Below are positions 1 to 64,000 of a stretch of 64,000 nt of DNA, piece by piece; within the stretch, counting starts at the first letter, position 1; every line of letters begins with the position of its first letter. Both the position numbers and the translations under genes were made by a program. The DNA is from Pelomyxa schiedti (lineage: Eukaryota > Protista > Evosea): positions 27,545-91,544 of the forward strand of contig JAHLWZ010000831.1 in assembly GCA_020536535.1 (NCBI GenBank), written 5' to 3'. A model generated the notes under the pieces. It searched no databases. It worked only from the letters and a program-made list of their open reading frames with translations, and was not told the DNA's origin.

Positions 1-301
1 CCACTGGATTGAGACACACACCGCAACTCCAGGGTAAGCCCCGTTTTCTTCCTCCATTCACCCGGTCATCATTTTCTTACAATTAATTAGGGAGAAGAAA
101 ATGTACGCCGCAAGACTTCTGCACCACACCATCGATGCCGGCCTTGCAGAGCAGTTTTCTTCCGGCAAATTGCTTGCCTGTGTGACATCCAGACCAGGAC
201 AGATTGGCCGCTGTGACGGATACCTCCTTGAGGGCGAGGAGCTCGAGTTCTACCTCAAGAAAATGGAGAAGAAGAAGAAGGGAGCTGCCCAGGGAAAATA
301 A
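1..301 (+). CDS. RPS8: 40S ribosomal protein eS8, 3' part (gene starts before the window)
   Basis: [34 protein letters not shown] matches the eS8 C-terminal signature; GTAAGC...TTAG intron at ~34-90. Confidence 0.95.
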
Positions 302-463
302 ACTTCCAACCAACACTTGGTTTTTTTTTCCGGCTATCACTATTGTTGTTCTTGAACAAATTATCTACCCTTTTCTTTGTCTGTTTACTTCTATCCCCCA
401 TCATGCAGGCAGAGTCCTCGTATTTTCAAAGATTAAAAAAGAAAAGCGTGCAGCCGAACTTCT

Positions 464-1065
464 TTACAATGAAATTTCCTTCTTGTCCAGTGCGGGCATG
501 AGAGAAGGGTTACTTTGAAAAAGGAGCTCCTTCACGGACTGGTAGTCGTGCTCTCCGAGAAGAAAGTTCTGCACCACATTAATTCCAGCAATGTTGTACT
601 TGGATTGTTGTCGTGTGCGTTCTTTCCACCACATTTTGTCCAGAATTAGAGGCTTGTATTTGCTGCCCGTAGTTGGGTCGTCTATGGTCTGAAGAGAGTA
701 AAAAAAAAAAAAAAAGGCAGAAAGTCGGGACAGCGGCACACCTGGAAGAATGCGGACACTTCTTCGAAGTTCTTATTTGGTTTGAGCCAATACACCAACC
801 CTTCTTGCTCTTTCTGCAGTATCAAGTCCTTGAATCTGGGGCTGAAATCGAGGTACCTCGTGGGCTGACGTCTCGACGCCGCTTCTTCGGCCGGGGTACG
901 AGGGAAAACCCAAGACCTGTCACTGCCAAAGAAAAAGATTGACTGCCGCATGACATCCTCAGGAATGGCGGTATAGAACTTGGATAGGTACGACGCCGAG
1001 ATCCACACAACACGCCGTCCTCCATTTGAAGTAATTGCGGCGTCACTCGTTGTAGCCGCACTCAT
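464..1065 (-). CDS. hypothetical protein, 2 exons
   Basis: ORFs 682..1077 and 464..739 join in frame across a GT...CAG intron (~689-741) with a poly-T tract. Confidence 0.6.
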
Positions 1066-1161
1066 TTTCCGAAGCAATAATTTGCCTGTTCGTGTGATGG
1101 TTCCCGTAACCGGATCTGGAGAAGGAACGACAGAAGAAGAACAAAAAACACAAAAACGAGC

Positions 1162-4005
1162 ATGGAGGTGGCGTTGGAGAAGTTGTATGAGCTATGGTCA
1201 GCCGGGATTATTTCAGAAGAGGAGTACCATCTGCGCAAAGAGGCACTGCATAGAGAGTATGTCCTCTCATTTTTTACGAAGTTGTTGCTTTTTTTTTCTT
1301 GTTTTTTTGTCTTGTCCATTTCTTCTCTAACTTTTTCTTCACCCTTGGCAGATTTAACGTTTGTTCTAAACCATTTACTAACACAAAGAAAACAAAGTGT
1401 CTCATAGACATCGATTAATTGAAGTGCAGGTGGCGGAATCTTCTACTACTGTGACTCCTAGTACCACAGCCACTACATCCACATCGACAACACAACCTGA
1501 GTACTCTGAAGTTGATGCCCTGAGAGAGGTAGAGGCGGACGCTCGCATGAGAACAGCTTCATGCTTGCCATTACCTTTTTCTGCTGCTCTTCTGCATCAC
1601 TGTTGTGGAAATGGTCCTGACGCTACGCAATTTTCGTTTGGCTCATATATTCCTTTTCAGCTTCAAGTACTCAAAGTGCCGCCTCTACTCAATGTGACCC
1701 TTTGCCAGTGGGCCCGATATCTGCAGAAGATGCTGAAAGCCGCGTACTGCGCGCAGTGCAGATCTGTGCTGGAGATTTTGCCGCATTGAGTTTAAAAACG
1801 AAAGTTCCCTGCATGTGCCCAACTGCTCGTGTGGCAATGAATCTGACTGACACTGCCTTCTCTCTTACTTCATTACAATACATTCTGGAGGAAATGGGAA
1901 AAGAAACTGCCCGAAAGAAGGAGGAGGAGGAAAGGGAGCGCGCAAAACGAGAAATAGAAGAAGAACGACGTGTAGTGGAAGAAGAAGCATCAAGGTATAG
2001 TGAATATGTATTGGAGGTACTAACAAATCCCACAGAGCGATACAGGAGTTAACTACACAAAAAGAATCGTTAAATGCAAAGATTGCTGAGCTTGAAGAGG
2101 CTGTAGAAGATTTTGAGGCCAATGAGTACCCTAAATTGAAGGTTTTTCCATCAAATTCGTCAAATCAATTTTGAAAATTGCTTACCACAGGAACAATACC
2201 GCACTGATAACTTCCTGGCACCGGGCTTACATGTTACCTTTTTACCCGAATTCTCAGCTGTAGAGAGTTCGAGAATAGAGATGAAAGTTCTTGTAGAAGC
2301 GAAGGTTCAGTCCCATTTACTAAAGATATTCCCTCAGTTAAGCTATCATCCTAGGTTGGCCAACAATCAAAAACTGCCACCGTAAAACGGGCTCCATTTG
2401 AATTGGCCATTGCTTTAGATGTGTCTGGTAGTATGGAGGGGGACCCCCTTGGTTTGTCCCTTGCACTGTTCAGAGTCCAATGTCACCATCAATAGAAAAC
2501 TCTAAGAACTCTATCCTCAAGATCATTAAGTTACTCCAAGAAGGCGATATTCTGCATGTTGTTACCTACGCTGATTATGCCAAAGTGATTTTTCAAGAAG
2601 GCAAAGTCCATACAGAAAGTACCCTCAAAAACAAGTTTTATCCACTCCTAAATTTCACAGGTGACAGACAGCAACTTTCTGAGAAAGTATCTCGGATATG
2701 CACTGAGGGGTCCACAAATATTTCCGCCGGTTTCCTCCATCCTGTTATCAATATTTAAAGCATTCACCTCCTTTTGCCAGGGCTCCAGGCTGCGTATGGT
2801 CTATTTTCGAAGAACAGTAAAAATAAGAGGGTATTCCTGTTCTCTGATGGCGGCGCAAATGAGGGAATAACGGATGTTGCCTCTATGAATAAACTGGTTG
2901 GTGAAGCCTACAACACCCGAGGAATTTCCACCACTTCATTTGGCATTGGTCCACACTACAATCTGGTACATACAGCCTTTCATTTTTTTGCAAAATAACA
3001 CAAAGTAAGGAAATGATGAAAGGAATTTCTGACAGTGGCCATGGTCTTTACTTCTTCATAGATTCGATTGAATCCATAGGAAAACTAATCGATAAAGGCA
3101 TGCGTGGCCTTACATCATTGTTCGGTACTGTGTCACAAACTTCCCACCCATAAATTCGTCTTAAATTAAACAACAAGGAATCGATGCCGAACTTCACATT
3201 AGACCAAGGAGCCCCCCATGTCACTCAATGAAGCTCGGAGTTGGCAGTAAAGAAACGCTGACTCCCCCATCTGGGTCCACGACAACCACAGCGGCTAATA
3301 CAATCGACATACCGGTAGGCGACCTCCGCCACGAAGATCTGAAGCAATTGCTGTTTGATGCAGAATTTGACTTCTCTGGCAACTACCCTGGTTCCTCCCT
3401 CTGGGTGTTGGATTGGGATATGGCATACACTGAAGTTGTGAATGGCGAATTTGGAGGCAGAGCCACCCAAAGAGGCTCGCTATCAATGAGCATTGATGCC
3501 ACAAGATCAGAGCACAACAAGCAAGTCCGCTCCTTGTCCGTGATACGGGCCTGTGCTCTCCAGGTTAAAATTCACTCTGCAGCCAATGCTAAATGAAAAA
3601 CTTACCACCCCAAAGGAGGCCCAGATATACGAGCTCGTACGCACCAATAACTTCACAGAAGCAGCTCACCTCAAGGAAGAAATATTAGCGCAGCTCACCT
3701 CTGTTGAAGAGGACGACCCCTACGGATTTGTAAAGATCCTCGTCAACAAAGGCAGGAAAGTGCTCTGTGACTACCAGCGCCTGGCCGTAGACAAGCTCAT
3801 CGCCAGTCACAACGAGACCATGCAGCGACGCATTCGGGAATTGAATACAAGACTGCGAGCACTTGATGTGCAAACTGTTGCCGAACCTGTCATGCTGAGG
3901 GAGGAAAGGAGGTCCACCAAGTGCGGGGAGTTGCTGGCCAAAGAAGCCCACAGAAAGATGGAAGAGGAGGCTGACTGTGACATGGGTTTCGGCCTGTTTG
4001 ACTAA
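1162..4005 (+). CDS. multi-exon vWA-domain protein: N-terminal SHOCT-like helix pair, coiled coil, vWA, C-terminal P-protein-like tail
   Basis: LEKLYELWSAGIISEEEY (SHOCT-like); FELAIALDVSGSM (MIDAS), GSTNISAG, RVFLFSDGGANEG, TTSFGIG; ends EEEADCDMGFGLFD*. Confidence 0.85.
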
Positions 4006-5126
4006 ATAATCGATGTGTTTTTCCCGCCACACGAAACAGCCTTGGGCGCAGAATTCCTGTTTGGACTTTGTTCTCTAAAGAATTGTCTGGAAAAAGAATT
4101 GTCTGGAAAATCTAATTTTTTTTTTATAGTCTATTCTCATTCAAACAGTTGCTGACTTTTAGGTGGTGCAGGTATTTGTAGAAGTGGTTCAAGTTGAGCC
4201 GTGGCAAGAGGCTTCCAAAAGCTGCACAAAATCACGTCAGTAACGGAAAGAAAACTAAACAGGCAAACCGTAATTACTTGGGCTAATAGCAAGAAAAGAC
4301 TACGTTAAAGAACAGTCTCAGCTCAGAAAACGAAGTGGCGCATCTCAAACTTAGAAACCAGTCATCAGATGAAAGATGTAAAAAAGAACTACCTGTTTGT
4401 CGAAGGCAGCAACACAGGGGAGGAAAAAAAAAAAAACGATAAAAAAAAAGTGGGGCACGGGAGCGACCGCGGCCAACCCAGGCCTTTTGATCATAGCGGA
4501 AGTCAGTGACCAAGCCAAAGGGAGACTAACTTATAGTAAGTTATGGGTCTCCCTTGTGCGAGCTCGGTCCCAGCAGCCAGGCAGTTAACCAAAGGTCGCT
4601 AGGCCCGACACTGGAACAAAAAAAAGAAACTAACAAATAAAAAAAATAAAAATCCAGCTCGTATCATTCAGTCCGTGTATTTGTCGCGAGCCTGCAGTGT
4701 TGTGAAAGTAAAACATCGAAAGGCCCCACAAAAAACCCCAAGGTGGAGAAAGAAAAACGAAGGGGAAAAACGAGAAAAGAGGTCTCAGTGCAGTGTGTCG
4801 CTCATTCCCGTTGCCCCACCTGCTACGGCAGCACAATCCGCTCGTACAGCCGCATTAGTTTCTTTTTTTTTGAATGTGAAATCATAATAAATCTTTCATA
4901 AAGCATGTGTATTTGCAACTGCGATCTTTTTGAGGAATGTGGATGTCACAATACAGAGATCTAACCCATAACGGTCAGCTGATTATTTGATTCACCAACT
5001 TATAAGATCTTCAAACAAACCCCTCGAAGGGCTGCACCCGGTTTCGCAAAAGGACAAGGAAATGGGTTCAAAGAATGATATTTCGTATGTTTTTTCAAAA
5101 ATTCTTTGCACACAACACAAAACGAA

Positions 5127-6951
5127 ATGCGCGTCACAGAGGAGGGAGCTATGACTGCCGATGTGACCTCGTGGCAGTGCTTCCCAATCGATGGCGAGCC
5201 GTTCTTCTGCAGGGCGATCGGAACCGGGTCCTGGAACGACCTCTTGCATAGCAACCATGTTGCCACACTCATCATCAAGATGAGGTGCCCAACGGAGGCA
5301 ACAGAAGCGCAGGCTCACTTTTGGCAGCAGCAGAGCCTCAGCACTGAGTATCGGAAGACACACAGGTATCACAACGTGGGTGAGGAGGCGTTCGCGGCCA
5401 TGCAGAGGAACGGGGAAGTGCCTGAGGGCATCCCCCGTGCAGGGTGTGGGTGACCTGGTGCAGGTCCGAGGAGCTGAACAAGAGGCATTCCTTCAAAGCA
5501 ATTTGCAAACGACTCGGCCGCGACCCTGTCACAGGGAAAATGGCTGTGTGTATAGCAGTCCTCTCTTCTCCCAGGTTTCACTTACCTTCGTTGACAGAGG
5601 AGAAATACCCAAGTATTCTCTCAAGTGCCAACAGAAGAAGAGCAAGAATACTACAGTAGTGACCAGGAGGAGGATTACAACTTGAACCAAGAAGACTCCA
5701 TTCAGCTGCGCCCAGACCCGTCGTTGAAGTGGGAACTGAGCACCATACCCATCATTCTAGAGGGTGACCTCATTCCACCACCAAAGGTACTTCTTGCTTG
5801 TTGCCACACTACAGTTTCTCATTCCATATCATAAGCCTCCAATCTTGTCAGATGCGGAGAACCTGGGATTGGCCCTTGATTTGTCAAAAATCAGGGATAT
5901 GGTTTGTGGTTTTCACACCATTTCCTCTCTCAATCTCACCACTCACAGGAGAAGGATTCTGAGGAAGAAGACAACACTTCCACAGAGGAGGCGTTGGAGC
6001 ATGGAAAACCCCCTCATGACGTCGTCCGCTTTCACTCAGCCTGGAAAATGGTGTGCGTAGTCCGTGTGTGTCTGGACATCTCATAACTTGCAAAAGATTT
6101 TGATGCTGTTGTCTCCAGTTGGGTTTGAGAGAATGAGGGGTGTGTGCAGGGGCCTTCTGGAGCTCGTGAAGTCTCTTGAGAGAATGTACTGGAGTTGGTT
6201 GCAATATGATTTCTGCAACCCCAGAGAACGCCAACGCTATAGGGAGAAAAAGTATCCCCCTGCCATGCGGGCTACAGCTATGGCAATAAACTGCTCACCG
6301 TTCTGCCTTCAGACAGTGCAAGAGCTCGAGGTGTATGGAGGTTTCATTGCAAAGCGATTGGAGATACATTGCGCCACCGGTCAAAAACCCACACCCGCGA
6401 CACTTTGGCCAGCAATCATCAGCGCAGTGGAAGGGGTCATGAGAGCCAACACCCGCCCAGACACCCAGCTCATCGTCCACCACTGCCCCCAGGGAATGGT
6501 CGGCAACATCATCCACGCCGTGATGTCGACCCGGGAGCCCAGCAACATCAGCCTGCTCACCATCACCGGGGATGGCGAAATCGCGTTCCCGCCTGGGTTT
6601 CGCCCTCTCCCGCCCGACTCCAAGAGGTGCCTTCCACGAATCGAAATTAAAGTCGACACAGACAGGTCATGTTGCACCAAGACCGACCCTGCCACGGTCA
6701 ACAACAACGAACCACCCCGGGCCCAGACCACTCCCACTCCAACTCCAACTCCCGCTCCAGCCGCCCGCATCAGCGCCCCCGCTCTCGCCCCTGCTCCTGC
6801 CATCATCATAAGCAACAGCACCAACGGCGACACGGTCACGGGGAAGAGGTTGGCGCCGGGGACACCCCCTCTTGTGCTCCTGCCCCCACCAACCACATCC
6901 ACAAACGCTGCTCCCGTCGAAAACAATCGCCGGCGTAGACTGGGGCGGTGA
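5127..6951 (+). CDS. hypothetical protein, possibly frameshifted or pseudogenised
   Basis: Successive + ORFs (5106-5453, 5444-5659, 5625-5834, 6064-6951) with intron-like gaps; apparent 1-nt shift at a C5 run near 5432-5436. Confidence 0.4.
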
Positions 6952-7136
6952 TGTGTAAAAACCTGTTTTCCTTTCTGTGAAACAAGCCTCCGATTTTTTC
7001 TTGGAAAGCAGTGCCAGGTGGACGTTACGGTAGAGCACTGCCCTCAGTCCCGGGACTGGGCCTTGTATCCTTAAGTAGGACCTTTCGTTTTGCCCTTTTG
7101 AACAAACCTCGCCACAAAAAAACGTAAGTGACTTTA

Positions 7137-10100
7137 TCAAGGGTGAAAAGCAACAAGGGACTGGAGGATGAGTTGCGGTGTGGCTTGCTTGAGGAACGCC
7201 ATCTGGAGGAATAGCCTCACTGAAACTGACTTTTCATCCACAGGCATGTCTCTCTGTTGCTCCATCATGGTGCGGATGTCTGTGCAGGTCTGTGCCTTGA
7301 GCGCTCTCAGGCCCCACTCCAATTCTGCACAAGACGGAGTGGGTGATGAGGATACCACCATGGCCGCCTCTGAATGGCAGGTGTAACTGAGATTGACATG
7401 GGGAGGAAGGAACAGGTGTGCACCAACGAAAATGGAGGCGAGGCCCGCGGCGGGCCTCCTCTCTGGGTTACTGTCACGCAGCCGCTTCAGGAGGTAGTAA
7501 AGGCATGGGCACTTGTGCAGTAGACCCACGGAATCCTCTCCATTGGGTGGGGCGATGCCAAAGCACATCTGCCACACAACACAGCCAATGGCCCACAGGT
7601 CGGTCTTGGATACGTTGTACGTTTTGGTCCTGTGGGAGGGGTATTACTTATTGGTTTTGTTATTGGGCTGGGCAAACCTTGGGGTCACAGCTACTGGCTC
7701 AAGTGATTCAGGTGCCCTGTTGTGCAGGTTTCCTCCAAGGACTGAGTCCAGGCCCACAAGTTCAAGCATTCCAGGATTTGCACCACCGGCTTCTGAAGGT
7801 TTGATGCTCACTGAGGTGTCAAAGCCGGACAGGACAGTGAACTGGCCTGTGAAGCCTGATCTCTCGAGCATGAGGATGTTGTCAGACTTAATGTCCAGGT
7901 GGAACAGTCCCCGCTTATTGTTGAGGTAGTCAATGGTTGAAAGCAGCTGAAAGCTGATCTCCAAAGTCTTGTCACTTCCAAGAGGAAGCACGGTGGTGCT
8001 GGTTGTCTCGGTTGATGAAGCAGGAGGTTGCTGAGGTGCTTGAATGTGCTTTTCAAGGGTTGTTGATCCCAGCTCCTGGGTGATGAAGGTTGTTCTATCA
8101 AAGATTGGAACACATTCACGGTGGTTGTGGGGGATAGTGGTCAACGGGGTTCCAGTCTCAATTGAAACCAAGCACATTTTCCTGTCTTTTGGAAGCAGCT
8201 CCTCCTTCAGAGGGAATTTAGAAGAGAAAACAGTTGGTAGGAGAGGTACCTGTGTACGGCTGCAGAAAAAACTGATGATGTTGGACACACCCCAGTGTGG
8301 ATTCTGAAATAGAGAGAGAATCTCCTGGTCAAAAGTATTCCTCTGGTACTCTGTGTCACCACCTGGCCAAGTCGCCCAATTGAACATCATCTTCAGTGCT
8401 ACTCCCTTCTCGAATATTTTCCTTGGAATGTGCCAATCATTTCTTGGCATAAGCTTCACACTGCTTGTGGTACTATTGCTCCCAACGCCAATAATCTATA
8501 GAGATCTTAGACCAAAACAAATGAGTAAATGAATAAAACCTTTGCCGATGAAAAGTTGATATCACCCATTCCAATCGCTCTCATGCAACTGAAATCAATA
8601 CTCGAAGTGAATTGCTCTGAATACTATGTGATAATTAATAAGTTGAGAGAGAGCTCAGGTACTGGATGAATTTCGAGGCCAATTTTTATTCAATGGGTCA
8701 AACATACCATTTGAAGTTCTTTTTCCTGCGATGACTTTGAGGGGAATAAAGTAGGTGATCTGAATTACCTGGTCAAATGCCAACTTTAAACTGAGAACCA
8801 ATGTTGAGATGACATCAACAGTCTGCAACACAGTATCAACTCCTTCCACAGAAGCCTGCGGTGTTCCTTGGTTGTCATTCCCGGTGGTTGCACCTGAGAA
8901 GACACTCTGTGGAAATTCTTTCCTCAGCAAAGATGCCACTTCGGTGAGCTTGAGCAGTAAACTTGACGATGGGGTAGTTGGGCAGAAATTACACTTGAAA
9001 TACTCTTTGCCTGGTGAGGATTTAAGGTAAGTAATTTGAGTTCGATGCCCGGAGATGTAATCACAAGAAGAGTGTAAAGATGCGCAAGGTAACACCAAAA
9101 AGGCTTCCTGGTTTTATGTGTTACATACCATTCGCTATTGCCAGTTTACTGGTACATGAACCTTGGAGTGGGTTAGTGCACGCAGAAATAAGTGCAAGAA
9201 AATAGACAACATGAGCAACAATCTGAGACTATCTCAATGGAAATGTCAAATAGATCCCCTGAAGGGTCGGGTGTTGGAACCTTGTCCAGTTGAACCAAAA
9301 AATTGCCCAAGCCCAAAGAGGTCATTTGATATTGTCTGCCACCCACAACAGCATACATCTGTTCTGATGGTTGCTGGATATGGACCAAGGGGCATGCTCC
9401 AGCGGAGGTAGGACATTTCAGCCATGTAAACCACAGGAGAGTCATATCCCCCAGTTTCTTCCTCATCAATGACTTGTTTGTTGAAAGTGACTGTGTAATC
9501 CTTGCAGCCCCCTCTGCAGCAATTTTGGAACCTTTTATTGGTTGAGTACAGATATGAGGGAAAGTAAGTGATCTACCATCAAGCTGCAGACCCACCAGTG
9601 ACTTATTTGTTGAAAGTAACTGCACAAAACTTGCAGCCCCTTCACCAATCTTGTTCCCTTGATTGTTGTTGTTGATATGACGGAGTATGTGAAAGTGACA
9701 TACAACTAAGATCCAAATTCGCCAGTGTCTGGTTTGTGGAAAGTGCCTGGGCAATCCCCACGGCTCCCGCATCGCCAATGTTGTTCACTTGAGATATTAT
9801 TACTATGTGTTGTTTGTGAGATGGGTGCAAGTACATACTGCCAAGGTTCAGACCAACCAGTGTCCTGTTCGTTGAAAGTGACTGTACAATCCTCACAGCA
9901 CCCTTCTCACCAAATTTGTTTCCTTATTTTGTTTGTTTGTGGGAGAGGTGCAAGCACAGGACGTACCATTAAGATACAACCGCTCCAGTGACTGATTTGA
10001 GGCAAGTGATAGAGCAATCCTTTCAGCCCCCTCGGCCCCAATGTTATTGTCTTGTTTGTGTTATTGGTTTGTTTGATTGGCAGGAGATCAGGTATACTTC

Positions 10101-11727
10101 CAAGATACAGAGTTACAAGTGTCTTGTTTGTTAAAAGTGCCTGCGTAATCATTGTAGCCCCCTCATCTCCAATTCTGTTCCCTTGTTTGATTTGGTATTG
10201 TAATCGGAGGTAATGGAAAAGCGCGTACCAATCAGATATAGACACTTTAGTGACTTATTTGTTAAAAGTGACTTCGCAATCCTACCAGCCCCTTCGTCAC
10301 CGATGTTGTTTCCTTGTTGATTATTGTTGGTTTGAGTGGAGTGCAAGTAAAGAACATACCCCCGAGGTTCAGACTCACCAGTGACTCATTTGTTGAGAGC
10401 ATCTGGGCAATCCTGGCAGCCCCCTCAGTCCAGATATTGTTTGCTTGTTTTATTATCGTTATTGGTGGACAATTGGGGCACAAATAAATGACATGCCCTT
10501 AAGATCCAGATGGATAAGTGCGTTGTTTGTTGAAAGTGACTGTGCGATTCTTGCAGCCCCTTCAGCGCCAATGTTGTTTGCTGTTGTTACAGTTGGAGTA
10601 CCAAATGAATAAAGCGAACGACATACAAGCAAGATTCAGAATCAGCAGTGACTTGTTTGTTGACAGTGATTGTGTAATCCTTGAAGCCCCCTCTGCACCG
10701 ATATTGTTATCTTGTTTGATTGTTATTGGTTTATGGGAAATGCAACAGCAAAAGACATGCTTTCAAGCTTCAGAAATACCAGTGACTTGTTTGAGGGAAG
10801 TGACTGTGCAAAGCTACCAGCCCCTTCATCACCAATATTGTTATCTTGTTTTTGGTTAGTGTTGTTACTGTTTCATTGACTCGTTGGAGAGCCAACATAC
10901 CATAAAGGTTCAAGCTCACAAGTGACTTGTTTGATGAAAGTGCCTGGGCAATTGTTCCAACCCCCTCGTCACCAATGTTGTTCACTTGTTGTGTTATTGT
11001 TGTTGCAATTTTGTTGAGTGCAAGTGAATTGAATGTGTATTCACATACTGGCCAAGTCCAGGCTCACCAAAGATTTGTTTGCTGAAAGGGCTTGAGCGAT
11101 CCTTCCAGCCCCCTCAGCTCCAATGTTGTTATCTTGTTTGGTTATATGCCTGGTTGGGCTGTAGGGCAATGAATAACATACTGGAAATATCCAGACTTAG
11201 CAGTGTATTGTTTGCTGAGAGTGTATTTGTGATCTGTGCTACCCCCTCAGCACCAAAGTAGTTCCCTAGTGTGTGGGAGGTCAGTGATCAAGGAATTGTG
11301 TTTGCAAGGTAACAATATACCATAAAGACATAGAGACACCAGTGACTTGTTTGTTGCAAGAAACCGTGCAATACTTGCAGCCCCCTCAGCACCAATATTG
11401 TTATCTTTGATTGATTAGAGTTGTTGTTGTTGAGGGGAGAACAGGTGAACGACGTACTGCCGAGATTCACACTTGTCAGTGACTTGTTTGCGGAGATTGC
11501 CTGTGCAATCCTTGCAGCACCACCATCACCAAATTTGCTACCTGGTTATGGCGGTCAGTGCTGTGTGTATCAGGCAGTAAGTAGGTGTATGAAGTACTAC
11601 CAGAGAGGTCGAGGGTTTGGCATGCACAATCTGGATGCAACAAAGCACCACATATTACATCGAGTGGCCCGTCTCTTCCTTGGACTATCACCTTTCGGTG
11701 CACCTGCTGCACAGCTTCGTCGCCCAT
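7137..11727 (-). CDS. LRR (RNI/NLRC3-type, 28-aa repeats) plus C-terminal protein kinase-like domain, predicted pseudokinase
   Basis: 16 exons each beginning xNxIGxEGAxxIAxxLxxNxSL; kinase motifs IIGVGSN, VALKMMFN, HLDIKSDNIL, GNLHNRAPE, KTDLWAIGCV, RRPAA; DFG position reads GFD; start codon uncertain. Confidence 0.85.
9460..11541 (-). repeat. tandem exon+intron repeat array, ~128-148 bp period, 16 units, encoding LRRs
   Basis: 84-nt exons (one 81 nt; the last runs on into downstream coding sequence) flanked by similar introns G(T/C)ATGT...AACAAG. Confidence 0.92.
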
Positions 11728-11904
11728 CAGTTTGGACTTGAAATTCACCGAGGTGAAAGCTCCGTTCTTCTAACCTTCGCGGGTCCTTATTTCAAGACTA
11801 GTGGTGTTTTCAAAGGAAAATCTTTCTGGGCAGACTGTAACGGGTAATAAGGTGGTTGTACCCTAAAAAAATTTTGTGATCCTCGAGGTTTACGCAGAAA
11901 ATAA

Positions 11905-14027
11905 ATGATCGGGTACTTGGCTTCTTTCATTGTTGTTTCGATCACGTCTTTGGTGCTCCTTCTCGTCAAACTGTTCTTTGGTAACTCTCCCTTTTTTCCC
12001 CTGCCCCGTCCCCAACAACGAAGAAAGGTCGCCGACGAGAACTCACCGCCGCACCCAACTTGGTCGACCGCGCAGCCCCCGCGGTACCGCCAAAAAATGC
12101 ATCGGGCAAGGATCCCTGCCCCACAATTACGTCGGTTGCGAGCGCCGCGTGCCTCCTTACCCGCGAGGGCCCACAGTCGTCCCAGTCCGCAAGCCTCGGC
12201 CCCGTTTCTTGTGATTTGATCGACGGCGCCGCCGTGAAAAATGACGCGACCGTTTTTTCCTCTTCATCTTCATCATTGGATACCGTCAGCGAAATCCAGC
12301 CTGACAAAGCAATGCCTGATGTGAAGAATTTACCAACACAGGGTACCCTCACTGTGGAACCAGAACCAGATATGCCCACTGCAACGGAACAGAGAACTTC
12401 TGATGAGCCAGTTGTCATATCTGACCATTCAACCATTGTGACAGAAGAGGTGACCGCAAAGCAACCTGCTATCACAGAGGAGACTCCACTGTCAGTGCCC
12501 GTCATTGACCAGGCAACCCCTTCAATAGGTCAACCATCAGTGGCCCAGGAACAGTCTATCCTACTACCGTTACAACCAGATTCTGTCTCCGAAATACCTG
12601 AAACTACTCTTGTACCCAAAAAGCCACAAGAAGAAAATTGGGAAACAATAGTAGCCCAGCAACCCATAGTATGCGAGAAGCCAATTACACTAGGGCAACC
12701 TGTTGTTGTAGATAAACCACCAGTGATACTTGAACAACCTGTTATAGTCGAACAACCAGTTGAATCTCCAGACATCACACTAAAACCTGTACAAGTTACA
12801 CTAGAAAGTTCATCACAACAACCAGTGGATATTCCTGAAGAACATGCTCAAATTTCCAAAACCTTAGCACTCCAAGAACAACCCAAGATCGACATAGTAC
12901 GCCCACCTGAAGCCACCCTGATACTACCCATAAAAGATGAAACTGCTCTTATACTACCAACTATGAGTGATTCAACAGTTCCAAATTTCACACAGGATCT
13001 TCCTGCAATTGTCCCGCCTTTTCCTGTAAGTAGTGATCTCTCTGAAAAAGATCAACTGCCGCAACTACCCCCAAAACCAGTTCACACCATTGAGCCCGTT
13101 CTCCCTCCAAAACCAAAACTAATAGAGGAACCACCACTTCCACCCAAGCCAAAAATCTTAACAGAAGGAGAGGTAGAGGAACCTCCCCTCCCTCCAAAAC
13201 TAATTGAGGAACCACCACCTATACCGGCAAAACCAATCCAATCCATTGCTGCCCAAACTATTGTAGATAGTACACCTGACGATAAGCCTCCTCCACTCCC
13301 TCCAAAACCAGCAACCACTGTTCCACCAAGTCTGCCACCAAAGCCATCTCACTTACGCTCATACTCAACACCACAACAATCTATGGCAGCAAAAAACTGG
13401 GGTTCTGCTGTAACCTCAGTTGGAACAGCCGCAAAGCTGGCCAATAAGTCCGTTTTTATGCCGGCAGCCCAGCGAGCAGTGGCACCCCGGGTATTCTTCC
13501 CACTTCCTCTTCACTGTTCTTATTCTAAACAAGAGAAGTGGAGGCACTGACAAGGTTTAACTCTCCCAGAAAAGGGGAACTTGCTTATTTGTTTTCCTCA
13601 ACAGATGAGCCTTCTTGTCCAGTGGTGCCAAAGTGTTACCGCTAATTATCAGGATGTCAAAGTAACAAACATAACAACGGTTTTCCTCAATCCCAAACCC
13701 AAAAAAAAAAGCAGCCAGTAACAAAAAAAAACAGAGTTTCAAGGATGGCCTGGCATTTTGTGCATTGATACACAGTAAACACCCAGAACTTATTGACTTT
13801 GGTTCCCTCAAAAAGGAGAATGCTGCTGAAAACCTAAAAATTGCCTTTGATGCTGCTGAAACCCTTGGTGTACCGAAATTGGTATGTGATCCTTATCCTC
13901 AAAATCACACAACTAACACCCACGATCAAAACAGCTGGAAATAGAAGACATTACTGAATTGGAGGTCCCAGAGAAACTCAGTATGGCAACTTATTTATTT
14001 GAACTACAAAAAGTTTTGGCTAAGTAA
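11905..14027 (+). CDS. N-terminally membrane-anchored, proline-rich protein with C-terminal calponin-homology (smoothelin/MICAL/EHBP1-type) domain
   Basis: MIGYLASFIVVSITSLVLLLVKLFF anchor; intron 11981-12027 joins the long ORF; repeated PPLPPKP; spliced C-terminus LLVQWCQSVTANYQDVKVTNITT|SFKDGLAFCALIHSKHPELIDF...AFDAAETLGVPKL. Confidence 0.85.
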
Positions 14028-14139
14028 ATAGAAGCACAACTTTTCTTCCCATCATTACAATACAAAAAAAACGATTTGGGTTTTGTTTGTTGGAGGAGGG
14101 ATGGGAGCTGTTTTGCGCTCCTATTCACAACACAGTCCA

Positions 14140-16510
14140 CTAGCCCAAGGAATCCAATTCCTGTGTTAACAGTGACAGTCTCTGTGTTTCTTGTTCCTGT
14201 TGTCTTTTTAGTCTCTCCTGTGTACAAAGTTACTCCCGAGAAAGTGACTTGACAACTGTTGCATACTTTCAGAATGGCGTTGGGTGCTGCCTCCTCCTTG
14301 CTTTTGAGGGCCGCAACCTTTGTTTTGATTTCCGCAATTTCAGCAAGGATTGCTGCTCTTCTTTGTTGATTGGCATCATTCAGTAGTGCAACAACAGCAG
14401 TTTGAGGCTGTGGGCTTGGTGGGGGCTGTGGGTGTTGTGCAGTAGGTGGTTGTTGTGTGGGGTGTGATGTTGCATGAGGTGCGGGTGTATGAACGGAAGG
14501 ATGCGGTGTTGCCGCTGCCGTGGTGGCTGCTGTTGTTGTGGGCTGTGGGGGCTGCTGTTGTTGGGAGGGGTGTGGGGAAGGATTGGGAGTAGAGAGAAGA
14601 GCTGAGGGACCCTGGGGTACTGTCTTTGGTTGTAGTTGTATTTGTTGGGGGTGGTGAGGTTGTGCCTGAAGCTCTTGGTGGAGTGGCTTCTTAGGGAGGT
14701 CGTGAGGTGGTTCTGGATGTTGTGTTGTGGGTTTTGGTAGAGGTTGTGCTTGCACAGGTTTTCTATGCTGATGTGATTGGTTCTGGTGCTGCGCAACTGA
14801 AATGTTCACCTGTGGTGGCGACTGCAGTACGGTTTGTGGCTGTGAAGGCTGAAGTTGTGTTTGCGTTGGCGTTTGGGTCTGTATTTGTGTTTGCGGTTGT
14901 GGTTGTGACGGTAGGGGAGAGCTGGAAGCTGTGGGCATAGCTTGGGCTTTTTGTTGTTGTAGAAGCAGTCTTTTCTTCTCCTTTCGTTCAGCTCTCCTTT
15001 TTTGGCGTTCAACCTGCTGCTCTGGAGATAAAACATCTGTGCCATCACGGTGACGTTTTCTACCAGTATCAGCAGAATTGGGATCGTTGGTATGGTGTCT
15101 ATGCTTATGGTGGTGTGCTGGATTGGAATTTGGTGAGATTGGAGACTGGATGGGTGAGAGTGGGATGACTGGTGTAGATTGCTGTGGTGTAGGTGGTTGT
15201 GTGGGTTGTGCAGGTGAGTGGGGTGGTTGGACTGGAGATGGCAGTGGTCCTTGCTTGTATGTGGGAATCCTCATTACTGTACTAGGCGATTGGTTTACTG
15301 TGTGATGATGTGAGGGATGTTGGGTAGCATTTTGATGAGGACGGTGCTGTGGCTGTGATGCTGGCGTTTGCACAGGCTGGGCTGGTTTCGGAGTCTGCAC
15401 TGGTTGATGCACAGTAGGTGGCTCGTTTTCGGCTGGGTAATCGCCCTCTTCAATCTCTGTGAAAACCAAAATCAGGTGGGTAGGTGTACCCTTCAACGTT
15501 TATTTAGGTTTTTTTAGGGCACCTTCTGGTGGAGTGACCGCTTTGAGGATATCCTTTTCAATTCTTTCGAGCTCTTCTTTCTATTGAAGTCATGGGCCAC
15601 ACATAAAAGTGTCAGATACAAACATTTGGTTTAATTCTCCGGAATGTCTTTGTGTGTATATTATGGGTTGGAGGCGCTAAACCACTATCTGAAGACTTGA
15701 TTCCAAGTAAAGGACTACCGGGCATGTGAACCAGAAGCATCTGGTGCCTGCAATCAGTATAAAATGGGAAAAAGGACTGCAACCTGAGATATATCAGCAC
15801 TTTTGAACAAGGAGACATTGTCGTGAGTTTTATGAGATTCAATGATGCAGGGCAAGTCAATTAATTCCATTGGATATGTAACCCCGTTGATAAAGAAGGC
15901 TCCTGTTCTGCCATCATCTATACCAAGCCACAATCAATTACAAAAAAAAAAAAAAAAAGCAAAACAAAACATACAAAACAATGTTCTAACAATAATAGAA
16001 AATAAAAAGTAATAATAATAAAAAAAAAGTCATAAATAACAGAAAAAAAAACACAAATAAAAAACCAGAATCAAACTCGAGCCTCACGTTGCAATTCCTT
16101 TCGCCCAAAACAAACGCCCTCACCTGAGGCGCCACCTCGTCGGGCACCCTCAGCACCACCTGCTGCTCCAACGTGGGCCCGTTCCTCGCAAACTCGTCCA
16201 GGCTCGCAACCACCGCCCCGCCGCCGTTGCCTCCCCCTCCCCCTCCGCCGCCCCCGCCTCCGCCGGTCCCCGCCCCGCAGAACGAAGAGGACGACGCGCC
16301 CCCGCCTCCAACAAGCCCCGAGCCCCCGCCGCCGGCGGTCGCGGCGCTGGGCGCGCTGCTCGTCGCGGCCGACGACGGGGGCACTGTGGCAGCTGCAGTG
16401 CCTCCTCCTGGGCCACCAACGCCACTTCCGTGGATGATCGGGGGCGGCGGCGCGTGCCGACTCCTGCCTCCGCCGCCACCGTCGCCCTTTATCTTCACCT
16501 GTACTTGCAT
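14140..16510 (-). CDS. TAF7: TFIID subunit 7 with Gly-rich N-terminus and Q/P/H-rich insertion
   Basis: LEQQVVLRVP, LIDLPCIIESHKT...LFKSADISQML, SGLAPPTHNI..KTFRR (TAFII55_N); C-terminal APNAILK|ERL coiled coil; alternative start at 16675. Confidence 0.88.
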
Positions 16511-16746
16511 CTCCTCGCTGTTTCTGCTTGGTTTCACGAGGGCCGCTTTAAAAAGTAACACTTTCGGTTCCACTTGTGGGACAGAAAATGTTGAGGAGGA
16601 CTGTGCCCTGCCGCTGAAATAGGCCGGTCCCAGTTTCCTTGCTCCTGTGGTTCCAGGTTGTGGAAAGAAGGCCATGAGGACAAGGGGTGGTGTGCTTAAT
16701 CCGATTGCCGAATCTAGTGTTAATTGGGGGTACCGAAAAAGTAAAC

Positions 16747-17971
16747 ATGTCAGCAGCCCGTACCACCGTGTCTTCGGCCGAGAGGTCTTTGAAAGAGAAG
16801 TACCAGCTTATAAAACAAAAGAAACAGGTGGGGGTGTTTGTTTGACCTTGTTTCTTGGTTGTCTCAAGGTATATTTTTCCCCCCGCCCGCAGCTACAACA
16901 ACAAGCCACGAACCCCGAAGGCAGTGCACAAATAGAAGAATTCAAAAGACTCATTGCTGCCAGTGGCGTACACTCCGTCATAAGTGCTTAACCTGGGTTC
17001 TTACACACTACAGGGCGTGAAGCCGGCTGCTCCTGCGAGAGTTACGAGTGCCGGACTGAGGAGACCTCCTCCAAGAATCAAGCCTGTTGGTGTTTCTGAG
17101 GTTTTCTTCCACGCCTTTACGTTGCCAAAATTTCTAAGCATTTTTTTTCCTTTTTCTTTTTTCTTTTTTCAGCCAACTTCTAAGCATCCACGGGTACTTA
17201 CTCCTTGCTATGGTTTTTTTCAGGAAATAATTTTAATTAGACAACTGATGCTGCACACGTGCCTCCAACAGGGAGTACTCAGCCGCCGCCTGCTACTGCT
17301 CCCAGTGACTCGGAGACGACTGTTTATGTTGGAAATATGTCACTGGATACAACGTCACAGGATTTGTGTAGTCTATTCGAACCTTTTGGAGAAATTGCAT
17401 CAATCAAGATGATTCAAGGAAAAACGTACATAATCGTTTCGTGACACACCAACCGCGACTGTAAACAATCCAATTGAACGATACAAAAGGAAACACTCAA
17501 TTCACGAAGGTATTCATTTGTAAAATTTACTTCAGTCGAGTCGGCTCAGGAAGCGATTAAGACTTTAAATGGAGCCATTCTGAAGGGCAATACCATTCAG
17601 ACTGATAAAGCGTGGGTAAATCACCTTCTCACATCGCAATGCATGTCTAATTGTGAACAGGCTCAAAGAAAACTAACTCCAAAATGGCAAAAACATACCG
17701 AAGGTAGTTCCTCTCCATCTCCGCCGTTTTTAGTCTAATCTAAGAGCGTTGGATAGACACTCCGGCCACCGCGGATCAATCCACAGCACCCTCAACCACA
17801 CAACAAACCGAGGGCTATGCCACACAAACCACCCAGCAGAGCACAACAACAACCAGCGCACCTCCACCACGTGTAAATTCCCATGCCACTCCAACTACCC
17901 CACCAAAAAGGTCTGGAGGACCTCAAGAACCCACAGACCGTTCTGCTGTCACCTATGATGATTTGTATTAA
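16747..17971 (+). CDS. NELFE: RRM protein, candidate negative elongation factor E
   Basis: N-terminal SSAERSLKEKYQLIKQKKQ; EEFKRLIAASG...AGLRRP; RRM TVYVGNM...SFVKFTSVESAQEAIKTLNG; C-terminal DRSAVTYDDLY*. RRM is certain; NELF-E identity is inferred. Confidence 0.7.
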
Positions 17972-18039
17972 GCTTCCTACACAAGAACCATTTTGTTTCT
18001 CCCAGTTTCATGTAATTTATTTTTCGCAATTGTGTGCAA

Positions 18040-18788
18040 ATGGCGGCAGTAACAACGCAAGCGGCGAGTTTTGTTCCCATAAGGCTGCAGTTCGTGAGCT
18101 TTGGTTACAAGTACGAAAACACGCCAAGGGACACGGTGCAAAACTTTGACCTAAGAAAGCGCGTGCACCACCCTCAGGTTCGTAATTTTATTGGTGTAAT
18201 TTGCTGCGGAATAGGGTGGCTGGTTGTTGCCGCGATAGAAAGCGAGAGGCGTTTTCAGGTGAGCTGTAACTTATTATGGGTGTTTCCGTGTGTGGTGTTT
18301 TTTGTTTTTTCTACACCAGGGAGTGCGATTGAAGAATACAAATGGGCTAATGCAAGAGTATGCAAGGCTGCAGTTTGAGGACCCTGAAGCTGTCAATCAG
18401 TTCAATGATATAAAAGCCACAATTGAACATTTGGTGGCAGGTCACCTGCACGGCACCGGCAGGAATGAGGAAGATAGTGACGACGACGAGGAGGGAGATG
18501 AGGATGAGGAGGATGACGACGGTGATGATACTCCAACTATCAAGATTGGAATCGGTTGCCACTCAGGGAAGCACAGGTCCGTAGCATTTGCAGAGAGACT
18601 TGCAAAGGAGGTCAGTTTATGAACACCGCTTGGTTTTGACCTAACACTCACAATCTAAGGATTGGGGAGTTCCTGCTGTCGTTTTACACCAAGATATATC
18701 CAGTCACAGAGGAAAGAGGAGCACCAATAAAGCACGAAAAACAAGGCAATCTGGTAGGGACTCCAAGTGTGATGACACGAGATGGTGA
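18040..18788 (+). CDS. RapZ (YhbJ) C-terminal-domain-like protein with acidic insertion
   Basis: FVSFGYKY...NFDLR...IKIGIGCHSGKHRSVAFAERLA...VLHQDI resembles RapZ-CTD motifs SFGFKYG and IGCTGGKHRSV; 2 introns. Confidence 0.8.
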
Positions 18789-18958
18789 TAGCCCATCTCA
18801 TATACACAACCTACGTAATGTTTTGTTATTTGTGCATTTCAATCCTGACCACAGTCAATGTAATTGCTTGGGAAAAAAATCCTTACAAACAACTCAAATC
18901 TACTTCTATGAAAAACGGGTTTTAATTTTCAATTTCGGGTTTTAAAATCTGGCGGGTG

Positions 18959-20174
18959 ATGTCAGCGACGCCACTGTTGAGTGGCGAAGAGGCCGCGAGT
19001 GCATTTTCCTCGTGTAAGATTACGAATGAGATTTGCGACGCCAAAATGGTTGTGGTTGGAAACACTGGTTTGTTCCGTTTTTTCCCACCCATCTGTAAAA
19101 ACCAGGCACTTATTTTTCGTTATGCTTCTCAAGCTGTGGGTAAAACGTGCCTCATTATGAGATTGGCCACAGGTGTTTTCTTTATTTTCCTTTTCCCCTT
19201 GCATCAATGCCGCTGATCCCTTGGCAGGGAACTTTTCCATTAAACATCAACCCACTATCGGTGGAGCATACCTCGACAAACAGATGTATCATCAATTATT
19301 TTCCTTCTAACTTATCTTACTTGCCCAAGTGAAGTAGAAGGACATCCGGTACACATGAAGGTATCATGAACAATAATACTTTTTTAGATAAATAGTCACT
19401 TGTGATCAATGCTTGTTAATTTCCAATTATTAAGTTGTGGGATACTGGTATTTCTTCCTCTTCGAAAATGCACATCACTTGATGGTGCCTATTTATACAC
19501 AATGTACTCACATATCTAGCCGGGTCAGAGAGGTTTCGTTCTATGCTTCCCATGTAAGTAATCGTTGTTGTTGTCGTAGAGTCCTTACCAGCACAAGGTA
19601 CTATCGAAATACCCAAGCGGCATTAATTGTGGTAGGTAGTACATCGTATTTACCTGAGGCTTTTCTAAATGTTCCTATCCAAGTATGATGTAGCCAATAC
19701 ACAATCGTTCGATGACGTCAAGATCTGGGTTGAAGGTCTGTTGTCTCAATTAATGCCTCATTTTAATATGCACTAGAGCTCAGAAAATACACCGACGAAC
19801 ATACAGGTACTCGTGAATCCCTCTTTTACAATGAATTAATCCCTCTTTTACAATGAATTTATCTGTTGTAGTTATAGCTATAGTCGGAAATAAATCCGAT
19901 CTTGCAAACAGACTCATTTCACAGGAAGAAGCTGCAAACTATTCAAAAAGGTTTAGTTGAAGTAAGAATTATTTCTCACAACCCCCACAGCATAAATGCC
20001 ATGTTTGCCGAGACATCAGCAAAAACTAGCAGTGGTGTAGAGCAGCTTTTTGTGGAAATTTGTCGGAAAGTGATAGTGGAAACTCGGCGGAAGCAATCCA
20101 AGCAAAAAAGACTCAGCACCCCACCCCCAATTCCATCCCCACCACCAGAGGAAGAGGAGTCCACATGTTGCTGA
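18959..20174 (+). CDS. Rab GTPase, Rab5/21/22/24 group, ~11 small exons
   Basis: Spliced GNT|AVGKT, PTIGGAY, LWDT|AGSERF, YYRN, GNKSD, ETSAK; C-terminal CC prenylation motif. Confidence 0.92.
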
Positions 20175-20393
20175 AGTTGTCAGTCACACACCCTTGCTTT
20201 ATGTCGTAAAGACCCAGCAATCATTTCTATAACACTGTGAATAGGTGGTAATAAAACCAATAAAACAATAACCTTTGTGTAGTCCTCTCGGTGTACCTTT
20301 AGGAGATCAATTTCTACTTTGAGAACAAATCTTCGGTTGTACAAATTTCTCGGCTTTTTTTTACGGGTACCAAATAAAAAACAATAAACCGCT

Positions 20394-20578
20394 ATGGCAA
20401 CAGGTACGTCGCGTAGCCCACGTCGGTTTGGGTGATATGGACCTTTCTCTTTTTACATCTAACGGGGTATAGTGCAGGTGAATTGTAGGCCCGAATGTGA
20501 CCGCACTGTGGCACATGTGCAAGTGCAGACAGAGGTTGGAGCAAGGCGTCCTGTGAACATCTGTTGTAGTGAGTGCTT

Positions 20579-20613
<35 letters not shown>

Positions 20614-23600
20614 TTACTGGGGAGAAGGACTTATGGATTAATGGACTGTACTGTATAGTTATTGATGTATCTGGATCAATGAATGATGAAGCTGTTTTGC
20701 CTGGAAAAGGAGCCGATACGGAGTAGGCACTAATGCAGTTTTTTTTGCGTGTCACTAACTCTTTCAGGGTTCATGGACTCTCGGTACTAGACATTGTGAA
20801 GCACTCTGTGAAGACCATCATTCAGACTTTGTCTCCACATGATAGCATTTCTATTGTGTCTTATTCCACGAATGCTAAGATAGAACTTCCTCTCACGGTT
20901 ACTGACGATGCGGGGAAAGAAACCGCCAATCGTGCACTTATGGCATTGGTTCCAGAAGGCCAAACCAATTTATGGGTATGCATAGACCCTCCCCACTGCA
21001 CCTGTAACATAAAAAAGGAAGGACTGAAAACGGGACTTGATATTATGAGAGAAGCAGGACGGGGTGCCAGGGCCAGCTCCATTATGCTCCTTACTGATGG
21101 AATGCCCAATATTGTTCCACCTGGTGGGCATTTTGCTGCACTTGCTGAATACCGTGCAAAATACACCAACATTCCTGCAGTGATCAACACATTTGGGTGT
21201 GTAGAGTCTTAGAAGTATCTTGCTTACCTTTCATAGGTTTGGTTACACATTGGACAGCAAGTTGCTTATTGATCTTGCTGTCGAGGGAAATGGTTCTTAT
21301 GCCTTTATTCCCGACAGCTCATTTGTTGGTACAATTTTTGTAAATTCACTCAGTAACCTGCTTGCCACAATGGCAACTGAAGCACAACTGCTTCTTCATC
21401 CCCTGAATGGCGCAACAATAGTTGGAATACCTGGGATCACTCAGTCTTCAAGTGGAACAGAAACAGTTGATGATTCCCCTCACGATGTACAGCTGGACCT
21501 TGTTTTTATTGTGGATTGCACTGGAAGCATGAGTTCCTATATTCGCGAAGCTCAGCAAAATATCAAGTCAATTGTTACTCAGATTGTAACCTCAGAACGA
21601 GCTGACGTTAGGGTTAGTGATCCCGGAAATCCAAAAACGACTCACACTTTTTCAGTTTGGCCTTGTTTCTTACCGTGATCATCCACCACAAGATTCATCA
21701 TACATAACAAAAGTCTTTCCATTCTGTTCCACTCAGGCTGAGATGAAAGACGCAGTTGACACCATGTCTGCTAGTGGCGGAGGAGATGGCCCCGAAGCAC
21801 TGGCTACTGGGATGCGTGACGCAGCGAGATTGGAATTCCGCCCTGCCGCTACAAAGGTGGCTGTACTTATTACAGATGCCCCTCCTCATGGTTTGGGTGA
21901 GAGTGGTGATGGGTTCCCTGATGGCGAGCCAAACGGCGTTGATCCATTGGCAGTTTCCCGTGAAATGGCGGCCGCCGGTATTGCACTCTATAGTGTCGGG
22001 TGTGAACCAGCCATAGTGAGCTGCGGACGAGCTGTAGCATTCATGCGGGCGATCGCACAAATGGCCAATGGAGGGAAATACATTCCATTGAGAGATTCAC
22101 GCCTTTTGAGTACTGCCATTATTGGTAGCTGCCGTGAAGAACTGTGTCTATATCGCTCAGCTTTGGCCATTCTCAACGCCTACCAAGCAAACCACGAAAA
22201 CGTTGAAGCTACCGTGGCACAGATGAATAAAGAGGGTGTATTTGTGACAACACTCAATTTTGAGGACCCTGATGCAACAAGATACGCAAGTGAAGTGGAA
22301 GCGTTCATTTCATCACCTAATCTTGGGGAAGCCCGTTCAAAGTTAAAGAGTGTTTCGAAACCTGCCAGTGCTTCTGCAGGCTCCGCGACAGTCAAAGTTG
22401 CGGAAGGAGAGCCTATTACACCCGATCTAGTTAGGCGTGTCGTAAAGCGCTATATGCCGGAATATAGCAAGCTAGTAGCACAAGCACTCGCTGCTGAACA
22501 GAGAGCAGCCCAGGCTCGCGCCCAGGCAGCACTAAAGCGGAAGGGTCTTCAAGCAGATTCTCGAGGGTGTATTGTTCTTGATCACATTGGATCCCTCCAA
22601 TACGGGCAAACAAAGGACGTTGTAGTACTACTCGATCATATGCCTTCTTCTTCACCCTATCTGGAAGTAACTCTTCGCCATAGCACCACCTCTGCCGCCG
22701 CACACGAAGTTGCCGCTACCGGCACAAGGCGAGATGCAGGTGCAGAGTTGGTTCTCCAAGAATGCCGTGCAAGATTAGTGGATGTTATAGGACAAGCCAT
22801 GGAGGCAGTAGAAACTGGCAAAGGTGAAGCCGGCATTGCTGCCGCTCAGGATATCATAAAACAACTCGAAAAGAGTTTCCTGGAGCGGCTTGAAACTCTT
22901 ACACCAGAGGATTCCCCGAAGTTGGATTCCATGATACAAGATATTCAAGGACAAATCACCGAGGCAACTTCCCGCATTGATTGGTATACACGGTGGGGTG
23001 TTCACTTCCTGCCATCCCTTGCAAGGGCACACTCTCTCCAGCTGTGCAATAACTTCAAAGTATCGCATTCAAATCCTCAGAGTTGCATCTCACCTTTTTT
23101 TTTTTTTTTTTTTAAATAGGATCCTGGCGTACAACAATATGGTGGCGCCGTGTTTTCCGAACAACGCGACGCGGCCGAAGCCATTTTCATCAAGCAGCCA
23201 GCGCCACCGCCCTCGCTCCTTCCCCCCAAAGTCGAACCGGCCTCAACGGCAACTGCCGGCACTTATACTGCGTCGTCACCCTCCTATGAACCAGCGGGCT
23301 ATGACATGTCCTGCTACTATGACAGCTGCAGCGGCTGCGTGAGCAGCGGCTCGCTCGTTTTCCTGGACGGCGGCGCGAAGAAGCCCGCGTGCTGCATTCG
23401 CAAGGGCGACGTCGTCCTCACTTCCCTGAGCGGCGAGACGGCCGAAGTCAAGTGCGTGGTCAAGATGGTGTGCGAGACAGGCGTCGAGAGCCTCGTGCAG
23501 CTGAGCGGGGGCCTGGGCATTACATCCTACCACCCAGTCCACATCAGGGGCGAGTGGGTGTTCCCGTGCCAGGTGGAAAAGCCCACGTACAAGCCCTGCG

Positions 23601-23869
23601 ACGCTGTATACAGCTTCGTTCTGGAGAGCAACAGCCGGGGCTCCGTCGTCGTCGGCGGGATAGAGTGCGCGTCCCTGGCGCACGGGATTGTGGGAGACAG
23701 GCGGGAGCACGCGTACTTTGGCACCGCCGCGGTGACAGAAGACCTAAAAAAGGCCGACCCTGTTGGCTGGCAATCTGGGAGCGTGACCATTGGCGGGAAC
23801 ATGCGCTTCGTGCGCCGTTGCTCTGATGACCTGGTCTGTGGCTTGGTCCCTGTGTCCATTGCAGAATGA
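20394..23869 (+). CDS. Vint-type protein: vWA, inserted second vWA, Vwaint, Hint domain
   Basis: IDVSGSM and VDCTGSM MIDAS motifs; GSLQYGQTKDVVV, WGVHFLPSLARAHSLQLCNNFK|DPGVQ (Vwaint); SGCVSSGSLV, IRKGDVV, ITSYHPV, VYSFVL, HAYFGT (Hint/Vint). Confidence 0.9.
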
Positions 23870-23964
23870 AGCGTTGTTGTGTTGAGACCCAAGAAAGCAA
23901 AATAGAGAGTAGGTTTCTTTTTTTTATCTGAAAAAAACAAAAAAAAAAAAAAAGTCGAACGGCG

Positions 23965-26900
23965 ATGATGCACCACGGGCAAACTGGGCAGCAACAGCAG
24001 ACTGCTGCTACGACGCAATCGACCACTGCAGCCACTAATGCCAAGATCTCGGCTGAGCAACAGCCGCCCGCTCAGCAGCCAACGCAAACACAAGCACAAG
24101 TTCAACAGCAGCAGCAACAGTCGGGTGTAGCGATAAAGCCACTTTCGTTTAAAGTGCGTGGAGTGAGCAAGGAAGTGCCTGGCTCGAAGGCGTCGGCTCT
24201 GTGCGAGCCCGACATCAGGACTTTTTGGAGCTCAAACTCGACTGCGAAGGAGATGGTCCTTTTGGAATTGTATTTTATCTTCCGTTTCACCGCCCAATGG
24301 CTACTTTCGTACTCACTTGTGTGACAAAGGGAGGAGACTTGTATTGTTTCGCAAATCAAAGTTCATAACAAATCTGTTAATGACTGGGAATGGCTTGCTG
24401 CTTTATCACTGAAAAACGATTCCTATGTCAAATGTAGTGAAATTTTCCTGCTTCTTTTGGTGCCATAGTAAAACAAAACAACCCTAGTAAAACCTCGTTC
24501 TGAAGCTCCTCGAAAGGAAGTGGTTTTCACATTTCCTCCTGTGGCAGCAAAATTCATCAAAGTGAACTGCCTTCGTGGGAATCCAATTTCTATCTACTAG
24601 TACTCCCTCATAGTTTGCGGTTGATTGTTGAGTTAGTCTTATAAGTTGCTAGTATACAAGTTTTTGGAATTGAAGTTCCTGGCATGGTTCCAGAGTTTCA
24701 GCCAGTTATTGATACCTTGAGTGCCCTTGTTTGTAGTTCACGGTAATTGACTGTTCAGTTTGTTTTCATTTTAATCTGTGCACCGTATAGTGAGCAAGGA
24801 GAACAGCACCTTACACTTCTCCGTGAAATTTCCAAGAAACTTTCACCCTTTTCATTTTATCTGCAGGTAGTCTCATCCTTTCAACTAATACTCTCAAGAC
24901 TTAAACATATGAACAGCAAGAAATTCAGGAAGCAAAAGCGGGTGATATGCATTTCCTTGGATCTTTAGCAGGTTGGGAACGCCTTACCTCCCAAAATGAC
25001 ACTTCTTTACAGGAGTTTACTATCCTATTTTGAGCGTCTGCTCTTTTCGTGACGAACAGTCTGAAGGTTGTAAGGCAGTGAGTTCAAGACAAACTAATGC
25101 TATTCTGTTGGGACAGAACGCCCTATTCTGCTTAAGAAAGGAAAAACAGAGCCATCCCCAACCCTCCAGGCACTCCAAATAATACTTTACTTTTCATGTA
25201 AAACTTGCTGTCAGGCCCCATTTATTCTTTCTGTTCTCCGCGAGACACGAACCTCTGTTCATCTCCACCATATTTCCCAACGCATTTCTGGGTTGTTGCC
25301 TACTATTCAGTCATCTAAATCTCCTCAAGTAATAGTGTTCTAAGTCTCAATGACACTATATCATTAATGACAGATGTCAGATGACCCACAGCAGCAACAA
25401 ATCGAAGCATTACTAAATTTGTTGTTCTGTTGTTACAGCAATCCACATTTTTCTGCAACATTTGCAGGTTTTTGGTTCTACTCTGACATTCCAGTTAATT
25501 TCTTTCTAGAGCTTAGTGATGATATGTTCAAAAAAATTTTACCTCTCATAAAAGGCCTTCGAACAAACTTATCTGTGCCACTTAAAAATATTGAAGCCTC
25601 TCCATTTCGCATCACTTTGTCCCAAGAAAATGAAACTGTAGGTTAGACAAATAGAAAATGTTTGACTTAAAAATAGGCATTGAGCACATTGCTCATTTTT
25701 ATGACCAACATTACCTGCATTAACTTACTTGATAAGTTTACTCCATATCTCGATTCATCGTCAGTGCAAATGCAGTCTGCTGCAAGTCTTGCACTTTTCC
25801 TTTCTGTTGGTTAGCTTTATCTCTTCTGGGGCTCTCTTACCAGATAAATAAGGACCCCTATCCACCAACCTCCAGGAAATCCAGAACAAATCTGAGATTA
25901 TCATTGAACTTCTGAAAGAGTTCCTACCACTGCCAGCTGATAAATATGCAGTAGATGTGTTACTGTTCCTTAAGTTGGTGAATATCTCTAGTCTCAGTAG
26001 GATTTTTGTAACATTTTATTGCAGATATTGGCAGGTTGTTTTGACAGTCATTTAGACAAGTTCCTTGCATCAAAAATTCAAGTTCTATTTTTATTTCCGT
26101 TTTTGCGCATCCCTCTTGCTCTTCCTCTACTTCTTCCAAGTCTTGAAGATGGGTTACGGAGCACTGCTGAAATACACATAAATAGGACTATGTACATACT
26201 GAATTGTGCAGTATCCCACAGTGCCCTTCTACCCCAGATTGAGCAGGAACTCTTGGAAAAACATGTCGACTATTCATCAGCTTTTGCTTCGATTGCTCCC
26301 AGCTGCCAATTACCACTGTATGTGACTTAAGTGTGGAAGTTTACTCAAACTACTGTAAACTACCACAATAACACGGGAAAAAAGTAACAAAACAAAGTGG
26401 GGCAGGGCTAGTGGAATTAGAGGTGACCACCGGAAAGACTGCAGGTCGAGGGTGGATGGATATGCTGCCAGCGGCTCACGTTTCTCTGAATAGCCTTGAG
26501 CAGCGTGCATTGGCTATTTTGAAGGACCCAGATCTGGTTCACCCAAGCACACCCCTTGATTCCATGTCAAGTGAAGATGTGGATGTCTATGTTCTTCACA
26601 AGTACAGAACGTTTTGTTACATGATACTGTTAGTTAATTGTTGTAGTTCTTCTGTTCGACATGTCAAAGCAGCACAACTTGAAAGAATTGCCCAGAGGCT
26701 TCACACAGCAGGTTGCTCCAATATTGCCAGCCCTTTTGGTTCAACCCTTCCCCAGGCAATAAAGAATCAATTGATATGGCCATACAAACGATTTTGTCTG
26801 CCGCCGAATGTCACATAAATCCATATTTCCTGGTACGGCCATTGAATCAAGAATTACTAAACTAGTGACTAGGCCAATTTTCCATCTTCCCTGAAGGAAT

Positions 26901-29900
26901 TGACTTCAAAGGACTCCAGCCTTACGGTATCAAATTGGGTTTCAGCTTATTTAATCATGAGAAAGGAACTCAAATCACTTGAAGAATCTCGGGATGTGTC
27001 CGTTATGAGCCTCCTTCTACTTGGTGCAGTGTGGGATGATGGCAGTATAAGAAAGGAGGACGTACTGTCCCTTCTAAATGGTGATGCTGATATGGGCACT
27101 ATCATCCGTCAAAACCAAGAGCTCCTGGGGAATTTTTTCATGAAACGGCTAATGCTCCCCTCAGCACCTCTCACCGAGTCTTTGATCTCTAGTTTCATGT
27201 GTGGATGTCATGCAAGTCCCTTTTCATGACATATTGAATAGATCATTTCTTCATTGGGCAACACCAAAGAAGTCCTATTACAATCAAGTGATAAAAACCA
27301 TTGTAGAGTGTTCCAAGAAATTCGACACGTTGATCGGATTGACCAATGTGAACATACCCTCATGCACTCGTCTCTTCAGATTAATTACTGATTTAGTTCA
27401 CACAGCATCAATTTGTGACACAATAGAACCAATTGGTGTGCTCTTATTACACAAAGACTTCGTTCAATGACAGGGGAAACCAAAAAGAATGGATAAATGC
27501 CATAGATTCAATAGCCACTAGCCCTCACATAATGGTACATTACTTTGGATGGTGTGCTGTGAGTGGAGCTTGGACACAGTTTCCACATACAGTTATGAGT
27601 GTTGCCCTGCCTTCACTGTCAGCTGTTCTTCGGGTAATATTTCTCTTTTTTGCGCTGATCAGTGACCTAGTTCAGGTGTACTCAGATTCCTTATATCAGC
27701 CCCAGTTCGATGCAGTTAGAAGTACAGAAGCTCTTGCACCAGTAACTCTGTTCCATCCCTCTTTTAATTGACATACATTCAGGAACTGAAGCCCGAGTTA
27801 TTGAAGATTGTCCCCAATCTCCTCACCAATTTTAGTGGATTTGCCAATGAGATTATGAAAGCAACCTGCAGACTGATAGAGGAAGCCGATGCTTGTGAGG
27901 TCTCACTGTTGGTGTTGAAGACAATCGTATGTTACTGAATTTTTTCAGGTTCCGTCTTTGTTGACCTGGGTTGGAGGACTATATGAGCAATTTGTAACAT
28001 CCAACGAAACCTATCAGACAAAAAACTTTTCTTTTGTAGCTCGAGCATTGTTAGAGCAGATAATTAAGTCTCACACTGTTCATGTGGCTCACGAGATTCC
28101 CAATTTATTATGTATCTTCAGCTGAATTTTATCTTTTTTTAACACACCCAAAAGCTGTTGTTACTTCACTGTGTATTTGTCCTTGGATAACTGTAGATGT
28201 TGTCTCCCGGTTGCTTGACATAGTTAAACCAATTTTTAATCAGTTACCTTTCCTCTAAAGCATCTTTCCTCTTTAACAACGCAATAAAGGCATAATAAAT
28301 CCGTTGGCTCCGCTTTTGAGATGAGTTCATTCTCTGAACTACTCTCTGCATTTGAGAAACATCCTCATTGTGACCACTTATTATTACTTGTGGCGACAGT
28401 CTTTGCAGATCTGTCTGAGGAGAAAAAGCAAATAGTATGGGAGGGTTTTCCTGATAAGTATCTCACATGAGTAAAAAAAAAAAGATTGTTCATATCCTCA
28501 ATGTGTGGATCTCGAAAGAAAGATGGGATGGAGAACTTATCTGGGGCAGACTGAAAGGAAAATTCCTTTTCCTTATGCACAAAACGTGAATATGCACATA
28601 GGTTTTCATCAACTGTTTTCTGCGTCTGTTGGTTCTGCTGTTAATGCTACCGTACTTCAACCACTTGTCTTGCCCTTGTGTAAGTTAGTGGAGCCATTTT
28701 GGAGTACTTATAGTCAACTTGCTGATAGCATGATCCAAGTAGGGGCAAAACGTAAACAAAAAGAATTCTTACGCTTCAATTGAGGCAGCAGTGGAGTGTG
28801 TTACTTCATTTGGTCTTCCCGAGTTTTGGACATCTGTACAAGTAGTATTAAGTTGGTGCCAAGAATTGCAGGCCATAAAAAAATGGCACTGCTCTGGAGC
28901 TCTTCTGTGCTTTACAATTAAAGCTACTGGTAACCAGCCTCACAATATCTGTCGTTCCTTAACAATTTCAGTAAATATTATGCAATCCAATGCACCTAAA
29001 AATGGGATACCCTCTGAGGTTTCATTTTGCCCAAGTGGCACTACTTTTCATTCTCCGACAGATCATTGAATTATATGCAAAATGTTTGTCCAGTCGCTCC
29101 ATGCAAGCACCACGCCTCAAGTGGAGACAGAAATCCATTATTTATATGCAAGACCTTCTCAGACCAGAAACCCAGATATCACCTCCTTCACTGGTACCCT
29201 CTTTTACTGGAAGAAAAACCTTACATGCCTCAAGACGCATTTTGTTTCTGTTATTCAAACCGCTTTAGAGCACCCAGAACCAGAACTGCGGGAGGCTGGC
29301 CTTCAACTAATTCTCCACTCCATTGAAACGCTTTCCCCCAACCTTGGTACATTGTCAGGGTATATTCCATTTCTCAAACAACTCCAAGGGCCTATCAGAT
29401 CTGTGTGGTCATGGGTGTTCAACGTTGCCTTGCTTGACAATTTCCCAAAAATTCGAATGATAGCGCTTACGGTCATAGAACGCGTGTGTATTATCTCTCT
29501 TGCCACCCTTCTGAGAAATGTCAGTTCCTACCCTTTATTTTGACTGAGGAAATCTCCGTGTTTTCCTTGACTTTCTTCAAACTTTGCTCCGAGTTGCTAG
29601 TGCAAGGGCGACCTAGTATAACCTTCGTTTAGAGACATAAGACTAATCAAAACTAGATTCCATGTGTCATTCTCGTATTGGGCTCGAATTACTTGCCATG
29701 TTCATTTGTCATCACTCTGAGATTGTAACACAAATTCCAATATCACTGTGGGAATCTGTTAAGGTGCAGCAGATCTTTCACCAATTTCGGTTTTTTTTAA
29801 AAAAAAAAGTGTGTCCAAGAAAGAGTTCCTTCCTGTGCAGCTTTGGCTGGAAAAATACTACTCACTAAATTAGGTACATCTCCTCCTACATGTAATTTGT

Positions 29901-31397
29901 TTGATTCTTCCAGATCCGAAGTGCGGCTCCATTGTCACTACAGATATAAAAGCACCAGTAAGTAGACCCTCAGAAATATTGGACCCTGAAACTGCTGAAC
30001 TGAGAGATACAATTTTACGGTTGGTCTCATTGTAATTCTCTGATGTTTACATTTGTTTTCCAAAGAGTTGTGGTAAAGTACCAGGCTGAAGATAAACTAG
30101 AAGCGGGAAAGAAAATAGATGTAAAACGGCTGACGCTTTACGCTCAAGAAGCAGCTGTTGAGCTCTCGATAAGAAGGACACCTCAAAGCGAAACTGTTTC
30201 TAACGATTCTACCTGTGAAGTATCAAATAAACACGTTCCTGAGAAAACAGAGTTTCCCTCAAGGTATCTAGACGGGGTAGCAGGCACCTAAACAGTTTAC
30301 AGAGAAACTCTTCTTCTGCGAATTCAGTCATTAGAGAAGGAAATTGAGGAGGAAAACAAGTGCGAGTACCTTTTCTGAAATACCAATAACAAAATTACAG
30401 CCGAGAACTTATCAAACGAGTGCAGAAAAGAATTGTGCTTCCTTTTTTTCCTCTCCCTCTCTTAAGACATGATTTAGGAGCTTGATACCATTCTAACACA
30501 TGAAAGGGAGATAGAGTACCACAGGTATGTTTCTACAACAAATCCGTTATTAAAACACTCATTCGCCCTTCAGGCAGCAACTACGTAAACATGAGGCACT
30601 CCTTAGGCTCCGCCAAGAGCAAGAAACAACGGCTCTGAAAGTATGCTCAACCCATGACTGACAGGACTTGTTAATTCCCACACAGGATATTGAACGACAA
30701 ATCGCTATTGAGGAGGAACGGGAAAAGACGAAACAACTCAAACACAAAGTTGACATGGACTCTGAGCACCAAACCCAACTTCGCCTGGAAAGGAAAGCCA
30801 CTGCAGTGTGCTTCCAACAGAAATTATGTGTGCCTGATACTTTTTAGCCAAGAGAACGAGAGCAGTATAGTGCACGTGCTAGAGAGCGAGAAAGGGAGAA
30901 AGAAACAGTTCATATACGTCAAGAGCCTGCTATAACAATCACAACAACCCTTACTCCAACGGTTGATATGGGCCAACTACAAATGCAACCATCTGGGTGC
31001 ATCAGCCCTCCAATTTCCACATCTACCCCACCACCAGTACCTTCAGCCCTGCCAGCACTTCCACCAACACCCCTTCAAACACAGGCCCAGCCAGTAGTTC
31101 TCACAACAGGTAAGAAACACCCCAAATGGAAATTAAAACCTAACAACAATAAAGGTTCAATACCTGAGGATGCAGATGAAGGTACTTACTTTTTTTTATT
31201 CCTTTAACTCAGTGAAAATTAGATACGGACTTGGTGCAACCAGTTCAATCATTCCAGCCATATGGTCAAATACCAGGGTAACCCCACTTCCAACCACTGA
31301 CATCCAACTTATTACGCTACATAGGCAAAAAGTTACCGTGACAAAAACTTCGCGCCGAAGAGCACCCGACCCTCGCTCAAGGCCAAAGAACCTCTGA
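23965..31397 (+). CDS. large multi-exon protein: N-terminal beta-sandwich (discoidin/APC10-like), alpha-solenoid (ARM/HEAT-like) body, C-terminal coiled coil
   Basis: Many short + exons; N-terminus KPLSFKVRGVSKE...FWSSNSTAKEMVLLEL...HNKSV...KPRSEAPRKE...CLRGNPISIY...PEFQPV; Leu-rich helical exons; could be two genes. Confidence 0.65.
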
Positions 31398-31572
31398 GGA
31401 TAGATGTTCGAAATCATTTATTTTTTCTATTTTTCTATTTCAAACGAAAAGCAGTTGCTAGATTTAATTAAATCGCCGGCAATGGTACGACACTCAACAA
31501 CACAGTGGCAGCAGTTCCCTGCGGCGATAAACAAACAAAAAAGCTTTGTGTTGGTGTCACATCTCAATAAAA

Positions 31573-32661
31573 ATGGTAGATCCGAAGACAAACGCGGTTA
31601 AGGCGAGAATACTTGTTCAGCAAGAGTGTCCATGGCAAACAAAAGATGGGTGTAGATAGGAGGCAGATGACCCACAGGGAACTTGCTGGTATCGCTGCTG
31701 TTCGTTCATCGTAATACTAACCCCTTTTCTCCCCCTTTGTGTTTTTCTTAAATTACAGAGGGCAAGAAAGATGAACTGAAGTTTTTCAAACTCGGCAAAC
31801 CTTGTTTGTATTCTTAACAAATGTAATTCCGATTTTCACTTTCTCTCCCTCAAGTGAGACATATCACTGACGACAGTGAGTATGCCAACGCTGGAATTAG
31901 GAATCCCAAAATTATGATTACCACAGCACACGAGCCCTCTAACACCTTGCGCCAGTTTGCCAAGGTAAATAACCACGCTTGTGTACCGGTACCCTGAAAC
32001 AACCAAAAGGAAATGTCCAAAGTCATTCCAAACTCTTACAGTTTCAACCGCGGCCGCCATCCCATCAAGGAATTGATACAAGCATGCAGAGAGAATGATG
32101 TAACAGACTTCATTCAACTTTTTGAAACCAGGGGCGTGCCCACATCCATGTTTGTGAGTCACATGCCACTTGGTCCCACTGCATATTTTGGATTGTGCAA
32201 TTGTGTCATGCGGAAGGAAATGGAGAATCCCCCGCCAATTTCTACCCAATACCCACATTTGGTCTTCCACAACTTCACCACACCCCTTGGAAAACGGGTA
32301 ATTTCACCTTCAAATTGCTTTTGCTCGACTTTTATTGACCCATTACTTCCAGGTAACAACAATATTGAAAAGTCTCTTCCCTGTTCCAAAAGCAGACAGC
32401 AACCGCACCATTTCATTCATCAACCAAAACGACTACATATCTTTCAGGTAACGCAAGCATAGGAAGACTTGTTTCTAATCTGCACCCAGACATCACCTCT
32501 ACAAACACGACGGACCTGACATAGCATTGACCAATGTGGGCCCGCAGTTCGAACTCAGGCTGTTCCGTATCACGCTAGGGACCATCGATGACAAAACCGC
32601 ACAAGTAGAATGGGTGCTACACAACTTCATGAACAGCACCAAATCTGCTGTACTACTGTGA
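31573..32661 (+). CDS. IMP4: U3 snoRNP Brix-domain protein Imp4
   Basis: DSEYANAGIRNPKIMITT...LRQFAK|E, SHMPLGPTAYF, PHLVFHNFTTPLGKR, LFPVPK, NDYISFR|HH, VGPQFELRLFRITLGT, VEWVL. Confidence 0.92.
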
Positions 32662-32878
32662 AGTAAGCTTACAGAATAAAATAAGCACCCCGATCTTTTC
32701 CCTCAGAGAAAATGATCACCTGGTGGGTGTTTTTTTACGGAATCTCCTCACCAACACCCCAGAGAGGCAACTCTCCGCCCCTTTTTTTTCTCTGTCCCTT
32801 CTCCGTCACCCGTTAGTGGCGAGAGGTTTTTATCCACCACACTTAAAAAATAATTAGTTATTATTTAAGTAAGCTGAT

Positions 32879-34298
32879 ATGCGATCCTCATTGCTTAGGA
32901 GTACTGTGGTTGTGTGCGTCCTCGTGGCTGCCGTTGTTACTCCAGCATGCAGTAGTAAAATCGGCATCATAATAAGTGATTGGGGTGAAGCAGACTCGTG
33001 TGACCAAGTGGAATCCTTCACAAAGGTATTCACTTGTTTGGTACTACTTTTTTTTTTTTTTCCCACTAACTTGGCATCGTTTAATCTTGAAGGCTGTAAT
33101 GGCGAGCCCTGTCATTGATCAGGACTCTATCCCTCCCGAGATATTCGCAGATATGATTTGGGCTACTGACGGGGGAGACATTATGGCCGAGGTATGAAGC
33201 TTTTGTGCCAAAGTGACTCATTCATTCCTCAGTATTTGACGTTCAATTGTGATACAAAGTTCACTGCAAATACTGTTGCTAGGGCAAGTGTTATGGATTC
33301 GTATCTCAGCTCTTTAGGTTACAATGTGAAAACCTACGTAGGTATCTAAAATGTCGTGTTACCACAAAAAAAAGGAAATTGGCCTGTAGTACTAACTTTT
33401 CTGTTTTCCCCTTGACAAGGTTGGCTTTACACTTCACCATTCCTTGAGGATGTGATGCTCCAGGCCAAAGAAGATGGCGTGGACACCTTTTACATCACAA
33501 CCCCTGAGGTGCAGTACAGTACCCTCATTGGTGAACTTGCGTGGAATTCCTCCCGTGATATAGCAAAGAAGTACAACTGGTCTGATGTACACATTTACGG
33601 GATTCCGACATACTATGACGGTAACAGTTAGTATCTCACAGTGTAAACTTATTATCCCAAAGACATCGATTACAACACTTTCTTGCAACAATGGATTACC
33701 AATGGTATCTCCAACTCATTCCCATCAGTGGATCCTTCAAAGGTTAGTCCCTCCCAATTTCTGGCACAAGTAATGTTCTGAAGATATGTGTATTACTGAC
33801 AGCCCATGGAGTTCCAGAGTCTGACACATTGGTTGACCCCTGGGTCAATCAAACACTGTACACTTTCGATCAAGCCAATACTGCCCTGACTGAACTGGGT
33901 TATTCCGTGTACTTTGGGTGGCAAAATCATGGAGTTCTTTGGACACAACCTACCGACATGGTATTCTTCCATCTGCGCAAAGTGCATTTAAACTCCTCTC
34001 CAATCAACCCAATCATATTTTCCCAAACGTAACAAAATATTAGGACCAGGCTAAGGAGATTGGGAAAGCACTATGCCCATATGCGGTTATCTCTGGGGCG
34101 ATCACTTTCACTGTTGACTGTTCAGAGACCCTGTATGATGGTGTATATGCCCAAAGAGGCCAGATACTGGCAGTTAATCCAAAAAAACAAGTCTCCGTAC
34201 TACCAAACTTCAATGATGATTCTGCCTGGGCAACTTTGGTTGGTGCCATAATGGCCGACTTCATCAGTGGCCAAAAACCAGTTGTACTTGTATTCTAA
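32879..34298 (+). CDS. ferrochelatase-fold (HemH/CpfC-like) protein with predicted signal peptide
   Basis: Spliced motifs KIGIII, KTYV|GWLYTSPFLEDV..QAKEDGV, VQYST, PTYYD, LLTAHGVPES..DPW, FGWQN, WTQP, FTVDCSETLYD, PNFND; N-terminus MRSSLLRSTVVVCVLVAAVVTPACSS. Confidence 0.82.
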
Positions 34299-34395
34299 AG
34301 AAGATAAAAAAAAAAAAAGAAAACCCTTTTTTTTTGGAATTGGGTTCTCTAAGTGTTGACAGGAATTCAATCGAAGAAAAAAGTACAACAAAAAC

Positions 34396-37062
34396 TCAAA
34401 GAGAAGAACTCGTTGGGGTTGAGCCAGAAGTCAAAGCTGAGGCTCCACCCGAGCCAGTGACCCTCTGTGTGTTTCTCAGTCTTGAGCTCATGGAGAGAGC
34501 GGCCTTGCGCATCTCTGCTGCCCGCTGCTGTGGTGATGGTGGGGCTGATGAGGGTGATACAGAAGGGTTCAGGGGTGTTGTTGGTGTCGGGGCTGTGTTC
34601 GGTGTTATTGCCGGCTGTGCTGCAGAAGTGGGTGTTGTTGCTTGTGCAGTAGGTGCGGGTGTGAATGTGGATGCGGCTGAGGAGGAGGCTGTGGAAGTGG
34701 AATTGGGTGTGACGGGATTCATATCTGGTTGTTGTTGTGTTGGGAAGTAGCTTGCGGGTGATAATGGTGATGAGATTGGGGGTGATGTGGGTGTGGTGTT
34801 TGCGGCTGTGGTTGGGGATTGTGTGGGTGTTAGCATGGATTGCGCTAGGACGACCGGAGAAATGGCGCTCTGTTATTGGGGTTTGTTTTTTTTTTTTTTT
34901 TGGTTTGATTAGGGACGGGCAAAATAAAAAGAAAAGAAGGAAAAAACTTGCCTTTCTGGTTTGATGGAGTTGACCCCAGCTGGGTTTCTTGGTCTTGGAA
35001 CGGGAGTTCAACTGGGCTTCCAGGTTTTTGATTTGAACCTTCCTTAACATTAAAATGCATACTTGAGTGAGAAAGTACAACCTGCAGCCTTTCCACTTCA
35101 GCTCTTTGCTCATTTATGATTGACTTATCTTGATTGAGTTCCTTTTGCGTTACTTCTAACTTGTTGAGGGTTGACGTGTGAAATTGTGCTATTTGTTCAA
35201 CTTGGTGTATTGCTTCCTCCTCTACTGTAGTTATATTGGCAATGGGGAAATGTGAAAAATACTTTGTTTTTTTTGTTCAAGAAGGTCTTCTCGATGCTTT
35301 TGCTCTTCAGAAGCTAATCTATCAATTAAGTATTGATTTTCTTTCTTCAAGGTACGAAGTTCAACGTTTACTGATAAGGGTTATTGGAATAATTATATTT
35401 TGCTCTACATTTCAGTTCTTTCTCTGAAACGACATTGTCCTCATCCTCTTCCTCTTGATTGGAAACGACAGTTATGGAATTGACCTTTCCTCTCCGTGTG
35501 GAAACTTTTATGGTTGCCATAGATTCTACCAGGGATTCGCCCTAGGTAGTCATAAGTTGACAATGATGTTGGGTTGGGAATGCACTTCAGCAGCCTTTAA
35601 GCGTTCTTTGAAACTCTATTGAGACGAACTCAGGTTTATACAGAATTAGTATGTCTGCTCACCTCCTCTGACTGTCTTACTGCCTCCGATATTGCTTGTA
35701 TTTTGGCAACGTTCTCTTGATGCAGTTTGTGGTTGATAACTTTTTCGACCATAATTTGCTGAATAATCAAATATAGAATTGCCACAGAATAAGTGATGTC
35801 AAACAGGGTGAAACCAATGTGCACTGTATCAGAACAGAAAAACAAATTGTCACTACACCCATTTAGCACAACACTACATAACCCAAGTACACAAGAAAGT
35901 GCCCATTGATAAAAGGGGAAGACTTGCATTTTGCAGTTCGGCAATCTCTGCGGCATGTTCATCTTCCAACTGTCTTTTCTCTTGTTCAGTTACCCTGTAA
36001 GTACCATTGGCGGAAGAAAAACAATGGAATTAAGAGCAACTTGAGGAGGTCCCTAGACTTTTGCATGAGTTGCTTCATGGCCAACCTCAAGGAGTGAACC
36101 TGGTCACGCAGAACTGGTCCCAAAAGTTAGGTCATCACCGAATACAAATTCACAAGTTAAAAAAAAAAAGTACCTTCAGGATCACTCTCCTCGTCTTCTT
36201 CTTCTTCATCTTCGTCATCATCCTCCTCACCTTGCCCCTTATCATCTGACTCCTCATCCTTCTCTCCCTCATCATCATCAGAATCATCATCGGAATTGTT
36301 ATCAGAATCATCGTCTGCCTCTCGGCTTGACGACAGTCCTGCTGCCTCCACTCCCTTCCCACTCTGATCATTGCCTTGCACACTTGAACTAGTGGTCGGC
36401 GCGATTCTTGCGTTGGATTCAGCTGCGTTTATAGGTGGCGTGTGAGTACCAGCAGGCACATTGTTAACCGGTGAGTGCGAGACTGCAGGCACAACAGGAG
36501 AAGCAGTTATGCACGTCGCCGTGGCTGTGGTTACCTTGGGCTGAACCACTCTAGCATCATTGCCCCCGTCTTCATCCGACGACGAGGAGTCATTTGCGCC
36601 GCGGTTCCTTTCTTCACTCCCGCTCCCGCTCCCACTACGGCTCCGGCTCCCACTCCCGCTGCCGCTGCCGCTCCGACTCCTACTCGAGCTCCCGCTCTCG
36701 CTCCTGCTGCTGTGGCTGTGGCTGTGGCTGTCCTCGTCTGACTCGCTGTCTGCTGCGTCGCTCCGGGCAGGTGGGTTAGTCCTTCCCTGCGGCGTGGGTG
36801 CTCGGCCCGGGGGCGCCTGTGTGGTGCCGCCGGGTTGCTGTGCCTGCACCTGGGGCTGCTGCCTCAGGCCCGTAGGAGGGGACGGCGACGAGGATACGCG
36901 GTGCTGCACCTGCGGCGACGGCGACTGGGCCTGGGCCTGCGCCTGCGCCTGGGACTGGGACATAGACAGGGGCGGCGGGGAAGGGGACGAGGCGGGCGGG
37001 GAGTTTTCAAACAAGCCATTGAGCAGTGGACGGCGAGGAACGCCGCCGGTCCTGTGTGACAT
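34396..37062 (-). CDS. hypothetical low-complexity (S/P/Q-rich, acidic) coiled-coil protein
   Basis: Long first exon (ORF 36157-37263) plus several coiled-coil exons ending SGSTPTSSSL*. Confidence 0.6.
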
Positions 37063-37303
37063 TGTGAACGAAAGTGTGAGCTGCAGTGTGTGGTGGCGGC
37101 GGTCGTGGCCGTTTTGTGCAGTAGTGAGTGCGATAACAAGGCGAAATGAGATACGACGGTACTTGGCCAGCATCTCGTCGAGCGACGCTACGAATATCGA
37201 ACAAAATTTTCGGCTTCGCGGCAAATCAAAGTCAGAGCAAAGTGATTGATTGTTTAGAGCCACACAAACAAGACATTTTTTTGTTTTGTTTTAACTGTAA
37301 CAG

Positions 37304-40290
37304 CTAGGTATGGTCGTTGTTATGTATTTTGCCAGCAAAGTCTTTTGAGACGTAGTATTGATCCAGGAGAGCCAGAATTGGGGTGTATTCTGGGAGTACA
37401 GCTTGGGAATTGTTGGGAAGTGACTCTGTTATTACGGCATGTGCGGTTGTGAAGTCACTGTTCTGCAGGAGGTGGCATATTTTGGATAGCTGCGTGGAAG
37501 TGTGCACTTGTTCTGGTGTGGCATTTTCGTACTCGCAGAGGAGGTGGTACACACCAATGCGTCTGTTGTTATAGCCTGGAACGATGATAACATCTAACCA
37601 AACACAGAGGTACCGCTTCTTTACTATTCTAAGAGAGTGTCAACCTCTGGAACCATGAATCGGTATGAGGAATACTTATACATGTCACCACTGATCAGAG
37701 GTGAGAGCTTGTATCGTTTCCCAGCTTGCTCCAGGCGAGCTGCGATGTTTACCGAGTTGCCGCAAACTGTACCACATGTAAATGAGCAAATACAAATCTA
37801 GTTTTTTACCTGTATAGTTCATTCTTTGTTCATACCCAATGTTACCAACTAGTACCTCCCCGCAGTGCAGACCAACGCGGTACTTCAACTAGATGGTCTG
37901 TGAGCATCAAAATTTGAGTTGAACACTAACTTGAGGATAGCCTGTTGGTAAAGACTTATTTAGGGATTCGATGGCATCTCTGAATCCAAGGACAGCACTG
38001 CAGGCACAGAAAGGATGGTCCGCGATAGGGTCAGGTGCTCCCCATATTGCCATGATGCAGTCACTAATTGAACCATGAGCAAACACCTTTCGTAAGGGAA
38101 AAAAAGAATACCCTATGTATTTGTCAATTGTCCCCTTGTTGGATACGATGACCTCAGAAAATCTGGCAAACCACTTACAAAGAACATCTGCTATTACTGT
38201 TTTTGGGTAGTTTTCTGACAGTTGTGAGAAGCCCTGATCGTTTTGGTAAGATGTCTATAGACTAAAGAACTTTACCTGCAGGTCACAAAACATAATGCTG
38301 AGATTTCCGGGCTCCATTGTCAAGTTAGATGCATCCGTTGAAGCAAGGATCTTCTGCACCAATGATCTTGGAACATACTTTGTCATTGCATTAATTCCTG
38401 TAAAAAGGTAAGTAAACGAACAGGAGTTACTTTACGCAGAATACCAGCGCTAAGTTTCTCAAATCTATCTGCTAGTTCATGGATTTCTTTAACTCTGGAC
38501 GCTTTGAGATGAGCAGTGAAATTAAGAGCAACAATGGATGTCATAGCTTGCTGCAATCTTTTCAGTGGCAGGGTGACCTAATGGACAGATTAAAATAAAG
38601 GTAAATGCGGAGTAAGGATCACCTGGTGAAGAGTGAGAGTAACTGACACCAGAACAGTAAAAGCTGTGAGTATGCAGCTTACAAGCACAAAGTGCCAATC
38701 AACATAATAGGCCGAGGGTTCTTGCACAACAACAATAATCCAGTTGAGACCTCTCCTGGAAATGGACTGAGCTGAAGCGAACACTGCCAAATTAAATTAC
38801 ACTCAGCAAAAAGTGTGAAGGCTTACATCGTGTGTCTATCCATTTGGCAAATTTTTCACTTGCAGCATTTTGCCAAGTTCCATAAACTCTACTGATATAG
38901 TTGCTAGTTCGTTTTACGTTCTTTTCTTTCACCTGCACTTTGGTTACTGGCTAAGTCCGGTGTCTTTGAAAATTTGTTACCATGCTCAAGGGCAATGGAA
39001 GGATCTGCCCAGTTGAATCAACCATTGTTGTGTTAATTGTTTCATCTGTGCATCCCCAAATATTCTCATCGCTGTCAATCAAAAAAATTTGACCCGGAGT
39101 ATCAAAATCCTACTGGAAATTATGATGGCGCGAGTACGGAAGAATTTAACCTTCAGAAGATTCATTGTGGCTTGAATGAAAATATCAACACCACTTACCC
39201 CCACAAAAGAGTTGTTTTGGAATGTGGCACAACTAAGAGTTTCCAGAACATTGCCATAGTAGAGGTATGGTGCCACCCAAGTACAGTAACCGACTAGGAT
39301 GAAGAAAAGAAATAAGGAAAGTAGGAAAATTGGGAAACTGGCTAACCCGTTTGTTGTACTGATGTATACCAAGGCCACTGCGTGCAATTATCCATAATGG
39401 CGTTATTTACACTAATTTCATTCCCTTGAATGTCAACGGCAATATCGTACTGAGTTCCATTATCGAAGAACCATTTTCCATGAGACTCCTATCTCAAAGA
39501 ATTGGACACGTCAATCAGAAAAGATGTACCTCAGCCCCGTAGTAAGAGTAGTACCCATAGACACCCTAAGGGAATGAATAAATAAGGTAGAAATATGAGG
39601 GGTACCCCAAATTTTGTACCCAGCCATATCGAAGAAGTGACATTAACACCCATTAACAGATCGTGAAAGCACTGCATCATGTAAGGAGGGGAATTGATGG
39701 ATAGAGACTGAATGGGTGGTGAGAAATTGAAACCAAGGAACAAAAACAGTACTTGAGATGAAAACATTTTTAGGACTCCACCAGCTAACGCCTCAGCATT
39801 ATATAGTACATTAGAGACAATGTTTTGTATCTCAGAGGCGGTAGCAAGAGCTTGCCGTTCAAAGGCATCTTGTAAACTGGAAGTATATGAAATATTATTC
39901 TGAAGCCTGTAAATCCGAGAAGATAAAGTTTGAGCAATGTACCATGATTATTGCTACAATAGTTGGTGCCCAGACGGCAAAAAACACCTAGATGGGAAAA
40001 AGAAAGAAACAAGTCAATAGGGAAAGGGGAAAAAGGGAAAAAAAGAGGGAGTCACCACAGAGAGAAGGAAGAAAAGGAGTGGACATCTGAAACACTTTAT
40101 CTTGTGTCTCTTGATTGCTTGCTCTTCAACAACAGCCTCGTCAAAAATTTTGTTTGTGGAGCCAAAGAACACAGATCCGGATCTTCCTCTACACCACAAA
40201 GCAAACAAAGATCTTAGTGCAACGACTACAACTAACGACAACAGACAACGCACAACGAAGCGGTTGTCTGCCTGCTCAGATTCATTTTTT
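37304..40290 (-). CDS. membrane class III adenylyl cyclase: TM, extracellular Cache-like region, TM, HAMP-like linker, cyclase; start uncertain
   Basis: LSIMFCDLQ|GFS, GTIDKYIG|DCIMAIWGAP, YRVGLHCGEVLVGNIGYEQRMNYT|VCGNSVNIAARLE; the K in IDKY suggests ATP specificity; WIIVVVQ followed by a TM helix. Confidence 0.88.
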
Positions 40291-40653
40291 TGTGTTTTGT
40301 GCTGTGGGTTTTTCGCTGTAGCCCAGCTTGGTTACTGAAACACGAGAAACAGTGAGGTTCACAACAAACGGCCGAGCTCGAAGTTCTGGGGAATCAACGA
40401 CGGGTGATTTCCTCGGGGTTGCCTTCTTAGTCAATGTGTGGATTTCCTGGAACGACACTTGGGATGCGAAAAAGTTTCTCTGGTTTTTAGATGAGGAAAA
40501 CCCTAAGCCCAACCTTCCCATGGTGTAGCCTTCCCAAACCTACAACCTACTGCGGCCAAGAGATGTACATTTCCATTTAATCTGTCAGAATCACATGGGT
40601 GCCCCCAACCCCTTACACCATCAGTCATCTCGAACTTTTCACCAAGTTGAGGT

Positions 40654-42480
40654 GTGAGGATGCCGTACGGGCAGTGCCTGTGCCGCGACTGTGACTGCCT
40701 TAGTTTCGATCCCGAGGTGCCCTCTCCCCGTCGTGGTGGCTCTTCCCTTGGCTCCTCGCGTGGTTGCATCTCGTGCCTTCCCTGCTGCTACTGCGGCCAT
40801 GTTGGCACCCAGCACTCCCTCGTTGTGGACAGGGTGGCCACCGCCGACGCCGATGCAACTGCGGCTGCCGCGCCACTGTCCCAGTCTCCCATAATTTCGG
40901 CGCCGCCGCCCGCCCTCTGGTCTTCCGTGCCCGAGGCTGGATCCCGTAGAGACCCGCGCGCAAGTACTACCAAGCCGCCCCATGGCTCTGTGACGAAGAC
41001 GCGCACCGCCGACCACGAGGGGGGTGGCGCCGCCGACTCTTCCCATAATGGCACATCGGGCGGTGGCGGTGGTTGCGACGACGAGGGTGCAGAGACAACA
41101 TATATTGGGAAGAGAATGCGGGATCAATCGGGTGATGGTGGTCAAAAGGGATTGTCTCCTCCAGTGATTAAACACAGAAGAGTTGAACAGGTGCCACTTA
41201 AATTCCTACTCTCTTTTCTTTCTTTTTTTTTTTTTTTTTGTTTTTGTCTTTATGTGACTTGAGCTTTACAGGGAGCAAATACTAGTTAGACTGTTGTTAC
41301 TTGGCTGTCACTGAAGTAAATGTGTATTCCATTGTAATACTACGGCAGTTCTTTCTTTCGTTCTTTTCTTCAACAAGTGAGCTCCCACAGTTGGTTCTGG
41401 AATTTTTCACATGTGTAACCATCCTCACTTGTGAGCGTACATCCACCTGTGAGATACACAGAGCCAGAATTCAACCCCGGTGCCATAAGTGCGCCTTGTA
41501 GACCTGTCTATGTGTGACCCAGATAGAACTTTTGAATAAGAAAACTTACTTGGAGGCTGTTGTGGAGTTTGCAAATTTTCCCACGTTTCCTTGTTTACGT
41601 GAAAGACCCATGTGTCATCAAGGAGTTGGCCATCACTGGATTGACCTGAATTTGTTTAAAACATGGGAAAGAACAGAGAAACTTTCACTGACCACCAAAA
41701 ACCACGATTTCAGTGAGGTCAAGAGTTGCTGTCATTGAGTGATGTGTGCGTGGCTTGAGTGGAGAGTCCATCTGGATCCATTTGAGTGAGTCTAAGTCCA
41801 GATTCCACATGTCATTGTAGAATGTATCCCCGCAATTTCCTCCGGAGATGTACATCTTACTTCCTATCTATTTGGGAGGGTTTTTCCATTGTGTGGTTGT
41901 GGGATGTGGTGGAGACAAACAATGGTAGCAGCGTGGCCCGTTCTTGGAGATGGAATCTCATCAGAGAGAAAAGTCAAATGTGCCCATTCACAGCTGGTAA
42001 GATTGAATGTATAGAAGTCGTTATTACATGGATCTGCCCCATCAGTTCCTCCAAAGGTATACAGTTTGCCCTATCATAACAATTAACTGTGTTAAGCATG
42101 TGAATAAAACATTATAGATAACGGCCGCGTGGTCTTTGCTGCAAGGACCGGAGCTGTCTATAGGCCACCAGTTGCGCATTGTTGGGCAGTATTTCTTCAC
42201 AGTATTGATTGGGATATCGGCTGTGTTGTTTTGAATGAGTCCACACAAATGGGATGAGCAGTACGAGCTGTCTTGTAGGCTCCGCCGTAAATCCACAGGT
42301 CTTCACCCTTCGGAACTCCAGCATGACCTGACCAAAGATATAAATGTAATTCAAAACTTTGTCAGAGGGTATCTGTCACTACAAACCAAACAGAGAAGAA
42401 TCAATAGGGGCGTCATCCAACCTGTTCCATTCGGCAGAGGCATACATATACACCCAAGTTTGCTTTGTAAAGCTTAGTTA
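40654..42480 (+). pseudogene. hypothetical gene with Cys-rich N-terminus; downstream part fragmented
   Basis: CLCRDCDC..CCYCGH first exon; the nearest acceptor leads to an early TAG; downstream frames are interrupted by stops with no clear introns. Confidence 0.3.
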
Positions 42481-43137
42481 TTATTCCCCCTCACTCCTAC
42501 AATGTTCGACCACTTTCCAGGTCACTTGGGCACCCGCACCCGCACGGACACAAAACATCAAGAATGGGCAACGCTACACACGGCCTACATTGGCAAGTGA
42601 GTCATCAGCCCCCAGTCCACCAAAAACAACGCACCCATCCAACGACGACTGCACCACGTGACCTCCTGCACTAAACTCTCTTCCTTCTGGCTCCGCTTCC
42701 CCCTGCGGTGTTCTCCGTAACACACCAACAAACAAAAAAAAAAACGCGTTGTTTTTTGGTATTGAGTACAAACCAGTGGCGTCCACGTGCAACCGCAAAC
42801 TGCACCCACCACCAACAAACACCACACAACAAAAACCGCCATGGCCCGTTTAGAACAAAGCGATCGCTAAAAGGGTAAGAAAAGAAAAGCTATCAGTTGC
42901 TTTCAAAAGGGAGATTTATAGATTTATTCAAATAAGATGCGACCCCAATTCTCTGCTTACCCTAAGCTTTATATCCATTGCCCACTGGGGGCAAAAAAAC
43001 TCTTAGAAGTGTCCGGAAAAGACATCTATCCAATAGACTTACCAATAGAAAGCTCTTAACCTAAAAGTCTAAGTCCGGATCTGAGCCTCAGGCTAGATCT
43101 GTTCGGTGAAAGGTTCTCGGGTCTGGCAGCAGACACC

Positions 43138-43833
43138 AAACTGTGGGTCGTGACGTGGGGCATTGTATTCGCATCCCAAAGCGGAGCTGTTTGCCCCCAT
43201 GACCGGTGATGCCGGATTTGCGACACCTGAAGAGGAAAAAAAAAGGTCTGCTTCCGCTACAATCACAGTCCAGCTTGAGACTTGGAGGAGCTGGGAGGCG
43301 CAAGGAATGGGATGAGAGTGCACGTGCATCTGAACGCAGAGGGCTTGAGCGCTTCCCTTCCTCCGGCTACTGAGTGATTGGGTGATCTGATGTTCGCGAA
43401 AAAAATGCTTTTTTCTTTCCTTTTCCCTGACCGAGACTCCTCGGGCTGCAAACTGTGATCTGTGACGTGGCTTGTTGTGATCGCGGGTACAAGAGGAGTA
43501 GTTTGCCCCCAAAGCCGGTGGTGCCGGATTTGCGACAGTCAAAGAGGAAAAAAATAATCCAGGTTTTCTGGAAAGTGGCCATCAGGGGGACAGTGTCTCC
43601 TGAAGCGGCGAGCCTTCCCCTTGTGTGCAGGCGACGATTACCTGCACGAGTGTTGTTTCCCAGGCCTGGGTTGGACTGAAGTGTGAGTGTAGGGGAAGCA
43701 TTGATGGGTGTTTAAGGGAAAAAAAAACATTTTTTTTTCTTCTTCTAGTGTCGCATATCCGGGAACACCGGTATAGGGGGCACACGACTGTACATTCTCT
43801 TGTCGCCACAACGGCCCACGTCACTACCCGCAG
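43138..43833. repeat. three copies of a ~105-bp non-coding element (43138-43244 +, 43450-43554 +, 43730-43833 -)
   Basis: Shared GTGACGTGG..TTGT...GT(T/G)TGCCCCC...CCGGTG.T.CCGGAT.TGCGACA...AAGA(G/A)GAAAAAAA. Confidence 0.85.
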
Positions 43834-44371
43834 GAAGGTGGTGAAAGAGGTACCTATCCGGCAAAGAAGAAAAAAAAACACACACCGACCTTCCCGTTTT
43901 GTATGTTTTTCTGGGAAGTCCTCGAGGAGGACAACCGCCAAAAAATGTTTGCCCCCAGCGTCCACTGTTGAGTCCGGAGCCCAATTTTGCCTAAAGTGGG
44001 GAATGGATAGACGCTTAGAAAAGATGAAAAGAAAAGAGGAATTGGGATTTTACGTGCCTAGTTTTCAGACACGATTTAAGTAACGTTAATACGCCACTTA
44101 AATCTTGGGAAAAAGGGGTTTATAAGGAATGGACGCAGGGGAATGGTGTCAAAGGGCTGACGTAATGACAGGTGACAAACGGGCTTAGATTTTCTGTCCA
44201 AATATTTAGCTCACCTCGCCACAAGATTGCATACAATTAAGTATGAAGTTGTCAATGCCGGTCATCCAAAGAAGCCGTCTCCGATGTTGATGTGCTGGTG
44301 TGTCAATGGAACCTCTATTACAAAGCTAAAGATTGAGTGACTGAGCCCAAAAAAACTTTTCTAACCGAAAA

Positions 44372-45507
44372 ATGAGCGGTAGTGCAAGAGGTCTCGCTCT
44401 GCTGTTTGTGTTTGTCAGTGCGTGCGTCGGGCTTAGCCGCATCAACCCGACGTACTCAATCGTTCCCGGCGGGCTCCTGGTTCCCAACGAGTGCACCCAC
44501 CAGCTCGCCGACCACGAGGCCGGCGCGTCCCTCGTGGAGCGAGTCGTCGACGGCGTCAAGGTGCTGGACGTGGTCTCGCCCCAGGGGACTCTGCTCAGGT
44601 CCATTGAGCCCTGCCCTCGTCAGATCTACACCCACGGCTCCGCGTGGACAGCTTGGTCTGAGTATTTGGTGTGTTTCCTCCCATAACTCTGCTTCCGATT
44701 AATGATGTATTGGCACTTTGTATTCCTGCATAAAAAAAACAACAACAACAAAAAAAAAAAAAAAATAAACAACGAGACAATTTACAACAATTAAAACTTG
44801 TATTAATTACAACATTTGAGGTTGAATGGTACTTACACTCTAAAATAGGTTCCAACAACATTTACCAACTTCACAAGTGACTGGGTTGTGCCACCAAACC
44901 CAGCCAAGGCAACTGCTGCTGAAATTCTGTATCTGTGGAACGGAGTTGAGCCTGAGGATAACTCGGCCGTTCTCCAGCCTGTTCTTCAGTGGGGAACCAC
45001 ACCCGCAGGAGGCAAGCTGCATTTCTTTCCTGACTTCCTATTAACATCTTCTACAGGCGGTCAGTACTGGGCTCTGGCTTGCTGGTATGTCTCTTCACTA
45101 CACGGCACTGTTACAAGCAAGTTGTTCAAGACAACAGCTGGTAATACCATTCGCGGTGTGATGGCCGATAACTCCGGTACATGGGATGTAATTGGCACTG
45201 ACCTCCAAACTGGATCAACTGAATCCATCCACTACACACCAACCGGGTGGAAAGGAAACAACTGGGTCTATGAAGTTCTGGAAGCGTAAGTTCTCCAAGA
45301 TTTACTAAAAAAAAAAACCCAAACCTCTACAGGTACTATACCAAGTGTAACGGCTACCCTGCCGAGCCGTGCTCATTCACGAATATTGCTCTAGTTCCCG
45401 AAACACCCATTTCCTGGGCAGCACAGACACAAAACCCAACCTGCGGGGAATATGCGGAAATAGTGTCTGAAGAAAATGTAATCATCCACTTCTCCAAGGA
45501 TGTGTAA
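44372..45507 (+). CDS. secreted glutamic-peptidase-like (clan GA/G1-like, concanavalin fold) protein
   Basis: Signal peptide, propeptide PGGLLVPNEC; WVVPPNP, LYLWNG, VLQPVLQWG..AGGGQYW..ACWY, EVLEA|Y. Confidence 0.6.
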
Positions 45508-45747
45508 CACCTGCTATTCCATTCCTGGTCAAACCCCAAATCATTTATATTATTGAATGGAAACACTTCTTTTTTTTCCCTTCTTTTTGCAGAACAACAA
45601 AGAAAAGAAATAGGGGAAAAAAAAAACAACAGTGTTCCTGATGATGGTTTGGGATGGATTTCGTGTGCAAAATGCAGTGTGGATTTGAGCTCATGTGGGT
45701 TGGTGTAGTGCCATGAATAACAGAAAAGCAGAGTGCCAACAGTCAAA

Positions 45748-46477
45748 TCACCGGCGTGCTGGTGGACGTCCTCCTCTTCCTCTGCCACGTGTGCGTCCTC
45801 TTCCTCTGGTGGCTGTGTGTAGTAGAAAGAAAGAAAATTAGTGAAGAGGAAACGGAATGGGAAAAAACATTACAATTCAATAAATAAAAGCCATGAAACG
45901 TAAGAAATTAAAATTGAGAGATAATAACTAAATTGCCAGTAGGTAAAGGGAGGAAAAATACCAACTTCGCGGGTCTTGGTCTTTGGTTTGGGAGTATCAT
46001 CAACAAGTAGTGTGTCAAGGTTTAGTGAATCAGGTAAAATGAAATAGCGAATGTTGTTGCCCCTTATAGCAAGGCTCTCCAAGTTGACTGGATTTTTGCC
46101 CTTGAGGGTCATTTTCACGGTCTTTAAGTGGGTATTCATGCTGACATCAACGCCAGCAACTGTGCCGTGAACAATCGTGCCATTTTTGAGCTCGATGGTC
46201 ACGGTCTCGTTCGTGAGCCTCATGAGGAAGCTAATATATTTGAATCGCAGGTCAATAGACGGTCAAATTCAATGAACTCCCCCACATTTTCAAATCCAAC
46301 CCACACAACTCTTAACTGCAACGCACTGTCCCACGTTCCAATTATTATTTCCCCCGTTGCAACGAAATTATGGTACGAAGAAAAAAAAAAAGGTGCCGTT
46401 TGGGGGCGTTTTAGGCAGCACAGACGCAACAACAAACACTTAAAAAAAAAGTACGATACACACCGGACCAACTTCAT
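45748..46477 (-). CDS. SNRPD1: small nuclear ribonucleoprotein Sm D1
   Basis: MKLVR|[24 protein letters not shown]...[26 protein letters not shown]-repeat tail. Confidence 0.97.
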
Positions 46478-46916
46478 CTTTGCGGTGTATCACCTTGCGT
46501 CTTGTCTTTGTTGTTATCTCGTCGAAAATGAAAAATTCCTCTTACAGTTGCTGCAGGGAGATCCAGACTGAGGGACCCCGTCTTCGGATCCATACAGCAC
46601 CCCTTGTGCACACTGGTCCTCACCCCTTGGCTCCCAGTCCACAGCCAAAGGGCTGCAGTCGTCCGACGATCAAATTTTTTTATCTGTTCAAATCAAGTTG
46701 GTTTTTTCGTAAAATAATTTCCCAGCGAGGACGATGTGGTAGCGGGCGCCGCTTTCGGCAAATCGCGCTCTTCGGAGATATCTTTTTTTGGCACTCCGGG
46801 GGATTTATATTGCCGCGGCTCATTCAAGGTTCATTTTTTTTAAAAAACCCAACAAGCAAACTAGCACTACTTTCCTCTTACTGCGGGTCGCACTTTGCAG
46901 TTTTTACTGACTAGAA

Positions 46917-48271
46917 ATGAAGGCTTTGACGTTGGTTTACCTTGTCGCGGTAATCGCAGCTGGTGCGTCGTGCTTGCGGTCTCGAAAAGAGGTTAACGAT
47001 GAATTCGACCACCTCGCCTCTTTGCAAGATCTTACGTGGACCCCTGCGCTCACGAGGTTTGTTCTCCTTTTCGTTGTTGATTTCTTATATTTCGGCTTCT
47101 ATTTCACTCTCTAGTGTTTGTGTTACTATTACTGTGTTACGCTATTAACAATCGCGCAGGGAGGCAGACCTCGACAGCGATGAGCTGGGTCTTATGCCGG
47201 TGGATATCTTGGACCAATGGAACGACAATCACCCAGAACATCAGCTGGTATCTCGCAATGTTACTGATGGCGATGAAGAGTGCGTCGTCGTGGAGCTTGA
47301 TTCACAGTATACTCGCCGCTCTACACGTGGAGTCCGTGGCACTTCGTACAGAATTGCGGATACGCCAGTAAAGAATCAAGGTAACTGCGGTTGCTGTTAC
47401 GCTTTTGGTACATGCGCGGCCTACGAAACTTGGTATCTATCACACCATAGCGGAACTATTCTTAATCTTAGGTATGCCTCTTTAACTTTCCGCTATTCTC
47501 ACTTTCACCAACAGTGAACAAATGCTACTTACAACAGCACTGCAAATTGGACCTTCTGGTGGCTGTTCTGGATGGTAACAGACTCTTCCCAGCCTCAATT
47601 CATATTTTCTAGGTTCCTTGACTCCTCAATGAACCTGATGCTTCACTATGGCGTCACAGATGAATCTTGTTGCCCCTACAGAGCAAACGAGTACCCTTGC
47701 CCAAGCTCGTGCACTCGTACCAGAAAGGTAGGCGAAATGCCAAGGAAGTGTCTTAACATCCATTGCAGATTGCCAGCTACGCATACACTAAAAATCCAAA
47801 CTCGATGAAAACTGCCCTTCAGCAAGGGGTATCACAGTTTTTCTACTTTTCACCGTAATAACGACACAAAGGGAGCATTGCTTGTTGCATATGCTGTCTA
47901 TTCCGATTTCATGTACTACAGTTCGGGAATTTACACGCACACGTCCGGAAGTTTGCAGGGTTACCACGCGGTATCACCGGCTTGCTTTGACAAAATTCCA
48001 CTGACTTTTTGAAGGTGGCCATTGTTGGATATGATGACAATGCCCAGTGCTGGATAGTCAAGTATTGATTCTACTATACTCACAGTACAACAATTAACCA
48101 TCTCCCAGAAACTCCTGGGGCTCCAACTGGGGAGAGAACGGCTACTTCAGGATTGCTTACAGCCAGGTAACATACTCTCATCCCATTTGGTGATATTCAC
48201 TCTGTGTGCAGATGTACAATGACGTTCAATTTGCCACTTGCTTTGGCGGTGCCTACTGGGTTGCGTCTTGA
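46917..48271 (+). CDS. papain-family (C1A) cysteine protease
   Basis: Signal peptide; PVKNQGNCGCCYAF, NL|SEQ, GYHA|VAIVGY, WIVK|NSWGSNWGENGYFRI. Confidence 0.93.
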
Positions 48272-48509
48272 CTCCCGTAAATTGGAGTAAACAGCAAACA
48301 AACAAAACAAAAAGAACTTTCCCAGTGTGAATTTGAAAACCAAGCTTTTTTTTTCCTTTGTTGCCAAGCTCGGCTCGTGAAGAGCCATATCCTAAAAAGT
48401 CAGTCCTTGTTGTTCGTGCATTCTTACCCAGAAAACGTTCAGTACAAAAACAGTCTCATCGGATTTCCGAACAACACGAAAAAAAAAAACACACAAACAC
48501 AAGCACGCG

Positions 48510-49365
48510 ATGCAGCCACAAACGCAAGGGTGCCCACACTACCCACAATGCGGCCCGATGAATAATGGGCCATGCTGGAGGGCGGCAATGGGAATGATGG
48601 GAGCAACAGTAGGAATCGCCACGGGTGTGCGCTAAATTTTAATACAAAATACACAACACTCTAGGGTTATTTACTAGTGGCACCACACTTATTTTTTCGT
48701 ATGGTTAATGGGGGAAAAAGGAATTGCCACAGGGAATGTTACAGGGGCAATGCAGGCTACTGGTGGAATGCTCAATTACGCAATGCAGGGTGCCTACAAT
48801 GCCTACACGGCCCCAGGGCAGCCGGGTTCGATGGGTTTGTTCTTTACTTCTATTATAACTCCTCTTTTCAAAATCCACAAAATCCATTATTATCTTCTGT
48901 CGCAGTTAGTTATCTTTTAGAGTTCATATCTTGACTGTTTGTTATTTAGGGTACCCAATGGCCTACGGAACTCAGCCGGTGTACGTCCAGCAGCCAGTGA
49001 TGTACCAACCAGTGGCAGTTCCTATTCCAGTAGCAGTTGCCGTGACTCCTCCTACGTAAGTGAGGGTTTTGCTTTTATGCATTTATTGTGATTTGACAAT
49101 GCTTGCTCCCAGTTTGTTTCTGATAACACTCACAGGCCCCAAGTGAAAGGCTCTTGCCACTCCACCAGTTGCCTATTCTTCATGAAGGAGTAAGTCACCC
49201 CACACCCCAGATTCCCAAAGTTCCTTATTCTTCTTCATCTTTCTCCAATTCAGGGTCACAATACCCCATACACATGACATGTCATGTAACCAAGTTTCCT
49301 GCCACATGTTCATGAAGAACGGTTGCCCACAGCACAGTTTCCGCGAGACTCAGAATGCACCATAA
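48510..49365 (+). CDS. small Gly/Met/Pro/Tyr-rich protein with Cys/His C-terminal repeats
   Basis: 5 exons splice in frame: MQPQTQGCPHYPQCGP...SCHSTSCLFFMKE|GHNTPYTHDMSCNQVSCHMFMKNGCPQHSF. Confidence 0.6.
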
Positions 49366-49482
49366 TCCCTCCATTGTCTTCACTATTCCCTGTCCCCCCT
49401 TGGTGGAATTCCCACCAGGAGACTACCACATTCCCATCACCTTGTCACAAGTGAAAAGAACAAAAATTTTTTCATAATTAAA

Positions 49483-49967
49483 ATGCCGTTCGTAACAATT
49501 GATTACTTCCAAGACCCAAGGGTCAATAAGCGAGCACTACAACTAGCCGTCGCCACCCAAGTTCTAAATGTTCTGCATGTACCTCAGTCCTCAATACGGT
49601 AGTATCGAACCCAACTCACAATTCATAGTACCTAGTGTAATAAGCACTTAACGAATTTCAAAGCGTTTTCCTGCGTCCTTTTAATGGCGACGACGCTTTT
49701 GGATTTGACCCAGCCTGGTGCTGCCTGCTTCCCATAATCCGCATCGAGTACCTTCGTAGAGGTCGCAGCACGGAACAGATGCAGGCCCTCGTGTCGGCAG
49801 TTACGTCATCCGTGGCCTCTGCCCTGTTGATTCCAGACACCCAGGTAAGGACAATTCTGTACCCCAAGGACGATGATGAATGGGCAATGGGAACAACCCT
49901 CAAATCCCTCGTGTCGCCCCCAACACAACAACCTCCTCCCGAAGCCACAAAGCCCTCATCATCTTAA
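49483..49967 (+). CDS. tautomerase-superfamily protein with two fused 4-OT-like units
   Basis: N-terminal M-P (catalytic Pro1) FVTIDY...SIR|VFL; second unit PIIRIEY..GRSTEQMQALVSAVT..V...L.IP...VR.IL...EWAMG; one intron. Confidence 0.8.
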
Positions 49968-50062
49968 TTTCTTGAAAAAGAACAACAAAAAAAGAGGCGT
50001 GGCGTGATTCTTCATGTTTTCTTCACCTTTTTTTTCTTGGTTCACGAGAGTGGCTCTCACGC

Positions 50063-53000
50063 TCAATGGTAAAGTTCGTCATAGACACAGGGGTACTGCT
50101 GGGATTCGCTCTCGTCATCAACAACGATGGGGTCGTCAAAGGTAGCAAGGGGGAGGACGGGCCCGGGTTGCATTGGAATGAAGCCGTCTGTGTTTGTGGC
50201 TGGTGTTTGCGATTGTGGTTGTTGGTTCTGGTGCCGGGGGCTGTTGAGTGTGATGACCTTCTTGTGTACTTGGGAAAGTACGAGCTTGAATGGCGATGCA
50301 GTAATGCCAGGGATGTTGATAGGGGTTGCGGGCCGCGGCGCGCTGTTGTTCTCGGTGTTGGTGGTGTTGGTGCCAATGTTGTTAGCCTGGCTGTTTATGT
50401 TGGTCGTGACAGTGGTGTTGGTAATGTTTGTGGTTGTGGTTGTGGTTTCGGTTGCGGTAGCGGTTGTGGGTGCAGTTATGGATACGACTGTGACAGCGGT
50501 TGGGCCGTTGCTAGTTGTGGGATGTATATTTGCGGTGGTGTCTCCGTTGGACTTCGGAGTGTTGGATGCGTTGTTATTGGGATGGGGTTGGGTTGCATGA
50601 GTGGCATCCACTAGGGCATTGCGTTGGTTATCCGTCACATGCGAAGACTTTCTGGGGTGATTCGCAACGGGAATGATGGTAATTGAATGGGGTACCGTCG
50701 GTGTTCGGGTTGTGGTTGGATGCTGAAAGGTGGCTTGTGCCTCTACACGGGGGATTGCTTGTGGAATTATCTGCGTGGGAAGTGGATGATGAGTGGGAGT
50801 GGTTGGTGGGTTCTGTTTAGTGGAATCCGTTTCGATACGAAGTACAACAGTTCCTTCTTCCTCTTCAAGGGAAAACGAGGGAAGTGGGTCACTCAATTCA
50901 ATGTCCTTCCCTGTGATGTTGTCCATCACGGGCTGAGCATTGAAATCAGTCACCTCAAACTTCCAATCTCTAAAAACATGTGCACATCTGTATCTGCCCT
51001 CGCTCCTTTGCAGCAGATGGAAGAAAAGTAAGTCCACGGTAAGTTGACTTGCATAGCACGGTTTGTTGCAAACGGGGCAGAGCCATTGAGAGCGGAAATT
51101 GCACTGGTTCTTTCTCATAAACCTAACTAAGATTAGCAAGGACTGTAAATACAGTAAGTGCAGTTAATTTCAGATGGATTACGCCTGCAGTTTCCACTCT
51201 ACTCCTTTTCTTGTTCTTTTCCTTTCTTTATTATTTTCTTGGAAAGATAAAGAAATAGAAAAGAAACAAGATAAAAAAGGAGAAACAAGAAGAAACAGTA
51301 GTGTCGGGAAAGATGGACAGCACATCTATTCCTTAACTGTCTCGCCCTCTACTTTTATGAAGAAATAAAGGGGAGAGGGCATAACTCACCAGGTATCGTG
51401 GTAGAGTTAGGTGCGCAGTGATGGAGAATAAAGTAACAGTAGAAACCTCCGTAAGTCAAAACACTGGAAATGTGTGCAGAATTTTCCTCTCACTGGGATG
51501 TTAATTGAGCTGTGGGAAACGGGACAGTGAAGCGAGGCGGAAACTTCTTCTGTAATTGGACAGTCAGGTTTACAAACTTCATTACAGAGACTTACTGATT
51601 GTTGGGGATGAGAAGTAATGGGTATTAAGAAACTGTTGGCACTGCGGAATTTGGCGAACTTCAATGCGCTCTGTGATATAGAACCACATCCGCGGAATAT
51701 GTATAGCAGCACACCTGTAATAATAAAAAAAAATTAGAACAGAGGAGGATATTGATGTCGAAAGCCTTGGAGAGCAAAAAAATATCTCATCTATCCAAGT
51801 ACCCTCCTTGGGCGATCCTAGAGCTTTACATATCTGCTCTCGATTAAATGAAGCAAAGCATGATTTGAAATCAATTACCTTACATGCAAATAGCACACTC
51901 CTGGGAAAAAGTAAGTAATTTATAAGTTAATTTCATTATGGAAGTTTGAAGTAAAATGTTACCTATTATTTATTTCAGCTGGTGTTATTTGCTGAGCCAC
52001 ATCCCCTGGCCCAAGTGGTGGAGGACATGGTGGCATTGGGGAGAAAAAGAGTGACTTGGTGCCTGGAGATTGCAATAACCCTTTTCCCAAATCATACAGT
52101 GAACGTTTGGCTCGCAAGGGTTCTTCTGGGTGCCTTTTGTGAGAGACCTTCTTAGTTGGTTCAATAGCCTTTTCTGCCTTGTTTCTGAAGTGTGCATATT
52201 GTACCAAAATCTCTCGGGCACTATCTCGTTCCTTCTCTCGTATGGTAGCGGAAGTACTGTTCACGTATTGCTGAGATGACTGGTTTTGGGGTAAATATTT
52301 CAAAACGGATTGTTGGGCCTGCTGGTGTGGAACCCCATGGAACTTGGCAGCAGACTCTGGAGTGGTAATATGAGTGGTTGGTGAACGGGGAATAGAGGTT
52401 GCGTGAGAGATAGATTCAGTTGTTTGTGCTGGTCTCCTACTCAGATCAAATTCTGGTTGTTGGTGGACTGCTGGAATGGCTGACGCCTGTGACGAGGTGT
52501 TGGGTGTGTGGGCGTCTATTGCGTCTCTGGGAGGAGATTGCCCCTTTTGGGGATGAGGTTGTAACGTGGGTGTGCACTGCGGAATACACAACATTGATTC
52601 TTGCTGTGGGGAAGGGGGTATTGGTTCTTGTACTTTACTTTTGATAGGAGTGTGTGCAATGTTGGGTTCATGTTGAATGGCACCCAAGGTTACTTGAGGC
52701 GGAATGGGGAGCTGTATTGATGGCGAATCTGGCCTGTGATGGGGAGGTAATGCTAGTGCACTTTCTGCAGGTTGATGGTTACTTAGTCGGAGTGTGTGAA
52801 GCACTGGCGGGGGGGGACCAATCTCTTGTGACTTTTGTTGGATTTCCTTCATCTGGGGAATGGCACCAGGCTTTTGGTTATCTTCAGTTTGGCCCTTTGA
52901 ATACTGAGAAGGGGAGACTGAGGCTACACCAGGGGACGATGGTCTGACGATATTGACAGGTGTTTGTTGTGGTATGTTCTGGGAGGGTGCAACTGGTGGT

Positions 53001-54241
53001 GCATTGTGAGAAGTGGGGTGTGTTTCTTCAGAAGGCTTCTGTTGGTTAAGACTTTGAGAAGGTAATGGGCGAGGAGGTTTCTGTGATGCTGGACCTGCCA
53101 TAGTCGACTGTGTAGCCGCGGGAACAGCCAACATTTGAGTGTCCTGCGAATGCGACTCATGGCCTGTCTGAGCGGCATGTGAAAGCTCTGTGGTACCCCT
53201 GGCGTTCTTTGGTTTCTCATTCTCGAGGCCGGGCTCTACTTTAACAACACACGGAGTTGTGTCACCTGTTGATTTCCAAAACATCACAGGCGGTTCAGGC
53301 GGCGCGAGTCCATTTTTAATAGCTACAGCCACATGCCTCACAGCAGGTCTAGAACTGCCGTTAAGATTCACTCCCCCACCACGACGATTTGGATTTGCAT
53401 TTGCATTTGGATTGGTATTTGCATTAGCATTCGCATTTGCAGTAGCAGTGGTAGTAGAACTGGGAATAGCACTAGGAGGAACATTGGGCCTAGAAACCTT
53501 CTGGATGTGGGAGGCAGTGTTTGCATTCAACAACGCAGATGCCATTGTGCCAGTGTTACTGCCACTGCCTGTAGTAGCAGCAGCAGTGGTAGTAGTAGTG
53601 CTCGCGTTCGTGGCCGTGGTGTTCGCGGGATGCAGCTCGGTGCGCTGTGGCCCCCCGCCCACCACCCGCAGCGGGGCTGCCATGGTGTTGTTGTTGTTGT
53701 TGTTGGCCTTGGTGTGCGGCGGCTGCTGCTGCTGATGTCGCTGGGTGCCGTTGGGAATGTGAGGGGTAGGCGGAAGGGGCGCCGGCCGCATGGGAGTCAC
53801 GGGGGCCGTGGGGCGCGAGGAGACCGGCGGAGCCAGGGTGCCAGGGGGCGGGGGCACGTAGGCGGGAGGCCGCGGGGCCTGCGACTGCAACTGCGGGTGG
53901 TGCTGATGCTGCGGGGCCAGATTCGCCGCCGCGGGGCCGGCGCCGGTGTGCGGAGGCGGCGGGGGAGGCGGAGGGGGAGGGGGGGCCTGCGGTTGCGGCT
54001 GCGGCTGGGCGACGAATGGGGGGGGCTGCTGGGCGTTGTAGTAGTAGGTGGGGTACACGTAGCCGGTGGCGCCGTAGGCCTGATGGGCAGTGTATACGTT
54101 CCCGTAGGGGTAGGCGTTGGCGGCCGCCGTCCCATAATGCCCGTTCTGCGCATTGGCGTAGTATCCCCCATAGTCGTACAAATTTGGCGCCCCTACAGTG
54201 TACTGTTGCGGCGTCGTCCTCTGCGGTGGCGCGTGTGACAT
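50063..54241 (-). CDS. SP-RING (zf-MIZ) PIAS/SIZ-like SUMO E3 ligase with long low-complexity N-terminus
   Basis: SLHCPVSHSSINIPVRGKFCTHFQCFD...WLCPVCNK...LTVD; C-terminal SIM-like PIVVDDESE. Confidence 0.85.
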
Positions 54242-54313
54242 CGACGAGATTGAGATTTAGTTTCTGAGAAAAAAATTCACTTTGAGTTGCAATTGCGGAT
54301 CTGTTGGCAAGCC

Positions 54314-55895
54314 TCAGCTGGACGCGACGAGGAAACACTGAGGGGGAGGGAAGCCGAGGACGAGCTCCAGTTCCTTGGAGCACGCGGCGGTGCGCCACGA
54401 GCTGCAGACGCGGCTGGCGTGGTAGATGGAATACGCATCCAGCGGGCTCAGGGTCCACACCAGCACGCTGTGGGGCAAGCACTGCGCGAAGCTGTAGTGG
54501 TTGTTGCTCGATATGGCCGCGGGGTGCGGCTGCCACGACGTGGAGTACCTTCTCCTTTGAGAGTGGACTGAGTGGGGCAGTGTTGATGGAGATGAAAGAC
54601 GCCGCGTTGGTGCGAGGAGGGGTGATTCAGGCGGCCTGGGGGGCGTCATTGAGCTTTGTGTTACTTGCGGCGGTACGGGCATGTGTAGTCTCTTTGGTGT
54701 TGGTGCAGTTGCAATGTCAGAGGTGACAAGCCCCTCACAAATTCTGGGGATGAGAGACAGGAACCCTGAAGAAATAACTGGAGATGATGCAGGGCTTGCG
54801 TTCTGCGCAGATATATTTGGTGAAATGGGGCTGAAGGAGTCTGCAACACTTTTTCGTTGCGATTCCGAACTGGACATGGCCGAGAAGAGGTGGATGGCGT
54901 CACCGCAGCCCCTGCACTGCGCAATATTGACGCAATTCCTCCTCATCAACTTGACAACAAGCTTCTCTGTGGTGGATGCAGTAACTCCCAGTGTGTAGGC
55001 CGAAGATGAAACACGGGATTCAATTTCCTCCTTCGAAGTAACACCAACCCTCTCTGAGAAAAGGCTCCCCAGCGAAGCTCGTACCCATTGCGTTCCCTGT
55101 GTAGTGCTGAATGCCAAAAATTGGGTTTGAGGAAGTGAAGTCATGTCAAGGATTGCTTTCCACATAGCACCTTTTTGAAGTGAATGAGGTCCAAGAGGCA
55201 TGAAGGAAAGTATACTTTTCTCTTTACTTTCGCAATGACTGGCCAAGTCCAAGTCAATTAGTATAAGAAGTGGACAGGAGCCTGTGCGACACAAGAAAGT
55301 ATGTACAATGCATGCCAGCAAAGGCGGGTTATCCTCGAGAGACATTTTTACCGTTGCTTTGAAAACTGTCCTATCCCAATGAGAACGGGACCAAGACTGA
55401 GAATGCGGCCCTCTGCCCTTTACAATTCCCAAATTATACACCCTGAAAGCGGTCAGGGGAAATACTGATATTTCGATAGACATACTCCTCTAATGCTTCC
55501 AGCAGTGCATAAAAAAAGGGCTTATGTGCCTCGTAATAGGAGAATGCTCCACACATCTGCCTCACAGTGAGCTTTCCATATGCCTCGGATATTGCCACAA
55601 AAGAAGACCAATCATCCTCAGCCTGAGAGTGACAAGACAGCACCCCACTCGTGCACCTTCTCCTGCCGCAACTACCCGCTTGCCCCTGTGCTCTCTCCGC
55701 CTCGATCGCCGCTTTAGGCGTGCACTTGCAACAAAACCTCTTTCGGGGCACTACTACTCCCGCTCGCATCAGCCGCCGCACCACCGCAACACTGAATCTA
55801 CGCCAGTCTCGCGGCGACACGCTTTTCTCCTGTGGTCCACTTACGTCCCACCCAATAACCGCCACACCAACAGCACCGTACGTCAACGATGTCAT
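54314..55895 (-). CDS. hypothetical protein with C-terminal F-box-like motif
   Basis: Two ORFs joined by a 43-nt GT-AG intron (~55444-55486); LPHSVLVWTLSPLDAYSIYHASRVCSSWRTAA. Confidence 0.6.
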
Positions 55896-56286
55896 GCATA
55901 TCCACGCCGGCCCGCCAGATCTCCTATATTGGTCTTTTGTGACTCATTTAATTACGTAATTATAGGAAAATTTTGGAACGTTTAGCATGCCAAACGCCAA
56001 AGAGACATGAAACCCCGGACAGTATTTCACTTAAGAACATAAGAATCCTTACTCATTTTTTGCAAAGAAACAGGTAGAGGCACAAGGATAACAGCACCGT
56101 AAGAAACAACCAAACAATAACAAAGAAAATGGCAACGGTGGAGGCAGTACAACCGCAAGTTTGCCCTACGTTGAAAGAAGATGACCACGTGTTGTTCATA
56201 ATCCATGTTCCAAACCGTGAGGATCGTGCTGTCTGTGTTCAGAAAGTTCTGACCAAGGTACCAATCTCACTCGTTTTTATCTTTCC

Positions 56287-58886
56287 CTAACAGAACACAG
56301 TATGGCGCCAGCATCAAGACTAGACTCGGGCTGCACGACAACAACCACGGATCCGGCATAATCATGACTGAGATGATGGGAGATCCCCACGCGTATCACG
56401 ACTACTGCTCGGAGCTTCGCGGCTGCGGCGCCGACGCGTACCCGATGGTCATATCTCACCACGAGGGTCTCAATACCACCGCCCCCTGTGCCGAGCGCAT
56501 GCTCTCTTGATTTTCATTCCAGTCCGCTCGCTCACTCGCGCCATCAACTGTGATTTTTGATTGGTGTTGCTTTTTGAAGAAGGAATTCAAAGGATTTTCT
56601 TTTTTTTTTTTTTTGACGTTGCTTTGGTTAGAAGGTGTAGTACTGAAATACAATGTTGAGGGTGAAGCAGATTGCTGCACAGCATAAAATAACCATGAAC
56701 CAGACCAATGATGCACAACAGGTAAAGCAGCAGTGGGAGCTACCAGGATGCATACATAATCTAATCTCTGTGGCAATGAGTAGTATTACTAGAACAAAGG
56801 CATATAAGCCATAGAGTCTGTACTGCCTTGGAAGGTCTCAGACATGGTTAAGGATTGCCGTAAAATGTGCGATTGCAATTGCAATTGCACATGGTGATGT
56901 GAAAATAGGAAGTGTAGGATACAACAAACAAGAAATGGTGCTGGATGGTTGAGCTCGGGATAAAATACACCCAATATATATGACCCATACTCAAGGCCGT
57001 TGGTCATGCCAAAAGCTCCAACTGTGTGCTTTGTTTTGTTGAGTTCTGCAGCAGGAGTGAATTGCATTACCTCAATTATACCGGATGAGTGTTTCACAGT
57101 ACAATGATCATGGCTAATTTAAAGAGGTGAGAAAACGAAGAGAAAAGAGAAGAGAAGAGTGCACTTGTCTCCACTGAAAACTGCTGAAGGGTGAAAATGC
57201 TTGATTAGTGCTTCAGAAACATTGTGGCTGAGTACATTTGAATATCTGTGCAAAATTTCAGAGAACACCACGTATTCTGGAATATACCTCTGACGGGGTG
57301 CAGTAGAAATTGGGCCTTGCTTGGAGAACATTCCACAGTCAGTATTTTCTTGTCTCATCAGAGGTGTGTGTATGAGCAGAACGTTTTTATCTTGTACTTC
57401 CTGACTTTGCGATCTAATAATATAGAACCTTACCTGTTTCTTTGTATGTATAATTGAATCTGTCAACACTCTCTGCTGAGCGTATTGCGGGTGTGCATAG
57501 GCCAATAAAATTTATTCCATGTATCTTTATCATAAAATGGAGAGGCCCGAATTTGCTAGAATGAGGACTCCATGAGATTTTTCAGGATGACAGGGAATGT
57601 AGAAAATTGCCTTGAAAATCGGTTGCCAAGCTAACATGCATTAAAGAATATAAGAAATTACAGAAACAAAATTTTATGGTCAAACCTCCTTATCTTTCCC
57701 TGGGTTAAGAAATTGGAAGTCGTGGTTCCCACAGATGCTGAACATAGAAATGCTTTGTCTATATCACACCAATGTTATCCTAAATAGTTAGGGATTCATC
57801 CCATGGAATGGTTCTGACCTTTGAGGAAAAATCCAATCAAGCCTCTGAGACTCCACATCGAATTCTGTGTCGTTGAGGATGGAGCCACTATCAAACATAT
57901 CACCAAGCCTGAACAAGACAGAAGGCTTATGGATATCGGCAATAAGTTTGTAGCTCTTTTTCATGTACAACTAAAGGGCAGTGAATCAGGTTGATATTTA
58001 GTAGGTGAGAGAAAGGTATATTACATCGGCAAGTAGCTGAACAACATGAGCTAAGTTTCTTAATAAAATGAGAACACGGAAAAAAGGTAATCAAAGTGAA
58101 TTGTAAGGATACTCGCTCCATCTCATGTAGCGGTAGCTGTACACATCTGACCAATACAGTCAGGTATAACCCCACAATAAAAATGTAACCAAAGATGCAC
58201 ACACATCATTAGAATAGACTTTGATAGAATAGAGAGGGTACCAAAACCATACCTATTATCTGGGGATCAGCAACCATCACAAACAAGTCTCGCTCCTTTC
58301 CACCCCTCAGGGCCTCAGAAGGGGAAATTCCACCGCCCCATAATCCCCCCAGCCCCCACCGCAGCTCCCACCACGTTGCCCAAGGAGCGACGGCAGGCCC
58401 TGCAGGGGCCCCCGGCACGACGTCAGAGTGCACCGAGGGCAGCGCGACCCCGGAGCACCGGCGCGACGCGGCGGCGCGGAACAGGAGCACCTCCCCGCAC
58501 AGCAGCGAGGCGCACATGACGCCGACGCAGGCGGCGAGCCACGCGCACCGCGAGTGCCACCACAGGCGCGGGGCGCGGGACCGCGCGGAGCGGGGGCCGC
58601 GGGCGGCGAGCCGCCGCGGGGGGGGCGCGCGGCGCGGCCGGGCGTGGGGCCCGCCGGACGGCGGGGTCCCCAGCCGCGACTCGTAGTAGTGATCGTCGTG
58701 GTGCGCTGGGCTGTCCTCCTGGGAAGAAGAAGACGACGATGAGTGCGAAGGGGAGGAAGACCGCTCGTCGTCGCGGTCGTACGGGCTCCCCCCTCGTGGA
58801 TCTCGCTCGTCGTCAGCGTCGGCTTCTACATCCCGAGCGCGCCGATGTCGATTCGCGCCGCTACGGCTCGGTGCCTTTCCGAGCAT
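56287..58886 (-). CDS. MPPE1/PGAP5/Cdc1-like membrane metallophosphoesterase
   Basis: N-terminal TM, VADPQI, LGDMFDSG, GNHD, HTPL, VFSGD.HDHC, C-terminal TMs. Confidence 0.85.
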
Positions 58887-58942
58887 CCCTAATTTCCCTC
58901 AGTGTCGACTAGATCTCTTCCAAACCGAAAGGAACAACTGTG

Positions 58943-59605
58943 ATGATAGGGGACATTGAGGAGGAAGTTAGAGACATCGAGAGACGAGTTGATCGGCTGC
59001 GGCCCTCGTTGTTGGCTACGGGCAGTGCACCCAGGAGATTGGAGGTTAGGTTCCCTGCCTGCTTTGCTTGTTCGTACTTGAAACTAAAACTAAGCATAAA
59101 TGTTAGGTATCCAATGAAGTAAAGGGGCTGATGCACAGATATGAGCAATGTAGGTAAGCAGTTGCATAGAACTTGTTGTCTAACAAATCCACCCAATAGT
59201 ATTGACCAACTTCAAAGTGGAGGTTAGGCTACAGGGTTCTGGTCAAACGACTGAACAAAAGAATGTAATTCTGTCTTTCACCTTATCTTTTTAACACTTT
59301 CCACCAGTATATTCAGCACCTCACTACATATATATCCACAGTCTACGCAGAATTGTCGGTGTACACAGGTCTGTAATATCTTTCCTAACTTATAGTAATT
59401 TTTCCCAGCACCCCCAAAAACTACAAAGGATGCTCTTGATGCAGCAACCGCAATTCAAAAGGAATCCCTGTCAATTGTAGAAGAAATGGACCGCAAACTT
59501 ACCACAATGGTTCAAGTGCGTACTTTTTTCTTGTGGAACTTTCCAACTGCTAGTTAGATGTCTGGGGACCAAACAACGAAACTCAATAAAAAGTGGAAGC
59601 TGTAA
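58943..59605 (+). CDS. small coiled-coil protein, possibly SNARE-like fragment
   Basis: Short exons splice to IEEEVRDIERRVDRL...LLTNFKVE...TKDALDAATAIQKESLSIVEEMDRKL; no TM seen. Confidence 0.45.
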
Positions 59606-59705
59606 TCAAATGGCAAAAGTGTAAATAGAGTTGTGAATGATTGAGATTTTTTCTTTACAAAATCGTTGTATACAAACAGTATTTATCAACAGGGTGCAAG
59701 TGGGT

Positions 59706-62700
59706 TTATGTGTCACTGTCATGGTTATCAGCTGGATCAGTAGGTTGCGTGGGTGTGCTGGGTTTGTGTGATTAATTAAGAATCAAAAAGAATGTGAAAT
59801 GAACCTCGAAGATTTGGCCAAAGCTTGTCTCTTTTGTAATTCAGTCATTAATACCTGGTTTTGTGCTAACACATCATCTGTTTGCTTTTGTAGTGTTGAT
59901 AATTGTGCTAGCTGAGTGAATGTCAAGAGTGGTGAATTGGGATTGATAGATTAACACACAACGACATCGGCAAATTCGGAATCAGATTCTTCCTTCCTGC
60001 AGAGGGATGAGGACCGTGGTAAGATTAAAGTAAAAAGCATACTGTTGCTTTCTTAGAAGAACTTGGTCACGTAGAATTCCTAGACTCGATTCTAATCTCG
60101 AAACTGTTTTCTCCTTTTCTGTGAGCTTGGTGTTTATCTCTCTAACAACGGTAAGGATTAGAGGAAAATAAGAGAGCGAAATACGAGCATCTTTCCATTG
60201 CTGAGTTATACAGCTGGTTAAACAATCCTGTGAGATTTTGGAGCTCAGAAATTAGAGCTGACGAGTGTTGCTTCATCAAGGGAAACCCCATATACTTTTC
60301 TTGCTTTCTCCAATTAATTTCTTTTTTTTCCCTAATATTCATACCAAAGGGCGTTTCCCGAGAACAGAAAATAAAGAAGTTATCAACTTTAGCAAGAGAT
60401 CATCACGTTCTTGGATTTTCCTTGTTCCCTCTGCTTGTGAGATCTGTACTATGGTCTGAGCAGAACACATCAAACTATATGACAACCTCCGCGTTTCTCT
60501 TGAGTTCAGCACAAGTGGCCTCCTTTTGTTTTAGCTCCTTCAAAAAGGTAAAATTGTGATTAAAGAGGAAAGCACTTACCTCTTGCAATGAGGACATTTC
60601 TTGGTGCTGCGCTTCAATTTGCTCAAGAAGACTCTCATTTTCGGAGATTTTTTGAATGAGATCGGCTGAAGTCTGCGCTGCGTCTGACGGAGCTTTTATC
60701 TTCAAGAGGTTTTTTTGCTGTTCCCTGAAGACTGTTGGACTGCACAGAGAAAAGAGGATAAATACTGAATTTGCTGTAATTTAGTGGAATGTCTCTTTAG
60801 TAACTCAATGTGTGATGCCAATTTCGCTTTTAGATCACCCTTGACACCCTCAGAGCTGGGAAAGTTAGGCAGCTTTTGGCAAGACATGGCGTTTTCACCT
60901 TATGTCCGCCTGGAGTTTCTCTGTAATTGCCAGCACTTGCCAGAAATGTTCTTGCAGAGGTTTCAGTTGTTCATTTGTCCTGCCAATTTCGAGAAAAATC
61001 AGAGGTGCAGTGCAGTCTTTAAGTATACTCACTTTTGTAGTTGTTGCAATTGAAGAGCCACAGTCTGCAACTGTTCCTCAGAGAATAATTGTCTGGAAAA
61101 CAAAGTTAGGGGTTATTTTTTTTGCAAATTTTTGCGTACTCTTCAGGGTTTACGGAAGCTTGCTTTACTCTGCAAGTTATTAGGACTTCACAGGAAAGGT
61201 TGGAAGAACGAACTGTAGTGTAACCCGCAAGTTCTCACACTCCGTTTCAAGTTCTTTTCGGGCATCATCACTACTCCTGTAATTGGTCACGTATGACTGT
61301 GGATAAAACATATTATGCACACTTTGCTCGTATTTGTAATTGCTTGAGTTCACTTTCAATTTTTAAACGAGCATCCTCTTGCTGCCTGTGAAAAATCGTA
61401 AAGTCCTGTCTCACAAGCCAAATACAAACTTGCAAGTAAGATTTTTATGAAGTAAATCCGACTCGAGGTGGTGAAGTTGCCCCTCCAATTCTTCAATTCG
61501 ACGCTGAAGCTCTCTAGACCACGGGTAGGATGAGAGGGGAAACGATATTGACACACCGCTCATTCCTTTGGACTTCTTCTACAGTATTCCCTAATTCCGC
61601 TGCGCGGACCTCAGAGTTCCTGTAACAGGTTACCACATTACAGGGGTCTCACCGTTACCTTCTAGATTCTGAAGCTTCAAACATGGTTGCAGATCTTTTG
61701 AGATCTTGTTCAAGCTGTGTGACCCGCCGCTGCAGTGTCCTGTTGAATAAACGGTTACAGGCTTGTTTCTTGAAAAAAGGAGAATGCACAAGTTGGTCTG
61801 TGTCAACTGGGAAATTGCATCCTCCAAATCTTTATCATCAGAATCATTTCTTTTTGTATTATCCCCTTGATACAGTTTTCTGTTGTGAATGGTATCTCTT
61901 TGCCGGGATTCGGACTCCAACTGCAGAGCATGTTCAATGGCATTCTTCTCTCTTTCAACAAGTTGGTTGGAGTTGATTATACATATAACTCACCGATCCT
62001 GGGCCATAGAGAGTTTTAACTCATTAGAGTCAAGTGCTTTCCTCAATTCGGTAACCTCCTTTTGCAGGGACAGGTATTCTTCAGACTGTATCTGGGGTTC
62101 CTTCCCAGCAGACTTCTGTGCATTTTTACTGTCACCATTTTCGCACCCACATTGGCAATTTGCGCGTTCCCTTTTCAGCTTTGCTAGTTCCTCATTTCTG
62201 ACACGGATCAAATCTCGTGCTCTCACAATTAGAAGTCGATAGCGTTCAATTTTTTCATTTGCCTCACTCAATTTCATTTGCAGAGCCGCGAATTCCTGCT
62301 GTGGCTGCTGCTGTCCATTCTGCGGAATTTTTGACAGCTTGCGTTGAGTGTTGAAGAGACTCAGCCGAAGATTGAAGTTCTCCTTCTTCAGCTCCAGATT
62401 CTCCTCCGTCAAGTCTCGGATGTGAGAGCTTGGGGACGGATTCGGCATGTGGCCGTGCTGCTGACCAGGCAGCCGAGCCGACAAGCTCCCACTGGGAACC
62501 GAAATCGCGGCCGGGTCCCTGGCGCCGGGGCTCCGGCTCCTCGTGGGGGAGCTGGACGGCGAGGCCCACATCTCGTCAATGTCAGATAGCCTGAAGTCCC
62601 GAACGTCGCTGCTCAGTTGGTCCCCGCCTCCCCTCGCGGCAGTCTCAGCCTCATCGCCGCCGCCGCCAATCTCCCCACACACCACAGGCTCCTCCTCGCC

Positions 62701-62966
62701 CTTCTCCCTGCCGCTCTCCGTGTTTGTTTCCACAACGCCTACGCCGTCGCCGCCGCCGCCATCGGCCTCGAGCAGCCGTCCCCCTCCTGAGCCCGAGCCT
62801 CCGCCGCCACCATCGTCGTCGTTGTCTGGGGTGTCAACACCAGCGGGCTGCCTGCCGTCAGTCCCGCTCTCGGTGCCGTCGCTGCAGCCACCCACAATTT
62901 CCACACTCACGGCCTCTGGCACAGCTACCATTCCGGTCCCAGTACCAGTCCCGTCCGCGTCCCCAT

Positions 62967-62997
<31 letters not shown>

Positions 62998-63645
62998 GCC
63001 ACCGCCACCACCACCCGGCGTGTTCCAGCCCCCCTCCTCGCCCTCTCGCTCGGCGCCGCTGCCCCCCGTCCCCGTTCCCATCCCGCCTCCGTCGGCGTCG
63101 GCGTCGGACGCGTCCTCGGCCCCCAGGCCCGGTGTGGTGCTGTCCGAGGTGCGCTGCTGGCCAAGCGTCTCTTGGTCGTCGCGCTCCTGGCCCCCGTCCT
63201 CTGCGTCGCCGTCGTTGTCGTCGCCGTACGCCGGCCGCTGGGTCGTGCGGTCGCTGGCGTAGGCCCGTCGGCTCTGCGGGTGCTTCTGCTGTGGTTGCTG
63301 CTGTTGCCTGCCAGCATTGGGCGTTCGTTGCCGCTGGGGTTCTATTGGGGAGGGCTCCCCGGCTCCAACGACACGGCGGGCCCTCGACGCCCTGCCGAGC
63401 CCTCGCGCGGGGAGCACGGCGTTCTGCCTAGAGGCAGACGAGGAGGCCGAGGCAGAAGGGGTAGATGCGAACGACCGAGTGCGGGCGGACGTCGCAGCGG
63501 TCTGCGGGCGGGCGCCAGACGGCGAGGCCGCTGGGCTGGAGGCGTACGAACGCGCGGGAGCGGCGCCCCACGGGCTGTTGTTGGCGGTGCTGCTGCTTGG
63601 AAAAGATCCTCGGCCACGGCGAGACGCGGCTGTGCCCTTCATCAT
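59706..63645 (-). CDS. coiled-coil protein with centrosomin motif 1 (CM1; CDK5RAP2/Mto1-like gamma-tubulin complex receptor)
   Basis: IRDLTEENLELKKENFNLRLSLFNTQRKL matches the CM1 LKKENFNLKL consensus, followed by long heptad-rich exons. Confidence 0.78.
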
Positions 63646-64000
63646 CTCCAGTCTTCTGGGAATTCCAATTGCCTGAAGAAACAGGTACAACAAAACTGGT
63701 TGTGCACAACCGTACTAGTGATACTAATGAGGAGCACCTCACAACCGCACTGCCCAACATTCCAGAACTCAAGACCAGGCCTTGGAGGAATCTTCTCCAC
63801 TGGAAGCGAAAAGATGATCGATGAACAAATTTATTCCGCGACTGATCGCTGTGCCCTCTTTTTGTCTTTTTCGCGTGCACAATGAGCCGAGACAGCCAGC
63901 ACCGACCGTTGTTAGATCAGGCCCTTGATTCTACAATAGAGGACGGGTGGTTAGTGGTTGATGAGCCCCCTTCCTCAGGTTTGTTTAGCAAAAAAAAAAA

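Follow-up and report, generated by a model that had tools for sequence, protein, structure and literature searches.

Ferrochelatases are textbook enzymes of the cytoplasm or of organelles, where they complete heme synthesis. The anaerobic amoeba Pelomyxa schiedti carries a gene that was described, from its letters alone, as a ferrochelatase homologue apparently routed to the secretory pathway, and this raises the question of what such a protein could do outside the cytoplasm, in a host that may not make heme at all. The question has several parts: whether the gene is real, whether its product belongs to the ferrochelatases and has kept their active site, whether it is exported and which function would fit an exported form.

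The locus is a seven-exon nuclear gene of Pelomyxa schiedti, at positions 32879-34298 on the plus strand of the window (the whole stretch of DNA that was analysed, 64,000 nucleotides). The gene model has 1068 nt and 355 codons in an unbroken frame, and its six introns of 41-83 nt all have GT..AG ends. Its features are:

32870..32872, plus strand: in-frame TAA stop, 6 nt 5' of the start codon, read from the sequence
32879..32956, plus strand: codons 1-26, predicted signal peptide: two Arg, then 13 hydrophobic residues as core, then TPACSS as c-region
32879..33025, plus strand: exon 1, residues 1-49, without RNA coverage
33093..33191, plus strand: exon 2, residues 50-82, without RNA coverage
33233..33341, plus strand: exon 3, residues 83-118 and the first base of codon 119, without RNA coverage
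33420..33620, plus strand: exon 4, residues 119-186, matching positions 97-159 of the PF00762 profile; RNA contigs from 33470 on
33663..33742, plus strand: exon 5, residues 186-212; junctions on both sides found in RNA contigs of three runs
33784..33960, plus strand: exon 6, residues 213-271 with Cys214, His220 and WQNH, matching positions 186-242 of the PF00762 profile; junctions confirmed by RNA
33805-33807, plus strand: codon of the catalytic His220, in exon 6
34044..34298, plus strand: exon 7, residues 272-355 and the stop, with Cys282 and with Glu299 in DCSETLYD, matching positions 259-312 of the PF00762 profile
34125-34127, plus strand: codon of the catalytic Glu299, in exon 7

The translations of all seven exons are exact substrings, in the correct order, of a database protein of 355 aa (P0001), with no gaps except at two split codons. 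P0001 was retrieved with exon 7 alone as query, in an exhaustive search of 1.84 billion representative proteins, and was used for all whole-protein analyses; its source record has the name 'protoporphyrin/coproporphyrin ferrochelatase [Pelomyxa schiedti]'. RNA contigs were available from four single-cell RNA-seq runs, all from one sample of one study: introns 4, 5 and 6 are skipped exactly (42, 41 and 83 nt, GT..AG ends), and the junction of intron 6 is seen in four runs. None of the contigs of the four runs covers exons 1-3, so the 5' end is without transcript confirmation. One RNA contig begins at 33470 with a SMART template-switch oligo. This position was considered as a downstream transcription start and rejected: it is found in a single contig, and because it lies inside exon 4 with no usable in-frame start codon 3' of it, the contig is read as a truncated cDNA. 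The gene is present in one copy in the genome and sits on a 91.5-kb contig with eukaryotic genes around it. Bacterial contamination is excluded by the six spliceosomal introns, the spliced RNA and these neighbours; the gene is genuine, nuclear, single-copy and expressed.

P0001 matches the Pfam family Ferrochelatase (PF00762) with 95.3 bits at a cut-off of 27, with residues 27-340 aligned to positions 1-312 of the 317 profile positions, and the profile search reported no other family. Single exons gave weak matches to the same profile (exon 4, E 0.018; exon 6, E 0.015; exon 7, E 0.0018), and these matches follow each other in the profile as the exons do in the gene. Single-exon searches of PDB sequences returned noise only, and an Atlas feature search with exon 7 alone returned unrelated lipoprotein families with scores of at most 0.86. 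With the whole protein, the best PDB sequence matches are Firmicute coproporphyrin ferrochelatases (E 5e-10 to 7e-7, among them B. anthracis 2c8j with 4.8e-10 and B. subtilis HemH with about 3.5e-8); the sequence match to human FECH is marginal (E 3e-3).

The AlphaFold2 model of P0001, built from a 29-sequence alignment, has a mean pLDDT of 92.9 and a pTM of 0.88. Only residues 1-20 are poorly defined, the leader has a pLDDT below 50 and the first strand comprises residues 28-32. The model consists of the two Rossmann-like domains of the ferrochelatase fold, and in Foldseek its best structural match is human FECH (2qd3; TM 0.84, rmsd 2.4 A, 332 columns, E 6e-21), while the Bacillus and Listeria enzymes have TM values by target of 0.82-0.86 (LmCpfC 0.85). 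SirB and the CbiK-like FetB/IhtB are distant (E about 1e-6; FetB, 9b86, TM 0.44, E 2e-6): with PF00762 as the only family matched and FetB far below the ferrochelatases, P0001 is not a member of the CbiK family. A structural search of the Atlas returned only canonical fungal and plant ferrochelatase clusters. The profile score and the match to FECH confirm the homology that the preliminary description had proposed, and the four motifs quoted there (YVGWLYTSPFLEDV, TAHGVPES..DPW, FGWQN and DCSETLYD) are all present in the product.

The same description had stated that the catalytic His and Glu are retained, and this is borne out. H220 is the equivalent of B. subtilis H183 and human H263 (TAHGVPE vs SAHSLPE) and is invariant in 29/29 and 22/22 sequences; E299 is the equivalent of B. 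subtilis E264 and human E343 (DCSETLYD vs DHLEVLYD). Both residues, as well as D296, S152, W265 and F293, are invariant in the subfamily of P0001 (see below) and in the canonical enzymes, and Q259 is conserved too. The catalytic histidine is the residue by which a published survey recognised functional ferrochelatases (PMC8529089), and P0001 has it. By sequence and by predicted structure, P0001 is a protein of the ferrochelatase family (class II chelatases) with an intact catalytic core. Its score with the NCBIfam hemH equivalog TIGR00109 (67.5 bits) is under the cut-off of 124.6, and its bacterial relatives P0005 (142.7 bits) and P0011 (138.3 bits) are narrowly above it; this low score and the very long branch of P0001 make a changed activity possible.

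With the Firmicute CpfC/HemH enzymes (B. subtilis, B. anthracis, L. monocytogenes) P0001 has the two-domain fold and the equivalents of His183 and Glu264 in common, at about 17-19% identity in structural alignments; the position of Tyr13 is aromatic (W35 in P0001, Y or F in its relatives), and the phmmer alignment stops short of this N-terminal propionate-binding region. CpfC differs in having Lys87-His88 where P0001 has Leu-Tyr and QSE where P0001 has QNH, and, unlike P0001, it is a cytoplasmic, leaderless enzyme inside a complete coproporphyrin-dependent pathway. Compared with the mitochondrial ferrochelatases (human FECH, yeast Hem15), P0001 has the equivalents of H263, E343 and D340, but it has neither a mitochondrial presequence nor the C-terminal [2Fe-2S] extension and falls into a separate clade with a long stem.

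Residues 1-26 of P0001 contain two Arg, a hydrophobic core of 13 residues and TPACSS, with small residues at -3 and -1, and the maximum Kyte-Doolittle 11-mer of 3.57 is the second highest in the analysed set; the hydrophobic leader that had been noted earlier is real. The leader call is based on established signal-peptide rules, sequence features and family comparison. Judged by its residues, the core is not long enough for a membrane anchor and does not resemble an amphipathic organellar presequence. M1 is the sole start codon between the upstream TAA and the first beta-strand, and the leader must hence be part of any product that has the complete fold. The C-terminus is neither of the KDEL type nor of the GPI type. 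Three N-glycosylation sequons had been listed together with the leader: they are present, but three are no more than expected by chance (2.2 expected, P(>=3) = 0.40) and thus have no evidential value, and they were rejected as evidence for export. Most likely, a cleavable N-terminal signal peptide sends P0001 into the ER.

A word-index homologue search with P0001 identified only P0001 itself, and its family was found via the exhaustive representative search with exon 7 and subsequent alignment-driven scans. A motif-based scan of 185,579 species genomes yielded only five strong subfamily loci; most loci from the pattern scan are ordinary Campylobacterales ferrochelatases that share ISFT(V/I)DNSE, and these were used as outgroup only. 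The Atlas feature search returned clusters of 80-154 members from Bdellovibrionota and Cyanobacteria. The relatives are 24-30% identical to P0001 and form a clade with it (support 100/99-100), which a long stem separates from the canonical enzymes. Members are recognisable by S(S/D)(Y/F/W)G(D/E) where the fold begins, by (Y/F/W)QNH in place of the canonical QS(K/R) and by an insertion of one residue before ISF.

The clade has three branches. The first is leaderless and contains P0004, P0010, P0011 and P0013, with a Spirulina MAG among the sources. The second consists of Gram-negative bacteria (a Silvanigrella MAG and several 'Pseudomonadota' MAGs), and each of the nine members whose N-termini are complete has a classic Sec leader, which ends just before the fold start (K/R)(I/V)G(I/V)LF. 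The third branch is eukaryotic, with sequences from marine metagenomes and EukProt; on Tara contigs, P0007 has a 2796-aa myosin and an SND2 gene as neighbours. A hydrophobic leader is found in 8/8 marine eukaryotic members with complete N-termini, or 9/9 eukaryotic members if Pelomyxa is included, and in eukaryotes (9/9) as in bacteria (9/9) the signal peptide ends just before the first beta-strand. In total, 18 of the 22 family members have a leader. Pelomyxa has a very long branch, and its position as sister of the marine eukaryotes has weak support, 89/85 at first and 83/55 once more sequences were sampled.

Two pairs of cysteines follow this division. Cys214 and Cys282 occur together in 17/18 leader-bearing members and in 0/4 leaderless ones (Fisher's exact about 7e-4, 18/26334 by hand calculation, uncorrected for relatedness among roughly three clades); as the members span only about three clades, the correlation represents few independent events. 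Cys41 and Cys88 are shared by the nine eukaryotic members, of which Pelomyxa is one, and are missing from every bacterial member; this restriction to eukaryotes gives independent support for a single eukaryotic group. Such patterns are what would be expected of disulfide-stabilised exported proteins. With a leader conserved across the whole exported subfamily and co-occurring with a cysteine pair, the secretory routing suggested in the preliminary description is now more strongly supported, as a prediction, than it was by the one leader.

Canonical HemH is also encoded in 5/5 of the bacterial genomes that carry the subfamily, with 271-408 bits vs 145-150 for the subfamily member, and the exported form is therefore an extra paralogue; in three of the five genomes there is also a third copy, which has diverged further and has a leader of the lipoprotein type. 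The neighbourhoods of the bacterial members have no operon or context that is conserved family-wide. A gene for a SOUL heme-binding protein adjoins P0012, the locus L084 has genes for a YHS/TRASH protein and a HupE/UreJ permease on its flanks, several members have DsbA-like thioredoxin genes as neighbours, and a chlorophyllase-like hydrolase is found upstream of the locus L017, as a marginal match (29 bits vs a cut-off of 26) that occurs once. Taken together, leaders, cysteines and phylogeny support the placement of P0001 in a distinct, previously undescribed clade of exported PF00762 proteins that are predicted to be periplasmic in some Gram-negatives and secretory in marine protists and Pelomyxa.

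Which tetrapyrrole could such a protein meet in Pelomyxa? The genome (a draft single-cell assembly of 52.4 Mb in 5337 contigs) was scanned exon by exon, and these scans identified no ALAD, PBG deaminase, coproporphyrinogen oxidase (CPOX), canonical ferrochelatase or heme oxygenase. Several loci of the URO-D superfamily are present, but these are MtaA/CmuA-like and not HemE, and an upstream pathway that supplies the porphyrin substrate, as is usual for HemH, was not found in the scans of this draft. The ferrochelatase scan overlooked the gene at 32879-34298 itself. Because scanning was exon by exon, the assembly is a draft and a gene that is present was missed, absence of the heme-synthesis pathway from Pelomyxa schiedti is probable, short of proof. 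Heme oxygenases need oxygen, and Pelomyxa lives without it. The result of the scans fits the loss of heme synthesis that is general among anaerobic protists (PMC3547853), as well as the lack of heme biosynthesis that the preliminary description had considered as a condition for this host. At least three cytochrome-b5 domains are encoded in the Pelomyxa genome, and methanogens and vacuolar bacteria live inside the cell.

The best explanation as a whole, to which we give a little less than an even chance, is that P0001 is an exported enzyme of the ferrochelatase family that exchanges metal on tetrapyrroles, with the reverse reaction favoured. Metal exchange on acquired tetrapyrroles is the most likely task because hemoproteins are present, neither heme synthesis nor heme oxygenase was detected and life is anoxic. 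From the ER, P0001 would reach the endolysosomal or phagosomal lumen, the symbiont-containing vacuole or the cell exterior, and there it would act on tetrapyrroles from digested bacteria or from symbionts. The favoured direction would be that of a reverse ferrochelatase: in an acidic, reducing lumen, Fe2+ would be taken out of heme and the ring left intact. For P0001 we infer that the leader is cleaved, where the protein ends up, what it acts on and which way the reaction runs, and a function as dechelatase is suggested by analogy with extracytoplasmic chelatases that are unrelated or only distantly related.

Reverse ferrochelatase is assayed at pH 5.5, under argon and with a reductant. In the periplasm of Bacteroides, iron is taken out of heme and the ring stays uncleaved, with the responsible enzyme described as unidentified. 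A reverse ferrochelatase activity has been proposed for the CbiK-like IhtB, which is exposed on the surface of P. gingivalis. IhtB/FetB resembles P0001 in its class II chelatase fold, its extracytoplasmic position, its origin from an anaerobe and the proposed stripping of iron from heme without ring cleavage. Unlike P0001, it belongs to a different family and is a lipoprotein encoded in an iron-transport operon, and the dechelatase activity of IhtB is itself putative. A further chelatase outside the cytoplasm is CbiK of Desulfovibrio, a periplasmic class II chelatase of the CbiK type. A wider reading would make the whole exported clade an extracytoplasmic, oxygen-independent heme dechelatase with which bacterivores and phagotrophs recover iron and porphyrin from prey heme, the ring uncleaved; we offer this as a speculative extension that is possible but doubtful. 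This wider reading would place periplasmic forms in Bdellovibrionota-like and other Gram-negative bacteria and secretory ones in marine protists and Pelomyxa. The activity itself has been deduced from the physiology of anaerobes, with no enzyme firmly assigned to it.

An unlikely, but still serious, alternative is that P0001 works in the forward direction and makes heme from scavenged protoporphyrin or coproporphyrin, in a lumen or, should the leader go unused, in the cytosol or an organelle. The catalytic core is intact, the NCBI name of P0001 is that of a protoporphyrin/coproporphyrin ferrochelatase, and the Cyt-b5 proteins of the amoeba require heme. There are also precedents among heme auxotrophs: Brugia malayi, Strongyloides venezuelensis and the trypanosomatids have, as Pelomyxa probably does, a single bacterial-type ferrochelatase without the rest of the pathway. 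However, the laterally acquired ferrochelatases of these auxotrophs are canonical, forward enzymes with reported mitochondrial or cytosolic localisation, while the clade of P0001 is another one and exported. Against a forward enzyme, the leader and the export-linked cysteines are conserved throughout the family, the bacterial members coexist with canonical HemH, heme made in the lumen would still need import, and P0001 scores under the hemH equivalog cut-off.

That same score and the long branch could equally be read as signs that the chelatase fold is reused by a non-catalytic tetrapyrrole or metal carrier, a secreted or lumenal hemophore or chaperone. Entamoeba does secrete heme-binding proteins, and the SOUL gene beside P0012 and the YHS/TRASH and HupE/UreJ genes beside L084 would suit a carrier. 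We nevertheless consider this reading decidedly unlikely: the catalytic His and Glu and several other active-site positions are strictly kept in 22/22 members at 25-30% identity, and such conservation over a large divergence argues for retained chemistry.

The metal could also be another one than iron: P0001 could insert Ni, Co, Zn or Mg into tetrapyrroles, or remove it from them, with substrates such as chlorophyll derivatives, corrinoids or F430, taken from prey or symbionts. In favour of this, close to the active site the family has QNH, with an invariant His, where canonical enzymes have QS(K/R), a Ni/Co permease of the HupE/UreJ type adjoins L084, a chlorophyllase-like hydrolase is encoded upstream of L017 and Pelomyxa houses methanogens and vacuolar bacteria. 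The chlorophyllase match is, however, marginal and found once only, and the gene contexts are unconserved; we consider this reading quite improbable. Finally, the draft assembly stems from single cells full of bacteria, but an artefact, be it contaminating bacterial DNA, a pseudogene or an error of the gene model, is effectively refuted by six spliceosomal introns, of which three are seen spliced out in RNA contigs, by 355 open codons that match P0001, by the eukaryotic surroundings on the 91.5-kb contig and by the confidently predicted fold.

An exported enzyme for metal exchange on tetrapyrroles, with iron removal from heme as its favoured reaction, is hence the reading we keep. The enzyme family is known; new are the exported clade and its presence in an anaerobic amoeba without a detectable heme pathway. 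In the full-text literature, neither a 'periplasmic', 'secreted' or 'extracellular ferrochelatase' nor any exported PF00762 protein was found described. Neither heme nor ferrochelatase is mentioned in the genome paper of P. schiedti (PMC8887013) or in the paper on its symbionts (PMC10579272), and the gene was thus annotated automatically and left undiscussed.

A branch of ferrochelatases that is predicted to be exported, that has an intact active site and that exists beside canonical HemH, or in a host without the pathway, would have a different job in a different compartment. To our knowledge, heme oxygenase is unusable by anaerobes, and oxygen-free recovery of iron from heme is the obvious candidate role. 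The clade offers a concrete candidate protein for periplasmic heme dechelation of the kind described for Bacteroides. In Pelomyxa, it would be the first lead on how heme and iron are handled by an archamoeba that depends on the heme of its prey or symbionts, and the members from marine eukaryotes hint at a way by which heme-bound iron could be obtained in the sea.

Two bacterial members of the exported ferrochelatase-like subfamily, P0012 and the one at locus L084, have the following neighbours:

L164:4041-4634, minus strand, SOUL heme-binding-protein gene, adjoining P0012
L164:4836-5963, plus strand, P0012
L084:67-588, plus strand, HupE/UreJ-type metal permease gene, first of three
L084:639-1754, plus strand, exported ferrochelatase-like gene, second of three
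L084:1775-2326, plus strand, YHS/TRASH metal-binding protein gene, third of three

The SOUL gene and P0012 are divergently transcribed and about 200 bp apart, and the L084 trio, all on the plus strand in the order permease, ferrochelatase-like gene and YHS/TRASH gene, is an apparent operon.

Three bacterial genomes have, beside the Sec-exported subfamily member, a third, more divergent PF00762 copy (L178 on G005:C5, L179 on G004:C108 and L180 on G001:C79); these copies have a lipoprotein-type leader (..LGAC) and SHGD and FLND, versus SYGD and FQNH in the subfamily.

The Pelomyxa ferrochelatase-like gene is flanked by:

Window 32013-32661, plus strand, upstream neighbour (ORF pieces)
Window 34347-35113, minus-strand ORFs, downstream region

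By the look of its ORF pieces, the upstream neighbour may be a Brix/IMP4-type ribosome-biogenesis gene; an RNA contig (32600-32699) spans its 3' end. The downstream region, separated from the ferrochelatase-like gene by A/T homopolymer runs (34296-34344), is transcribed (RNA contigs across 34347-34500) and its minus strand has long ORFs rich in Thr/Pro/Ser. Within exon 4, at window 33470, a single RNA contig from run X2 ends loosely in a SMART template-switch oligo; this was taken as truncated cDNA rather than a transcription start.

The URO-D-superfamily gene set of Pelomyxa schiedti is multi-copy (L003-L010), with loci at:

C751:57246-58291
C721:110740-111489
C411:6487-7152
C301:4475-5161
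C1163:4654-4986
C891:50874-51680
C811:66060-66191

L004:1090-2268 is a 393-aa ORF without introns; its top models are MtaA/CmuA methylcobamide methyltransferases, with scores far under the model cut-offs, and HemE is not its top-scoring model. Such a URO-D-superfamily expansion is odd for a methanogen-hosting amoeba like Pelomyxa.
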